Source of the DNA: the human T2T-CHM13v2.0 reference genome, Homo sapiens
DNA: 64,000 bases
Direction: 5' to 3'
Assembly: GCA_009914755.4 (NCBI GenBank)
Contig: CP068257.2
Coordinates: 16,672,001 to 16,736,000 of the forward strand
Each line of letters starts with the position of its first letter. Position 1 is the first letter of the stretch. The notes under the pieces are model-generated. The model was not told the origin of the DNA. It ran no database searches and was given only the letters and a program-made list of their open reading frames with translations. The translations under genes and the position numbers were made by a program. Of this stretch, positions 1-64,000 are shown piece by piece.

Positions 1-206
1 ACTTTCATTTTCTACCTAATTACTTAATTACTTTTAAGACTTGATGGGAAGGTAAAAAACAAATATGGCGAAATTACATATTTGATGCAAGCTATTAATG
101 CATTAGACTGGGAGGTATAATACATTTTTGATGAGTTATTAATTGGAATTTTTACTTGCATCATCCTTGCTGAGAATATCTTTCTTTATCCTTCTGTAAT
201 ATAAAA

Positions 207-311
207 TTTATAGAAATACTGTAGCGGGAGAGGTTATGCAAAATTTTTAATTTTAAAGATATTTTACAAATTTTGCATAACCTCTCCCACTACAATTGTA
301 CTTCTATAAAT
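207..311. mobile_element. Palindromic MITE-like element of ~105 bp with two ~45-bp inverted arms (unclassified, non-autonomous DNA-transposon-like)
   Basis: Left arm ataaaatttatagaaatactgtagcgggagaggttatgcaaaattt is the near-perfect reverse complement of right arm aaattttgcataacctctcccactacaattgtacttctataaatttt. Both ends sit in TA-rich flanks. Confidence 0.45.
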
Positions 312-728
312 TTTCCAAAAAAACTATTGTAAATGTGTTGCAAAGATATAGCAAAAGCATATTCTCTGTAGTACCCTTGTGATTATTTATCTATATTATG
401 ATATAGGATAAAATGAAATATTTCATTAAAAAATCATCAAAAAATATAAAATCATGAGAAATGCCCACACATAAGTATTTTGTATAACAGAGTATATTGT
501 ATTTTATATAATATTTACATGTACTTTATACAGTATTCATACAAAGGTTATTAACAGTGGTTATTACTTGAAAATGGGGTTAATCAAGATTTTTATTTTC
601 TCCCTTTTGCTAATGTGTATTTTCTAAATTCATAACTTTATAAATTTTAAAGCTCTTATTAAACCTAATTTGATAGTAATAAAAAGGTTTGCAAATCTCT
701 TAAAAAGGAACTCAGTAGAATTACTTAC

Positions 729-861
729 CCTAGTCCCAGCAGTTGACAAACATCATTTGAAATCTGGGTGGTCCAGTTCTCAGCACAAGCTGTATGCCAT
801 ATGCTCTGGATTCTGAACCGCACTAAACCATTGTTGTTCGTTGTGCCATTGAAAAAACGCA
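729..861 (-). CDS. TMPRSS15: TMPRSS15 exon: first part of SRCR domain (V)RFFNGTTNNNGLVRFRIQSIWHTACAENWTTQISNDVCQLLGLG; phase 1 in, phase 2 out
   Basis: Minus-strand acceptor tctctgtgtctttag|TGCG and donor CTAGG|gtaagt. Frame is continuous with the upstream LDLa exon (G+TG=Val). Carries the SRCR cysteine pattern and matches the recalled enteropeptidase sequence. Confidence 0.85.
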
Positions 862-883
862 CTAAAGACACAGAGAGCATAAT

Positions 884-1310
884 GGTAGTTACCAGAGACT
901 GAAGGGTGCGGAGTATGGGAAGACATCGTTCAAAGAGTACAGAGCTTCATTTAGACAGGAGGAATAAGTTCATGAGATCTCTTGCACAGCACTGTGACTA
1001 TAGTTAATAATAATGTATTGTATATTTCAAAATTTTGCAAAATTTCAAATTTTCTCATCATGAAATATGGTATTTAAGGTGATGGATAGGTTGATTAGCA
1101 TAATTCAATCATTCCTCAATCTCTCTCTCTCTCTATATATATATACACACTTTTTAAATATGTATATACACATTCTCTGTATATACATTCTCTCTCCATA
1201 CTTTCTATTAATATATATTATATATAATAACATCACATTGTAACCCATAAATATATAGAATTAAATTTTTCAAATATACAGCAAATTTTTTGGAAAAATT
1301 AACAAAAAAA
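884..1310 (+). mobile_element. Old L1 (L1P/L1M-type) 3'-end fragment, antisense to the gene, with an internal (CT)n(TA)n expansion
   Basis: Motifs ggtagttaccagagactgaagggtg…gtgactatagttaataataatgtattgtat…gtgatggata are typical of older L1 3' ends. The same family recurs at 10360-10660 and 16195-16585. Confidence 0.5.
1118..1150. repeat. (CT)n(TA)n compound microsatellite
   Basis: ctctctctctctctatatatatata seen directly. Confidence 0.8.
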
Positions 1311-1966
1311 GAGACATTAAAGAGATTAGATTACACATGTGGTCATTTTGACCTAAATTGATAGGAGTAAATTATGGCCTCTAAACTAAATGTGCAATGT
1401 TCTTAATATTTCGAGTTTAGAGATTGATTGTAGTTTTTCTTAAGAGCATGATGGAAGGTCTAATTTGAAAAATATAAATTTAGTAGACAATTTTGCTCTT
1501 TTATGTAACCATAAAAATGGAAAATGCAGAGATATGCAAGTTTATTACAAATCTATACAGCAAATAAACAGAAAATAAAGTTATCTGTGAAGAGTATATA
1601 TAAGAGTATATATAAACTTAGTTTCTGAAAGAAGGAAACTCAAGTTTAGGGATTACTTTAGGAATTCCCTCCCCACCAAAAAAAAAAAAAAAACCACTTT
1701 CTTTGTACTTGCTTTTATACCATTTGATTTCTATCAACTTACTTATCATTTTACAACCATTTTGAACAGAATTTTAAGGCCATTAGTGGCCAGGTAGGGA
1801 CTGGACCAAGCTAAGCGCGTTCATCAAGGGAGGAAAACATCAGTAATTGTAGTCTTACCTACAAACACTATGTTGTAATTCTATAAAATAATGCTACATT
1901 GTTTACCTTTTTTTTCCTATTATGACAAGAGCTAAGAGCAGTGACTACAGAATTATACAAACGTAG

Positions 1967-2362
<396 letters not shown>

Positions 2363-2929
2363 GCTATACCTAATTCTTGTTGTGGATTTTTTTTTTAACT
2401 TAGTTACAGTGCATGGTACATAGTACGTAAGTGTTAAATATTTGCTTAGAAATAAAAAGACATAATAAAAGTATCCATTACTCATAATGTTATTGAGGTG
2501 TGGAAGGGGAGCTGGAATGAAAACTCAGCAGGGCAGGGGGAGAAAGTGAACTACAAGTAAGCACACAGGTGCCTCTGAATGTGGGCAACAAACAGAAAAC
2601 AGTAGCCAATATGAGTGGTGCTAGCCTGCTTGGTTTGGAATATTGTCTCTGTGGTATTCTCGGCTTCCTATATGGATATTTGTTGCTCTAGAATTACAGT
2701 TAATAAGTGTGACCAAATTGAAACAAACAATAAACTGAGGCCTGCGTATTAACTTTTCTTCTATCCAGATGGGGACAGAGGTGCTAAAATCATCTCAGAG
2801 ATGAGATGTTCTCGTTCCAAAGCATCAAAACAGGTCCTAATAAACACAGTTATAATCTTTCTTTGACACTGTAGAGTCCAAATGCAGAGGCTAAAGTCAT
2901 AAAAGTATTTTCCTAAAAATAAGACATAC

Positions 2930-3040
2930 CACAATCTGCTTCATCTGAGCCATCCTCACAGTGCAGATGACCGTCACAGAGATTCACCAGTGGAACACAC
3001 TCTCCATTTTTACATTGAAAATGGTCTGCCTTGCATGGCT
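2930..3040 (-). CDS. TMPRSS15: TMPRSS15 exon: LDL-receptor class A repeat 2 (E)[36 protein letters not shown]; symmetric phase 1-1
   Basis: Acceptor ttctttccccatag|AGCCATGC and donor GATTGTG|gtatgt on the minus strand. Canonical LDLa signature C-x-FQC-x-NG-x-C-...-CDG-x-x-DC-x-DGSDE-x-x-C. 111 bp with consistent phase. Confidence 0.92.
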
Positions 3041-3123
3041 CTATGGGGAAAGAATGTTTATTGTATAGGATAAAGAAAACACAAATGGATGATTCTGGAG
3101 TACAAATCCCATTTGCTCCCCTT

Positions 3124-3715
3124 TAAACATGAGTCCTTTGCCACAGCTCAAGGTGGAACCAGCTTTGATACTGAGTAAATGAGAGTTAATGGGTGCAGCA
3201 CACCAACATGGCACATGTATACACATATAACAAACCTGCACGTTGTGCACATGTACCGTAGAACTTAAAGTATAATAAAATATATATATATAAAATAATA
3301 AACATGAGTCCTTTGCCACAGCTCAAGGTGGAGCTAGCTTTGATACTGAGTAAATGACGAGTTAGTGGGTGCAGCACACCAACATGGCACATGTATACAC
3401 ATGTAACAAACCTGCACGTTGTGCACGTGTACCCTAGAACTTAAAGTATAATAAAATATATATATATATAAAATAATAAACATGAGTCCTTTGCCACAGC
3501 TCAAGGTGGAGCTAGCTTTGATACTGAGCAAATGACGAGTTAATGGGTGCAGCACACCAGCATGGCACATGTATACACATGTAACAAACCTGCATGTTGT
3601 GTACGTGTACCCTAGAACTTAAAGTATAATAAAATATATATATATATAAAATAATAAACATGAGTCCTTTGCCACAGCTCAAGGTGGAGCCAGTTTTGAT
3701 ACTGAGCAACACCAT
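3124..3715 (+). repeat. Tandem array of ~3.3 copies of a ~178-bp unit built from an L1 3' end (…gttaatgggtgcagcacaccaacatggcacatgtatacacatgtaacaaacctgcacgttgtgcacatgtaccctagaacttaaagtataataaaa) plus ~60 bp of non-L1 sequence
   Basis: Unit starts aaacatgagtcctttgccacagctcaaggtgg recur at 3124, 3301, 3478 and 3657. The overlapping minus-strand ORFs 3041..3715 with near-identical peptides are artefacts of the repeat. Confidence 0.85.
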
Positions 3716-5299
3716 CTACTTGTTTGCTCAGAAAGCCTCAGAAATAGTTTCCAAGCTGATGTGTATGTAGCTTTAGAAGAGTGTGGATGAAACCTCAGAC
3801 ATCTCTTTTGCAGCAAAACTCAGGGAATTTCTAAGAGGTGGCTGAGAGGTTGTCAACTCACCTCTTCCTCGTAATTTCGTTAGTATCTCTTCAATAAACA
3901 AACTCCTCCACCCCAAACGAACATACAAGCAACAACCATTGAACTGTTACTCAAGCACAGAGAGGTCCCCTGGCCTCACCATCCAAATGATACTTCCAAA
4001 ACTTTGTAAGAAAGAAATGTGGAAGTTGTCTGTTGGTGAGATCAAAGTTGGATTGGGTCGGAAACAGAAGGCTCAATTAAAGCTTGGTCAGGCAGGAAAG
4101 GGTAGTTACAAAGAAATGGAAACTTTGCCGTATCGGTAATGTGAAAAGAAGTTGAGGATAGAGCTCCAAACAAGTACAGCAGTGTTGGAGGCATGGGCAT
4201 GTGCTTGGCACATGGAGACACAAAAGGAAAATGAAAAACCTGGGCAAAGAAGAAACTGGGTAGATCTGGAGGCCGTTGGTGGTGGTTTCCAGAGTTTGGG
4301 TTGTGCAAAAAGAGGCCTAGTGGAAACATTCCTTATTTAGAAGCAGCTACTGCTGTTTCCTGAGATTGTTCGGTCTTTAAAAGTTTTGTTCTGGGAGAGC
4401 CCTCATATCACTGGGAGAGAGGGGTTTGCTTCCCTCTTCCAGTGCTTTCTGATTATGGCTTAGGAGGTACAGTTATGTGCTGGAAGGAGAGTAGGAACTC
4501 CATGAGGGCCACTTGGAATTTGGTTCCCTAACAATGGTGATGGCTGTCAGGTGTGGAGAGGCTCAATGTCTTATCCCCTACATGGCACGTGAACAATCAT
4601 ATGGGGAAGCAAAAGCACTTGATAAAAATAAGAAACAGGGAAGCTTCTATTTTGAAAACTATTAGTGACTATTAGTCAATATAATAACATTACTATTACA
4701 TTGCTTTCAAGGAGACTCAGTTCAGGTTAATATGATTTCAGAAACAAATTATAAAAATATCCATGGAGACTTTCTGAATTTATGATGACCAAACATAAAG
4801 CCACTTGAAAGGAATTATTCCTGTTGTTTTAGAATCTAAGTTGTAGACTCACATCTGAGAGTACTGAAAAATACCATTACACTTCTAAAGAGAGGGACTC
4901 AGTATAGCCATACTATACTTATTGAAAAAAATACCAAAAGTAGTCCAGCAACTATCAATATCCATCATCTATTTTCAGCTTTTTAATAAAAGGGCATTAG
5001 AGTATTTTTCTAAAAAATATATTGAATAGAGTATTTGAGGGGGGGTGTTTTTATGGGGGTAAGGGGAGGGTGGTGCTATCCAGCAAACCAAGTGTGGGAT
5101 GCCCTAAGAGAATCAATTCCTAATTGAGTTGCCTGAAAGAAGCAAGGTCAGCATCTAACTCCCTGGCCAAAAGTTGACTACACTGCATAACCACAAGGAC
5201 CAGGCTTTCATGGGACTAGTGTAAGGGCTTTCAGATTTTTTAAAACTCTGACATTAGTATGAAACAGATTTTAAGTAATAACTCTAGGATACACATCAA

Positions 5300-5324
5300 T
5301 GTGTGTGTTTGTGTGTGTGTGTGT
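5300..5324. repeat. (GT)n microsatellite, interrupted
   Basis: gtgtgtgtttgtgtgtgtgtgtgt. Confidence 0.8.
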
Positions 5325-5363
5325 AACTAAATTAAAATTTGCTTTTACTCTGTTCTATTATTT

Positions 5364-5565
5364 CCCATCCCATCCCATCCCATCCCATCCCATCCCATCC
5401 CATCCCATCCTATCCCATTCTATCCTATCCCATCCTATTCCATCCCATCCCATCCCATCCCATCCCATCCCATCCCATCCCATCCCATCCCATCCCATCC
5501 CATCCCATCCCATCCCATCCCATCCCATCCCATCCCATCCCATCCTATCCCAACCCATTCTATTC
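5364..5565. repeat. (CCCAT)n pentanucleotide repeat of ~40 units; reads (ATGGG)n on the gene/sense strand
   Basis: cccatcccatcccatccc… runs for ~200 bp with a few CCTAT/CATTC variants. ORFs 5299..5653 and 5358..5603 are repeat artefacts. Confidence 0.95.
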
Positions 5566-7005
5566 CATAACAAGGCATAAAATTTGTTGGGTAGTGAAAC
5601 CAAATAAATTCATTTCACTACCCTGGTTTTTGATAAATACCAGGATAAACTGAAGTATACTGAAAATATTAATGAGACAGTGACATTATTTTCCTGAAGT
5701 TTGTGGGCAGATAGCTGTGTAAATAAAGATTGGTATCAATTCCTATGAAATGAAATCAGAAGTTAGGAAGTTGGCAAGGTGGACACTGGAAAGATGATCA
5801 GATGACAACTGCCTGGCAGGGAAGCCTGGCTCTAGCACAAAAAGTGGAGGAATGGAACCTGGGGATTAGGGATTCGGAGCTGAACCAGTTTATAAGAGAT
5901 TATTGTACTATAAGAGGTGTATTGTCTATAGTGCAATATTCCAGGGCTGGTGGAACAATGCTCTGAAGAGCTCACAAGTCTGTTTCACAACAGAGCTGGC
6001 ATTTGGCCAGAAGCTGGTGTTTGCCAAATGAAAACTACAATGGTAAAAATAAATAAATAAATAAAAATAAAAACTTCCTATCTTCCAACATTGGAACGAT
6101 GGGAAGATGGGGAAAAAAGGGAAGTGGAAACTAAAACAAAGACAATATTTCCACCCTCCTCTGCCTTAAGTTATTAAGCCAAGGTCTGTGCCTGAGTTGA
6201 GGGATAAAAGAAGCTTTGAATTAGATGATATAAAAGTGTTGATATTATACTTGACTGTTCATTTTAACACTTACAAGTGAGTGTAAGTTACTCAGATAAA
6301 ATGATTTAACACCGGAAGTAACTGAAAAAGTGTAGAGATCTGCCTGAAATATTCAGAGCCGAAAAAGGAGATTTGAATTAAAATAGAGACAAATGAACCT
6401 TTTGTTTTGCTTATATGGTCATTGAGGTCAGTCATTCTGTAAACTGAATATACAATATGCCAGCTGTAATACCCATAAAGCCATGTTTTCTCATCTTTGT
6501 ATGTCCAGGTCTTGGTGAAATGTCTTTCACAAAGCAGGGAATAAGTAGATATTTTTAAAACATAAAGTAAATTAATGTATGTTAAAAGATTGATATGCCT
6601 CAAAATAAGTATGAAGCTTAGTAATAGAGTCAACGTAATATAAAGCAATTTTTAAAACTATGATTTCAAATAAAGTTTAAAATTTAAGATAATTGGCTGA
6701 CGGTAATTCTAGTGATTTGAAAAAAAGAAACAATTTTATGAATTATGAAGATATAATTTACTTAGTTAAATTTCAATAGTGGTTAAGACACAGGACTTAA
6801 AGTAATATGACCTTGGTTGAAGGTGCAATTTAGCCATTTCTTTTAATATTTCTTTGACCTTGGGCAAAGAAATTAGCCTGAGGCTCAGTTTCTTTGTCAA
6901 TAGGAGTAAATACTACTTTTGTCTTTGGTGTGTCAGGAGAACAAATTTTATAAGATAATGAAGTGTATTTATCATACCAATACATATACAGAGAATACGC
7001 AGTAG

Positions 7006-7366
<361 letters not shown>

Positions 7367-8947
7367 TTTCACTATTTTTCAAGTTAACATTTTTACTCCA
7401 TGTGCTAGTTGTGCTGTTTCTCCCTACGAATAACAAAATAAATAAGAAAACATACCTAATCCTTTCCTCTCAGTATCTTACAACAATAATTGGAGCTATT
7501 TGTATACTCTACTTTAAGCTTTGAAGAAATCTGTATTTTTTCATCTGAAATCTAAGTTACCTTAACAAGAAAATATTTTTAGAAAGCCATGGCTGGTTGT
7601 TTCTACAAACCTTTATACCATGAGAAAATCTGGTTACATATCTCAAAATATAATGCTATTACGGAGGTTCTTGAAAATGTAATTATCAATTTGTTTCACA
7701 AACATATTTTTAAACCAGATTAGTGAGATGACAAATGGGCAGAGATAATTACAGATTCTAAAGACAGCATTAATACTTTGACTATATATTTTATCTTTCT
7801 GGTATTAATTTTCCTTTAGAAAATTGGAAGTCTTAAATGTAGGTAGAAGTGTTTGTATTCATATATTCTGTCTTAAATATATATTTTAATATACTTTATT
7901 TAAAAAGTTGACAGCATGAATTACATGTCCATGATCAATTATATTGATATACTTACAGAATGTTAGTCACCACCCTTTATTTTTAAATTATCTTATTACT
8001 TTTTTCATAGCTTACTGAAATCACTATGTAAAAAATGAATTCTCAATGACAATAATTTAATCTTATATACATTTACTGATAATTTTACCCTTTTACTAAT
8101 GTAGATAGGCAACATTTAATTTGAAAATCACATACGAGTTGAATGGAAACAGACAAATATCTGAATTAAAATTTAAATGATAACATAAAAATGTTTTAAA
8201 AATGTAATTCATTTTTGTGCTCTAGCTGAAGCTGTTAGGGTTATATTCTATGAATCCAGAAAAATAATAACTTGTTTCTATAAGCTGAATGAACTGGATG
8301 AAAAAATGCTGAATGGGGAAAACTGATCTATTGTTACTGAACTGAACAGAAATTTTAAAATCTGAGAAGTATAAATAAGCTCTTTCAAAATTTTCCTTAC
8401 ACGCATAAACTGGATTCTGATTTTTTGCAACATACAATAGTTCAGCTTCATTAAGCAGTCTTTAATCCAACAGTTTAACTCTCTCTGGACTCTTGAAATC
8501 TTATTTCTGATAGTTTTATGCCCATGGTGAGAGAAAGAAAAAGAAATATTGCTAAGAATTGAATTTCCCCATCTCCTTTTTATGAAGTCTCCAGTAGCGT
8601 TGCCTCATTTAGTAACATACGCTTGGTTTAAAATGGAACGAAATTGATCTCTAAGCACATGCCACACAATCTGGGGAGGGCTCAAACCCCCTAAATGTAA
8701 TCAGCTGCTACTTCCACAGTTGCCTGATAAACACTGTTGAATTCCATCGTTAAGACTCTGAGTATCAGAAAAGAGGAATAAGGGGACATTTATAGGAGAC
8801 AGATCTTAATAAATCTATATTACATATACTTTATTACAGTAGAAATGGAAATGTTAGGAACATAGTACAAAGAAAATAAGATACAAAAATACACTATACA
8901 ATTGTGTTAAATTTCAACTGGATGCTTGGAAGGTGGCCCTAAAATAG

Positions 8948-9288
<341 letters not shown>

Positions 9289-9849
9289 GCAAAAACGATT
9301 TTTGTTGCCCATTTATAATTTTTTCTAAAAGAACCACCAAAGTAAAGTGCCAGGATGTGTGTCCAATCTCGCTTTCCCTTACCAGCTTAATTAGCCTCCA
9401 CAGCCAAGTCCCTGTTTCTGTAATTGCTTTTCAGTCTTTGGGTATAAAAAATCTCGACGGAAGCAGACGGTGCTGATGAAAACTCAATCATTCCATTACT
9501 CACTTCCCAGCAGCATCTGTCCTATGTCTAGGAGGAATGTGAAACCACACTCCCCATGTATTTATCATGCAGTGATGGGCATTGAAGACTCCATTCTAGC
9601 TTCAATCAGGGGGATTTTCCCTTAAAAATAACTTCATACATTACATACTAATTTAACAGTATAAATGAAATCTAGCTATAGGCAAAAGAAATCTAAAGAA
9701 TCTATACACCATAAAATTGGTGTCTTTTGCGTTGAGAGAAATACATTGTACTCTGTTTTTGAGTTTGATCTTGAATCAAAGTTGCTGATATTGTTTTTCA
9801 AAATCTTTGACATTGTGTTAGTTTCATTATAAGAATCTGAGACAGGAAA

Positions 9850-10660
9850 TAAATGCTGATGAGGATGCAGAGAAAGGGGAACATTTATACACCTTTGGTA
9901 GAAATGTAAAATAGTACAGCCATTATGAAAACCAATATGAGGCTCCTCAAAGAACTAAGAAATATAAAAACTAAAAATATAACTACCATATAATTCAGGA
10001 GCCCCTCTGCTGGATATTTATCCAAAAGAAAGAAAAGCAGTATATCAAAGAGATATCTGCTCATCTATGTTTACTGCAGCACTATTCTTAATAGCCAAGT
10101 TATGCAGTCAACGTAAGAGTCCATCAACAGATGAAAAGAGAGAGAGAAAATGGTATCTTTGCATAATGGAATATTATGCAGTCATAATAAATAATGAAAT
10201 CCTGTCATTTGCAACAACATGGAGGAAACTGGAGGACATTATGTTAAGTGAAATTGCCAGGCACAGAAGGACAAATGTTGCATGTTCTCATTCATATGTG
10301 GGAGCTAAATTAATTGATTTCATGAAGATAGTAAATAGAATGGTGGTCACCAGAGGCTGAGAAGGGTAGTGGGGAGGGAGGATAAAGAAGGGTTTCAATG
10401 GGTACCAAAATAGAGTTACATAGAAGGAATAAGATCTAGTGTTTGGTAACACAATAAAATGACTATAGTTAACAATAATTTATGGTACATTTCAAAATAA
10501 CTAGAGAAGACAATTTGGAATATTCCTAACACTTAGAAATAATAAATGTTTGAAGTGAAGAATATTTCGGTTTCCCAGATTCGATGATTATAAATTGTAT
10601 GCTTGTATTAAAATATTACATATACTCCATAAACATGTGTAATTATTATGAGTCCATAAA
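9850..10660 (+). mobile_element. Old L1 fragment (ORF2 C-terminus and 3'UTR), antisense to the gene
   Basis: ORF 10067..10360 translates to L1 ORF2 C-terminal-like MEYYAVIINNEILSFATTWRKLEDIMLSEIARHRRTNVACSHSYVGAKLIDFM. The downstream 3'UTR motifs gaatggtggtcaccagaggctgag…acaataaaatgactatagttaacaataatttatggtac follow. Confidence 0.8.
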
Positions 10661-10860
10661 ACACAATTTAAACAAACTGTAACTGTAACTTTTGATGGAA
10701 GAGATTTGTCTCTGTCTTCCTTTTGACAATCCATTTTCCTCTTTTCAAGTCTTTTCTCCTTTCTCATTTTCAACTTAAAATAGGGGTTTAAAGACCTACT
10801 TTTTCTTAAAAATTTTGTTTCAAGATGCTTTAACTTTTGCAGATGGTGGAATGCCATGTG

Positions 10861-11217
10861 CTGTTAGTTTGTTCTCATGCTGCTAATAAAGACATACCTG
10901 AGACTAGGTAATTTATATGAAAAAGGAGAATTAATGGACTTGCTGTTCCACAGGGCTGGGAGAGCTTCATAATCATGGCAGGCAAAAGAGGAGAAAGGCA
11001 CATCTTACATGGCAGCAGGCAAGAGAGAGCATGTGCAGGGAAACTCCTTTTTATAAAACCATCAGATCTCATGAGACTTACTCATTATCATGAGAACAGC
11101 ACAGGAAAAACCCACCCCCATGACTCAATTACCTCCCACCAGGTCCCTCCCACAACACATGGGGATCATTACAATTCAAGGTGAGATCTGGGTGGGGACA
11201 CAGCTAAACCAAATCAC
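10861..11217 (-). mobile_element. MaLR solo LTR (THE1/MST-like), minus orientation
   Basis: Reverse complement begins tgatttggtttagctgtgtccccacccagatctcaccttgaattgtaa… and ends …ttattagcagcatgagaacaaactaacag, the canonical THE1/MST termini. Confidence 0.75.
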
Positions 11218-12711
11218 CTATAATTATTTCAATTGTTTGGATACCTCAATAAATCTAATCCCTTATCTGTTAGAGCACAGTATTTTTTTAAAAAATCTCA
11301 ATTACTTCAGGTTTTACTATTTATCTCAGTTTCTTTAAAAGTATAATACTTCTTTCAAAAATCCTTTCCTTGACAGAATTCTTGAAAAAAATTTAGGATG
11401 GCCTCCAGTAGAATAGTATTAGGCATTAGGTATTTACTTGCTCTATTTTATGATATTTTGCAGAAGAGAGTACATAATTTTACTGCATTTAAACAAGCAG
11501 TTATTGAACCTTGTATATTTTTTAGTTGTGGGATTTTCTCCTTAAAACATGAGAAATATTACTTCATTGTTTTAATGTTCATAATTGAGAGAAATATAAA
11601 GCTGATCTTATTTTCAATACTTACAAAAATAATTTTACTTTTTCTGCTAAGAATTTTCAGAAAAATTTCCCTCTTGAAATTTAAAACTTCACACAGAAAA
11701 TGTTATAACACTGATTCTTGCTCATTAATTTTTTTTTTATTGAACACACTAAGACTTCACGATTTTTCAGGTAATTTTATTCAGATCCAGAAAGCGTATA
11801 ATTTTTCTTTCATTGTATCTTTCACTATTAGTTTTGATCTGCTTTTATGTTTTCAATTTCAGGAATGTTTATTGTTTTCAAATTTGGTTTGGTGTTTTTT
11901 CCTGCATGCCCATTACAGACTCTCATATGTTTCTGTCTCTCTTTACTTATCATTTTTTCATTCTTCATCATGCTTTCCTGCAGCAATTTTTGTGGAAATG
12001 TGTGTGTTCTGCACAAGAGGTTTTGAATTGTTGTGCATTAGACCAGAAAACTAGGTGGTTCACACTGCTAACAAAGGCCTCTAGTCAAATCAGAAAGATT
12101 TTATTATGGCAGAGTTTCACAGAAAATTGCTATGGCCAAAGACGGCCATCTTCTTCCAAATTTCTTGAAAGGAGACTTTATTGTAACGTCACTTGTGGGA
12201 GCTGGTACTGTGCAAAGACTATTCTATCAGGAGCCAAATATTATATAATAATTTAAAAAATTAGGGTCATAATTTTACATATAAAAGTATTGGTGGTAAC
12301 ATTTTGTGTTTTTCTGTCAACTAAAGTTTGCTATTAACTAATTTACTTTCTATATAACAGTAAGAAAGATTTAGCTTTTCTCCAACATTACATAACCAAA
12401 GTCTGCTGTATCTTAAATGTGCTCAGTATTAACTACCAAAATGTCCTCAGCTATGTCCATCACCCTTCTATACTTTAAAAGTGTAACTCAAATGTTGAAT
12501 TAAATTAAAATAATAGGTACACCACAAACAGAAGGAAACTGAAATAGCAGATAAAATAATTGGCAAACAAACATGGTTATAGTATAATCATCAGCAACAA
12601 AATAATCAAGAAACAAAATCAGTGATTCAATTCAAGATGACATTTTCAAAATTATCTTGATTAACATTTTCCAAAGCAATGATCAAATTTTCTTCTAAGT
12701 TAAATTCTCGC

Positions 12712-12733
12712 CACACACACACACACACACGCT
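12712..12733. repeat. (CA)n microsatellite
   Basis: cacacacacacacacacacgc. Confidence 0.8.
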
Positions 12734-13424
12734 TATGTAAATACATATCTATTGATATTTGCATCTCAATGTATTTTGTTCTTTACCTAACAAAATCATG
12801 TCATTTTCTGTATTTCTTCTTTTTAGTGTACTCTAAGATAAATTATAATTTTGTGTAGATCTCAAAGTATTTACTCATTGTTTTTTATTGATCCATGTCA
12901 CTGTTGCTTGTAAGTAAACAGATTGGCTTCTAAAATCAGTCACAAAATCCAGATTAATCGATTGAGCTACCACTTACTTCTACCTAAGTAGCATGCATAA
13001 TATCAGTTGTGCTTCATTTTCAGGGCCAGATGGTAGACCTCTTTATCTGCCATAAAGATTAAGGCAGGCAGCTTTCTGGGATGGTGTCAAAAGCCCTGGT
13101 CAGTTGTGAGTGGAGGAACAAAGATAAACATAACCTAATAGTAACTGGATTTTGTATTAGATAATAGGCCAGATGAAGATGAACTATCCAACCCTACCTC
13201 TTTTCTAGATATTCAAGTGAAATACATCAATTCCATAAATATTTCTCTTCCTATGGAAGAGAAAGAGAGATGTAGGAAGTAGCATATATTCTGTTTTTCT
13301 GACATATTTGCACCTGGAAAGAACCACTGAGTTGCCGGGCAGTTCTATGAGACAATTCATAGTCCAAGTGAAGTATCAAGTTACAAAAAAATTCTCTGCA
13401 GATTGTTGAATGCAAATATATGCA

Positions 13425-13500
13425 AATACTAGATATATGAATATATATATCCATATTCACATATATCCATATATATACACACACATATATACATATATCC
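13425..13500. repeat. AT/CA-rich low-complexity simple repeat
   Basis: atatatgaatatatatatccatattcacatatatccatatatatacacacacatatatacatatatcc. Confidence 0.7.
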
Positions 13501-14070
13501 ATGATGAACATGCCGCTATTTTGTTTGCTCCTGTTGATTATTTTATGGATATACTAAAACACCTAGTGTCGGAGGGTTGGGCACGCCAGCAAATAGCATT
13601 AAATTCCTACACTGTGGTGCTTTACTCTGGTTGTCTCCAATAAGTTAATGATGTTAATTATTTAATTGAATGTTGTTGGCATGCCAACAGCTCTCTTGCC
13701 TGTTTCCTTCTTTGCTCTCTGAAAATGTTCTTGATATGGGAAACATGACAGTCTTCTTTCCTTAGAGGGTCAAGTATCCTACTTTTAACATTTAACATGG
13801 CCCTCTTCAATGAACAAAATTCAACACTCCTTACACATCAGAGAAATCCAAGTAGGTCTGCTTAAAAACTTTTGTGGCTGCCTACTTTGAACGAACTCAG
13901 GTAACGGTACTACAGATGTAAAGGAGGAAAAATCATCTTCATTAAGATGAGGAAGAATAAGTGTCACAGAAGGAAAGCATTAAAATCATGATTTTGGCCT
14001 TGAAATTCTGTACACCTTTGCTGTTTTGCTCCAAAAGTTATGATGCAATGTGTGATTTATGGGCTCCTAC

Positions 14071-14211
14071 CTGGAATCCCCAAGTGATAGCCAGTAGTAA
14101 AGTTTGCTTTAAACCCTCCTCTTGCCAACACATCGTTAGTGATGAGAAGCACAGTCATTCTGTTGGTGGTAGAGAACACATCCTTTACTGGGCCAGGCCC
14201 TGTGTACACAG
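14071..14211 (-). CDS. TMPRSS15: TMPRSS15 exon: CUB domain 2, C-terminal third (A)VYTGPGPVKDVFSTTNRMTVLLITNDVLARGGFKANFTTGYHLGIP
   Basis: Acceptor ttttcctttggaacag|CTGTG and donor TTCCAG|gtagga. The CUB C-terminal consensus (…F.SD.S….GF.A.Y) is continuous in phase with the exons at 16806 and 2930. Confidence 0.9.
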
Positions 14212-15490
14212 CTGTTCCAAAGGAAAACGAGATAATCAGTGAGATGATCCTTTGGATCTAGAAGGAAATGTACCCCACATCTCAGTTCCCTCTGCCAGAC
14301 GTAGGGCTACATGTTACATGGCTCGCTCATAGAGCAGCCACAAGTAAATGAACACACACATTCTCTTACATTTTGAACACTTCTCAACAAAGCAAACTTC
14401 TCTTTAAATTTTGATATTTCTTGAGGTTTGTGCAACTCTATAATGTAATGATGAATTACTTATAATATATCTGACTTAGTACCACTGCTATTCAAAGCTC
14501 ATGTTATCCCAGACAAATGACTGACTACTTATAAAGACCTTTATAAAACAATGGAGTTTATAGTCACCTTTACTAAATTTTTGACCAAACATATTCAGTA
14601 TTTTTTTGTATGTGGAATCATAAACCTAATCTGAAGGATGGATTATTTGGAGATTGGGAATATTAACTACATGGTGGCTTTTAAACCTTTTGCCCTTAAT
14701 CCCTCAGCTTTGGGGATTTCATAAACAATAAAACATTCTTTACTATATTTCAGCTAATTAAAAAATACATTTATTAAGAAAGTTTTATATGTTGGAAGCC
14801 CTGAAAGTGATTCAGTTTCAAAAGACCTTCCTGCCTACAAATTTTAAAACAATAAATCAGAGATCTTTCTGGAATTCTTATTTACTTTTCAATGATTTGT
14901 TTAACTATTAACAGATGAAATGATACGTTTTAATTTTTTAGATGATGAGAACTCTGAAGTTTTTATTTGAAGAATAATTTGATCTAAAATAGAAAAACTA
15001 TTTAAAATTTTTTATAGGTGTATAAAAGAACCAAATTTCAGATTCCTCAGTTCTTGCCACTCTTCTAGTCCCAACAAAATTTTCTTTATTTGTTCTATGT
15101 GTGGCTCCCAAAATCCTCTCCCAGGAAGCTCACACTCTAGAACTTTGTGAGATTTTGCTGTAGAATTCTACATAAGGGTTGACTGATGAAAAGGTTGGGG
15201 AACCCTCCCCACCACACTGTCCCTTGATGTGCTCTAGAAAATTTTCTCTGGAGTATTCATTGATTAGTTGCAGCATTCATGTGATTGTATCCTGACTGCA
15301 TATCTATTAGATCAGATTTTACAATACATGATGAATACAAGTCCAAAGCACAGTTAGATAAAACACTTTTTTTGTGTGTGGGAGGGCGATAAAACACTTT
15401 TTAGTTGTGCCATGTCATTCATCAAAATTGATCATTTGAGCATCTTTATTTAATGTGTGACTTATCAAGAGACACCTTTTTCTTAAAAAT

Positions 15491-15716
15491 GACCAGTGTG
15501 GCCAACATGGTGAAACCCCGTCTCTACTAAAAATACAAAAAATTAGCCGGGCGAGGTGGTGGGCGCCTGTAATCCAATCTACTCTGGAGGCTGAGGCAGG
15601 AGGATCGCTTAAACCAAGGAGATAGAGGTTTCAGTGAGCTGAGATCGCACCACTGCACTCCAGCCTGGGTGACAGAGCGAGGCTCCATCTCAACAACAAC
15701 AGCAACAGCAAAAAAT
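15491..15716 (+). mobile_element. 5'-truncated Alu (lacking ~85 nt of 5' end) with a (CAA)n/A tail
   Basis: gaccagtgtggccaacatggtgaaaccccgtctctactaaaaatacaaaaaattagccgggcg…ccactgcactccagcctgggtgacagagcgaggctccatctcaacaacaacagcaacagcaaaaaa. Confidence 0.85.
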
Positions 15717-16194
15717 AGTGGTAGTTAGATAACATATTAGCTATTATGTTTGACTGATAGCTTTTTAGTGTGTCAGCATGTATTCTATTATCTATAGAAT
15801 ACACAAAATTTCCTCTATAATAGTACACTCTGTAATAGCACAAAAATTTCCTCTACAAGAGTACACTCTCCCTAGCCTTATTTTAAAATAATCAATAAAT
15901 AAAAAAGAAAAATAAACTGGTCAATTTTTTGAAGCATTCTCAGGTACCTACACAGAAGCAGCTAGTACTAGAGACACAGCCAAAGTAATAATAAAATGTA
16001 AAGTAAAACTCATTAAAAATTTCGTATAACACAATTTGAATAGTTTGAAGTAAAATAAAAACTGATTTAAGAGCTATCTTTGGACATCCGATGTACACAT
16101 AAAGAGAACTACATAATGGGTGTCCTTAGCTTCTAGTCTCCAATGGGTAGTGCTTGTGGTAGTCAATTAATACCAGCTGGTAGGAACTGATGAC

Positions 16195-16585
16195 TCAAAA
16201 ATATTGTCCAAAATAGTTAAACTCATGGAGATAGAGAGTAGAATGATGGTTACAAGTGGCTGGAAAGGCTACTGGGAGGGGTGGTGGAGTGAGGATGATC
16301 AATGGATACAAAAATATAGTTAGAATGAATAAGATCTAGTATTTGATAGCACAATAGGGTGACCACAACCAATAATAAGTTACTGCATATTTAAAAATAA
16401 CTAAAAGAATATAATTGGGTTGTAACACAAAGACAGGAAAAATGCTTGAGGTGATGGATACAGTATTCACACTGATGTGATTATTATGCATTGTAGGCCT
16501 GTATCAAAATATCTCATGTATCCCATAAATACACACACCTACTATGTACCCATGAAAATTAAGAACAAATTTAAAAAGTAAAAAT
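16195..16585 (+). mobile_element. Old L1 3'-end fragment, antisense to the gene
   Basis: gatggttacaagtggctggaaagg…aaaatatagttagaatgaataagatctagtatttgatagcacaatagggtgaccacaaccaataataag…cttgaggtgatggatacagtattcacactgatgtgattattatgcattgtaggcctgtatcaaaatatctcatgtatcccataaatacacacacctactatgtacccatgaaaattaag. Confidence 0.75.
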
Positions 16586-16805
16586 AATTAGTCCTGCTTT
16601 GTGAAGAACGTTCAAGAAAAATATTACGTTGTCACTATTTTAAATATACCCTATATTGTAAGTTCCACATAAACTCATGTCACTTTACTATTGTATTTTC
16701 ATTTTGCAAGTTGTAAAAGAGTGATTACATTAATTAAGAAACGCTTTCCATCAGCACAACATCTTGAGCTTTACAACCTTTACAATATTCAGATTGCAGA
16801 CTTAC

Positions 16806-16931
16806 CTAAGAGCAAGGAATCAGCTTCTTCACCATCTCTTATTTCAACTACATCGTTAATATTTTCTAAGTCAAATTCTTGAAAATGAAGTTGTATATTC
16901 TTTCCTTTTTGTGCATTTAAAATCCAAACAC
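16806..16931 (-). CDS. TMPRSS15: TMPRSS15 exon: CUB domain 2, middle (C)VWILNAQKGKNIQLHFQEFDLENINDVVEIRDGEEADSLLL
   Basis: Acceptor cttactttttag|GTGTTTGG and donor CTCTTAG|gtaagt. CUB core motifs C.W.I and VEIRDG are present. The preceding exon supplies T to complete TGT (Cys). Confidence 0.9.
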
Positions 16932-18426
16932 CTAAAAAGTAAGAAGTAACATTTAATTTGGAACACACTTGGTGATTTCTCTTAAAAGCTTCACTCTCTT
17001 GAGAATTTCAAATAACTTAAAAAAAAATCAATTTTTTTTCCACTTCATGAAAATCAGTGTTTCAAGGTGTTTCTTTTTTCTTTTCATTATTTTTTTTTTG
17101 TAAGAAAATATATTGGTTTAGTCAATTATATTTATAGTAACATTTCAATTAAATTTGAAATTAGTATAATTGATATTTTTATGAAATGGAATACTTTAAT
17201 CAAAGTTTACAAATATTATTTTACCTCTACAATATAACATTTATGAATATCAAAGGATACTAAAATTATAGTTTCATTTATTTAATTTTCCATGATCAAA
17301 TTTAGAAGAAAATTAGGTAATTAAAATCCACTTTATAGGACAAGTAAGCTTTAATATTTATTTTAAAATTTTTGCATTTATTTACATTTAGTTCATTAAA
17401 AAAACAAAATAAAACAAGACTACCAGCATCAATAAACACTTCTTGTTTTTATTGATTTCGTAAATAATTCAACCTTCAGATTTTTTTCTAGGCTATTCTT
17501 CTCTCATTCTGTATTAGTTTTCTCATTCACTCTTAAGAAATATAATTATATTTATATAGTAAAATTTCTGTCTTTATTTTCTGCTCTTTTCTCAGATGCA
17601 GGCAAATTTATTGACTTATTTACTGTATATGGCTGTACATATTTCAAATCCAACATGTTCTAAAGAAAAAGCAGAATTATCTCTTTTGCAAACTCATTTA
17701 TCTTATTCTTCCTATCTCAGTGGCACTACTAATCATCCACTCATAGTTCTCTATGCTTGAAACCTCAGCACCTTCCTTGACCTCCTTTCTCCTACCACAT
17801 CCGATCAATCACCTAAGCCTGTTATTACTACCTCCAACATCCTTTGAACCCCATTTACTTCTCAACGTCCCTTGCCACCACAACAGGAGTTCAAATCACT
17901 ATAGTTTCTCATCTCCTAATTGGCGATGCTGATGATTCTCATCCCTTACCATCGATCTCTGATCTAAAATGCAAGCTCGTTTTTATCGCCATTTTCCTGT
18001 AAACCATTCAAAGACTCCCCAGTGCTCTCAGAATAAATTCAAACTTCATAACATGGTGTAAAATTCTTTCACACTTCTAATTTTACCCATTACCATTATT
18101 TAATTTTTCTTGGAGATTCAAGAAACAGTTGTCTCCTACTTTGGTATGTCAAGGACTCTCCACAGAGTCCTGCCTTTACCCTTATTATAACAGTATTTTG
18201 GACATTTTGTGCCTGACAACATATCTGAGTCACCATCTATACTGTGCTACATTTGTGTCTTCTTTACTTACTTCAGATTAAGGAAATAAAGTATTGAATA
18301 CACATTCGTCAAATAAACAAACATTTTTAAATTTAATAAATTTCTCCAAATTGTTTAAATGTTCCACTTCTTGTTGGATTTTTCAGATTATCACTTTGTT
18401 CAAATGATGTTTAAAAGATGTCTTCA

Positions 18427-18785
<359 letters not shown>

Positions 18786-19721
18786 TTAGTTGCTGTTTAT
18801 TTTTTGGGGATGAGGTATTTGTCTACAATATTGGCCCTATATGCACCTATGAAAGTGATGCTCTCTTATCTCTTGATCATCTGAAGGAGCAAGGTTGGCT
18901 TTTTCTGAAGACACATTTTTCCCACCACTGAGGCATTTCTTTCATTGACAGAATTTTCCATTTAGCTTACTGGCCTTAACAAGGCACGACCATGGAAAGA
19001 TGTTTGTTACCCAGTCCAGACTCCTGAAGTGGAACCTTTGTAGGATGGGCTAGGGAATCTGCATCTCCAACACAATCTTTATGTATCTTTATATGAGTTT
19101 ATCTATTTAGGAACATTGATGTAGAGGTAGTCTTTATGCAGTTTTAGCAAACTATTTTCTCTAGACAAATTTTTTAGTGATCTTTCTTATAATTTTATTT
19201 TTTATACTGGAAATAATTACATTACTGTAGCTATCTGCTTTATTGGCTCTAGTGTATATTTGCAAAAAGTGTGAATGCTACAACTGGTTCTTTACTTTTT
19301 AATACTTTCCATTGTCTTTGTCCTATGAAATTGCAAACTTGTTAAACACACTATAGACATTATATGCACAAACAAGGAGAGTGATTTAGAAAGCGGTGTC
19401 TGGAGTAACACTGGTTCTCTCACTGTTGTTATTCAACTTCTAAATTTGGAATTATAATAATGACACCTGCTTCAAGAAGTTCTTGTGGGAAATGAATGAA
19501 ATAATGTATATTGGGCATTAACACAGTGCCTGGCATGAAACAAATGCTATATATATTTAGCAATTATTGTTATTTTTGTTGTTATATTAAGCAATCTTAT
19601 AGGTAGACATGATAGGTGTACCCATGTTTGACAAATTTATAATCTACTTTGCTGCGTCAAGGGGAGATCTACATTTCATATGGACATTTGTTTCTGATGA
19701 CCTGGAAAAGAAATGACTCAC

Positions 19722-19811
19722 AGAAAGCCAGATTAGGGTAGCTGTTTGGAAAGTTCGTAGAACTGAATGTTGTATTTGGCTCCCACAGCTCAAAAGGTCC
19801 TCCACAGTCCG
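19722..19811 (-). CDS. TMPRSS15: TMPRSS15 exon: CUB domain 2, N-terminal (T)DCGGPFELWEPNTTFSSTNFPNSYPNLAF
   Basis: Acceptor ctttccttttcag|CGGACTGTGG and donor GGCTTTCT|gtgagt. CUB start motif CGG….G.F.SPNYPN.YP.N. Phase joins ELP-T from the exon at 29055. Confidence 0.9.
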
Positions 19812-19999
19812 CTGAAAAGGAAAGCAATGGGAAATCATCAGTAATACAATGTTTATTTCAGAGAGATAATACCATATGCCAGCGAATTTTCAATTACATT
19901 TCTTAGAATACAAATTTTGGCAAGTAAATTTTAGAGTCATGTTAGGGTAAATGCTGCAGTTTAAGTAAAGGAAAAATACAGTTAAGTAGATAAGAGCTC

Positions 20000-20895
20000 T
20001 AATGATCAGTGATGTTGAGCTTTTTTTCATGTGATTGTTGGCCGCATGTATGTCACCTTTTGAAAAGTGTTCATGTCCTTTGCCCACTTTTTTGTGGGGT
20101 TGTTTATTCTTTTTCTTATAAATTTAAGTTCTTTATAGAAGCTGGATATTGGATCTTTGTCAGATGCATAATTTGCAAAAGGTACCATCTGACACCAGTC
20201 AGAATGGCTATTAGTAAAAAGTCAAAAAATAACAGATATTGGACAGTTTGTGGGAAAAAATGAACACTTATAGACTGTTGGTGGGAACGTAAATTAGTTA
20301 AACTATGTGGAAGACAGTGTGGTAATTTCTCAAAGACCTAAAGACAGAAATACAATTTGACCCAGCAATTCCGCTACTCGGTATATACCCAAAGGAATAT
20401 AAATCATTCTATTATAAAGACACATGCACACGTTTTTTCATTGCAGCGCTATTCAAAATAGGAAAGACATTGAATCAACCTAAATGTCCATCAATGATAG
20501 ACTGACTAAAGAAAAGGTGGTACATATATACCATAGAATACTATGCAGTAACAAAAAATAATAAGATCATGACATTTGCAGGGACATGGATGGAGCTGGA
20601 GACCATTAACCTTAGCAAACTAACACAAGAACAGAAAATCAAATTCTGTATGTTCTCACTTATAAGTGAAAGCTAAATGATGAGAGCACATGGACACACA
20701 GAGGGAAACAACACACACTGGGGCCTTTCGGAGGGTGGAGAGTGGTAGGAGGGAGGGGAATCAGGAAAAACCACTTGTGAGTACTAGGCTTAATAGCTGG
20801 GTGATAAAATAATCTGTACAACCAACCTCCATGACACGAGTTTACCTGTGTAACAAACCTGCACTTGTTCCCCTGAACGTAAAAGTAAAAAAGAA
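20000..20895 (+). mobile_element. L1 (L1PA/PB-like) fragment of ~0.9 kb covering the ORF2 C-terminus and 3'UTR, antisense to the gene; ends ~190 bp from the acceptor of the exon at 19811
   Basis: Close match to the L1 ORF2 end and 3'UTR: …cagaatggctattagtaaaaagtcaaaaaataacagatattgg…tatatacccaaaggaatataaatcattctattataaagacacatgcacacg…ctaacacaagaacagaaaatcaaattctgtatgttctcacttataagtg…tgtaacaaacctgcacttgttcccctgaacgtaaaagtaaaaaag. Confidence 0.85.
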
Positions 20896-23800
20896 AATTG
20901 GAAAAAAAAATAGATAAGAACTTCTCAAAATTTCTTTAGCATTCTTATGGCCTTTGTGAATCTTCAAGAAAGCAAGATAGTGCACAGCACTTCCCTAAAA
21001 TTATTTGTACAAAGGAAATTTTTTTGTCAAATATCTTTTATAAATAGGTTTCATAAACTAAGATATAAAATCCCTACTGTAGAAAATGTTTACTTAAAAT
21101 AAAACAAATTCAATATTTACCACTCTCTAACAAGAAAGGCTAGTAAATCATTTAATTCTGCAATTCTTGATTTTCCTTTTTTTTTCATTTTATTTATTTA
21201 TTTTTTGGTAGTCTTAAGGGGAAGCTTCACTATTCTGCACATGGATAGTAAGGAAAGCGAGACAAAATGAAACTTCATTTGCTTAATAAATGCTTAATCA
21301 ATGCCCCGATCTGGTAGCCAACATTGCGCAGAAGCCAGGTTGAGACGGGTAATGATTAAGGCAAATTTATTAAAACAACAGAGCAGAGGTCTTCCAGCTC
21401 AGAGTCTGACACTTTAAGTAGGTAGATTAACTTTATAAAATTCTTAACATACTTTGTTGTTTCATTTATTAGAAACAAATTCTAAAGTAATGTAAAAAAT
21501 CATCAACTATTTTAAGCATTCTAATTGTATCTAATTCTTGTTACCATTATTATGTTTTAAAACAAGACCAAAAGAAGAAAAGTAATCTCATTTGAAGAAT
21601 GCAGAAAACTGGAATAAATATATTCTTTTCTATTATGAAAGGCATATAATACTGAGATTATTTACCCCCAATAAACTAGAAATCAGATTTTGGGAGGGAT
21701 AATTAAGTGTCTCTACATCTATGACAGTGTTGATAGCCATACCCTCTTCCTTAATCTCTCTTTCATATATGTTCTGCCTTATTTATGTAAGTCACTTGAA
21801 ATTCATGTGCATCTTCAAAGTTTATATGTAACACACTGCTTAGATTTGGGTTTCATGATGCATATGATGGGACAGGAAGGCAATTACTCTGACTCAGTGT
21901 TGGGATCTTTGCCAACCTGTCCTGTTCTGTAAAGAGATAGGGCATGGTCCTGTTCTTCATGCCTTTCAGGGCCAGGTTTGTCTAGACCCAGATGAACTTA
22001 TCAAAATAATAAAATGTTTTACCAAATCTTGCAAAGTGCTTCCATGCATGTTATCTCATATGGGGAGAGAACGCAATGTATAAGAGGAGGATTTGTTGGA
22101 GCTGGTGGATGAAAATTGTGGCTCTGAGTTAGTTGTCTTGGAGACAACTAGATATATATTAAGGATTTTTTGGATTGTTGTAAAATTAGACATAATTTAA
22201 GAAATGTTCCTTTGCATTACCTGCCATACTTAGTACTGGTTTTCAAGGCAATCTTGTGGATTGGGTAATTACTATTATTACTTCAGTTTTACATGGAAAA
22301 TCTGAGAATTACAGATATTCACTTGCTTTTTAATGCCATACACAGCCACCTAGTGTCAAAGTCAAGACCTCATCATGGTTAATCTCGAGCTCATCCCACA
22401 GTAATTTACTGTCTCCTATTGGGTTGATTAAACTTTGGATAATTTCCACCATCTGGTTCACACTGCCATAGGCAGGGTTTAAATTGAGTCTCTATAATTG
22501 GCACTTGATACGTACATAACAAAAAAAGGAGGGCAGTGGATGAAAGCACTGACAAGTAAGGTCAAGGATGGCTAAACCTAGAAGGAAGAAGAGAGTGTAC
22601 ATGGGGTGCCGAGGAAGGCATGTGAACCAAAGAAGGAACAACAATGGAGAACAAGGGCAAGTTCTCAACAGGAAATCATGACTAATTTACAAAGATTTCA
22701 GAAGAAGGGTCTACCACAATCCTATAACCTCTACATACACATGGCACATTTAATTTCAATAATTCTACATTGCTATGAAATACTTCTTTTAAACCTTAAT
22801 GAGACCAGTGAAGGAGGGAATGTCTAACTAACTTCAGGGACAAATATTACACTCAGATATAAGACTGGGAAAAATTAACTTCCTATTTCACAAATTTAGC
22901 AGTGGCCAATACTGGGTTTTTAAAAAAATCTTTTTGTGTTTTTGTTTTTTACCATTATTCTTATTTTATCCTCAAGTAACAGGAAAAATGTAAAACCTTA
23001 TATTCCTGATAGAGTAAATAGCTGAGATTTGGAAAATGCATTGGATTTTGACATAATTGAACACTTAGTGTGCTATACTTAAAGATGAGTAGGTAGGATG
23101 TTAATGAGCACATAACAAGAACTCCAACGTTGTCAAGTGTAATAGTTAAGCCTGTCAAGGCAGGCAGTTTACTTAGGATTTCGCCACTAAACACAAGTCT
23201 TGGAAAATGCATCCCTTTAAAATACTTAAGTACTTTTTGAAATGCATTTAAATCATAATTATCAAATAACTGACCAATAAGACATCTCTGATCCCTGGCC
23301 TGATAAAATAGATCAGTTACTCTCTGCATATAAATGACTGTAAAGAATTGGTAAAAACACTTTAAGTCATTCTAAATATGACACAATTTATTTTAATGGT
23401 GATGTTGTTCTAGCAGAGATGTGGCATGTGCTTCTAATAGAGAAACAAAAGATTCATGAAATGTAATTCCAAATATCACAGTCATGCTGTGCCATTAGGT
23501 AAAACATCCTCAGCCAGGGAATGAGAGTAAAATAGCCTGTCTGGTATAGGGAATTATATTCATTTATAGTGTTAAATTCCTTTTTTTTTTTTTTCTGGGA
23601 GCTGTTCTCTCAAACACTTGTGTTCTGATTAATTTCTTACTATGCCAATAGGGATTTCCACTGCATATACTATGTAAATAACATGCAGTATTTGGCAAAG
23701 TGGTTGCCAAGGATAGATATTTTCCTTGATGCATGTCATTTTTTACTCCATGCTTAAGCTTCTGATGTCCGTGAAATGTGTGTTAATGCAGAGGTGTTTA

Positions 23801-24298
23801 CTGAGGGGTGGAAAAGAGAAGAGCCTAGCTTTCATCTACAATAAGAGGGTTTTAATTAAAGATATTTATGGCAAAACAAGAAATGAGAATATGGGAAAAA
23901 TAGATTTTTGATTGATACTTTATGTGATAGAATTAATAGATGTAGCTTGAGAAATAATACCTCCTATTGATCGATGTTTGAATATATAAAAAGTGGCTAA
24001 TTTTCAAAATTGGCTATTGTTTTTCATCATTATTGTAATAGATACACAAATCTTTTGGTATCACAAATAGCATTTTAAAAGTTTAGGTTGTAATTTAAAG
24101 TAAAATGTTCCATAAAATTTTGTGTTCATTTGATCAAAATTTATGTTTTCATTAACAAGTTATAGTGATCATTCCTGATATAAATATTTTTATTAAATGT
24201 GTAACAATAAAGTTCAGATTTTTATTCTCTGTACTCTAAATTTGGTTATCAATAAAAATCCAGACAATGAGAGCTCAAAAACGTAGGCTATTAGTTTG

Positions 24299-24476
24299 CT
24301 TTGTTTTGTCTTGTTTTGAGATTGAGTCTTACTCTGTTGCCCAGACTGGAGTGCTGTGGCTATTCACAAGCATGATCGTAGTGCACCCGAGCCTTGAACT
24401 CCTGGCTTCAAAGCATCATCCTGCCTCAGGCTTCCGAGTAGCTTGGACAACAGGTATGTGCCACTGTGCCTGGCTC
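24299..24476 (-). mobile_element. 5'-truncated Alu (right arm only) with its own TSD (t)aggctattagttt (24286-24298 and 24477-24489)
   Basis: gagattgagtcttactctgttgcccagactggagtgctgtggc…cctcaggcttccgagtagcttggacaacaggtatgtgccactgtgcctggctc, preceded by a degenerate T-rich tail and flanked by the direct repeat. Confidence 0.7.
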
Positions 24477-24699
24477 AGGCTATTAGTTTTAGAGGTAAAA
24501 TAATTAAATCAAAATAGAACAACCCAAAACACACTGATACAACTAAGCAAGCAGTTCTGCTGAATATGGCCATCAATTTCAAGAGAGGTAGAGAGGTAGA
24601 CAGGTACTGATTGATTCATATCTACATGAAGAACTAAAGTTAGATTATTTAGCTCTAAGTATTAGGTCACATCTACAAAACTTTCCAAATTAACTTTTT

Positions 24700-24833
24700 T
24701 TTCTTTCTTTTCCCCAGAGAGACAGGGTTTCGCCATGTTGGCGAGGCTGGTCTTGAATTATTGGCCTCAAGTGACCTGCCCCCCTCAGCCTCCCAAAGTG
24801 CTGGGATTACAGGTGTGAGGTACTGCACCCGGC
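24700..24833 (-). mobile_element. Free left Alu monomer (FLAM-like) or Alu left-arm fragment
   Basis: A T-rich tail, then gagagacagggtttcgccatgttggcgaggctggtcttgaattattggcctcaagtgacctgcccccctcagcctcccaaagtgctgggattacaggtgtgaggtactgcacccggcc. Confidence 0.7.
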
Positions 24834-26337
24834 CATGCCAAATTACCTTTAATTTACATTTGGAAGTAGAAAATGGCTTTAAAAATGGTGAAATAAAGAA
24901 AAACTGTGGAAATAAAGAGTGAATATTGAAATATCTAATACTATAGCTAGGTGTTTTGTTTTTGTTTTTCTTTTTAATTAGTTTTAAAAGCCCCAGAAAT
25001 AAGCCAGGGGCCTGAAATGTGGATTTTGTTTTGTATACACCTATTTCTATTCAGTAGGTATCTTGTCATGAATCATCAAAATTGTTTTAAATTGGCTTGA
25101 TCATCACGTAATGGAATGTTTATTCTCTTAAAGTGTACTCAGTGCAATCCCCACATTTAAATTCATTTGTACCAACATCACAGAGCAACAATTGTAGAAT
25201 CGATGCAGCAGAAAGTTATTAAAGTCATGAAATGGAATAATCTCTGTGGTTATGAAAGCCGAACTTACATTTCCTCAGACTAGGCACAATGTGGGTTCCC
25301 AGGAAAGAGGGAGGAAACTGAGCGTTATTACTCAGTCACTGATCTGGGACTGTTTTCTTCTTTAAGTGCTCTATACGAACCCAAAGAAAGGCTATTAGCC
25401 AGTCAGCCATGGTTTCCTTTTATTACTGCTTAAACAAGTCATTGATCTGGAACCAAAAAAGCTCTACTCAAATAAGAATTTCACTGAACCAATTGCAAAT
25501 GGCATTAGAATGAAATTTTTCAGAATACATTTGATGGTAATTAATGTTTTCTGCTGTGAAAAATATTGTCTTGAAGTGAACCATTTGGAAACTGGAACAA
25601 ATAGACTCCGGGCAGATTCTAAAGTTTATATTTTCAAATCAGATGGGTTATTCTTTCATTATAATTTCCCTATTGTTAAAATAGACAGGGACACCAAGCT
25701 TGACATAAAGGTGCTATCTTTTTCTCTTTCTGATTGGAATATAAATATGAAGACTATAAGGGTCATATAGATACATTTTTAACTTAAGAAATCATATTTA
25801 AAATTTTGTTTCTATGTATGATATGATGTAAAAAAGTTACCTCAAATTTTCTATTTTAGGTAATGGTGAGATGGTGCTACATTTTAAATATCAGGTCTAA
25901 GAAACTATATTACTTCCTCCTAGAAAATTTTTCTTCTTTATTATTTATGAATAAATAGGGGAACAAACTAGCAAAAAGAATTATCAAGAAAATCTATCAT
26001 GTTAAATGATTGAAATATCAAAATAGCAAAATGTTGCTGATATTTGGTATCTGTAGGAATAATTACTATTTATCAAGCAAGCCATGATTTTAATGATGCT
26101 GAATGTTGTTCTTGCAAAAAAACTCTTCCATATAATAAATAGGTAGGGTGTGGGTCACCTACACAAAATGAAGTGAGGCAATTATTTTTAAACAATGCCC
26201 CAAATCCAAAATTACTGCATTTATGTGGGTATTTTTTCCTACACCCATCCCTACCATCATTTCCAAACTTTAGTTTTGGTACCAAAATTTTGTTTAACAA
26301 AAGTTTCATGTCACCAAAATAAGAGTATATCCAAAAG

Positions 26338-26394
26338 AGAGAGAGACAGAGACAGACAGAGAGAGAGATAAAGAGAGAGAGAGAGAGAGAGAGG
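26338..26394. repeat. (GA)n microsatellite, interrupted
   Basis: agagagagagacagagacagacagagagagagataaagagagagagagagagagagag. Confidence 0.85.
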
Positions 26395-27686
26395 CTTAGT
26401 CTGTCTCTAATAGTATTTACTGATCACCAATTATTGTGATGTTAGGAATCAGTCATACACTGGTAAAGCAAAGGTAAATTTGACCTAGAGTTTGCTGTGA
26501 AGGAACTCACTTCTTGTCACAATTTTATGACCAATATTATTCCATGAGAATGTATGGTACTTTCCTGCTTTTGCATCCATTTTATGAGTATCATTCCGTC
26601 TTTTATCTGCACGCTTCCTTAAAGCCTTCTTCTGCTCACATTTTTTTTTTCTCCAAAGTCCTCTATCACTTACTTCTCTCATGTATTACTTTTAGGGGCA
26701 TATAATTATACATTGCTTCAAATATTTATTTATATATTTTTTCATGTATTAATGGTTATTGCTACATCTTACATTTCATCTGCAGTGTTTAGCAGATGGC
26801 AGATATTTATAAAATTTGAATGAATGATTAAATACTGAGTAACATATATATCTCATATAAGCATCTAAACATGTTAATACACAAGATAGTAAAAGCAAAC
26901 CGATCTTTTGGAGGAATGTAAGTGCTCATTCAATATGGTGGCATGGGATCAATATGACAATATAACTACTGTCTTCAACCTAATGGTAGCTCATTTGTTA
27001 CATGTTCTTAAATACCCATAATTAACCTTTAGATCCTTTTCATTGTTAAAGCCACTCATCTGAAAAGTCTGCTTTTTTTCCTTGAAGATTGGAAGCAGAA
27101 AAAGATAGAGTTTTGGAAGTAAACCAAATTTGGATAGGCTCTCCAAACTGATTTGCTGATATAATTTGGTAAAAGTATTAAGTGTGCTTCAAAGAAAATG
27201 AGAAATGGAAAAAGTACTGCGTTTGTGGGATCAGATCCATGCAGAACAAAACACACATGAGGTTTAACCCAAGCAAAGCCATAGAGCTAAGTCAGCTTCC
27301 AACCACCACAATCCAAAGAAAAAAGCATTGTTTTTTTTTGCATAAAAACAAGTGTAGTGAAAAAATCCCTATAGAAAGTCAGTGGATGTTTGTAATTATT
27401 TATTATCATAGGCATTTTTCTTTTTCTTTGTTTATCTGTCAAACCCCTAATCTGAAAGTAGTATGAAGTGATTGTCTTCTTTGACATGGATAATTTGAAT
27501 GGTAATGGGTTTTGTTCTGAAATGTCACGCTTCCAATTTGACTTAAGAGCACAAGTAGACACAGGCTCGATTTGGTTCTTTTGACTTAAAAGATCTTATA
27601 GGACATTGTGAACCTTGGTCACTTCTCAGGAGTAACACATGAGTGGATCCATGAAAGAAACATATGCCAAAGCCTTACAAAGGTAC

Positions 27687-28232
27687 TGTGATAGTTAATA
27701 TTGAATGCCAGCTTGATTGGATTGAAGGATGCAAAGTATTGTTCCTGGGTGTGTCTATGAGGGTGCTGCCAAAGAAGATTAACATTTGAGTCAGGGGACT
27801 GGGAAAGGCCGACCCACTCTCAGTCTGGGTAGGCACAATATAATCAGCTGCCAGCACAGCTAGAATAAAAGCAGGCAGAAGAACATGGAAGGATTAGACT
27901 GGCTGAATTTTCTGGCCTTCATCTTTCCCCCATGCTGGATGCTTCCTGCCCTCAAACATCAGACTCCAAGTTCTTCAGCTTTCAGACTCTTGGACCTACA
28001 CCTGGTTGCCAGAGGCTCTCAGGCCTTTGGCCACAGACTGAAGGCTGCACAATCAGCTTTCCTACTTTTGAGGTTTGGGGACTTGGACTGGCTTTTTTGC
28101 TCTAAGCTTGCAGATGGCCTATTATGAAATTTCACCTTGTGATCATGTGAGTCAATACTCCTTAAAAACTCTGTTTCATATACACATCTATCCTATGAGT
28201 TCTGTCCCTCTAGAGAACGCTGACTAATACCG
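27687..28232 (+). mobile_element. MaLR-type solo LTR (MST/MLT1-like)
   Basis: Starts tgtgatagttaatattgaatgccagcttgattggattgaaggatgc…, contains …ctcaaacatcagactccaagttcttcagctttcagactcttggacctacacctggttgccagaggctctc…, and ends …ttctgtccctctagagaacgctgactaatac, which are MaLR termini. Confidence 0.7.
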
Positions 28233-28692
28233 CCACTATTTAGGACAAAAATATTTTAGGTGATCTATGTCTGTATGTTCAAAGTCCAGGCTTGATTAGT
28301 CATTGTTATTAAATTATTTTAAAAATAGACACAGTAGGTTTCAGATTTAACTAAACTCTTAAAATTACTCCTTAAGAAGCCCACAAAAACCTCAAGGCAC
28401 CCTCCCCAAAGACTACAGACCATGCCACGTGGCCAGTACAACATTTGTTTGTATTCCAGTGAAAACAAAATGGAAACCAGCTCCTTTATTACTTTCAAAT
28501 ATAAGAAAGATACTAAAATGATCATTAATATGCTCAATAACGAAGAGTGGTTTTCATTGTGGATTTATGTGTAACATGTAATATTTTGCTAGCCTCCATT
28601 TGGTTTATATTTTGAAGTCTTTGATTTTCAGGAAAAATAAATAACAGTAGGTTGAGATAATAAGCCAAAGGAAGATCTACCTGAAAATAATT

Positions 28693-29011
28693 ATTGTTTT
28701 TTGTTTTGTTTTGATTTTCTAGAGACAGAGTCTTACTCTGTTGCCCAGGCTGGAGTGCAGTGACATGATTACAGCTCACAACAGCCTCAATCTCTCAGGC
28801 TCAAGAGTCCCTCCTGCCTCAGCCTCTCCGGTAGCTGGGACTACAGGTATGCACCACTGTGCCCAGCTAATTTGTGTTTGTTTGTTTTGTTTTGTAGAGA
28901 CAGAGTCTCGCTGTAATCCTCAGGCTGGTCTCAAACTCCTGGCTTCAAGCAATCCTCCTGCTTCAGCCTCCCGAAGTGCTGGAATTATAGCTGTGAGCCT
29001 CCACACCTGAC
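28693..29011 (-). mobile_element. AluJ-like, full length, sense to the gene; its 5' edge lies 43 bp downstream of the donor of the exon at 29055
   Basis: A T-rich tail, then agagacagagtcttactctgttgcccaggctggagtgcagtgacatgattacagctcacaacagcctcaatctc…gcttcagcctcccgaagtgctggaattatagctgtgagcctccacacctgacg. Confidence 0.85.
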
Positions 29012-29054
29012 GTTAATGATTTAATAAGACAAAATACACATGAAGGTTACTTAC

Positions 29055-29190
29055 TAGGAAGTTCTGGTGGAGGAGTTGGCACCAAAGTTGGTTCTGGATA
29101 AAGACTCCCATTGCAAATCCCATATGTTAGGCTAATGTCATCCAACGCAATATCACTCAGGATCTTGTTTTTAAAAGCATTAAAAGCAAC
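29055..29190 (-). CDS. TMPRSS15: TMPRSS15 exon: MAM domain C-terminus plus Pro-rich linker VAFNAFKNKILSDIALDDISLTYGICNGSLYPEPTLVPTPPPELP(T)
   Basis: Acceptor ctctctgaattgcag|GTTGCT and donor CTTCCTA|gtaagt. Corresponds to the ORF-track entry 29047..29229 (minus). Phase 0 in, phase 1 out. Confidence 0.9.
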
Positions 29191-31147
29191 CTGCAATTCA
29201 GAGAGGCATATGAAACGATTTGATTCCATTCTAATCTTCTCTGACTTGATTCTTCTTGTGAGCCCAAGAGATTCAATATTGTCTAGAGATTCAATATTGT
29301 CACCTTGAACTATATGGTGACCGTTACTACATAGTGAAATCTTGACAGATCATGCTTTTTAAATTCTTCTGCTGAACCCAACCCCCTTATTATGTGTTCA
29401 CACTGGCTAAATTTCCAATGATGTCTTCCTTCTGAATTAGTCAATATTGTTACAGTTTCTATATCTCTGTCTGTGTCTCTCTTATGATATTGTCATATTC
29501 CATTGTACTCTGTCATGCATATATATCATCTGGCAGGAGAAAGCAATTTTCTCCCAAATTTCTTCTTTCAGCAATATTAAACATTCAGGTAGTTTTCTTC
29601 CTTCTTAGAGCATACAAAGCCTGAAGAGAAAACACACTGGGGGTGAAGGGGACGAGAGAGAGTATGAGTGTAAAACGATCATTCAGGGCCAGCTGTTACT
29701 GGTCACAGTTCACCCAGGGTGTTGATGTGGGATACTGTGCAAGGGTGGTGCCCGGAGGACACAGAACGAGATTTGGAAGAAAGGTCCAGTGGCCAGAGGT
29801 AACATATTAGGTTCTCAGGAACAGTGGGTATTTTAGCTGTACTTTCCTGGATCCTGTGCTATGTAGAAGAGGAAAGACATAAATTGAATGTCTGCTATAT
29901 GCTATTTGCTATGCTAGGCACATGGTATACATTGATCTTATTTAATTTTCAACACTCATTCATTCACTCATTTGTTTATTCATTCCACCTACTTCATGCC
30001 AGACATTATTCCAGTAGGTATTATTTTCTTCCTTACACATATGACCTAATTAAATTTCAAGGAGACTATGGTGACTTGCTCATGATTTCACAACAAAATG
30101 GCAAAGCCAAAGTGCACGTATCTGTAGAACTTGACTCTCTCGCACCACCTCATGAGCTGTGAGAAACTGGATCCAATTATATTACTTTAGAAAAGACGCT
30201 CAATGAGTATAGCCACATCTGGCCACTGCAATACTGACTTCCCCTTCTGCTGTCTCTTTTCTCCCTGGCCTTTCCATTTTCCCTTACCCTTCTCTGAATT
30301 ATCAGAAAACAAAATTGGAGAGGAAACGTCCCATAAAAGGATCAAAGAAGAAGAAAGAAGGAAAAAGGAAGAGAAGGAAAGAAAGAATGATGGGAGGAAA
30401 ACGGTTGAGAGTCATTAATTATTGCCTTACACCAAGTCACGGGGAAAATCTGAAGCCTTTGATGATGGCAGTGTCTGTCCAAATATACATCTTCTGAAAG
30501 TGATACTCTTGTGTTTGAAATTACCCATTTAAAACATTATTAATTTGGTCAAACTAATAGCCTCTATTATGCCATATTTTAATTGCAAAGACCCTCAGGA
30601 AGAGAACACATTAAAGTGTTATTTGAAAAATTAATTCACCTTAATGTGAAATAAATGATCAGAGACTTCCCAATGCTACAGCTCATATAATTTGTTTCTA
30701 AAGGAAATACATGGAGATTAAATCAGAGTGGGGCAGGGTGGGTGGATGCCTATGGGCATAGGCATAGAAAAGGGCAGGGTTGACCTAGGTGGTATTTGTG
30801 AAAAGCTGAAAATTGTAGGTAGGCAGAGGGCTTAGAGATAAATGGTTGGCCTATGCTAGAAAGTTGCTGAAGGAAGCTGAAATATTCTAAAAGACTTCGA
30901 TGTATTTTATGGACCATTATAAGCTGTATTTTCATTAGTACATTGTTCCTCAATGATGGTTTTTAATAGGCTATTGAATAAATAAAAATAAAATACTCCA
31001 AGGTAAAATGTGAGGTAGATTGGGCAAGTAGAGAAAGTGACTTGATTATCTTCAGAAAATACATTAATTTTTTCACTGTATCATTCTAAATATAATTGTT
31101 CCACCACAAAAAGGATACAAATATAAATAATAAAGTATTTTGCAAAC

Positions 31148-31298
31148 CTTAAATTTAACTGTTTCATTTAGGGTTACTTGTCCATAATTCCAATTGTCTC
31201 CATAATTTCCTTCCTTTTGGAAAACTGTCTTCTCCATATTTTGGTCATTGCTGATATTAATGCTTAATTTATGGACATTTTCACCATACATATGATAC
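31148..31298 (-). CDS. TMPRSS15: TMPRSS15 exon: MAM domain (W)YHMYGENVHKLSINISNDQNMEKTVFQKEGNYGDNWNYGQVTLNETVKFK
   Basis: Acceptor ttctttccaaactag|GTATCAT and a weak donor TTTAAG|gtttgc. Corresponds to the ORF-track entry 31073..31291 (minus). Phase 2 in, phase 0 out. Confidence 0.88.
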
Positions 31299-31596
31299 CT
31301 AGTTTGGAAAGAAGCAAAAATGTTTGGATTCCTACAACATTAGAATAAGTCCTTTTCAGAGCTTTTCTACATTTTTTACTTTCTTTGAAATAATCTTTTT
31401 TTCCTTCTGGGTTTTGGAGTTGCTGGGGATGGGGAGAGGTGTCTATCAATGTTTTATTGCTTATCAGTTGGGAAAAGTAATAGTATATGCATTAAAACTT
31501 TAGCCAACATCTTAGTGAAATATGAGCCTGGTGGCCTGAGCAAGGCAATGTTACCCATTAAAAAAGACAGCGTTTAAACAGGTGTCTACAACATAC

Positions 31597-31702
31597 CAGA
31601 AACTAAGGCAAGCTGGCTCCAAAGTGGGGTCCAAAGGGAGGCTTAAAAGCCCCACTCGTTCTTGTCTCCCTCCTGGTCCAGTTGGGGTAGAAATGTAAAA
31701 TC
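31597..31702 (-). CDS. TMPRSS15: TMPRSS15 exon: MAM domain (G)FYISTPTGPGGRQERVGLLSLPLDPTLEPACLSF(W)
   Basis: Acceptor gatatttttacag|GATTTTAC and donor GTTTCTG|gtatgt. Phase 1 in, phase 2 out, continuous with the neighbouring exons. Confidence 0.9.
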
Positions 31703-33101
31703 CTGTAAAAATATCAAAAAAAATTTATTTCACTTAAATATTGCATTTTCATTGTGTGACAAGTAGACTTTGTAAGCAGGAAAGAAAAACTTTAAGAAGA
31801 AAGGTTAAGGAAATATATTTTAATATAGTGGACAGGACACTAGACTCGAGCTCAGAAAGCAGTATTTTTGCCATAACAGATTGTTATTGACAAAAATAGC
31901 TTAACACTGGGCCTCCCACTTTATTAAACAAGAGTCTTGAAGTGGAGTACCACCAAGGATATATAAAATTCTGACTTATTATGAGTCACTAAATTATCCA
32001 GTCCAATTCCTGACTTAATTCTAGTTTACTAGATATTTTGATTAATTCACATGAGGATATCTAGAGATGCTGGTGGACTAACTCAGAATATACACATATA
32101 TTTAAATACAAATTTGAAGGCAAATTTAAGAGTTTCTAAGATTTTCAGTTTTATATTTCACTGAACACTTCATATCTCTAAATAAGAACTTGCCTTATTT
32201 TAAAACAGTCTTATCTTTCTTTATTCCTATGAACGATAAGTAATCAGATCACTGAGAAGCAGAAAGCATGCTAATCCGTATAAAACTTTCAAAATAGCAC
32301 AAGCCACTGCATAAAGTGCTTGCTGGTCTGAAATTCATTATTCCAACCAATGATTTCAGTCATTTGAAGTTTGCGAAGGGTTGTTGGGATAACATTTTGA
32401 ACATTTTCTTAGGGGAATTTATTTTATTCTTAGTTTCCTGCTCACATATTATGACAGGAAGCGAGAATCATGTAACTAAATATTATATAAAGCAAATGTG
32501 ATGTTGGATTAATCTAATTTGATTGGAATGCAATTTTTCATGAGATGATGAAATTTAGTGTTTACCTGAAATCAAGCATCTTCTCTCTTGTGCTTTGCAA
32601 CAGAAAAATATAGGCAATGTTGCATATAAACTTTAAACTCATTCATTTATGAGATGCAAAGTAAGAACAAGGCATAAAGAAAAGAAGCTAGTAGAACTGC
32701 CTATAGGTATATCAATGCATATTTAGACCAGTGAGGCAAAAATTATTCAGAATAAATGAGTGTTTTATCAAGGTGAAATTATGGTCAAGTGGCTTAATAA
32801 ATGTAATATGTACACATTCATTTGCTTTGTATGACAAACTGTTAATAATGTGTTTAACATTTTATATTATTAACACATTACTCCTATTTTATATAATGCT
32901 GTAATATTTCATGAGTACATATCTTAGCTATTTTGTTAGTGTTCTAATTATATGACTGCATGGAGAAGAGTGGCCTAGATACAGAAGAGAGGTCCCAGAA
33001 TCTACTCTTTAAATGCACAACTCCAAATCGCTTTTGAATTTACCTTACTTTTGATTACTTAGAACATAACTGGGGAAGAAATAATTAAAATACCACTGAA
33101 T

Positions 33102-33450
<349 letters not shown>

Positions 33451-34898
33451 TTAGCCTATTCAGAAAAATTTCTAATTAGCTACAATTATATAAACACACA
33501 TCATGCTCCTATTTATGTTTGGCCATGTTCACAGTCAATAGTTATAATTAATTTGAAATAGTTTGAATCTGTTTTTCACTTAGTAAGCAGTGATATATTT
33601 GGAGTTTTCAGTATGATCAAAATATGATGCTATGAGTTCTTTTGTCAGTGATCAAGTAAAACATAATTAATTATGTAGACTATAGTACCTTATAAATCTT
33701 GCCTAGAGTAAATATCATATAGAATTGCATATTATTGAATATAGTAAAATAATATATAACATTAAATTGCTATTTTTGTGATATCAGCTACATTCTTTAG
33801 TTAACAAATTAGAAGATGAATAAAAGCCTTCATAAAATGCTAAAGTTTAAGAGTAGAGATTTGCAGTTTACATAAAACTGTACTTAGTCTAACCACTAAT
33901 TGTCCTTAAATTTCATCTATAACATTTTGCCCTAAGGGATCACTTGATCTCTGGTTAACAGATGCCAGATGCAGAAGAAATTATTCTATTCCAAGGCATC
34001 CCATTCCGTTTCAACATGATTAGAAAATTATTTTCTTTTTTAAAAAAATAAGCTTATACGCACCTATTATAACTAATTTTGCCTTGTGGGACTATTTACA
34101 ATATAACATATTTGTTAGCTCTACAGAAGTTTAAAGGCCACTATTACATCTCTCCTAAGTCTTCTCAAGATTATCCATCACTTTTTTTTCCTTAAATAAT
34201 TTTATTAAGGCAGTTTCAGTTTGCTTCTTTAATTTGAGAAGCCGTCAATTAGCTGTACATTCAGTTGCTTCCACTTAAAGTATGGAAACTCACATTCACA
34301 CAACATGTCTGTTGCGCTATCTCACCAGGGAGCAGAGTAGAAACATCCCAACGCATGGAACTATTACTGAAGACAGACCATCATTGTCACTATTTCCAAG
34401 TGCATCTCACTTCTAGCTCTCTGAGTCTTCTTGGGAATCATCTCTTACACCATTGCTCAATAATACTTTCTTATGCACAATCAAATTAGCCCCTTATTCA
34501 AGATCTTTTATTATCTCTTTATTTCTTATTAAACCAAATACAAATACAGTCTGATATTTGAGGCCCCTGTGTTATGACCTCAATGTCATTTTCCGGCTAT
34601 TGCACCTATACTTCATCTATTTCCATAGAGCACTTCTGCAAAATTAGATAATTTTAATATTTCCAAACACCTAGAAATTTTTTGACACTTTGTGTCTTCT
34701 TTTTTCTCTTTTACCTCCTTCCACTTCCCCTTCCAATTGTACCTTGTTAAAATCGTATCAATTGTTTGAGGTCATTTAAATCAAACTGTCATCTCCTTCA
34801 GAAAGCCTCCCAATTAAAAGTAACCACTTTTTCTTTTGAATTCTCGGTGGCACTTTGTACTTCTCTGATGTCATTCGGCATATTCTGTCATGTATATA

Positions 34899-35184
34899 TT
34901 TTTTTTCTTGAGATGATGTTTCACTCCATCATTCAGGCTGGAGTGCGGTAGCCAATCTTGGTTCATTGCAACCTCTGCCTCCGGTGGTTCAAGTGAATCT
35001 CCTGCCTCAGCCTCCAGAGTAGCTGGGACTACAGGCTCACGCCACCATGGCTGGCTAATTTTTGTATTTTTAGTAGAGATGGAGTTTCGCCATGTTAGCC
35101 AGGCTGCTTTCAAACTCCTGATCTCAGGTGATCCGCCTGCCTTGGATGTGTTGGGATTACAGGCATCAGCCACTGCACCCGGCC
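34899..35184 (-). mobile_element. Alu (AluS/J-like), full length
   Basis: ttttttttcttgagatgatgtttcactccatcattcaggctggagtgcggtagc…gcctgccttggatgtgttgggattacaggcatcagccactgcacccggcc. Confidence 0.85.
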
Positions 35185-35503
35185 TGTTGTATATTTTATT
35201 TATGTTTATATGTGACTTTTTAAACTTGCTAGAACTTTTGGAAACAAGAAAGACACTTTGTTCATTTTTTTTCTGTCTTGATATGAATTAGCTGTCTGTT
35301 GTTTAACATATTTTTGTTACAGATTTGCTTTGCTTTTAAATTTATTAAATTTCTACATAAAAGGAACAATTGAAGAGATTTTTTCATAACCACATGGGAA
35401 TTTATATGGTCAAAAATAATTTCTTCTAAAACCCTTTGACTTCCTTGAAATGTTTTCTAGAGCTCTTAGAATCAATCTCAGTCAACTTAAAACCCAGGAT
35501 ATT

Positions 35504-35858
<355 letters not shown>

Positions 35859-36489
35859 GAAAATTGAATACACTTTGTTTACTTAAGCTTGTAATGATCT
35901 CTTTTTTGAACTATTAGGTTTTTCTTAAAACTCCTTTCCATCACTTTTTCCTGCTTGTCTCTTCATGAATTGAACCTAGCCTCTCTCCACCCAACATCCT
36001 AATTAAAAAGCAAAACTTCTGAGCATGTGCTGATCTGATATAGAGATAGCAGAAACTGGAGAGATAGTAGAACTTCCTGAGATCCTAGAAATCCCTCTCA
36101 AGAAGGAAATAGGCTGATGCAAATTGTTTCATGATTTGTAAATACATATGTAAAATTAGCTGAACCTAGTAGATAAATATTATTAAAAGCTTAAACTGAT
36201 GCATGGCCTAAATTCAGTCAGATTTTATCAATTTTAGAAAGTAATATTATTTTCTAAAATTCAACATCACAGGAAAGATAAGAAAATAAAAATGTTACTT
36301 TTAAAACATTAAAGTTACACTTATTTTAGAAAAAGTTTATATGCTAAGTTAAATGAAGATATCTAAAAGAACTAATATGATTTTGAAAATTGAGCAGAGT
36401 GACTATTTTCCTCCCCAACATATGACTTAGAACAGTACCACAGCCAATGTATGTTTCTCGAATACTTTTGCAGTATGAAAAGAAAGTAG

Positions 36490-36760
36490 TTATAATACCT
36501 AACATTTATATAGCACTTCCTATGTGTCAGCCATTTTTCAGAGTTTTTTTCTAAACATAGCAATCAATTTAATGTTTATTACATGCCTTTAATGGCAGGT
36601 CCTATTGTCCTCAACCTCACTTTCCAGATAAGGGAATTGGGACAGAAATAGAAGATAGGAAACTTGCCTAAATGGCAGGGCTAAGATTTAAACCTGGCTA
36701 AGACTCCAGGGTCTGTATTTCAATGGTTTTTACTACTAAACTATACTACCTCCCACAGTA
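36490..36760 (+). mobile_element. MIR (mammalian-wide interspersed repeat) SINE
   Basis: …tagcacttcctatgtgtcagcc…cctcactttccagataagggaattgggacagaaatagaagataggaaacttgcctaaatggcagggctaagatttaaacctggctaagactccagggtctgtatttcaatggtttttactactaaactatactacc matches the MIR core and 3' region. Confidence 0.6.
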
Positions 36761-39018
36761 TTACAAACAATTGCAATTTCACTGGTAAAGGAAACGAAAG
36801 AAACATTTTATTTGAGCTATGTAGTCCTCTGCGATCCCTATATTTCTGAAGTTTCCACATATTATGAACCTCATTTGTCCTGAGCCTTCTAAATGAATGG
36901 GCCACTTCTGAGCACCTCAAGATGCTGTCCTGCCTCAGCACCACCTTCTTGACCAATTCCTTTTGCTTCTAAGAGGTACAGAGAAACCCTGACTGCTGAC
37001 AATACAGAGATTTAGAAGCCATTGCTTCACCAGAAGAGAGTTCTTCAGAAGGACTAGAAAAATTAAGAGGCTTAGGTGTTCTTACCTAAAGCAGTATTAA
37101 TTCAAAGTTTATCTGTTTCATTTAGTCTTTTCTGTCACTTAAGGTAAAGGCAAAGAACAAAACAACAATACAAACAACAAACCTGCCTGGATAAGAGGAA
37201 CATCGAGAAATATTTAATTCTCTTTCATTTCAGAGATAGGATGTTCTGACACATAAAAAAGCAGGCTAGAAGAAAAACGCCCTTTGGAGAGGAATGACTG
37301 GTTGATTATGAAATCACAGGTATGGGAGTTGGAGAGGACCTATTAAATCCTATCATCTGTCCTCATTATATGACTTGTCTAATTTTAAAAAACTCCTGCT
37401 ACTACGCTTTCTCCTGAGACTTCATTTCAGACCCGACTATTTAAAACCTCCACTTGACATTCAACTCGTTTCACTTTGGTCAGTTTCATCTTATTTCCTT
37501 AGTTATTTAATCTGTTGGCAAGCCGAAACCATTTTCCCCTTTAATGTACTTATGCTCTTCAAATATCAGTGGAGTTACTTTATCTCTTATTAGGATGACA
37601 TAAGAGCAGAAAAATGATAATTTGAACATCAGAGATTTCAACCACATAAAAGGTATCTGTCATAGTCAATAGATATAAATGCTTTTTGCACTTTCCTCTA
37701 ACTACTCTTGTCCAAGTGTGGTAGAAACTTTTTTTTAATTACAGTAAAGAGAAAAAAAAAGATCAGATTATTTGACTGTTTTAGGCCAGACCCCTTCAGA
37801 GAGTTGGGGTGATTATCATGTAGGGGTTAGTTTTCAGCTGTGTAATTAGTGATTTTTCCATGGAGAATCAGGCACTGGGAAATAACTTATTCAAAGAAGA
37901 TTAATTATGTATGAGAGTATTCATGTCATCATTTTCAACACTAAACTTTTTTTGTCTTACGGGGTTGGCAATTTACATAAAGAACATTTTTTATGTGAAG
38001 GCCCACACTGGTGACTCATTTAGCTGGATCCTGTTGGCTTCAGTTAAAAACTATATTCAGAATCTGACCTTTTCTCACCACATCTGCTCCCACTGATCTG
38101 AGTCTCATGACCTCTTCTCTAGTTAGGCAATGGCCTTCCACCAGTCTCTTTTCAACACTCTTGCCCTCGCACAAACTATCTTTCAACAGATCAGTCATGT
38201 TCCCTCTGCCTGGAATAATCTGTGTGGCTAATTCTTTCAATTCCTTACAGTTTTGATTCAAATGTCACTTTTTCAATGAGACTTACTGCTCATCTTCTTC
38301 TAATTTGTAACAGCATCTTAGCCCCACCCTCCCCATCCTCTTACAAAGCTTCATATTTTCCCAAAGTACCTATTCACATTTAACACACCAAGGAACAATT
38401 AATTATATATATACATATATATATAATTTCCTATTCTCTGTTTTTTCTTGCTAGAATTTGTGTTTCATGAGAGCAGAAAATTTGGTTTATTTTGTTCACA
38501 GATATATTCTGAATGACTTGAATAAGGCCTGGAGCTCAATAAATGCTTCTTAAATAAAAGAACAAAATAATACATTTGAAGGGGCTTTTACTGATGACTC
38601 TGAAATATATTAAAGTAGTCACTTTTTACTAAAATCTATTTTTATTAAGTTGAAATAGTGTGATGAACCATATTTTGATATTCTAGGGATATCATTCTCT
38701 AAAGAAGTAGGATTAGTCAGATATATTTCTATCTTGAAAAAAATTAACTCTTTAAAGTCCTTTAACTAAATGTCACTCACAATTTATGTTAAATCAACCA
38801 CTTAATTTTCAGGTCTTAAAATCAGGAATATTAATCTTCGTAATTGGTCATTAATACCAAATTGCAATGCCAATTTGCTTAGAATTTTTGTTAACTTTAG
38901 AAACTATTTTATTCAGTCAATAACTTATTCAGAAATTACTTGAGTCAAAGTTGTAGATATTTATTTACATATTCAAAAATAATTTTGCATGTTAATTACA
39001 TTCATGCACTGAGAATAC

Positions 39019-39392
39019 CTGATATGGTTTGGCTCTGTGTCCCCACCCAAATCTCATCTCCAATTGTAATCTACATAGTTCCCATGTGTTGAGGGCAGGA
39101 CCTGGTGGGAGTGATGGGATCACGGGGGCAATTTTTTCAATGCCGTTCTCATAATGGTGAGTTCCCACAAGATCTGGTGGTTTTATATGTGTTTGACATT
39201 TCTTCCTAAACACACTCACTGTCTCTTGCCTGCAGCCACGTAAGACGTGTCTGCTTTGCCTTCTGCCATGATTATAAGTGTCCTGAGACCTCCCCAGCCA
39301 TGCAGAACTATGAGTCAATGAAACCTCTTTCCTTTATAAATTACCCAGTCTCGGGTATTTCTTTATGGCAGTGTGAAAATGGACTAATACAT
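39019..39392 (+). mobile_element. MaLR solo LTR (THE1/MST-like), plus orientation
   Basis: tgatatggtttggctctgtgtccccacccaaatctcatctccaattgtaatc…ctccccagccatgcagaactatgagtcaatgaaacctctttcctttataaattacccagtctcgggtatttctttatggcagtgtgaaaatggactaatacat matches the canonical THE1/MST start and end. Confidence 0.8.
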
Positions 39393-40557
39393 GCCCTATT
39401 AATTCAAAGTTAAAAGAGACTAGGTTTTTGTTCCTGAAAAGAATACTGTGGTAAAAAGAAACAAATAAGTGAGTAAATATAATGCTATATAATAGGAAAA
39501 ATGGAAGAGGTGCTTAGAATATTTAAGGGAAAAAAAATTTCAACTTGGAAGTTTTGGACAGACTTTGTGGAAGTTACTGTATATGACCTGTATCCTTAAT
39601 GCCTAGAACCATAGCTGGTTAGAGGTGGCTTTTAACGTTTGTTTGAATGAGATAGTATTCTTATCAGCAAGTCATATTATAAGATGAATTTTGACTAAGA
39701 AAATTATATAAATTCACAACTTTTCACTGTTTTTTTGTAATTTTCCTTATACATTCCTTCTAAGATTTGTAACTCTCACTTCAGTGATTATATTTGGTAT
39801 TATGAATATGTGTTCCAAGACTTTCATGATTGATCTTCCCACTACAAGTTCCTTAGCTTCTAATATTTCACCACGATTTCTGGTTTCTCAGCAAAATATT
39901 ATTGTCTCTAATATTTCCACCTGGCATCAATTCTAATATCTCATTCAGATGAAAAATGTACTTAGAAATCACAACCTTGCCCTATTAGCATGCTTTAGAA
40001 TCAGACTTCCATAGGGCTTCTCAGAAGAAGCAAGTCTATCTTTGTTTCAAGATTATGCAATCTTGTATGTTGAAAATGCTAAGGAATTCTTTAAAGGAAC
40101 ATCGGAGATAACAAACAAATTCAGCAGGACTGCTGTTGGGTCTAAGATCAATATGCAAAAATCCATTTTATTTCTGTGCATTAGCAATGTACAATCAGAA
40201 AACGAAATTAAGACAAATAGACCAAACTTCAGAAAAGCTAATTGCCTCACTCAAATCTACTTAGTTAATAATAAGTGGCAAGTCTAGGATGACAACCTAG
40301 TCTTGTCTCTAATGACCTCTGTGTACTTTTCAACATTTTGCAAATATATAGGGTAAACCAATATATTTCTTGAAACACACTCACTTTTACTTGCCTGTTT
40401 GATTACCATTTTTCATTTAATTAATTGAATTTTTAAAAAACCCAAAAAGACTTTTGCATTTAATACTGCTCACTTTACACTGCAGTACAACACATACCTC
40501 TTTCCTTTTGATTTATGAATTAAAATCCTTTTGACTTCTGAATTAAATGAATTATAC

Positions 40558-40707
40558 CTGAAGCATTGCCAAAAGTGTGGTCAAAATTGGGTCCAGTAAA
40601 AGGAGAAAAGGTGCTTCCCTGAATCCTTTCCCATTCATTATCATCATTTAGATCCTGGACCCAGAAACAAAAGCCATCCTCAAAGTTACAATTAATTTTC
40701 TCATAAT
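40558..40707 (-). CDS. TMPRSS15: TMPRSS15 exon: MAM domain N-terminus (N)YEKINCNFEDGFCFWVQDLNDDNEWERIQGSTFSPFTGPNFDHTFGNAS
   Basis: Acceptor ttttcattcacag|ATTATGAG and donor GCTTCAG|gtataa. MAM N-terminal signature C.FE…C.W.Q…DD..W. Phase 1-1. Confidence 0.9.
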
Positions 40708-41377
40708 CTGTGAATGAAAAAAAAGAAGGAATAAAAAAAATTTAGTCCATAATGTGAGTAGTTATATTAGATTGTATTGAAAATAATCTAACCTTATACA
40801 GCTTATACTTCAGTGGTATGTACAAAATCATTATTTTTTATTGATCTTAACTCTGTTGCATTCTATTTATTTTTTTTAAAGCAGCTTTTTGTTGCCAACT
40901 GTGTTAAATTAATACATTTCCTATACTCTGTCAGGGTATTAGCAAATATAAGTTTCTCATTTTTTAAGTTTTACATCTTGTTTCCATTGGTTCACCCACA
41001 GAAACTTTGTTCCATATTTTTCTCTCTCCTGTTACTAAATTTAATACCTTGATCCAAATTAAGTTTATGTAGAATTTTCTCTGAATTAGTTTTATGCTAG
41101 TATTTTCTAACTTGCAATGCTTGCAGCAAATAAAATTTTAATTTGATTTTATAGTGATTTATAAGTTTTCTCAAATTGGTTATTTGATTCCTTTGAAAAA
41201 TGTAAACCATTGTCCAATTTCTCATTTCTTTTTAAGTTCTAAGAAGAGAAAGATGCACATACAAGATACTCATTATAAAATTACATCATGAAAATTTTAG
41301 ATTCTGCTACCTTTAAAATTCCATCATAACATTAAAGCATCTAAAAATTAAAAAGCCAAAAAATAAATAATACTTAC

Positions 41378-41518
41378 TATTAAGCTCACTGCTGTTAAAT
41401 GCAGTATATGTTGCATTAAAGCCAACATAATCACTTTCATCAGATTCTATAAGAAAGGTGGCAGTAACTTGGTTGGAAAAAATTCTTATTGTGCCAGGAT
41501 TAGTTTCCCAAATAGAAG
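41378..41518 (-). CDS. TMPRSS15: TMPRSS15 exon: CUB domain 1, C-terminal (A)SIWETNPGTIRIFSNQVTATFLIESDESDYVGFNATYTAFNSSELN
   Basis: Acceptor attttattttgtag|CTTCTATT and donor CTTAATA|gtaagt. CUB C-terminal consensus. Phase 1-1. Confidence 0.9.
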
Positions 41519-41554
41519 CTACAAAATAAAATAAACAACTGTTATATGTATATA

Positions 41555-41640
41555 TCTATCTGTTCATCTCTCTATCCATCCATCAGTCCATCTACTGAAC
41601 TATCAGTTTGTCAGTTGATCTATACAAATATCTATCTGAT
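41555..41640. repeat. (ATCY)n-like low-complexity tetranucleotide-derived repeat
   Basis: ctatctgttcatctctctatccatccatcagtccatctactgaactatcagtttgtcagttgatctatacaaatatctatctgat. Confidence 0.5.
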
Positions 41641-44600
41641 ACCACTTAGTTAACTAAAAGCATTAGTCTTACATTTGTTTTAATTAAAATATCTCTTCTC
41701 TCAAACATTAGAAAGCCTCAAATTATTATACATATTTATGGTTTGATAAAAAAGGTATTTTTAATTTTTAATTGTTAGCTCTATGCACTATATATACATA
41801 GAAAAGATGCATTCATTTACTGGCAAAGTTCATCTAAGAAACATTAGTTAAGCAGTTTTGAAAATTAAAGTCAACTTAGCTTTATCAGGTATTTACTGTG
41901 TCCCACTCACAGGGGCTTAATCTGGGTAAAATAACAGAAACAAAAGAGTATTCTTTGGCTCTTTACGCTTGTAACTATACGACCTCAAAATAATACCAGG
42001 TGACTTAAGATTGTTTCTACAGCATTTTATATTGATGTAACATTTGTCTGTCTTGAGTATAAACTGCTTAGAGGATTTTTTTTTTCATTTTTGATTGTCA
42101 AGAGTTAGTATAATACTAGGATTATAAAAAGCTTCCATATGATGCTTTACAAAATCATTGTTACATAAAATTTGCTTTTATGAAAATGTACAGCACATAC
42201 ATTTTCAAAGGGGGTGGTCTTGCCTTTAGCGGAGTGAAAATTGGTTTTGAGGGAGAAAAACAGTTTTAATTTTTAAATGTGTAAAGCTCAGATATACCCA
42301 CAGTCCACGAACAGATACACAGAATATAGTGCATATGAAATATTAGACTTTCACGAGGAGCTGTTAGAAAAAAACAAGGCCTGAAATGGTCTCTTAGTGG
42401 AGGTGATAATGAAAAAAAGTGTTAACAAACAATGCATTAGCATTTTAGTTTGACAATCTGAGCATGGCATTAGATTCAGGCCTATAAAAAATACCATACT
42501 TGCAGATAGGAGACAATGAACCACTGTGAAATAACAGTGAGTTATTTAACATTGAGTTCTGAAAAGAGATACTTTTATGAACTATTAGATATCTTGTGAT
42601 TATGTAGTAATTAGGAAACAATGTGATACATACAATGGAATTTCAACATAATCTAATAGAAAGGACATCATGAACAAGCATTGATTCACATCTTAATGTT
42701 TTTCCCCAAAATGTGTGTCATGCATTCAATGTTTTTTATGAAGAACTATTATTTAGACTGTTGCTACGGCAGCATGCATACCTGTGTAATTTTAATACTT
42801 CTCATACTGAAAACCTTTGGAGTTCATAAGTGTTAGTCACTTAAGGGATGTGAACATTCTAGAAACTTTAAACCTATCTGCCTCTTTTTTCCTTTTTATT
42901 CCATGGCAATGGAATTCTCTTGGACAATGGCCTCTGGCTGGCTTTGAATGTGGTTGGTGGTTCAACCACACCCTTAGTGTGTTGGATTTCATAGTGTGTT
43001 GGATTCTCACGATATCTAATAGAACTGTGCTAGTCTAAAAAGTCCAGGAGCTTACCTTGAATTCCATTAACCTGCTTCAGAGATACATGAAAATCTCCTA
43101 AAATGGTGTAGAATATGTGTCTGTAGAGATTTTACAAAACTTTCATAAGATAGTCTTAAAGTCTCCTTGCCTAATAAGAGTCCCAGGACTACAGATCTAG
43201 TGAAAGCCATGTATTTCACAAATCCAGGGAGTAGTGGAGGGTAGTGGTTAAGAGCAGGGGCTCCAGCATCAGTATTTGATTGAGTCTTGGTTCCATGTCT
43301 TACTAGACTACTCTGTGCCTTTCTTCTGTAGTGTTACAACTTTTTCCCATAAAGATTTGTGATAAGGAGTAAAAGTAATTCTCATGTAAGACAGTGACTG
43401 GTATATACTAAATGCTTAGTGAATTCTATCTTTTGCTTCTCTATCTCACCAACTAGGTTGTAAACCTTGAAAAGGATGAGATCATGACTTAATGCTTTCT
43501 GTGCCTCTGTCATTGTACCAAAGCATAGGAGATTTTTAATCAATATTTGAGGGCATATATCATGATGTGAGTAAACAGAGTAATAGAATTTGCCTACATA
43601 AACGAGACAGGGTTTGTGTTGAAAGAAAAAGAAAACAATTACCTAATATCTTTTAAAGGATGACTTTTTTCCTATATCACAACTGATAAATTTTTAGACA
43701 TTCCTTAAGAAAATCCAATGTCTTCTACTAAAAATCCAAAACTTTTATGGATGTTAATTTGCATAGACTGATCAAGCAGTCACTCTTAAATGTGAATTAA
43801 CTCATCATTTGTCTACTAACAGCAAAGGCTCTGGTGAATAGGTTTTGTGAAAGAAGAAAGAAGTATGATACAGATGTGGGGAATTTGGAAAGACGGCAAT
43901 GGACGGGGAAGACCAACTTTCTACAGAATAGGATTCAACAGATCTAGTTCAAACTACTTATATTATCCAATTTATAAGAGTGAAAATGCGGCAACTAGAG
44001 TACCATCTTTATTATAAAATAATTTCTAATATATTCAACACGTCTTAGTGAGTGCCCACTATGAATTTAGTCTGGGGCCAAGTGCTGATGACATAGAAAA
44101 GAAGTAACCAGTTTCCTCTATTAGAAGAATTTATATTGGTGAGTTATTAAAAATAACCATAAAATTATTATATAAGGGAAAAATGCTATGGGGGTACCAA
44201 AGAAGGAATCTTTAATTTTGCCAGGCACTATGATTGGCGAATCTTTGAGAATTTCTGGAAGGGATGACTTAAGCAAACTTAGTGCTTGCTAAAATAAACT
44301 TTTCCACATAACATACCCCTATCAACAGAAGTGAATTAATGGGTACTTCTGAGTATACATAAAAGTGTCCTAATAAAAGCACAAAATGTGTTGAAAATGC
44401 TTTACTTTGAATAATATTTGCCTATATTGTTTAATTCCATAATGCAGTGTGATTATTTTTGTTGTAGGATAAGTTGACAATTCAGGAATATACACTATGT
44501 TTATTGCATAGCTTTGGCTATAGCTATGCACACTTCTGTGTGCCTCAGGATAAGCATGGCCTTACACAATGTTAAGCTACAGTATTAGAAATATATTGTC

Positions 44601-47411
44601 AGCAGTCCTGTGGGAATGGAATACCAGCTAAGCACTTGAGATATAAAGAATGGCATAACAACTATGCACTCAGAGACACAATTCCTGGGCTAAGCATTTT
44701 GAAACCGTTTTCAGTGTGCTAACCTAGGCATTTTTGTTGTCTTTCTTTGAAGATGCATAAAAACATTTATAGATTTTTGTGACCACTAAATTAAGTAAGC
44801 TCACTCACCGTCTTCTACCCCTTTCATATGAAGTATTAATAATTATTACAACCATTGAATTCAATATTATACCTTCATCATTGCAACTTAAAGAAAACAC
44901 TTTTGAAATAACTTTCCCAGCACTCTATTTTGATTTACTTCAATTTTCATAATTATTTGAAGACTGCACTATCACTTTACACAATGTCTGTATTTCTCTG
45001 ATGCTTTTTAGCAGTTAGAGAACTTTTGCATCACAATTGTAGATTAAAATGATGGAAAAAAATGCCTTTAGGATTTGTTTATGCTGATTTCCCCCTAATC
45101 AGGTATATAACAACTATTTTATGATGATAATTCCTTACATTGTCTCTATATAATCCCACTTACCCTAAGTAAAAAATTTATATATTTCCAATATTGTACA
45201 AATAATAACTATTTGAGATTGTATATTTTGAATTGGAATTTAATGAAAGCAAACCTTGTAAGCATCTTTCACATAAAGAAATTGCTAAAACATTTAGGGA
45301 AAGATGAGCTTGTGACTTGAGAATGAAAGTATCTGCATTATTACCATACAAATTAACTTTACACTTATGGGAAATACTGCTTGTTTCCATTGATTATACA
45401 CTATAATACCATATGATAGAAATATATCCCAGTTGGTGTAAATTCAAATAAACAAACCTTGAGTTTCTACAATACACCAGACTTTGTGCTAGATGCCAGT
45501 TGTAAGATAATATTAGTTTTCTTAGAAAAAATTAGAATTTTTAATTGTAAAATTTAACACCCAATACACTTTCTCACATTTTTAGATTATAATTAAAATA
45601 TTTAATTTTCAAAACTTTAAAATAAATGATTATTCTGAATATCTTAAAATTAAGCAACTACCTATTATAATATAACTACATATTCATTGATGTTTTCTGC
45701 TTGGATATTCAGTTTCTTATTATATTTTTATGGCAATTAATTGCATATTAGTCACATCTCTATGGCTAAACATTTTAAAATTTATTCACAAATTGCTGAT
45801 ACCCTAACCATGTGAAAATAATATTTAGACAGACCATGGTATTTGAAGAGTTAAGAAACATGAGAATATCTTATGCCTACCACTTATTCAGCCCTCAACC
45901 TCTACCAATTTAGATTTTATCTTCTGTATAATAGGGATGATAATATCACCTACATAATTGGTTTGGAAGAGCATTTAGTCAGTCAACTCAAAGTGCTGAC
46001 AACACTCCTTTACACAGTGTAGGTGAAAATATATGGTAAAGTTTATTAATGTCACATTAGTCTTTGGAAATATTTATATGAAGTAACCTATTTGTCCACC
46101 TATGTAAATATTTATGTTGATCATAATTTTAAAAAACTGCATCTATCAGCTATAGAAATAGATTATGAAATGGTTGGCCCATTTTTTTTTAAGAGCAAAT
46201 GTGACTTACCATGAGTTCACATGTTTTATATATACTCATTATGATATTTTTACTTGGGCTTTTAAGGCACAAAGAATAATGGTATTATGTTTCAAGTCAG
46301 AGAGTTTGGGCTTTGATTTCTGCCTCCAACACTGTGAACTTATGGTAATTTAATATATTATACCTCATTTTACTGTTCTGTAAAACATATTTTGCAGGTT
46401 TGTTGAAAATATTAAAGAAGAAAATGCACATTGATTATTCAGTAGAGTATCACACAACAATACCTAATAAAAATGAGATATTATTAGCATATGCTTAAAT
46501 ATTTCTCAAATCATTAAATCTGTAAAAAATTATTCAATAGGATTCACTTTTCATTACGTATAAATACAATTTGAGAGGCAAGGTTCTTAAAATAAAGTTA
46601 TTATATAAAATTTAATCACAGGTGTCACCAACCTTATCTTAGCTCTAGAACAGTTAACTATTTCTCCAACATGCGAGGAAAACTAGTTATTCCCTTGGCT
46701 TCGTTTCCACATTCTCTACCTCATCCTCACTTTATTTCCCCGTGGAATTTTGCCCCTAATTTCACTGGTTACTGTGAATAGATCTGTGCATTTTGGGGCC
46801 CGGTGGAATAAAGGGGCATGAATAGAAACATATTACTAGGGCATTCCCTGCCCTCTTTTCAGCTTCCAGCCCCGTCCATGTGTAACGATAAATGGTTATA
46901 TAGTAACAATACCATCCATCCACATCTATCATTTACTTAGCCTACCTCCTTGGCTAGACAGTGTTTTAGCCACTTTATTAGTAATAGCCTGCAGGAGACC
47001 GAGGAGCAGGATGAACATAAAAAATGACAGAACCTCTGTGAGTTTATAACCTACGCAATGCAGAGAAAACAGAATAGTAATTTTCAGGGATTGTGTGAAT
47101 TTGGTTAATAGGGACTAACATTTAAACAATGTATGGTAACCAAATATATAATTATAATCCTTTGACAAATTTCACATAATTTTTAAGATATTAATTAGGA
47201 GAGGACAATGTTAAAACGTAACTGCTTTATTATGAAGACCACATAGAGCACTAATTTTCTAATTTTTATAATGAGAAGCAATTGTTTTTTTTTTAGTTTT
47301 ATAAGTTTCAAGTCCATATTCACTTCAAAATCAAAGGGAAAACATACCACTCCAAAAATTTACCCACATATTTTCATTTTCATAAGTAATTGTATATTTG
47401 TTTCAACTTAC

Positions 47412-47518
47412 CTCTTAAAATCTTGCTTGATCCTACACCTTCATAAATATCTAATATATCTGTATAATATGTATTAAAATCATCGAAGCTCAGTTTAATG
47501 GAAAGTCCTTGGTTTACA
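47412..47518 (-). CDS. TMPRSS15: TMPRSS15 exon: CUB domain 1, middle (R)VNQGLSIKLSFDDFNTYYTDILDIYEGVGSSKILR
   Basis: Acceptor ttgcttttaatttag|TGTAAACC and donor TTTTAAGAG|gtaagt. Phase 2 in (CG+T=Arg), phase 1 out. Confidence 0.88.
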
Positions 47519-47989
47519 CTAAATTAAAAGCAAAAAATAGATTACCAAATTTTTAACAGTTGTCATATTTCTTAATGCATTCTAGAATTTGTATGTGTTT
47601 TCTTGTGGTGAACACCACATAATATGATATCTACTCTCTTAAATTTTTAAGTGTACAGTGCAGTATTGCCGGTTATGAACACAATGATGTACAGCAGATC
47701 TCTAGAACTCTTTCAGGACTGAAACTCTGTATCACTGAATGACAACTTCCCATTGCTTAGTCCTCCCAGCCCCTGGCAATCACCATTCTCCTTTCATTTC
47801 CATGAGTTTAACTACTTTCTATGCTTCATGTAAATGAATTCATGCAGTATTTATCTCTCTGTGACTGGCTTATTTCACTTAGCATAATGTTCTCAAGGTT
47901 CTTCTATGTTGTATGATATACAAGATTTCCTTCTTTATGACTGAGTAATATTCATATATATATCACATTTCCTTTGTTCAATCATCGGA

Positions 47990-48600
47990 TTATGGACACT
48001 CACGTTCTTTTTACCTTTTGTTTATTGTAACTAATGCTGAAATGAACATGGGAGTGCAGATATTTCATTCAGATAAATATTCAGAATTGGGAATGCTGGA
48101 TCAGGTGGGAATTCTATTTTTAATTTTTTGAGGAACCTGCACACTGTTCTCCATAGCAGCTGCACCATTTCAGGTCTTCTCGATATCATTTGTGGAAAAA
48201 GACTATCCTTTCCCCTTTGTGTTGTCTTAGCACCCTCGTGGAAGATCATTTGATCATATATGTGAGGCTTTATAGTGGGCTTTCTATTCTGTCTATGTGT
48301 TTGTCTTTTTGCCAGTACGTTACAGTTTTGATTACTATAGCTCTGTAATATATTTTGAAATCAGGAAGTGTGAGACCCCAGGTTTGTTATTTTTTCAGTT
48401 TGTTCTGGCTATTCAGGTTTTGTTGTGATTCCATATACATTTTTGGATTTTTTTTCTATTTCTGTAAAAAACCTCCATTGGTATTTTACAGGGCTTGCAT
48501 TTGATCTGTACATCACTTTCGGTAGTATGAACATTTTAATTATGTTAAATTGTCCAATTCATGTATATTGTTCATACCATCAAGATGACAGCTATCATAT
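47990..48600 (+). mobile_element. Old L1 (L1M-like) ORF2 internal fragment, antisense to the gene
   Basis: …ctgtaatatattttgaaatcaggaagtgtgagaccccaggtttgttattttttcagtttgttctggctattcagg…gggcttgcatttgatctgtacatcactttcggtagtatgaacattttaattatgttaa… parallels L1 ORF2 sense segments (…tagtatattttgaaatcaggtagtgtgatgcctccagctttgttc…gattgcattgaatctgtagattgctttgggtagtatggacattttaacaatattaat). Confidence 0.6.
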
Positions 48601-51600
48601 TCTATAATTGTTATTTACATACTTAAATGTCTTTCCTAACAGAATTTATATGACTCAAGGACAGGGATTAATTCATTCATTCCTGTATTATCTAATACTT
48701 TGTAGAAACTAGTGCATGCTATTGATATAAAAAAATAATGTATCTAGCTGCTGGTATAAGAGCATAGAAGGAAAAGTGTGACAGGTTCATCAGAAAATTT
48801 AAATTAGATATTTAAACTATTTTCATTTTCAGATAATAGTTTCAGAGAGGGGAGACTTAGTGGAACCTCTATTTACAACTCCACTGTCTCATTAAAGTGT
48901 TATAATCAGAAATGTAAATAACTCCTCCAAGTGCTTTGTAAGTACCAAGTTTCTCTGAACTCCTTGGAAGGGAGATGGCTAAAAGAAATAAAAGTGTGTA
49001 CGGGAGAAAACATCTAAGGCTCCTTGGGCATGAGTTTGGCTAGATCATCTGCAAATGGACCCAGGAAAGGATTAAAAAGGCTAGTAATACTTAAGAGATT
49101 TAGTTTCCAAGGCCAAGCAGGAGCCCTGAGAAGTGGTCTGGCCTCTGACTCTGGCCATGGAGGATACTGAGTGAACAAGGCCTACAGGCAGGGACATGGC
49201 AAGATTGGCTTTTAGGTTCACCACCAGCAGTAATGTGGCCAATAAGGCAATCAAGGACATTCTTCACAGAGTTAGTTAATTTTTGAAAGTCTAAAAGTCA
49301 TTGTTGAGAACTGTTCATTTGTGGCAAGACCTCAGGTTGATCAAACACCATACTATAATTATGGCCAGTGGGGTGGAGTTCAGGGCTGAAGTTTAGTCTT
49401 CAAGTAGTGGGGTTGGTGTTAGTGCAATGGCAGCTACTAGCAGGGCAGCATTAAAAGACAACTAAGCAGAAACTCAGATTTTTGGACCTACTGGTGTTTG
49501 CTGTAAGGGAGATAAAGTTAGAGTGGTGGTAGGTTATTAAAAAAAAAACAAACCCAAAGCATAAACCTATAGACTTCAGCCCTGAGTATCAGATTCAGCA
49601 GTTCCAGAGTGTATTTTGGAATGTATATTTTGAGAAGCTCCAAGGGCGATTATGATGAGCTCTTAGGTTTGAGGGCCCTTGAAGTATGATAGGTAAATGC
49701 AGGAGATGCTACACTCATGGCTACTCTAAGACATGTCTGGTAACCACCGGCAGAGGTAAGGGGATCAAGGTGAGAGAGCAGAAGATCATCCCAGAGTAGA
49801 CAGAGAAGGAAAGTAAAGCTAAGTTTGAAGCTGTTTAAATTCTGCCTCTGTTATGTCAGTTCAAGGACTGGGGGAGTGAGCCTGCTGGTGAGACCTTTAG
49901 AGAATCTGGAGTCAAGCTGGAATAGACAGAGATGGAAGAAAGAGGCAGACTTGAGAGATGATTTCTTAACTAAAGTTCTGGTGTGCCTGGGCAAGAATAT
50001 GGTGAGTGTTTTTTCATCTGATGTTTTCAAGCTGTCAATCTAAGGAACGCAAGCATGAGGAGCCCCCTAGGACGCTTTGCTTTCAGAGGACCTCTGCTTT
50101 TCCAAAATAGATATTTGGAGGTAGAAGAGACAAAAAAGTGCAGACGATTTTCCACCTCCTTCTGATTCAGAAAATTCAACTCACTTCCAATAAAACCACA
50201 GGGATTTATAAAAGTAAGATTAATTGGAGAACATAATCAGATTTTGTTATAATATTAGATATTTCAGTTACCTTCTGATTTTTTGAAGGGATTAAATTAA
50301 ATTTCTTTAAATTTAATTTATACACTTTGTATTATTGTGTCAGTAGTTAATATTTTTATAGACCACTTTTATTGAGCATTTAATATGTGGCTAAGCACTT
50401 TACATTCATTATCATATTTAATAATGACTTCTTTGAACATAGTATTTAGAGATGTGGAATTCTACAGACACAGAAATTTGGAGTCAAAGAGGTTTACTCA
50501 TTTGCCTGAGATCACACATCTTGATCTGATGATGTGTGAAGATCTTGATCTGAAGATCTTAATCTGAAGAAGTTAGATTTGAACCCACACAAACTGTCTC
50601 CAATAACTATATTCTTAACTATTGGCTGTATGCTAACTGTGGTCTTAATGTAATTCAAAGGATGAGCTGGTCCTGCTCAAAATATAGTTTAATTGCATCT
50701 TAAACATTTCTCCTATATTTAATTGATCTTAAACCTTATAGAAAAATTATTGTCTTTAGTCTCATCTGATCACTATTGGGAAAGAAAACAACTATTTGAT
50801 ACAATGCATCACTAATATAATAATCAACTTTGAGAAAAAATAGATTATTTGTGTGATTAATTAAATCATCATTTTAGCATAAAGTACACTGTTTTGGGGT
50901 AACATCTTAGGTTCTTCAGGTTTTTAAAATAATCCATTTATCAATCATAGATTTCTTAAAATAGTTTCAAAAATTAAGTAATGGAAAGAAACTAAAAACA
51001 ATAGGGCCATAACATTTTTAATTAATATAGGATAATTTTTGCGTAAAGGACATTATCATTACAGCAGAAGTTTATTGTGTGTTCTGCTCATAAACCCTCT
51101 AAATGTGACCTGTCTTTATTAAGAAGTGAACTTAGCAATTAAATTATTTTTATTTGGTATTAATAAAATTTCAAAGATTGCATAAAAAATAGTTGTGTAC
51201 CCAATTATGCAGATTAGTTACAGTCTTTCCATTTTCAGTGAAAGATATTTAAGATTTTCTACAGCTTTCTATTGACATTTTAAATAAGTGCTAGAGTTAA
51301 TATTTTATTTTCCTAATGACCAATGCTAATAGACATTTATAAATGCTTCTTTTAAGTTTGAAGTGATTATGTGTGTGTGTGTGTTTCTGCATCAGAAAAA
51401 TGCTTTATATAGATATATAAACACATACAAATGTAGGTTGAAAACAATATTCTCCAACTTGGTTAATTTTTCAATTGGCAAGAATTACTTAGAACTGCCA
51501 TTTTTAATTCATAGTCTTATTTTTGACACACCAATAGCATGTTATCTAGAGCAGGAAACAAAGGAAATTGTGTTTTTAGTTGTATTACATATCTCTCAAG

Positions 51601-52794
51601 GGGCTGCACTCCAAATCGAAATAAAAAATAAAGGGATACTCTTCTTTCCTTGAACAATGCCAAGTAAGTGTGTATAGAACAATCTTTTTCTCACATCTCC
51701 TCTCTGGGATATGTCTACCTGGGTGATTAGTTATTGGGCCATTTCATACTGTTTGGCAAGAACCTGAGGCTCTGACTTTTAACTTTCTTTAATCAGCTAT
51801 TATATGTCAATATAATGTATCATAAATATAATCATCAATATCAATCATCATCAATATAATATAATCACAATGATTAAAATTATACTATAGGTCAGACTGG
51901 TAAACCATAATCCCATCTAGCTATTAATAGAAATGAACTAATTAGAATATAATTTTTCATAGTGAATTCTATGGAGCACTTATTCTGCATGCTCTGTTGG
52001 GGAAATATTCAGTATTTTAACAAGAAAGTTTTCATTGGAGACTTACATCGCATGTTAACATATTTAAGGCTATAAGAAGTCCTACTTTTAAGAGTTTTAA
52101 TAAGTTTATTTCAGGATCTCTTATATTTATGTGAGTACAAATTCTTTTTATCCTTGGAATATCCGGAAGGAACTTAAGGTGTTCCTTGTCTATGAAAATG
52201 CTTAGGTAAACTTTAAGGTAGATCAGCTATCAGCAGCCTAATTATTTTGATTATCTTCATGATTGGGTTGGTTAATTGAATTAAGAATGTGGAGGTGAAA
52301 TACATATTGACTGATCCAAATGTCTTTCAAGATATAGTAAGAAAGACATGTATAGAGGCTGTTCCCTGCTCTTAATCTGCTGTAACTGAATCACACCTTT
52401 AGAGATTTCCACATGGTAAGCAGCAAAATGAGAAAGAAAATATTTTATAGACAAATGCAGAAGATGCGAAATTCTACTTCTCACGATACACAGACATACA
52501 TGTATGTTGTTTGCCTGGCCGCACATGAATAATGTCCACCACAGAAAAATAAACTTGCTTCAGAACCCAATGAGATGACCCCACTTATTAGACAGTATTG
52601 TTCATAGCACAGAATAGCTTTTTAAAAGGTTAAAAATGATAGTATAGTTTTTTGTACAGTTTTTCAGTTGGGAGGTTTTTGCTTCATAGTTAATGAAAAC
52701 AATGATTCTTTAAAAAACTACTGAAAGCAATAAGACGTTGCATCAGAAAAACGCTTTATGACTTAAGAACAGAAAATATAAGATCTTGTATTAC

Positions 52795-52903
52795 CGTATG
52801 ATCCACTGGCAGACAACACTTGTTTCAGAAGGTTTTGGATAATGAGTAGCCTGGAAAGACCCAGATGATCCAGTTAACAAAAATCTTCCATCACAAACTG
52901 TGG
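52795..52903 (-). CDS. TMPRSS15: TMPRSS15 exon: CUB domain 1, N-terminal (A)TVCDGRFLLTGSSGSFQATHYPKPSETSVVCQWII(R)
   Basis: Acceptor tcgttttgcag|CCACAGTTTG and donor ATCATACG|gtaata. CUB start motif C.G…G.F.S..YP. Phase 1 in, phase 2 out. Confidence 0.9.
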
Positions 52904-53104
52904 CTGCAAAACGATGCCAATTAATGTTAGACAAAAACAATCTTGGGATTCAAATTGGCTGCAAAACATTTCACAGAATATTCATGGCAAAACCTGTACA
53001 AGGTTATTTTATGAAACTGAAATGATAGTAAGATTTCATGTTTGAAACCTATTAGCCATGTTCAAATACTCATACACATCCTATCGTGAAATATTTTGGA
53101 AAAA

Positions 53105-53396
53105 TTCTTTCTTTCTCTCTCTCTCTTTCTCTCTTTCTTTCTCCTTCCTTTTCCCTTGCTTCCTTCCTTCCTTCCCTCCCTCCCTCCCTTCCTTCTTTCC
53201 TTCCTTTTCTCTCTTTCTTTCTCTCTCTTTCTCTCTCTCTTTTTCCTTCCTTCCTTCTTTCCTTCCTTTTCTCTTTCTTTCTCTCTCTTTCTCTCTCTCT
53301 TTTTCCTTCCTTCCTTCCTTCCTTCCTTCCTTCCTTCCTTCCTTCCTTCCTTCCTACCTTCTCTCTCTCTCTTTCTTTCTCTTCTTTCTCTTTTTT
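53105..53396. repeat. ~290-bp pure polypyrimidine tract (CT/CTTT/CCTT)n on the + strand, i.e. a (GA/GGAA)n polypurine tract on the gene strand, with an internal ~65-bp duplication
   Basis: ttctttctctctctctctttctctctttctttctccttcc…(ccttccttcc)n…ctctctctctctttctttctc runs straight into the Alu T-run. ORFs 53058..53520 (poly-S/L/F or K/E/R peptides) are artefacts. Confidence 0.95.
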
Positions 53397-53690
53397 CCTT
53401 TTTTTTTTTTTTTTTGAGACAGAGTTTCGCTCTTGTTGCGTGTGCTGGAATGCAACGGCGCGATCTCGGCTCACTGCCTCCTGTGTTCAAGTGATTCTCC
53501 TGCCTCAGCCTCCGGAGTAGCTGGGATTACAGGCGGCGGTCACCACGCCCGGATAATTTTTGTATTTTTAGTAGAGACGGGGTTTCACCATGTTGGCCAG
53601 GCTGGTCTCGATCTCCTGACCATAGGTGATCTGCACTCCTAGGACTCCCAAAATGCTGGGATTACAGGCGTGAGCCACTGCGCCATGCCC
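53397..53690 (-). mobile_element. Alu (AluS/Y-like), full length
   Basis: T-run, then gagacagagtttcgctcttgttgcgtgtgctggaatgcaacggcgcgatctcggctcactgc…ggactcccaaaatgctgggattacaggcgtgagccactgcgccatgccc. Confidence 0.9.
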
Positions 53691-56600
53691 AAAAGCATTG
53701 TCTTTCTAAACACCCTTCCCTAAGCTGCACTTTAAGTGTATTCTTCCATATTTGCAAGGAAATAAATATATCTGAATTGAAAACTGCCAGTTCAGACAAA
53801 TAACCAGTCATTTTTTGTCTTATTTTTATAATTAAATTGGAGCTAGGTGAATTTCAAATATATGTACAAAGTGCTATGTTTTCTTGAAAAAGATTAGAAT
53901 AAGGCCAGGAAAATGTTAGTACTAGTGGCCTATACAGAATTCCATCCAACAAATCTGTTAGTCCATCTTTTAAAGCTCATTACTCTTGCTCCTTTGGGAG
54001 ATAACTAGTTCAATGTTTTCTATATTTTCATTCAATACTCCTGATTAAGCCTTTTGCTTTCCATAATTACTCATTTTCCTCTTTTGGTTTTCATAGTAGA
54101 TTTATTTCATGAATCTCTCCTTAATGTCATGCATTATTAGTTGCCTTTAATTTATATCTGAATAGATTCCAACTAGATTAAAATCTTCTTGAAGGCATGA
54201 ACCAGGAGCCATAACTTAGAGATTTTTGTTTTTTTCATACACTTGCTATGTATAGTATATGCAAAAATCCACCTTGATTTTCACAACTTTTAGTCTTTCT
54301 TACATTATTTTCCTTCTAGTTAGTTACTTGGTTATGTTGACACAATATTCTAAAATTATGACCCTTACAATGTGTCTTTTTCTCTGCATAGATTAAAAAT
54401 TCTTCATACGGAGAAACATTAATGGAGGTTAGAAAAATCAAAGTAATATGTCAAAATTAATTTGCTGTGTTTGGAATCTGAGTGTTTAGAATAAGCTAAT
54501 TCTAAACTGAGCTATGAAAAAGCTCATCGTAAAATTATAAAGTGATTCTATCAAATTACATAATACAAGCTATTTTATGACAAAATATTTTATGTATATA
54601 AAATAAATACATTAAAAATTAGATAGCAAATAGAAATCTTGATTAAAATATCATGTGTTTATTGGGTTTTTGCTTTTTTTTGGTATATATATATTTTCAG
54701 GTGCATAAAAATTTACTTTGGTAACTTAAGTTTATTATTCAAAGTCTGCTTAAAAACAATGGCCTAGGAATTAATTCATTAGCTTATGATTTGGTAACCT
54801 GATTTCCAGAAGAAAAAAAGAACGAAAATAAGAAAAGAAAAGATAACAAGTCAAGAAGCAAGGATTAAATTCTGAACAATCCGGCACAGATCACAGGAAA
54901 GAAAGAAAAATAGTGGTTTGTTAACTGAATTGCCTTATGCATAATGATTACTGCAACAAACAAAGAAAATTAAGGCTAATTTGTCATGATTTGAAGATAG
55001 ATAGTAAAATATGTGACTTTTTAATGACTTGCTAAATAATTTTCCAGTTGTAAAAGCAAATCTCTTTTCTCACCTTCAACGCTCTTTTCCACTGTAAACC
55101 ATGCCAAACAAGCAGGGCAATTAATGCCTTACATTCAAAGACCATAAAAACAAAAATGGCATTTGCTTGCATTTTATGTGGTATATAAAGCTTTTAAATC
55201 ACAGTTTGTCGAGAAATAACATGGACTCAAAGATTGTAGACAGTGTAGTAAAGTCTACTGCTATTGTAAAGTTTATATTTGAGTTACAATACTTAGGAAG
55301 CAATGAGGTAGGGTGCTCAATCTTATCAGTGCTAAAATATAACTGCCAACATTTATAGAGTGTTTACTATGTGCCGGTCATTTTCTAAAGTTATTATATA
55401 TGTATGAATGTAATTTGCATAACAACTCTATGATGTTATGGGGGAAACTGAGGCACATATGGGTTAAATAACAACCATAAGGCCTCCTAGCTTACAAGCA
55501 ACAATTTAAAGCAAGGCAGCCTTATTCTAGAGCATACTGTGGTATATTGCCTAATATCACAATATATATATACATCTATCACTATCGCAATGACATCACC
55601 CACTCTTTGAACTGAAAAGCAGGGGGGAAAGCATAAATAAAAGAAGAAACAGAAAATTTTTTAAAGATTTCCATCTTTTTCAATGTTCTTAAAGTTAGAA
55701 TACAGATCACATTTGCAATAATATTCCAGAACAAATAGGAGGATGCAAAAGAGACACACACAGAGAGAGAAAGGGAACAAAACAAGATCCCTTTAAGCAT
55801 CTGTAAAAACCTGTTTGTAAAGCTGATAAAATTTTAGTCATTTTTCCCACCTGTTCACTACGCATTTTTTTGGGAAAGGTATCAACAGCTTTGCGCTGCA
55901 CAATGTGATTCATGATTTCCAGAAAGCCATGTTACGTCTCTAGTTTCAAAGATGGTTCTATGTTTGACAAACCCTCTTTCAGTTCTTTCCTGAGCACATG
56001 ACTAAACTACACTTCCCCAAATCCCTTGGAGTCAGATAAGGTCATGTGACTGAGTTGGCCGATGAACGATTGTAAAAGTCACTGTGTCTATTTCCAAATA
56101 TGGTTTCTGAACATATCTGTAACATTCTTCCTTTGTCAGTCAGCTGGTTGTGAAGGATCCAGTAGAGGACTCTGGGGGCAGAGAGAGTGGCAAGTAAGGA
56201 GCAGGCATCCTGAATGCCTAGAGCACAACCCTTTGCCATCTTTCTTGCACCGTGATATAGGTGATAAATAAACTGTTATTGTTAAGATTGTTTATCATAG
56301 TATTTAGCCTGTCCTAAAGAATATGATCAATTTTCCTGTCCAGTATTCTATCATGTTACTAAGTTTTAGTGGGAATGGATACTCCACAGGTCAAATTCTG
56401 CTCTAACGAGGCTCTAGTCAATTCCTGCATTCAAGCAAATATAGAGAATATTCCTAAATGTATTTAAAATAAAATTACAGGAGTATTGAAGTATTTCTAA
56501 TAGCAACGCTCAGAATGCCAAAATATTATCTTCTCAAGACAGAGGCTTGTGTAAGGCACTTTCTTATACATTTTTTTCATTTAATTTCAGGATGTTTCTG

Positions 56601-59600
56601 GAGAACCTGATAGTGCAAATGACCATGAATGAAGCAGGATAGGTTTTCAGGAAAAAATATATGACCCAGTTGTGGATGAGTAGGATGACTGGGTGTTTAG
56701 GATTGTGACTTATTAGACTGTGCAGTGCTTTCTAGTGCAGCATCAGAAAAAAAAATCTAAGTAGAACATAAATGAGCCTGTCAAATTATAGCAGCCATTC
56801 GATTGCACTATCAGAAATGTTGCCTGTAATAGGATGGAACACATAAGGGTAAGCACTTAGGACCCACGAAGAACTCCCTCTGCTGGCTGAATATTCACTA
56901 ATTGTGTCTTTGCTCATGGCATTCAAATCTCCAGGATATATAAATCAAACATGATCTATGCTCACCCACCAAGCTGTATTATGCATATACACGTGAGGCA
57001 TACAAACTATGAGAACACTTGCCAACTTCCAAAGAGTTAAGCATTGGCTTAAAGGCTGTGAATCAGCATCTTTCCTTTTCATAGGTCAGCTAAAAAGTGA
57101 ACTTTCCTGCTGATGTAATTCTAATCAGAAGACGAAAACAATTTAAAGAAATCTTGTTTCAGCTATAGTCAGCTGTAAGTGTGCAAACCTAAATAACTAA
57201 AGAGTAAAAGAGGAAGTTGCATGAGGAAGACAATGTTAGTATGACTATCAATAACACAAACCAGAATTAGAGCTCACAGCTGGAGCAAAAAAATAAATAA
57301 ATCAATAAGAGAGAGAGAGAGAGTAAAGGTAAACTTCATATTGGAAAAATTCTCTTAAATTAGTTTTATAAATTTTTCCATGAATATAGATTGATGGACA
57401 GTGGCTTTCAGGTGGAAATAATGCTGCTGGAAGTTTGAGCTGGTGCTGAAAGTCATTAGGCTTGTGGGCTCACCATAATCAATGAATGAAGCAACTTAAA
57501 ATGAATAAAGCAACTTGTACTCTTAAATTCTCTCTGGATAAAAATAGATTCATTGATTGATTTAAACAATATTATCCCACAAATAATTCGAATTTATTTA
57601 CCAAAATAGATATAATACTTACTTAAACAAAAAAAAAAAAAAAAAAGAAAATCAAGAAAATGGAAAGTGACGGTGTGTAAGCTTGAGAGAGTTAGTGACA
57701 TGAAAGGCTGGTCACTACTAAGGTTCAATTAACAAAAAGTCTTCATGTTACTAAAAAGTAACAACGCAGTTTGACTATATTTTTAAAGCAAATTAAGATA
57801 ATTACTTCCATTCTAATACTGAGGCTCATCTCCTGAGTTTAGAGTGGCTCATAAAAATGATTCATAGCATTAAAACTTATTTTAGGACAAATTATCACAC
57901 TTACATGATATTCCTATGGTTCATTTTTATATGCACTGATATTAGTTCATCATGAAAATTATGAACTCCATGAGCATAATAACAAAATAATAGGTACAGT
58001 ACATTTTTCAATTATTTGATTCATATATTTTGGTAGTTATGCCTTTTCCTCTATTTAAGGATATTGATCATCATTATATTGGCTTAAAGCCATGTGTCTA
58101 AGTTGACATACACTATTATTTTTGAAACAGAAATCAGCATCACCTTTGTTACCTCATGATGGCACACTTGCATCATATTCTCCCTGAAAAGATTTTGGAA
58201 AATGCCTGAAAGCCACAGCAAAGCAAGAACATTGCTTTCTTCTTCTTTGAGTAACTTAGTTATATAAAATAGATTAAAAATATTCCGCAGCCTGCACTTT
58301 CTTCCAATATGTTCTGAGTGTACTTCAAAGTCTGTAGTTAAACTTTAAAGGTCTGAATTTTATCCAAGAACATTTGCATCGGGATTGCTTAGTGGAAATC
58401 TCTGTAGTAGAGTTGCCTTTCATTGAGTTGGTACCGGGAAACAGACCAAATGCCTGGCTTTTAAAATGTGTACTAAGTGGATAGGTAGCTTTTAAAACTT
58501 TGGTCGTTATTAGAATATTCATCTTTAATTACTATCAAGCAAGATGAGAAAAGTGTAACAAATAATAGAAAAGTGTAGCAAATAGTAACTATGGTCTTTA
58601 ACACACTTTGGGCACTAACTGTATTTATAGTCAGTTTTAAAACTGATTATAAGCCATACCAAAAAATGTGCAGTTAATACTGTTAAATAAAACAAAATAT
58701 CAGTTAGACTTATCCAAAGTCAGCAGTCTCCCCTTATCCACAGGGGATATTTTCTAAGACCTCCAGTGGATGCCTGAACCATGGATAGTACTGACCCCTA
58801 TATCTACTATGTTTTTTCCTATACATACACACCTACCATAGGAGATTAACAGCAATAATCACTAATAAAATAGAACAATTATAACAATACTCAGAATGAT
58901 GTGCAATTTTATACTTATACATTGTTTATTTCTGGAATTTTCCATTTACTGTGTGTCCTGTGGTTGACAGCAGGTAGTTGAAACTGTGGAAACCACTAAT
59001 AAGGGAGAACTACTGTAGTTCTATGTGGAAATCTTCTTAAATGTGTTACACACAGAAACAAATTACCTATTTAGATGCTGCTTTCTAGTAAACTTTTCTA
59101 AGTGGAATCCAGCTATGAAATGAAGAAATAAGTAAAAGAGTAAATACGTTTAAATCAACTAGAGCCATGCTTGGTATATGGTAACTGCTACTTAAGTGTC
59201 AAATAGTAATAATAATGGTAAAATAATGTTATTGTCATTAACACTCAAAAAATGCCAAAATATACAAATGAAACACAGAAGTTTTACTTATGAGGCATTA
59301 AGTTCTTATTCATATCTTATTTCTACTATTTATAGAACTACAAGAGGCAAATAAAAGGAACAGTCAAAATTTTAATATGGTGCTCAGTGAGTTAGGTACT
59401 GTTAAAATGTTGAAAGAAAAAGACTGATATGATAGTGAAAAAACATGAAAACCATTAGTAAGAAGTGAGAATGTCTATCACAGAAGTCAAATTAATAATA
59501 GTTTGGATTAGTTTAATATAGAGAAGAGATGAAAATGTAGCAACACCCATCCCCACATTTATGACAGACATTGTTAATCACATCTTCCTTTCTGTAGTGA

Positions 59601-59755
59601 TCAAATGGAATTCTGTTTAATTAATTAATATCTTTAATATTATTTATAAAGTTTAGGAAAATATTAATAAAATTATTTTAAGATTTTGTATTATATTTTA
59701 AAAATAGCTATTTAAATAGCTCATTCTTCAGTAGTTTCAGGTATTTGAGATTAGA

Positions 59756-59757
<2 letters not shown>

Positions 59758-59807
<50 letters not shown>
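59758..59807. repeat. Perfect (GT)25 microsatellite, (AC)25 on the gene strand, at intronic positions +54 to +103 from the donor of the LDLa-1 exon
   Basis: gtgtgt…(50 nt uninterrupted) seen directly. The exon 3' end is at 59861 on the minus strand. Confidence 0.97.
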
Positions 59808-59808
<1 letters not shown>

Positions 59809-59860
59809 TACAGTGAGGGAGGATAAAACAGAAGGGGAGAGAGTAGGGGGGAGAACTTAC

Positions 59861-59992
59861 CACACATTTTATTGTCTTCGTCAGAACCATCTGGACAGTT
59901 TACTTCTCCATCACAAAATAAATCAGCTTTTATACACGTTAGAGCATCAGTACAAGGACTTGAACCAGGCAGGCACTCTATTGAGACATTTC
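59861..59992 (-). CDS. TMPRSS15: TMPRSS15 exon: LDL-receptor class A repeat 1 (G)NVSIECLPGSSPCTDALTCIKADLFCDGEVNCPDGSDEDNKMC; symmetric phase 1-1
   Basis: Acceptor attttttaaag|GAAATGTCTC and donor AAAATGTGTG|gtaagt. LDLa signature CDGEVNCPDGSDE. The upstream SEA-domain exons were not found in 59993-64000. Confidence 0.9.
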
Positions 59993-61859
59993 CTTTAAAA
60001 AATAACTGAAATTAATTTCCAATTGATGAGATATGTACAATGTTTAAATATTTAATAGGCCTTTTTGCCACTGGGGTTCTTACTTATAAGTATGTTCTTC
60101 AACTGCCATAGGAATATTTATTTCATTTGCAAATCAATCATTTGTAAAATTAGAGCATTTTAAATTTTGAAATTTCATGTGGGGCAATTTTGGAAAGCTT
60201 ATCACATCATCTGCAACATCTAGCAGCCACTTCATTTACTCATAAGCTTATTATTTGAAAATATAGTGGCTTAAGTCAAGGTTTCCATTCTGTAGAGTAC
60301 ATTTACCAACCAAAGTCATTTTAAAGTAAGATAAGCACTTAAAATTCCCAGTGCATTGTGACATTGAACAATGAAGAAACCTAATAGCTATTTCTGTTCA
60401 GTATCTCTTTGTTCCTTGGGTCAGAGATTCTTAGGGGGTACACTGTAAACACACCCCTGCGGGGTTTCATGCCATCTTCTGGAGGGTATCCGAAAAACTT
60501 GCACCTCTCAGCCTGACTTGTCCTTCACTTGCCCCACTTTCATAAACTTAAGTCTAGAGATGCACCAAGAAACACATTTTACTTCTAGAAATTAACTTGG
60601 GAAGTTTAAGAGCAATTCTGAAAATAAGCCATATTCTTATATGCCTACAAGATAAAGACTTTTAAAAAAAATTTTTAGGCCAGTGTGGAAATTTGAATAC
60701 TTCTGCCTCTGAATATAACAACAATGATGGTGAAAAGTTTTGGAACTCTTTAACTCATCAGCATTTTTTTTTCTTTTTGGTTGTTGTTCTTAATCTTAAA
60801 GCCAGAACTGTATTGCCATCTGCTGGGTTTTCAAAATATGAAAATCTGAAATTTCTCCTTCTGCTCTATAAAATTAATTGGAAAATAAAAATGCCCATGT
60901 CAATGAATCTACTAAGTTACTTCTTAATTAAAAACTTTTATAGATTTTTGCTGAGTCTACATACAACTAAATTAGACATTTGTAACTGGCTGTAATTAAA
61001 ATGAATATAAACCAATGGGAAATTCATGGAACGCCCAACATCTAAAATTATAGGACAGAGTAAAGATCAAAGCCATTCTCAAATGATAGAGTACTCCCAT
61101 GTAGGAGAATAATAAATAATAATAAAAATATTATTTAATAAACTCAAATGCATATATTTGTTGATATTTAAGAGCTATTCATCAAAAGTCCTTAACCATT
61201 GAGTTATTAATCCAGAAAACACATATTTCATAGAATCTCATACATGCTTTATAAATAAATAAACCAAATAAAGCACTATACTTAAAACTGTGTCTTATTT
61301 TACAAGTAGCTAATAGAATTCCAAGTATTCAGCATTTCAAAGATGAATTTGGGATACAGCTAGGAACATATATCACTTTGGCTGTCCTAATGCTTCTCAT
61401 GGGAGCTCCACTTCCTGATGTATCACATCTCTGTTCAGTATCTGTTGAACTCTTGATTAGACCCCAAAACCACACCAGCAAGTCATACCACTTGGACTTG
61501 ACTGATCTCATGATTAATCATTTATTGACCCCACAAGTATTTATTTTGTACACATTTTTGTCATGGAATTTTAAGAGACAGAGATAAAAGAATGAGTAAG
61601 GCAGAGCCTCTCTCTTTTTATGAAGCTTCAAGTTAAGTGGGGGGAAATTGTTTATGTACAAATTATATTTTAAAGAGAGATTTAAAAAGTGCTATGGGGG
61701 CATCAAAGTTTAAGCAATTAGTTTCCTTCTAAGGCAAGAATTAAAGACATTTTTACAGAAATGGTCATATTTCAATTAGTTTTTGATGTACACCTAGAAA
61801 GGCACCAGGAGGAGAGAGATATGGAATGTATTTAGTGATGTGTGAAGAGTACATCAATA

Positions 61860-62174
<315 letters not shown>

Positions 62175-64000
62175 GAGTACATCAATATATGAGAAACAGA
62201 TGAGTCTCACTAACATAGATGGTGGGATGTTTATGGAAGGCATAGTAGGAAGGCAGTTTGGTACCAGATTCTAGGAAACCTTTTTATCTTTGTTAAGTGT
62301 TAGAAATACTTTTCAATAGGTGATGGCATTGGAAGATTTTACATATATCTGCAATATGATCAGTCCATGTTTCATAAAGGCAATTGTTGGACCATGTGAA
62401 ACACCACTTGAATAAGACCACTCGAGAAGCAGTTTCAATGGTCCACATGAAAGATGAGGGCTAGAACTCTCACAATGGCAGAGGAGATGGGACATGGACT
62501 CAATTACTACTTTACAGGTAAAATTGATGAGCTTCAGTGACTACGTTTGCTTCTGAACAAGATTAGTGGAGGTGAAGAATGGGATGCTAAGGAATTGGCA
62601 GTTGAATTACTGAAAAGGCCATTTGGGTTACTAATGGCCATTAGTCGCAATAGTGATTATGAGATGAACAAATTGTGGGGTTAGAAACTTGAGTCTAGTT
62701 GGAAGTATTTTGAATTTAAGTTGGAATATTAGGTATTGTTTTAAGTTGCACTCTGTCTCTCTCCAAACTATTTCATAAACATTCTTCAACTGACTTGGTC
62801 CATGAGGAAACAGAAGTTTTCTGTATTAAAACTAGTATGAAAAATATGAATGTGATTCTTATGCAATGGTAGTGAGTTTTAAAATTTTTGTCAAATTGTA
62901 TTTTTACTGAGTCTTCTCTCACTCTTTCATTTCCTACATGAATATATATTATTACAATTTCTAAGAAAAATCATCAATTAAAACATTAGCTGTTATACCC
63001 AGCCAGATGCCAGTTTAATTTAAATGGTTTTGCACTCTCAAACTAGAATTATTGACTTCAGTATTACTTGGTTTGTATTTCATTACTTAATTTTTGTTCT
63101 AATATTTCTTTTTTTCTAAGAAGTCTGTACCAAATTGTGTTCCCAACAGAAAATTTTTAGGAAAGGAGTTTATCAATTCTAGTTAAAGAAAAGTAAATGA
63201 AGAGAATAATAATTGGTTTCATTTATTAAAAGCTAATCAAATTTCCTTCATATTAGGCATTATTAACTCAGTGGGAAAAAGTGCACTTGTTTTCTGTAAT
63301 CTATGTGGTATTTTACCTTCAGGACACTAACTTTTGACATATTATGAAAACACACCAGTAGATTAGTATTACTTGGAATTCTGCAAATAGGCTTTAATTA
63401 TTCATTTGTATTGTAACATGAAGAATTCGGTATACACTCAAAGATGATTATTTCAGAGTGATCCAATGTCCAAAAAATTTCCAGTGATTTGACATTAGGA
63501 ACCTCCTGTGCCTACGGAGAGCAGGCTCTGTGCTAGGCATCATGGAGAGTAAAAAGACTAAAATCCATTATTTTTCGCCTTCCAAATAATTTGTAAGAGA
63601 TGTTACATACAACATGAGTAAATTGAAACCATGGTTTGGAAATCATAGATTTTTATTGTCCCTACAATTTGAAAAGGGATAATAGTACTTGGTGGCCAAA
63701 ACTGGTTAAGACAAATTAAGCTCAAGATCCTGATAGCTTACTCAATAGGAAAAGCAGAATCTTCATCCATGAATGTTTGCCTTTAGAGGCCAGTGTTATT
63801 TCACTATGTTATATTGGAAAATAGATATCACCTTACAGAAATTCTCATTTACTGTGTAGAACAAATCTAGTTTTTTTTTTTTAAATTTTATTGTAAGCAA
63901 GACTATGTCTTTTCAATCCAAATGAAATTATTGGTAGAAAGATTCTTAGTAGTCTTGATACCATGTGAGTAGGAACGTCTTAAATTAGAGGAGAGTGCTT

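What the first reader, a model, noticed from the sequence alone, without database searches (positions are those of the whole stretch)
59758..59861. Perfect (AC)25 tract 54 nt downstream of the LDLa-1 exon donor: candidate hnRNP-L-type splicing modulator and length polymorphism
On the gene strand the intron begins gtaagttctcccccctactctctccccttctgttttatcctccctcactgtagac and is immediately followed by 25 uninterrupted AC dinucleotides. Intronic CA repeats close to 5' splice sites are established hnRNP L binding enhancers or silencers (for example NOS3 intron 13), with activity that scales with repeat number. Uninterrupted tracts of 20 or more units are nearly always length-polymorphic in human populations. 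The adjacent exon is phase-symmetric, so modulated skipping would keep the reading frame.
Basis: partly seen in the sequence, partly recalled or inferred. Interest (0 to 1): 0.55.

Follow-up and report, generated by a model that had tools for sequence, protein, structure and literature searches.

The report
Ordinary intronic CA microsatellite in TMPRSS15
A perfect 25-unit AC repeat lies 53 bases into the intron after the first LDL-receptor-like exon of the human enteropeptidase gene (TMPRSS15); it expanded in primates and could bind the splicing protein hnRNP L, but nothing found here shows that it controls splicing.

Summary
On the minus (gene) strand, window 59807..59757 reads (AC)25A with no interruption. 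It starts at intron position +54, after a 132-nt, phase 1-1 exon (59992..59861). That exon encodes LDLa-1 of enteropeptidase. The spliced exons of the window translate to 496/496 identity with the human enteropeptidase heavy chain in the PDB.

By sequence, the tract is an optimal single-stranded hnRNP L site at a distance like the one in NOS3 (eNOS). Several results argue against a working splicing switch:
- The donor is strong: GTG|gtaagt, 4th of 12 donors in the window.
- An Old-World-monkey-like contig has an interrupted tract. Two more distant mammals have only a short CA-rich seed or nothing, yet keep the same 132-nt exon and a strong donor.
- There is no conservation peak around the tract.
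- There is no pseudoexon and no credible RNA structure.

Length polymorphism could not be tested. The only other human contig and the monkey contig both break inside the repeat. I found no locus-specific literature.

Best reading: a neutral slippage microsatellite that expanded in primates, with at most a small enhancer-type effect. Interest is low.

The parts
59757..59807 (-). Perfect (AC)25A microsatellite (51 nt), intron positions +54 to +104 of the intron that follows the LDLa-1 exon
   Evidence: TRF gives 25.5 copies at 100%. Confirmed by regex and by reading the sequence. Predicted 88% unpaired in the pre-mRNA context.
59808..59860 (-). 53-nt spacer: donor gtaagt followed by a 79% pyrimidine stretch (contains CUCUCU) that ends in ...cctccctcactgtag
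   Evidence: Composition A6 C22 G5 T20. U1 duplex of GTG|gtaagttc is -9.1 kcal/mol. Pyrimidine richness is kept in three other mammals: 39/53, 39/53 and 32/53.
59861..59992 (-). LDLa-1 exon of TMPRSS15 (enteropeptidase), 132 nt, phase 1-1, encodes (G)NVSIECLPGSSPCTDALTCIKADLFCDGEVNCPDGSDEDNKMC
   Evidence: Identical to PDB 8zj4_A/8zi4_A over residues 1-40. Pfam Ldl_recept_a, 32.9 bits. Boundaries resolved. The exon is 132 nt in all four species.
59993..60017 (-). Acceptor region aattaatttcagttattttttaaag| with a comparatively poor polypyrimidine tract (12/18 pyrimidines at -20..-3; A at -3 to -5... i.e. three A before the AG)
   Evidence: Joint second-weakest of the 13 acceptors in the window. 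Orthologues score 13/18 (L001), 14/18 (L002) and 15/18 (L003).
52904..59860 (-). The whole intron that holds the repeat, 6957 nt and AT-rich. It also holds an Alu-tail-derived polypurine tract of about 300 nt near its 3' end (53105..53412).
   Evidence: Junction resolution and intron lengths; polypurine tract.
52795..52903 (-). Next exon (start of CUB1, ATVCDGRFLLTGSS...). Joining it directly to the exon upstream of LDLa-1 would keep the reading frame.

Best explanation
The tract is an ordinary (CA)n·(TG)n microsatellite in an intron of human TMPRSS15. It grew by replication slippage, in the primate lineage, from a short CA-rich seed (ACACACAAACACA) already present at this position in other mammals. 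In human it is now pure, and therefore probably very mutable.

In duodenal enterocytes it is transcribed as a single-stranded (AC)25 stretch 53 nt past a strong 5' splice site. By sequence it should be coated by hnRNP L (inferred, not shown).

The most likely functional consequence is none, or at most a small, length-graded, eNOS-type stimulation of 5' splice-site use and intron removal. The LDLa-1 exon stays constitutive.

Shown: the sequence, the gene, the exon structure, splice-site strength, the lineage-specific expansion and the lack of RNA structure. Inferred: hnRNP L binding, polymorphism and neutrality.
For: - The window is human TMPRSS15. The spliced CDS gives 496/496 identity to PDB 8zi4_A, and a human-derived contig in a JGI metagenome is 2331/2331 identical.
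- Orthologous position (alignment A1). The L001 contig is 93.7% identical over 2 kb, which is Old-World-monkey-like. It has tagACACACAAACACACACACACACACA and then ends. L002 has only ACACACAAACACATAT followed by the conserved flank. L003 has ACGTACACATAC.
- All four species keep a 132-nt exon and a strong donor, -9.1 to -10.8 kcal/mol.
- Human-L002 identity in 50-nt bins is 48-84% across the introns, with no peak at or next to the tract.
- The donor ranks 4th of 12 in the window.
- No Rfam family matches. No donor-like site follows the pseudo-acceptor within 500 nt. The repeat is 88% unpaired.
- CA repeats are among the commonest human repeats (PMC5959245).
- Bound hnRNP L mostly represses through exonic or nearby CA motifs, and showed no position-dependent activation in T cells (PMC4647460).
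Against: - The tract is the optimal hnRNP L ligand. It sits near the 5' splice site, as does the (CA)19-38 enhancer in NOS3 intron 13.
- The exon's acceptor is among the weakest in the window (12/18 pyrimidines). The two primates with the long repeat have weaker acceptors (12 and 13 of 18) than the two mammals without it (14 and 15 of 18). That pattern is compatible with a compensating downstream enhancer, but with only four species it is anecdotal.
- hnRNP L-responsive exons have weak 3' splice sites.
- No expression, CLIP or population data could be consulted, so a quantitative effect is not excluded.
Confidence: 0.7

Rival explanations
1. A length-dependent intronic splicing enhancer of the eNOS type. 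hnRNP L bound to the (AC)n at +54 stabilises 5' splice-site recognition and exon definition for an exon with a poor acceptor. Short alleles would then splice less efficiently, giving some in-frame skipping or intron retention.
For: The tract is a high-affinity hnRNP L ligand. The precedent is NOS3 intron 13 (CA)19-38, near the 5' splice site. The acceptor is weak at 12/18, and weaker in the repeat-bearing primates. The repeat is accessible, 88% unpaired.
Against: The donor is already strong. [quoted passage not shown] No skipping isoform is known to me or was found in the held literature.
Confidence: 0.15
2. A silencer. hnRNP L on the repeat interferes with U1 or with exon definition and causes graded, in-frame skipping of LDLa-1. 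The product would be an enteropeptidase isoform lacking that module.
For: The exon is phase 1-1, so skipping keeps the frame. When bound, hnRNP L acts mainly as a repressor. Hui 2005 found two suppressive CA elements among the four it tested.
Against: Documented hnRNP L repression uses exonic CA motifs or motifs that abut or span the splice site. Here the last 132 nt of exon hold almost no CA motifs, and the tract starts 53 nt away. No isoform evidence was found. The PDB constructs of the heavy chain begin with this module, so the module is part of the mature protein.
Confidence: 0.05
3. A DNA-level role. The (CA)n·(TG)n tract forms Z-DNA or another non-B structure. It would act as a recombination hotspot, a transcription-elongation pause site or a weak enhancer, and not as an RNA element.
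For: General literature on microsatellite functions (review PMC5622345). The tract is long and pure.
Against: Nothing specific to this locus. It is not conserved outside primates. None of this can be tested with the tools available.
Confidence: 0.05
4. A cryptic-exon guard. The pyrimidine tract plus tag|ACAC looks like a 3' splice site, and hnRNP L on the CA repeat would repress a pseudoexon that starts at the repeat.
For: The pseudo-acceptor has 15/18 pyrimidines. hnRNP L represses non-conserved cryptic exons through exonic CA repeats (PMC5959245).
Against: No GT with a U1 duplex of -6.5 kcal/mol or better lies within 500 nt downstream. [quoted passage not shown]
Confidence: 0.02
5. An RNA-structure model. 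The exon-terminal UGUGUG (positions -6 to -1) pairs with the (AC)n and hides the 5' splice site, the more so the longer the repeat.
For: There is a perfect 6-bp complementarity, and the number of possible registers grows with n (sequence).
Against: Partition-function folding gives only a 6% pairing probability at n=25 and 11% at n=38. Overall pairing of the 5' splice site does not rise with n; it falls from 0.75 to 0.61.
Confidence: 0.01

Closest known systems
NOS3 (eNOS) intron 13 (CA)19-38 repeat, an hnRNP L-dependent, length-dependent intronic splicing enhancer (Hui et al. 2003, as summarised in PMC5622345 and PMC10078293)
   Same: A pure CA/AC repeat on the sense strand, inside an intron, a few tens of nucleotides downstream of a 5' splice site, with a repeat number in the same range (25 against 19-38).
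   Different: For NOS3, hnRNP L binding, length dependence and polymorphism were shown by experiment. None of these is shown for the TMPRSS15 tract. Here the donor is already strong and the exon is conserved without the repeat.
[quoted passage not shown] 2005; the paper is not held, so it is known here through PMC5622345, PMC3384337 and my own memory)
   Same: The sequence class and the intronic position next to a splice site.
   Different: That class was defined by combining CA motifs with evidence of alternative splicing of the neighbouring exon. No alternative splicing of this exon is documented.
hnRNP L-repressed cryptic exons (McClory, Lynch and Ling 2018, PMC5959245)
   Same: CA repeats as the hnRNP L platform; non-conserved, lineage-specific elements.
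   Different: [quoted passage not shown] Here the repeat is intronic, downstream of a real, conserved coding exon, and no pseudoexon is apparent.
CFTR intron 8 (TG)9-13 repeat, the TDP-43-dependent silencer of exon 9
   Same: A polymorphic dinucleotide repeat next to a splice site whose length tunes inclusion of an exon.
   Different: A different strand and motif (UG, not AC), a different protein (TDP-43, not hnRNP L) and a different position (upstream of a 3' splice site).
Generic polymorphic (CA)n microsatellite markers of the human genome
   Same: A pure dinucleotide tract, non-coding, 25 units long, expanded in a lineage-specific way from a short seed. Short-read assemblies break inside it.
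   Different: Nothing that could be tested here sets it apart, other than its closeness to a donor site.

Membership tests
hnRNP L-dependent intronic CA-repeat splicing regulators (Hui 2003/2005 class) | CA-repeat or CA-rich sequence on the transcribed (sense) strand | tested here: met
   (AC)25A on the gene strand, 59807..59757. The gene strand was fixed by mapping 13 exons.
hnRNP L-dependent intronic CA-repeat splicing regulators (Hui 2003/2005 class) | Intronic location close to a splice site | tested here: met
   The tract starts at intron position +54 from the donor at 59860.
hnRNP L-dependent intronic CA-repeat splicing regulators (Hui 2003/2005 class) | Physical binding of hnRNP L (EMSA, UV cross-linking or CLIP) | not testable with these tools
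   Inference only. The sequence is the SELEX/RNAcompete optimum and is predicted to be 88% unpaired.
hnRNP L-dependent intronic CA-repeat splicing regulators (Hui 2003/2005 class) | The neighbouring exon or intron shows alternative splicing, or splicing that depends on the repeat or on hnRNP L | not testable with these tools
   No RNA data are available. Literature searches found no TMPRSS15 isoform that lacks this exon. Indirect evidence points the other way: a strong donor and the same exon in species without the repeat.
hnRNP L-dependent intronic CA-repeat splicing regulators (Hui 2003/2005 class) | Activity scales with repeat number | not testable with these tools
   This needs minigenes or genotype-stratified RNA-seq.
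Polymorphic (CA)n microsatellite | Uninterrupted dinucleotide tandem repeat of 12 or more units in non-coding DNA | tested here: met
   25.5 units at 100% purity, intronic.
Polymorphic (CA)n microsatellite | Repeat number differs between related species (slippage dynamics) | tested here: met
   Human has a pure (AC)25. The monkey-like L001 has an interrupted tract of at least 12 units. L002 has about 6 units with interruptions. L003 has none.
Polymorphic (CA)n microsatellite | Length alleles within the human population | tested here: inconclusive
   Scans of metagenome, genome and viral contigs found no copy. ORF-based look-ups found one other human contig, L014, which starts inside the repeat. 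Polymorphism is expected from general STR rules (PMC4216929) but was not observed.
LDL-receptor class A module exon (phase 1-1 shuffled module) | The exon encodes one complete LDLa domain with six cysteines and the D-x-S-D-E motif, bounded by phase-1 introns | tested here: met
   Pfam PF00057, 32.9 bits against a cut-off of 24.1. The peptide is C..C..C..C..C..DGSDE..C. Phase 1 at both ends.

The most novel reading that the evidence does not exclude
The (AC)n is a primate-specific, length-polymorphic hnRNP L platform that has become necessary for efficient definition of the LDLa-1 exon, because the exon's acceptor weakened in primates. Short or interrupted alleles would then give partial in-frame loss of LDLa-1, or intron retention, in duodenal TMPRSS15 mRNA. 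That would make the tract a common cis-acting modifier of enteropeptidase output, and so of trypsinogen activation.
Probability: 0.06. Interest if true: 0.45.

Novelty: already known. Interest (0 to 1): 0.15.

Why it matters
If the tract did tune inclusion of LDLa-1, it would be a common multi-allelic variant affecting the enzyme that starts the pancreatic protease cascade. SNP-based association studies tag such variants poorly (Willems 2014). As things stand, its practical value is modest. It is a probable highly informative intragenic marker for TMPRSS15. It is also a place where short-read assemblies break, seen twice here. It also shows a CA microsatellite arising from a short seed next to a conserved splice site. 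The negative result is useful too: closeness of a CA repeat to a 5' splice site is not evidence of regulation.

Tried and rejected
1. Looking for other human or primate copies to read allele lengths.
- A degenerate exon-end pattern in metagenome contigs gave 0 hits.
- A flank pattern in genome contigs and viral contigs gave 0 hits.
- The search for related loci with an alignment of four exon peptides returned only distant LDLa domains at 37-59% identity.

2. The ORF trick. Two ORFs cross the repeat.
- Exact look-ups found nothing.
- A homology search with the antisense ORF found one JGI contig, L014, 100% identical to the window. It begins inside the repeat, so it gives no length information.
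- The monkey contig L001 also ends inside the repeat.

3. Literature specific to the locus.
- PRSS7 + microsatellite and TMPRSS15 + tandem repeat returned nothing relevant. The only STR mention is the unrelated forensic marker D21S11.
- TMPRSS15 + alternative splicing returned nothing on this exon.
- The supplements of the spl-TR catalogue (PMC10078293) are not held.
- Hui 2005, Hung 2008 and Rossbach 2014 are not held.

4. RNA-structure model, exon-end UGUGUG pairing with (AC)n. Rejected: 6% pairing probability.

5. Pseudoexon starting at tag|ACAC. Rejected: no usable donor within 500 nt.

6. A conserved intronic element next to the exon. Rejected: identity is at background level.

7. Structured RNA families. 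No Rfam hit in the whole window.

8. Origin from a transposon tail. Rejected: the seed and both flanks align in a non-primate mammal.

9. TDP-43 binding. Rejected: the sense RNA is (AC)n, not (UG)n.

Full report
**1. The observation**

Reading the window confirms the tract. The + strand has (TG)25 at 59757..59806 followed by T. Tandem Repeats Finder reports 59757..59807, period 2, 25.5 copies, 100% matches, no indels. On the - strand this reads ...cctccctcactgtag(AC)25A ttctaatctc....

It is the only perfect dinucleotide run of 12 or more units in the 64 kb. A first-order Markov model of the window expects about 10^-26 such tracts. It is therefore a slippage product, not a chance match.

The intron begins at 59860 (gtaagt), and the first repeat base, 59807, is intron position +54. 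There are three small corrections. The quoted intron string already includes the first AC. Coordinate 59861 is the last exon base. The last A of the tract (59757) falls just outside the reported range.

**2. What the surroundings are**

The adjacent - strand exon translates to NVSIECLPGSSPCTDALTCIKADLFCDGEVNCPDGSDEDNKMC. This is a Pfam LDL-receptor class A domain (32.9 bits). It is identical to residues 1-40 of the 'Enteropeptidase non-catalytic heavy chain' in PDB entries 8zj4, 8ziy and 8zi4.

I used a remembered enteropeptidase sequence only as a tblastn probe. It located 13 exons on the - strand, and I resolved the junctions at GT/AG sites. The first 12, which are complete in the window, give a 1500-nt spliced sequence that translates to 496/496 identity with 8zi4_A. 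A contig from a JGI metagenome, evidently human DNA, is 2331/2331 identical to window 59780..62110. The window is therefore human TMPRSS15, with the gene on the - strand.

- The LDLa-1 exon is 59992..59861: 132 nt, phase 1 at both ends.
- The intron that holds the repeat is 59860..52904, 6957 nt.
- The next exon (start of CUB1) begins at 52903.
- The upstream intron is longer than 4 kb, because the upstream exon is not in the window.
- The window is 34% GC.

**3. Splice-site context**

The donor is GTG|gtaagttc. Positions -1 to +6 match the consensus without a break. Its duplex with the 5' end of U1 snRNA is -9.1 kcal/mol. That is the 4th strongest of the 12 donors mapped in the window, which range from -4.9 to -10.7.

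The acceptor, aattaatttcagttattttttaaag|GA, is comparatively poor. It has 12 of 18 pyrimidines at -20..-3, with three A residues directly before the AG. That makes it joint second-weakest of 13.

The 53-nt spacer between donor and repeat is 79% pyrimidine and ends in ...ctccctcactgtag. It therefore resembles a 3' splice site (15/18 pyrimidines). However, no GT with a U1 duplex of -6.5 kcal/mol or better follows within 500 nt, so there is no evident pseudoexon.

CA motifs are concentrated entirely in the tract. The exon and the upstream intron have almost none.

**4. Evolution of the tract**

A search of the large protein collection with the exon peptide found three short called ORFs. Their contigs give the orthologous exon and intron start in three other mammals.

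| Contig | Relation to human | Sequence at the orthologous position |
|---|---|---|
| L001 (Logan ERR3274951) | 93.7% nt identity over 2084 nt, a divergence like that of an Old World monkey (the species assignment is my inference) | ...ctgtagACACACAAACACACACACACACACA, then the contig ends |
| L002 (ENA ERZ15610163) | 82% identical over the aligned 45-residue exon peptide | Only ACACACAAACACATAT, followed by a flank that aligns with the human flank |
| L003 (Logan SRR18937436) | 69% identical over the same peptide | ACGTACACATAC, no repeat |

The long tract is therefore a primate-lineage expansion of a short CA-rich seed. The human allele has also lost the AAA interruption that L001 and L002 share. 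That loss makes it pure and, by the general rules, more mutable.

All four species have a 132-nt exon and a strong donor, -9.1 to -10.8 kcal/mol.

In a global human-L002 alignment, 50-nt bins across both introns run at 48-84% identity, with no local peak at or beside the tract. The exon bins are 80-92%. The raised flanking-intron conservation that I would expect around a regulated exon (my own knowledge) is therefore absent.

One pattern fits a compensating role. The acceptor pyrimidine counts are 12 and 13 in the two primates, against 14 and 15 in the two other mammals. With four species this is an anecdote.

**5. RNA-level properties**

Partition-function folding covered the exon, 100 nt upstream and 250 nt past the repeat. 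It predicts that the repeat is 88% unpaired at n=25. It would be accessible to single-strand binders.

The exon ends in UGUGUG, which could pair with (AC)n and mask the donor. The predicted probability is only 6% at n=25 and 11% at n=38. Overall pairing of the donor does not rise with n. I reject that model.

No Rfam family matches anywhere in the window.

**6. What the literature says about the proposed mechanism**

hnRNP L prefers CA repeats and CACA/ACAC clusters. This is shown by SELEX (PMC3384337), by RNAcompete and EMSA (PMC3823766), and by CLIP and crystal structures, as summarised in PMC5959245.

[quoted passage not shown] A follow-up study found several hundred AC microsatellites near alternative exons. 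[quoted passage not shown] From memory, the suppressing cases have the CA element directly at the splice site (Heiner 2010). I could not read those papers here.

Transcriptome-wide work in T cells found no position-dependent activity. Bound hnRNP L mainly represses. Enhanced exons usually lack nearby binding and lie between short GC-rich introns. Responsive exons have weak 3' splice sites (PMC4647460). hnRNP L also represses non-conserved cryptic exons through exonic CA repeats near their 5' splice site (PMC5959245).

Applied to this locus:
- Binding is very plausible.
- The position (+54, intronic) resembles the enhancer precedent more than a skipping silencer.
- The genomic context, long AT-rich introns and a strong donor, is not the one in which enhancement is typically seen.
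- The weak acceptor is the one feature that would make the exon responsive.

**7. Polymorphism**

STR variability rises with a shorter motif, a longer major allele, higher purity and non-coding location (Willems 2014, PMC4216929).

I could not observe it at this locus. Pattern scans of three collections found nothing. Exact look-ups of the two ORFs that cross the repeat found nothing. The one further human contig begins inside the repeat, just as the monkey contig ends inside it.

Those breaks show only that the tract is longer than the assembler's k-mer. No paper in the held library deals with a TMPRSS15/PRSS7 microsatellite, and the supplements of the spl-TR catalogue are not held.

**8. Verdict on mechanism**

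The best-supported reading (about 0.7) is a neutral microsatellite that expanded in primates. It is transcribed within the TMPRSS15 pre-mRNA in duodenal enterocytes and is probably coated by hnRNP L there. It would have no effect, or only a small enhancer-type effect, on removal of a 6957-nt intron whose donor is already strong.

The rivals:
- An eNOS-type length-dependent enhancer with a measurable effect: about 0.15.
- A silencer causing in-frame LDLa-1 skipping: about 0.05.
- A DNA-level role: about 0.05.
- A cryptic-exon guard: about 0.02.
- An RNA-structure model: about 0.01.

Phase 1-1 symmetry is the norm for LDLa, CUB and EGF module exons (my own knowledge), so it adds nothing to the case for regulation.

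**9.

TMPRSS15 is duodenum-specific, and its expression rises in differentiated duodenal enterocytes (PMC9043569; PMC10356619). The hnRNP L CLIP and knock-down data sets in the cited papers come from Jurkat/JSL1, HepG2 and K562 cells. From memory, the GTEx small-intestine tissue is terminal ileum.

A missing CLIP signal or a missing sQTL would therefore not refute the idea. The informative experiments are genotype-stratified duodenal RNA-seq and a minigene length series with HNRNPL depletion.

**10. Novelty and score**

The kind of element is textbook, and the sequence is part of the human reference. Within the held literature, what is new is only the note that this tract sits at +54 of a module exon. 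I rate it as already known in kind, with interest 0.15.

The most novel reading still open (about 6%) is that the repeat has become a required, polymorphic hnRNP L platform that compensates for a weakened acceptor in primates. That would make it a common modifier of enteropeptidase output.

Noticed in passing
window 53105..53412 (same intron, about 200 nt upstream of the CUB1-exon acceptor at 52903): A pure polypurine tract of about 300 nt on the gene strand, (GGAA)n/(GAAA)n/(GA)n. It has grown out of the poly(A) tail of a sense-oriented Alu (…gcgaaactctgtctcaaaaaaaaaaaaaaaaagg). It is a likely polymorphic and triplex-prone tract close to a 3' splice site.
   Followed up: partly
window 5363..5558 and 5300..5324: A (TCCCA)39 pentanucleotide array, (GGATG)n on the gene strand, directly next to a second, imperfect (AC)12 on the gene strand. 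Both lie deep in the 11-kb intron 14070..3041.
   Followed up: no
window 3124..3706: A 178-bp unit repeated 3.3 times at 96% identity. The unit carries sequence that resembles an L1 3' end. The array ends about 84 nt upstream, on the gene strand, of the LDLa-2 exon acceptor (exon starts at 3040).
   Followed up: no
L014 = JGI metagenome 3300032031, contig Ga0326364_1317191, matching window 59780..62110: A metagenome contig that is 2331/2331 identical to the window, i.e. human DNA in a metagenome assembly. One end lies inside the (AC)n and the other inside an Alu. My exact-pattern scan of 'metagenome contigs' for the exon end did not return it.
   Followed up: yes
window 59808..59860 and the orthologous stretches of L001, L002 and L003: The first 53 nt of the intron are 79% pyrimidine in human and include CUCUCU, a PTB-type motif. 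They stay pyrimidine-rich in three other mammals (39/53, 39/53, 32/53), even though identity to human is only 55-72% in L002 and L003 (92% in the monkey-like L001). This may be a conserved compositional feature downstream of this donor.
   Followed up: partly
window 59993..60017 compared with L001 9075..9099, L002 552..576 and L003 1761..1785 (approximate): The acceptor polypyrimidine tract of the LDLa-1 exon is weaker in the two primates that carry the long repeat (12/18 and 13/18) than in the two mammals without it (14/18 and 15/18). With four species this cannot be told apart from coincidence.
   Followed up: partly
window 59756..59998 (+) and 59708..59890 (-): Two spurious ORFs of 80 and 60 aa run through the repeat, as (CV)n and (HT)n. 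Prokaryote-style gene callers do call such ORFs on stray human contigs (P0004 in the protein collection), which adds false 'proteins' to metagenome catalogues.
   Followed up: yes
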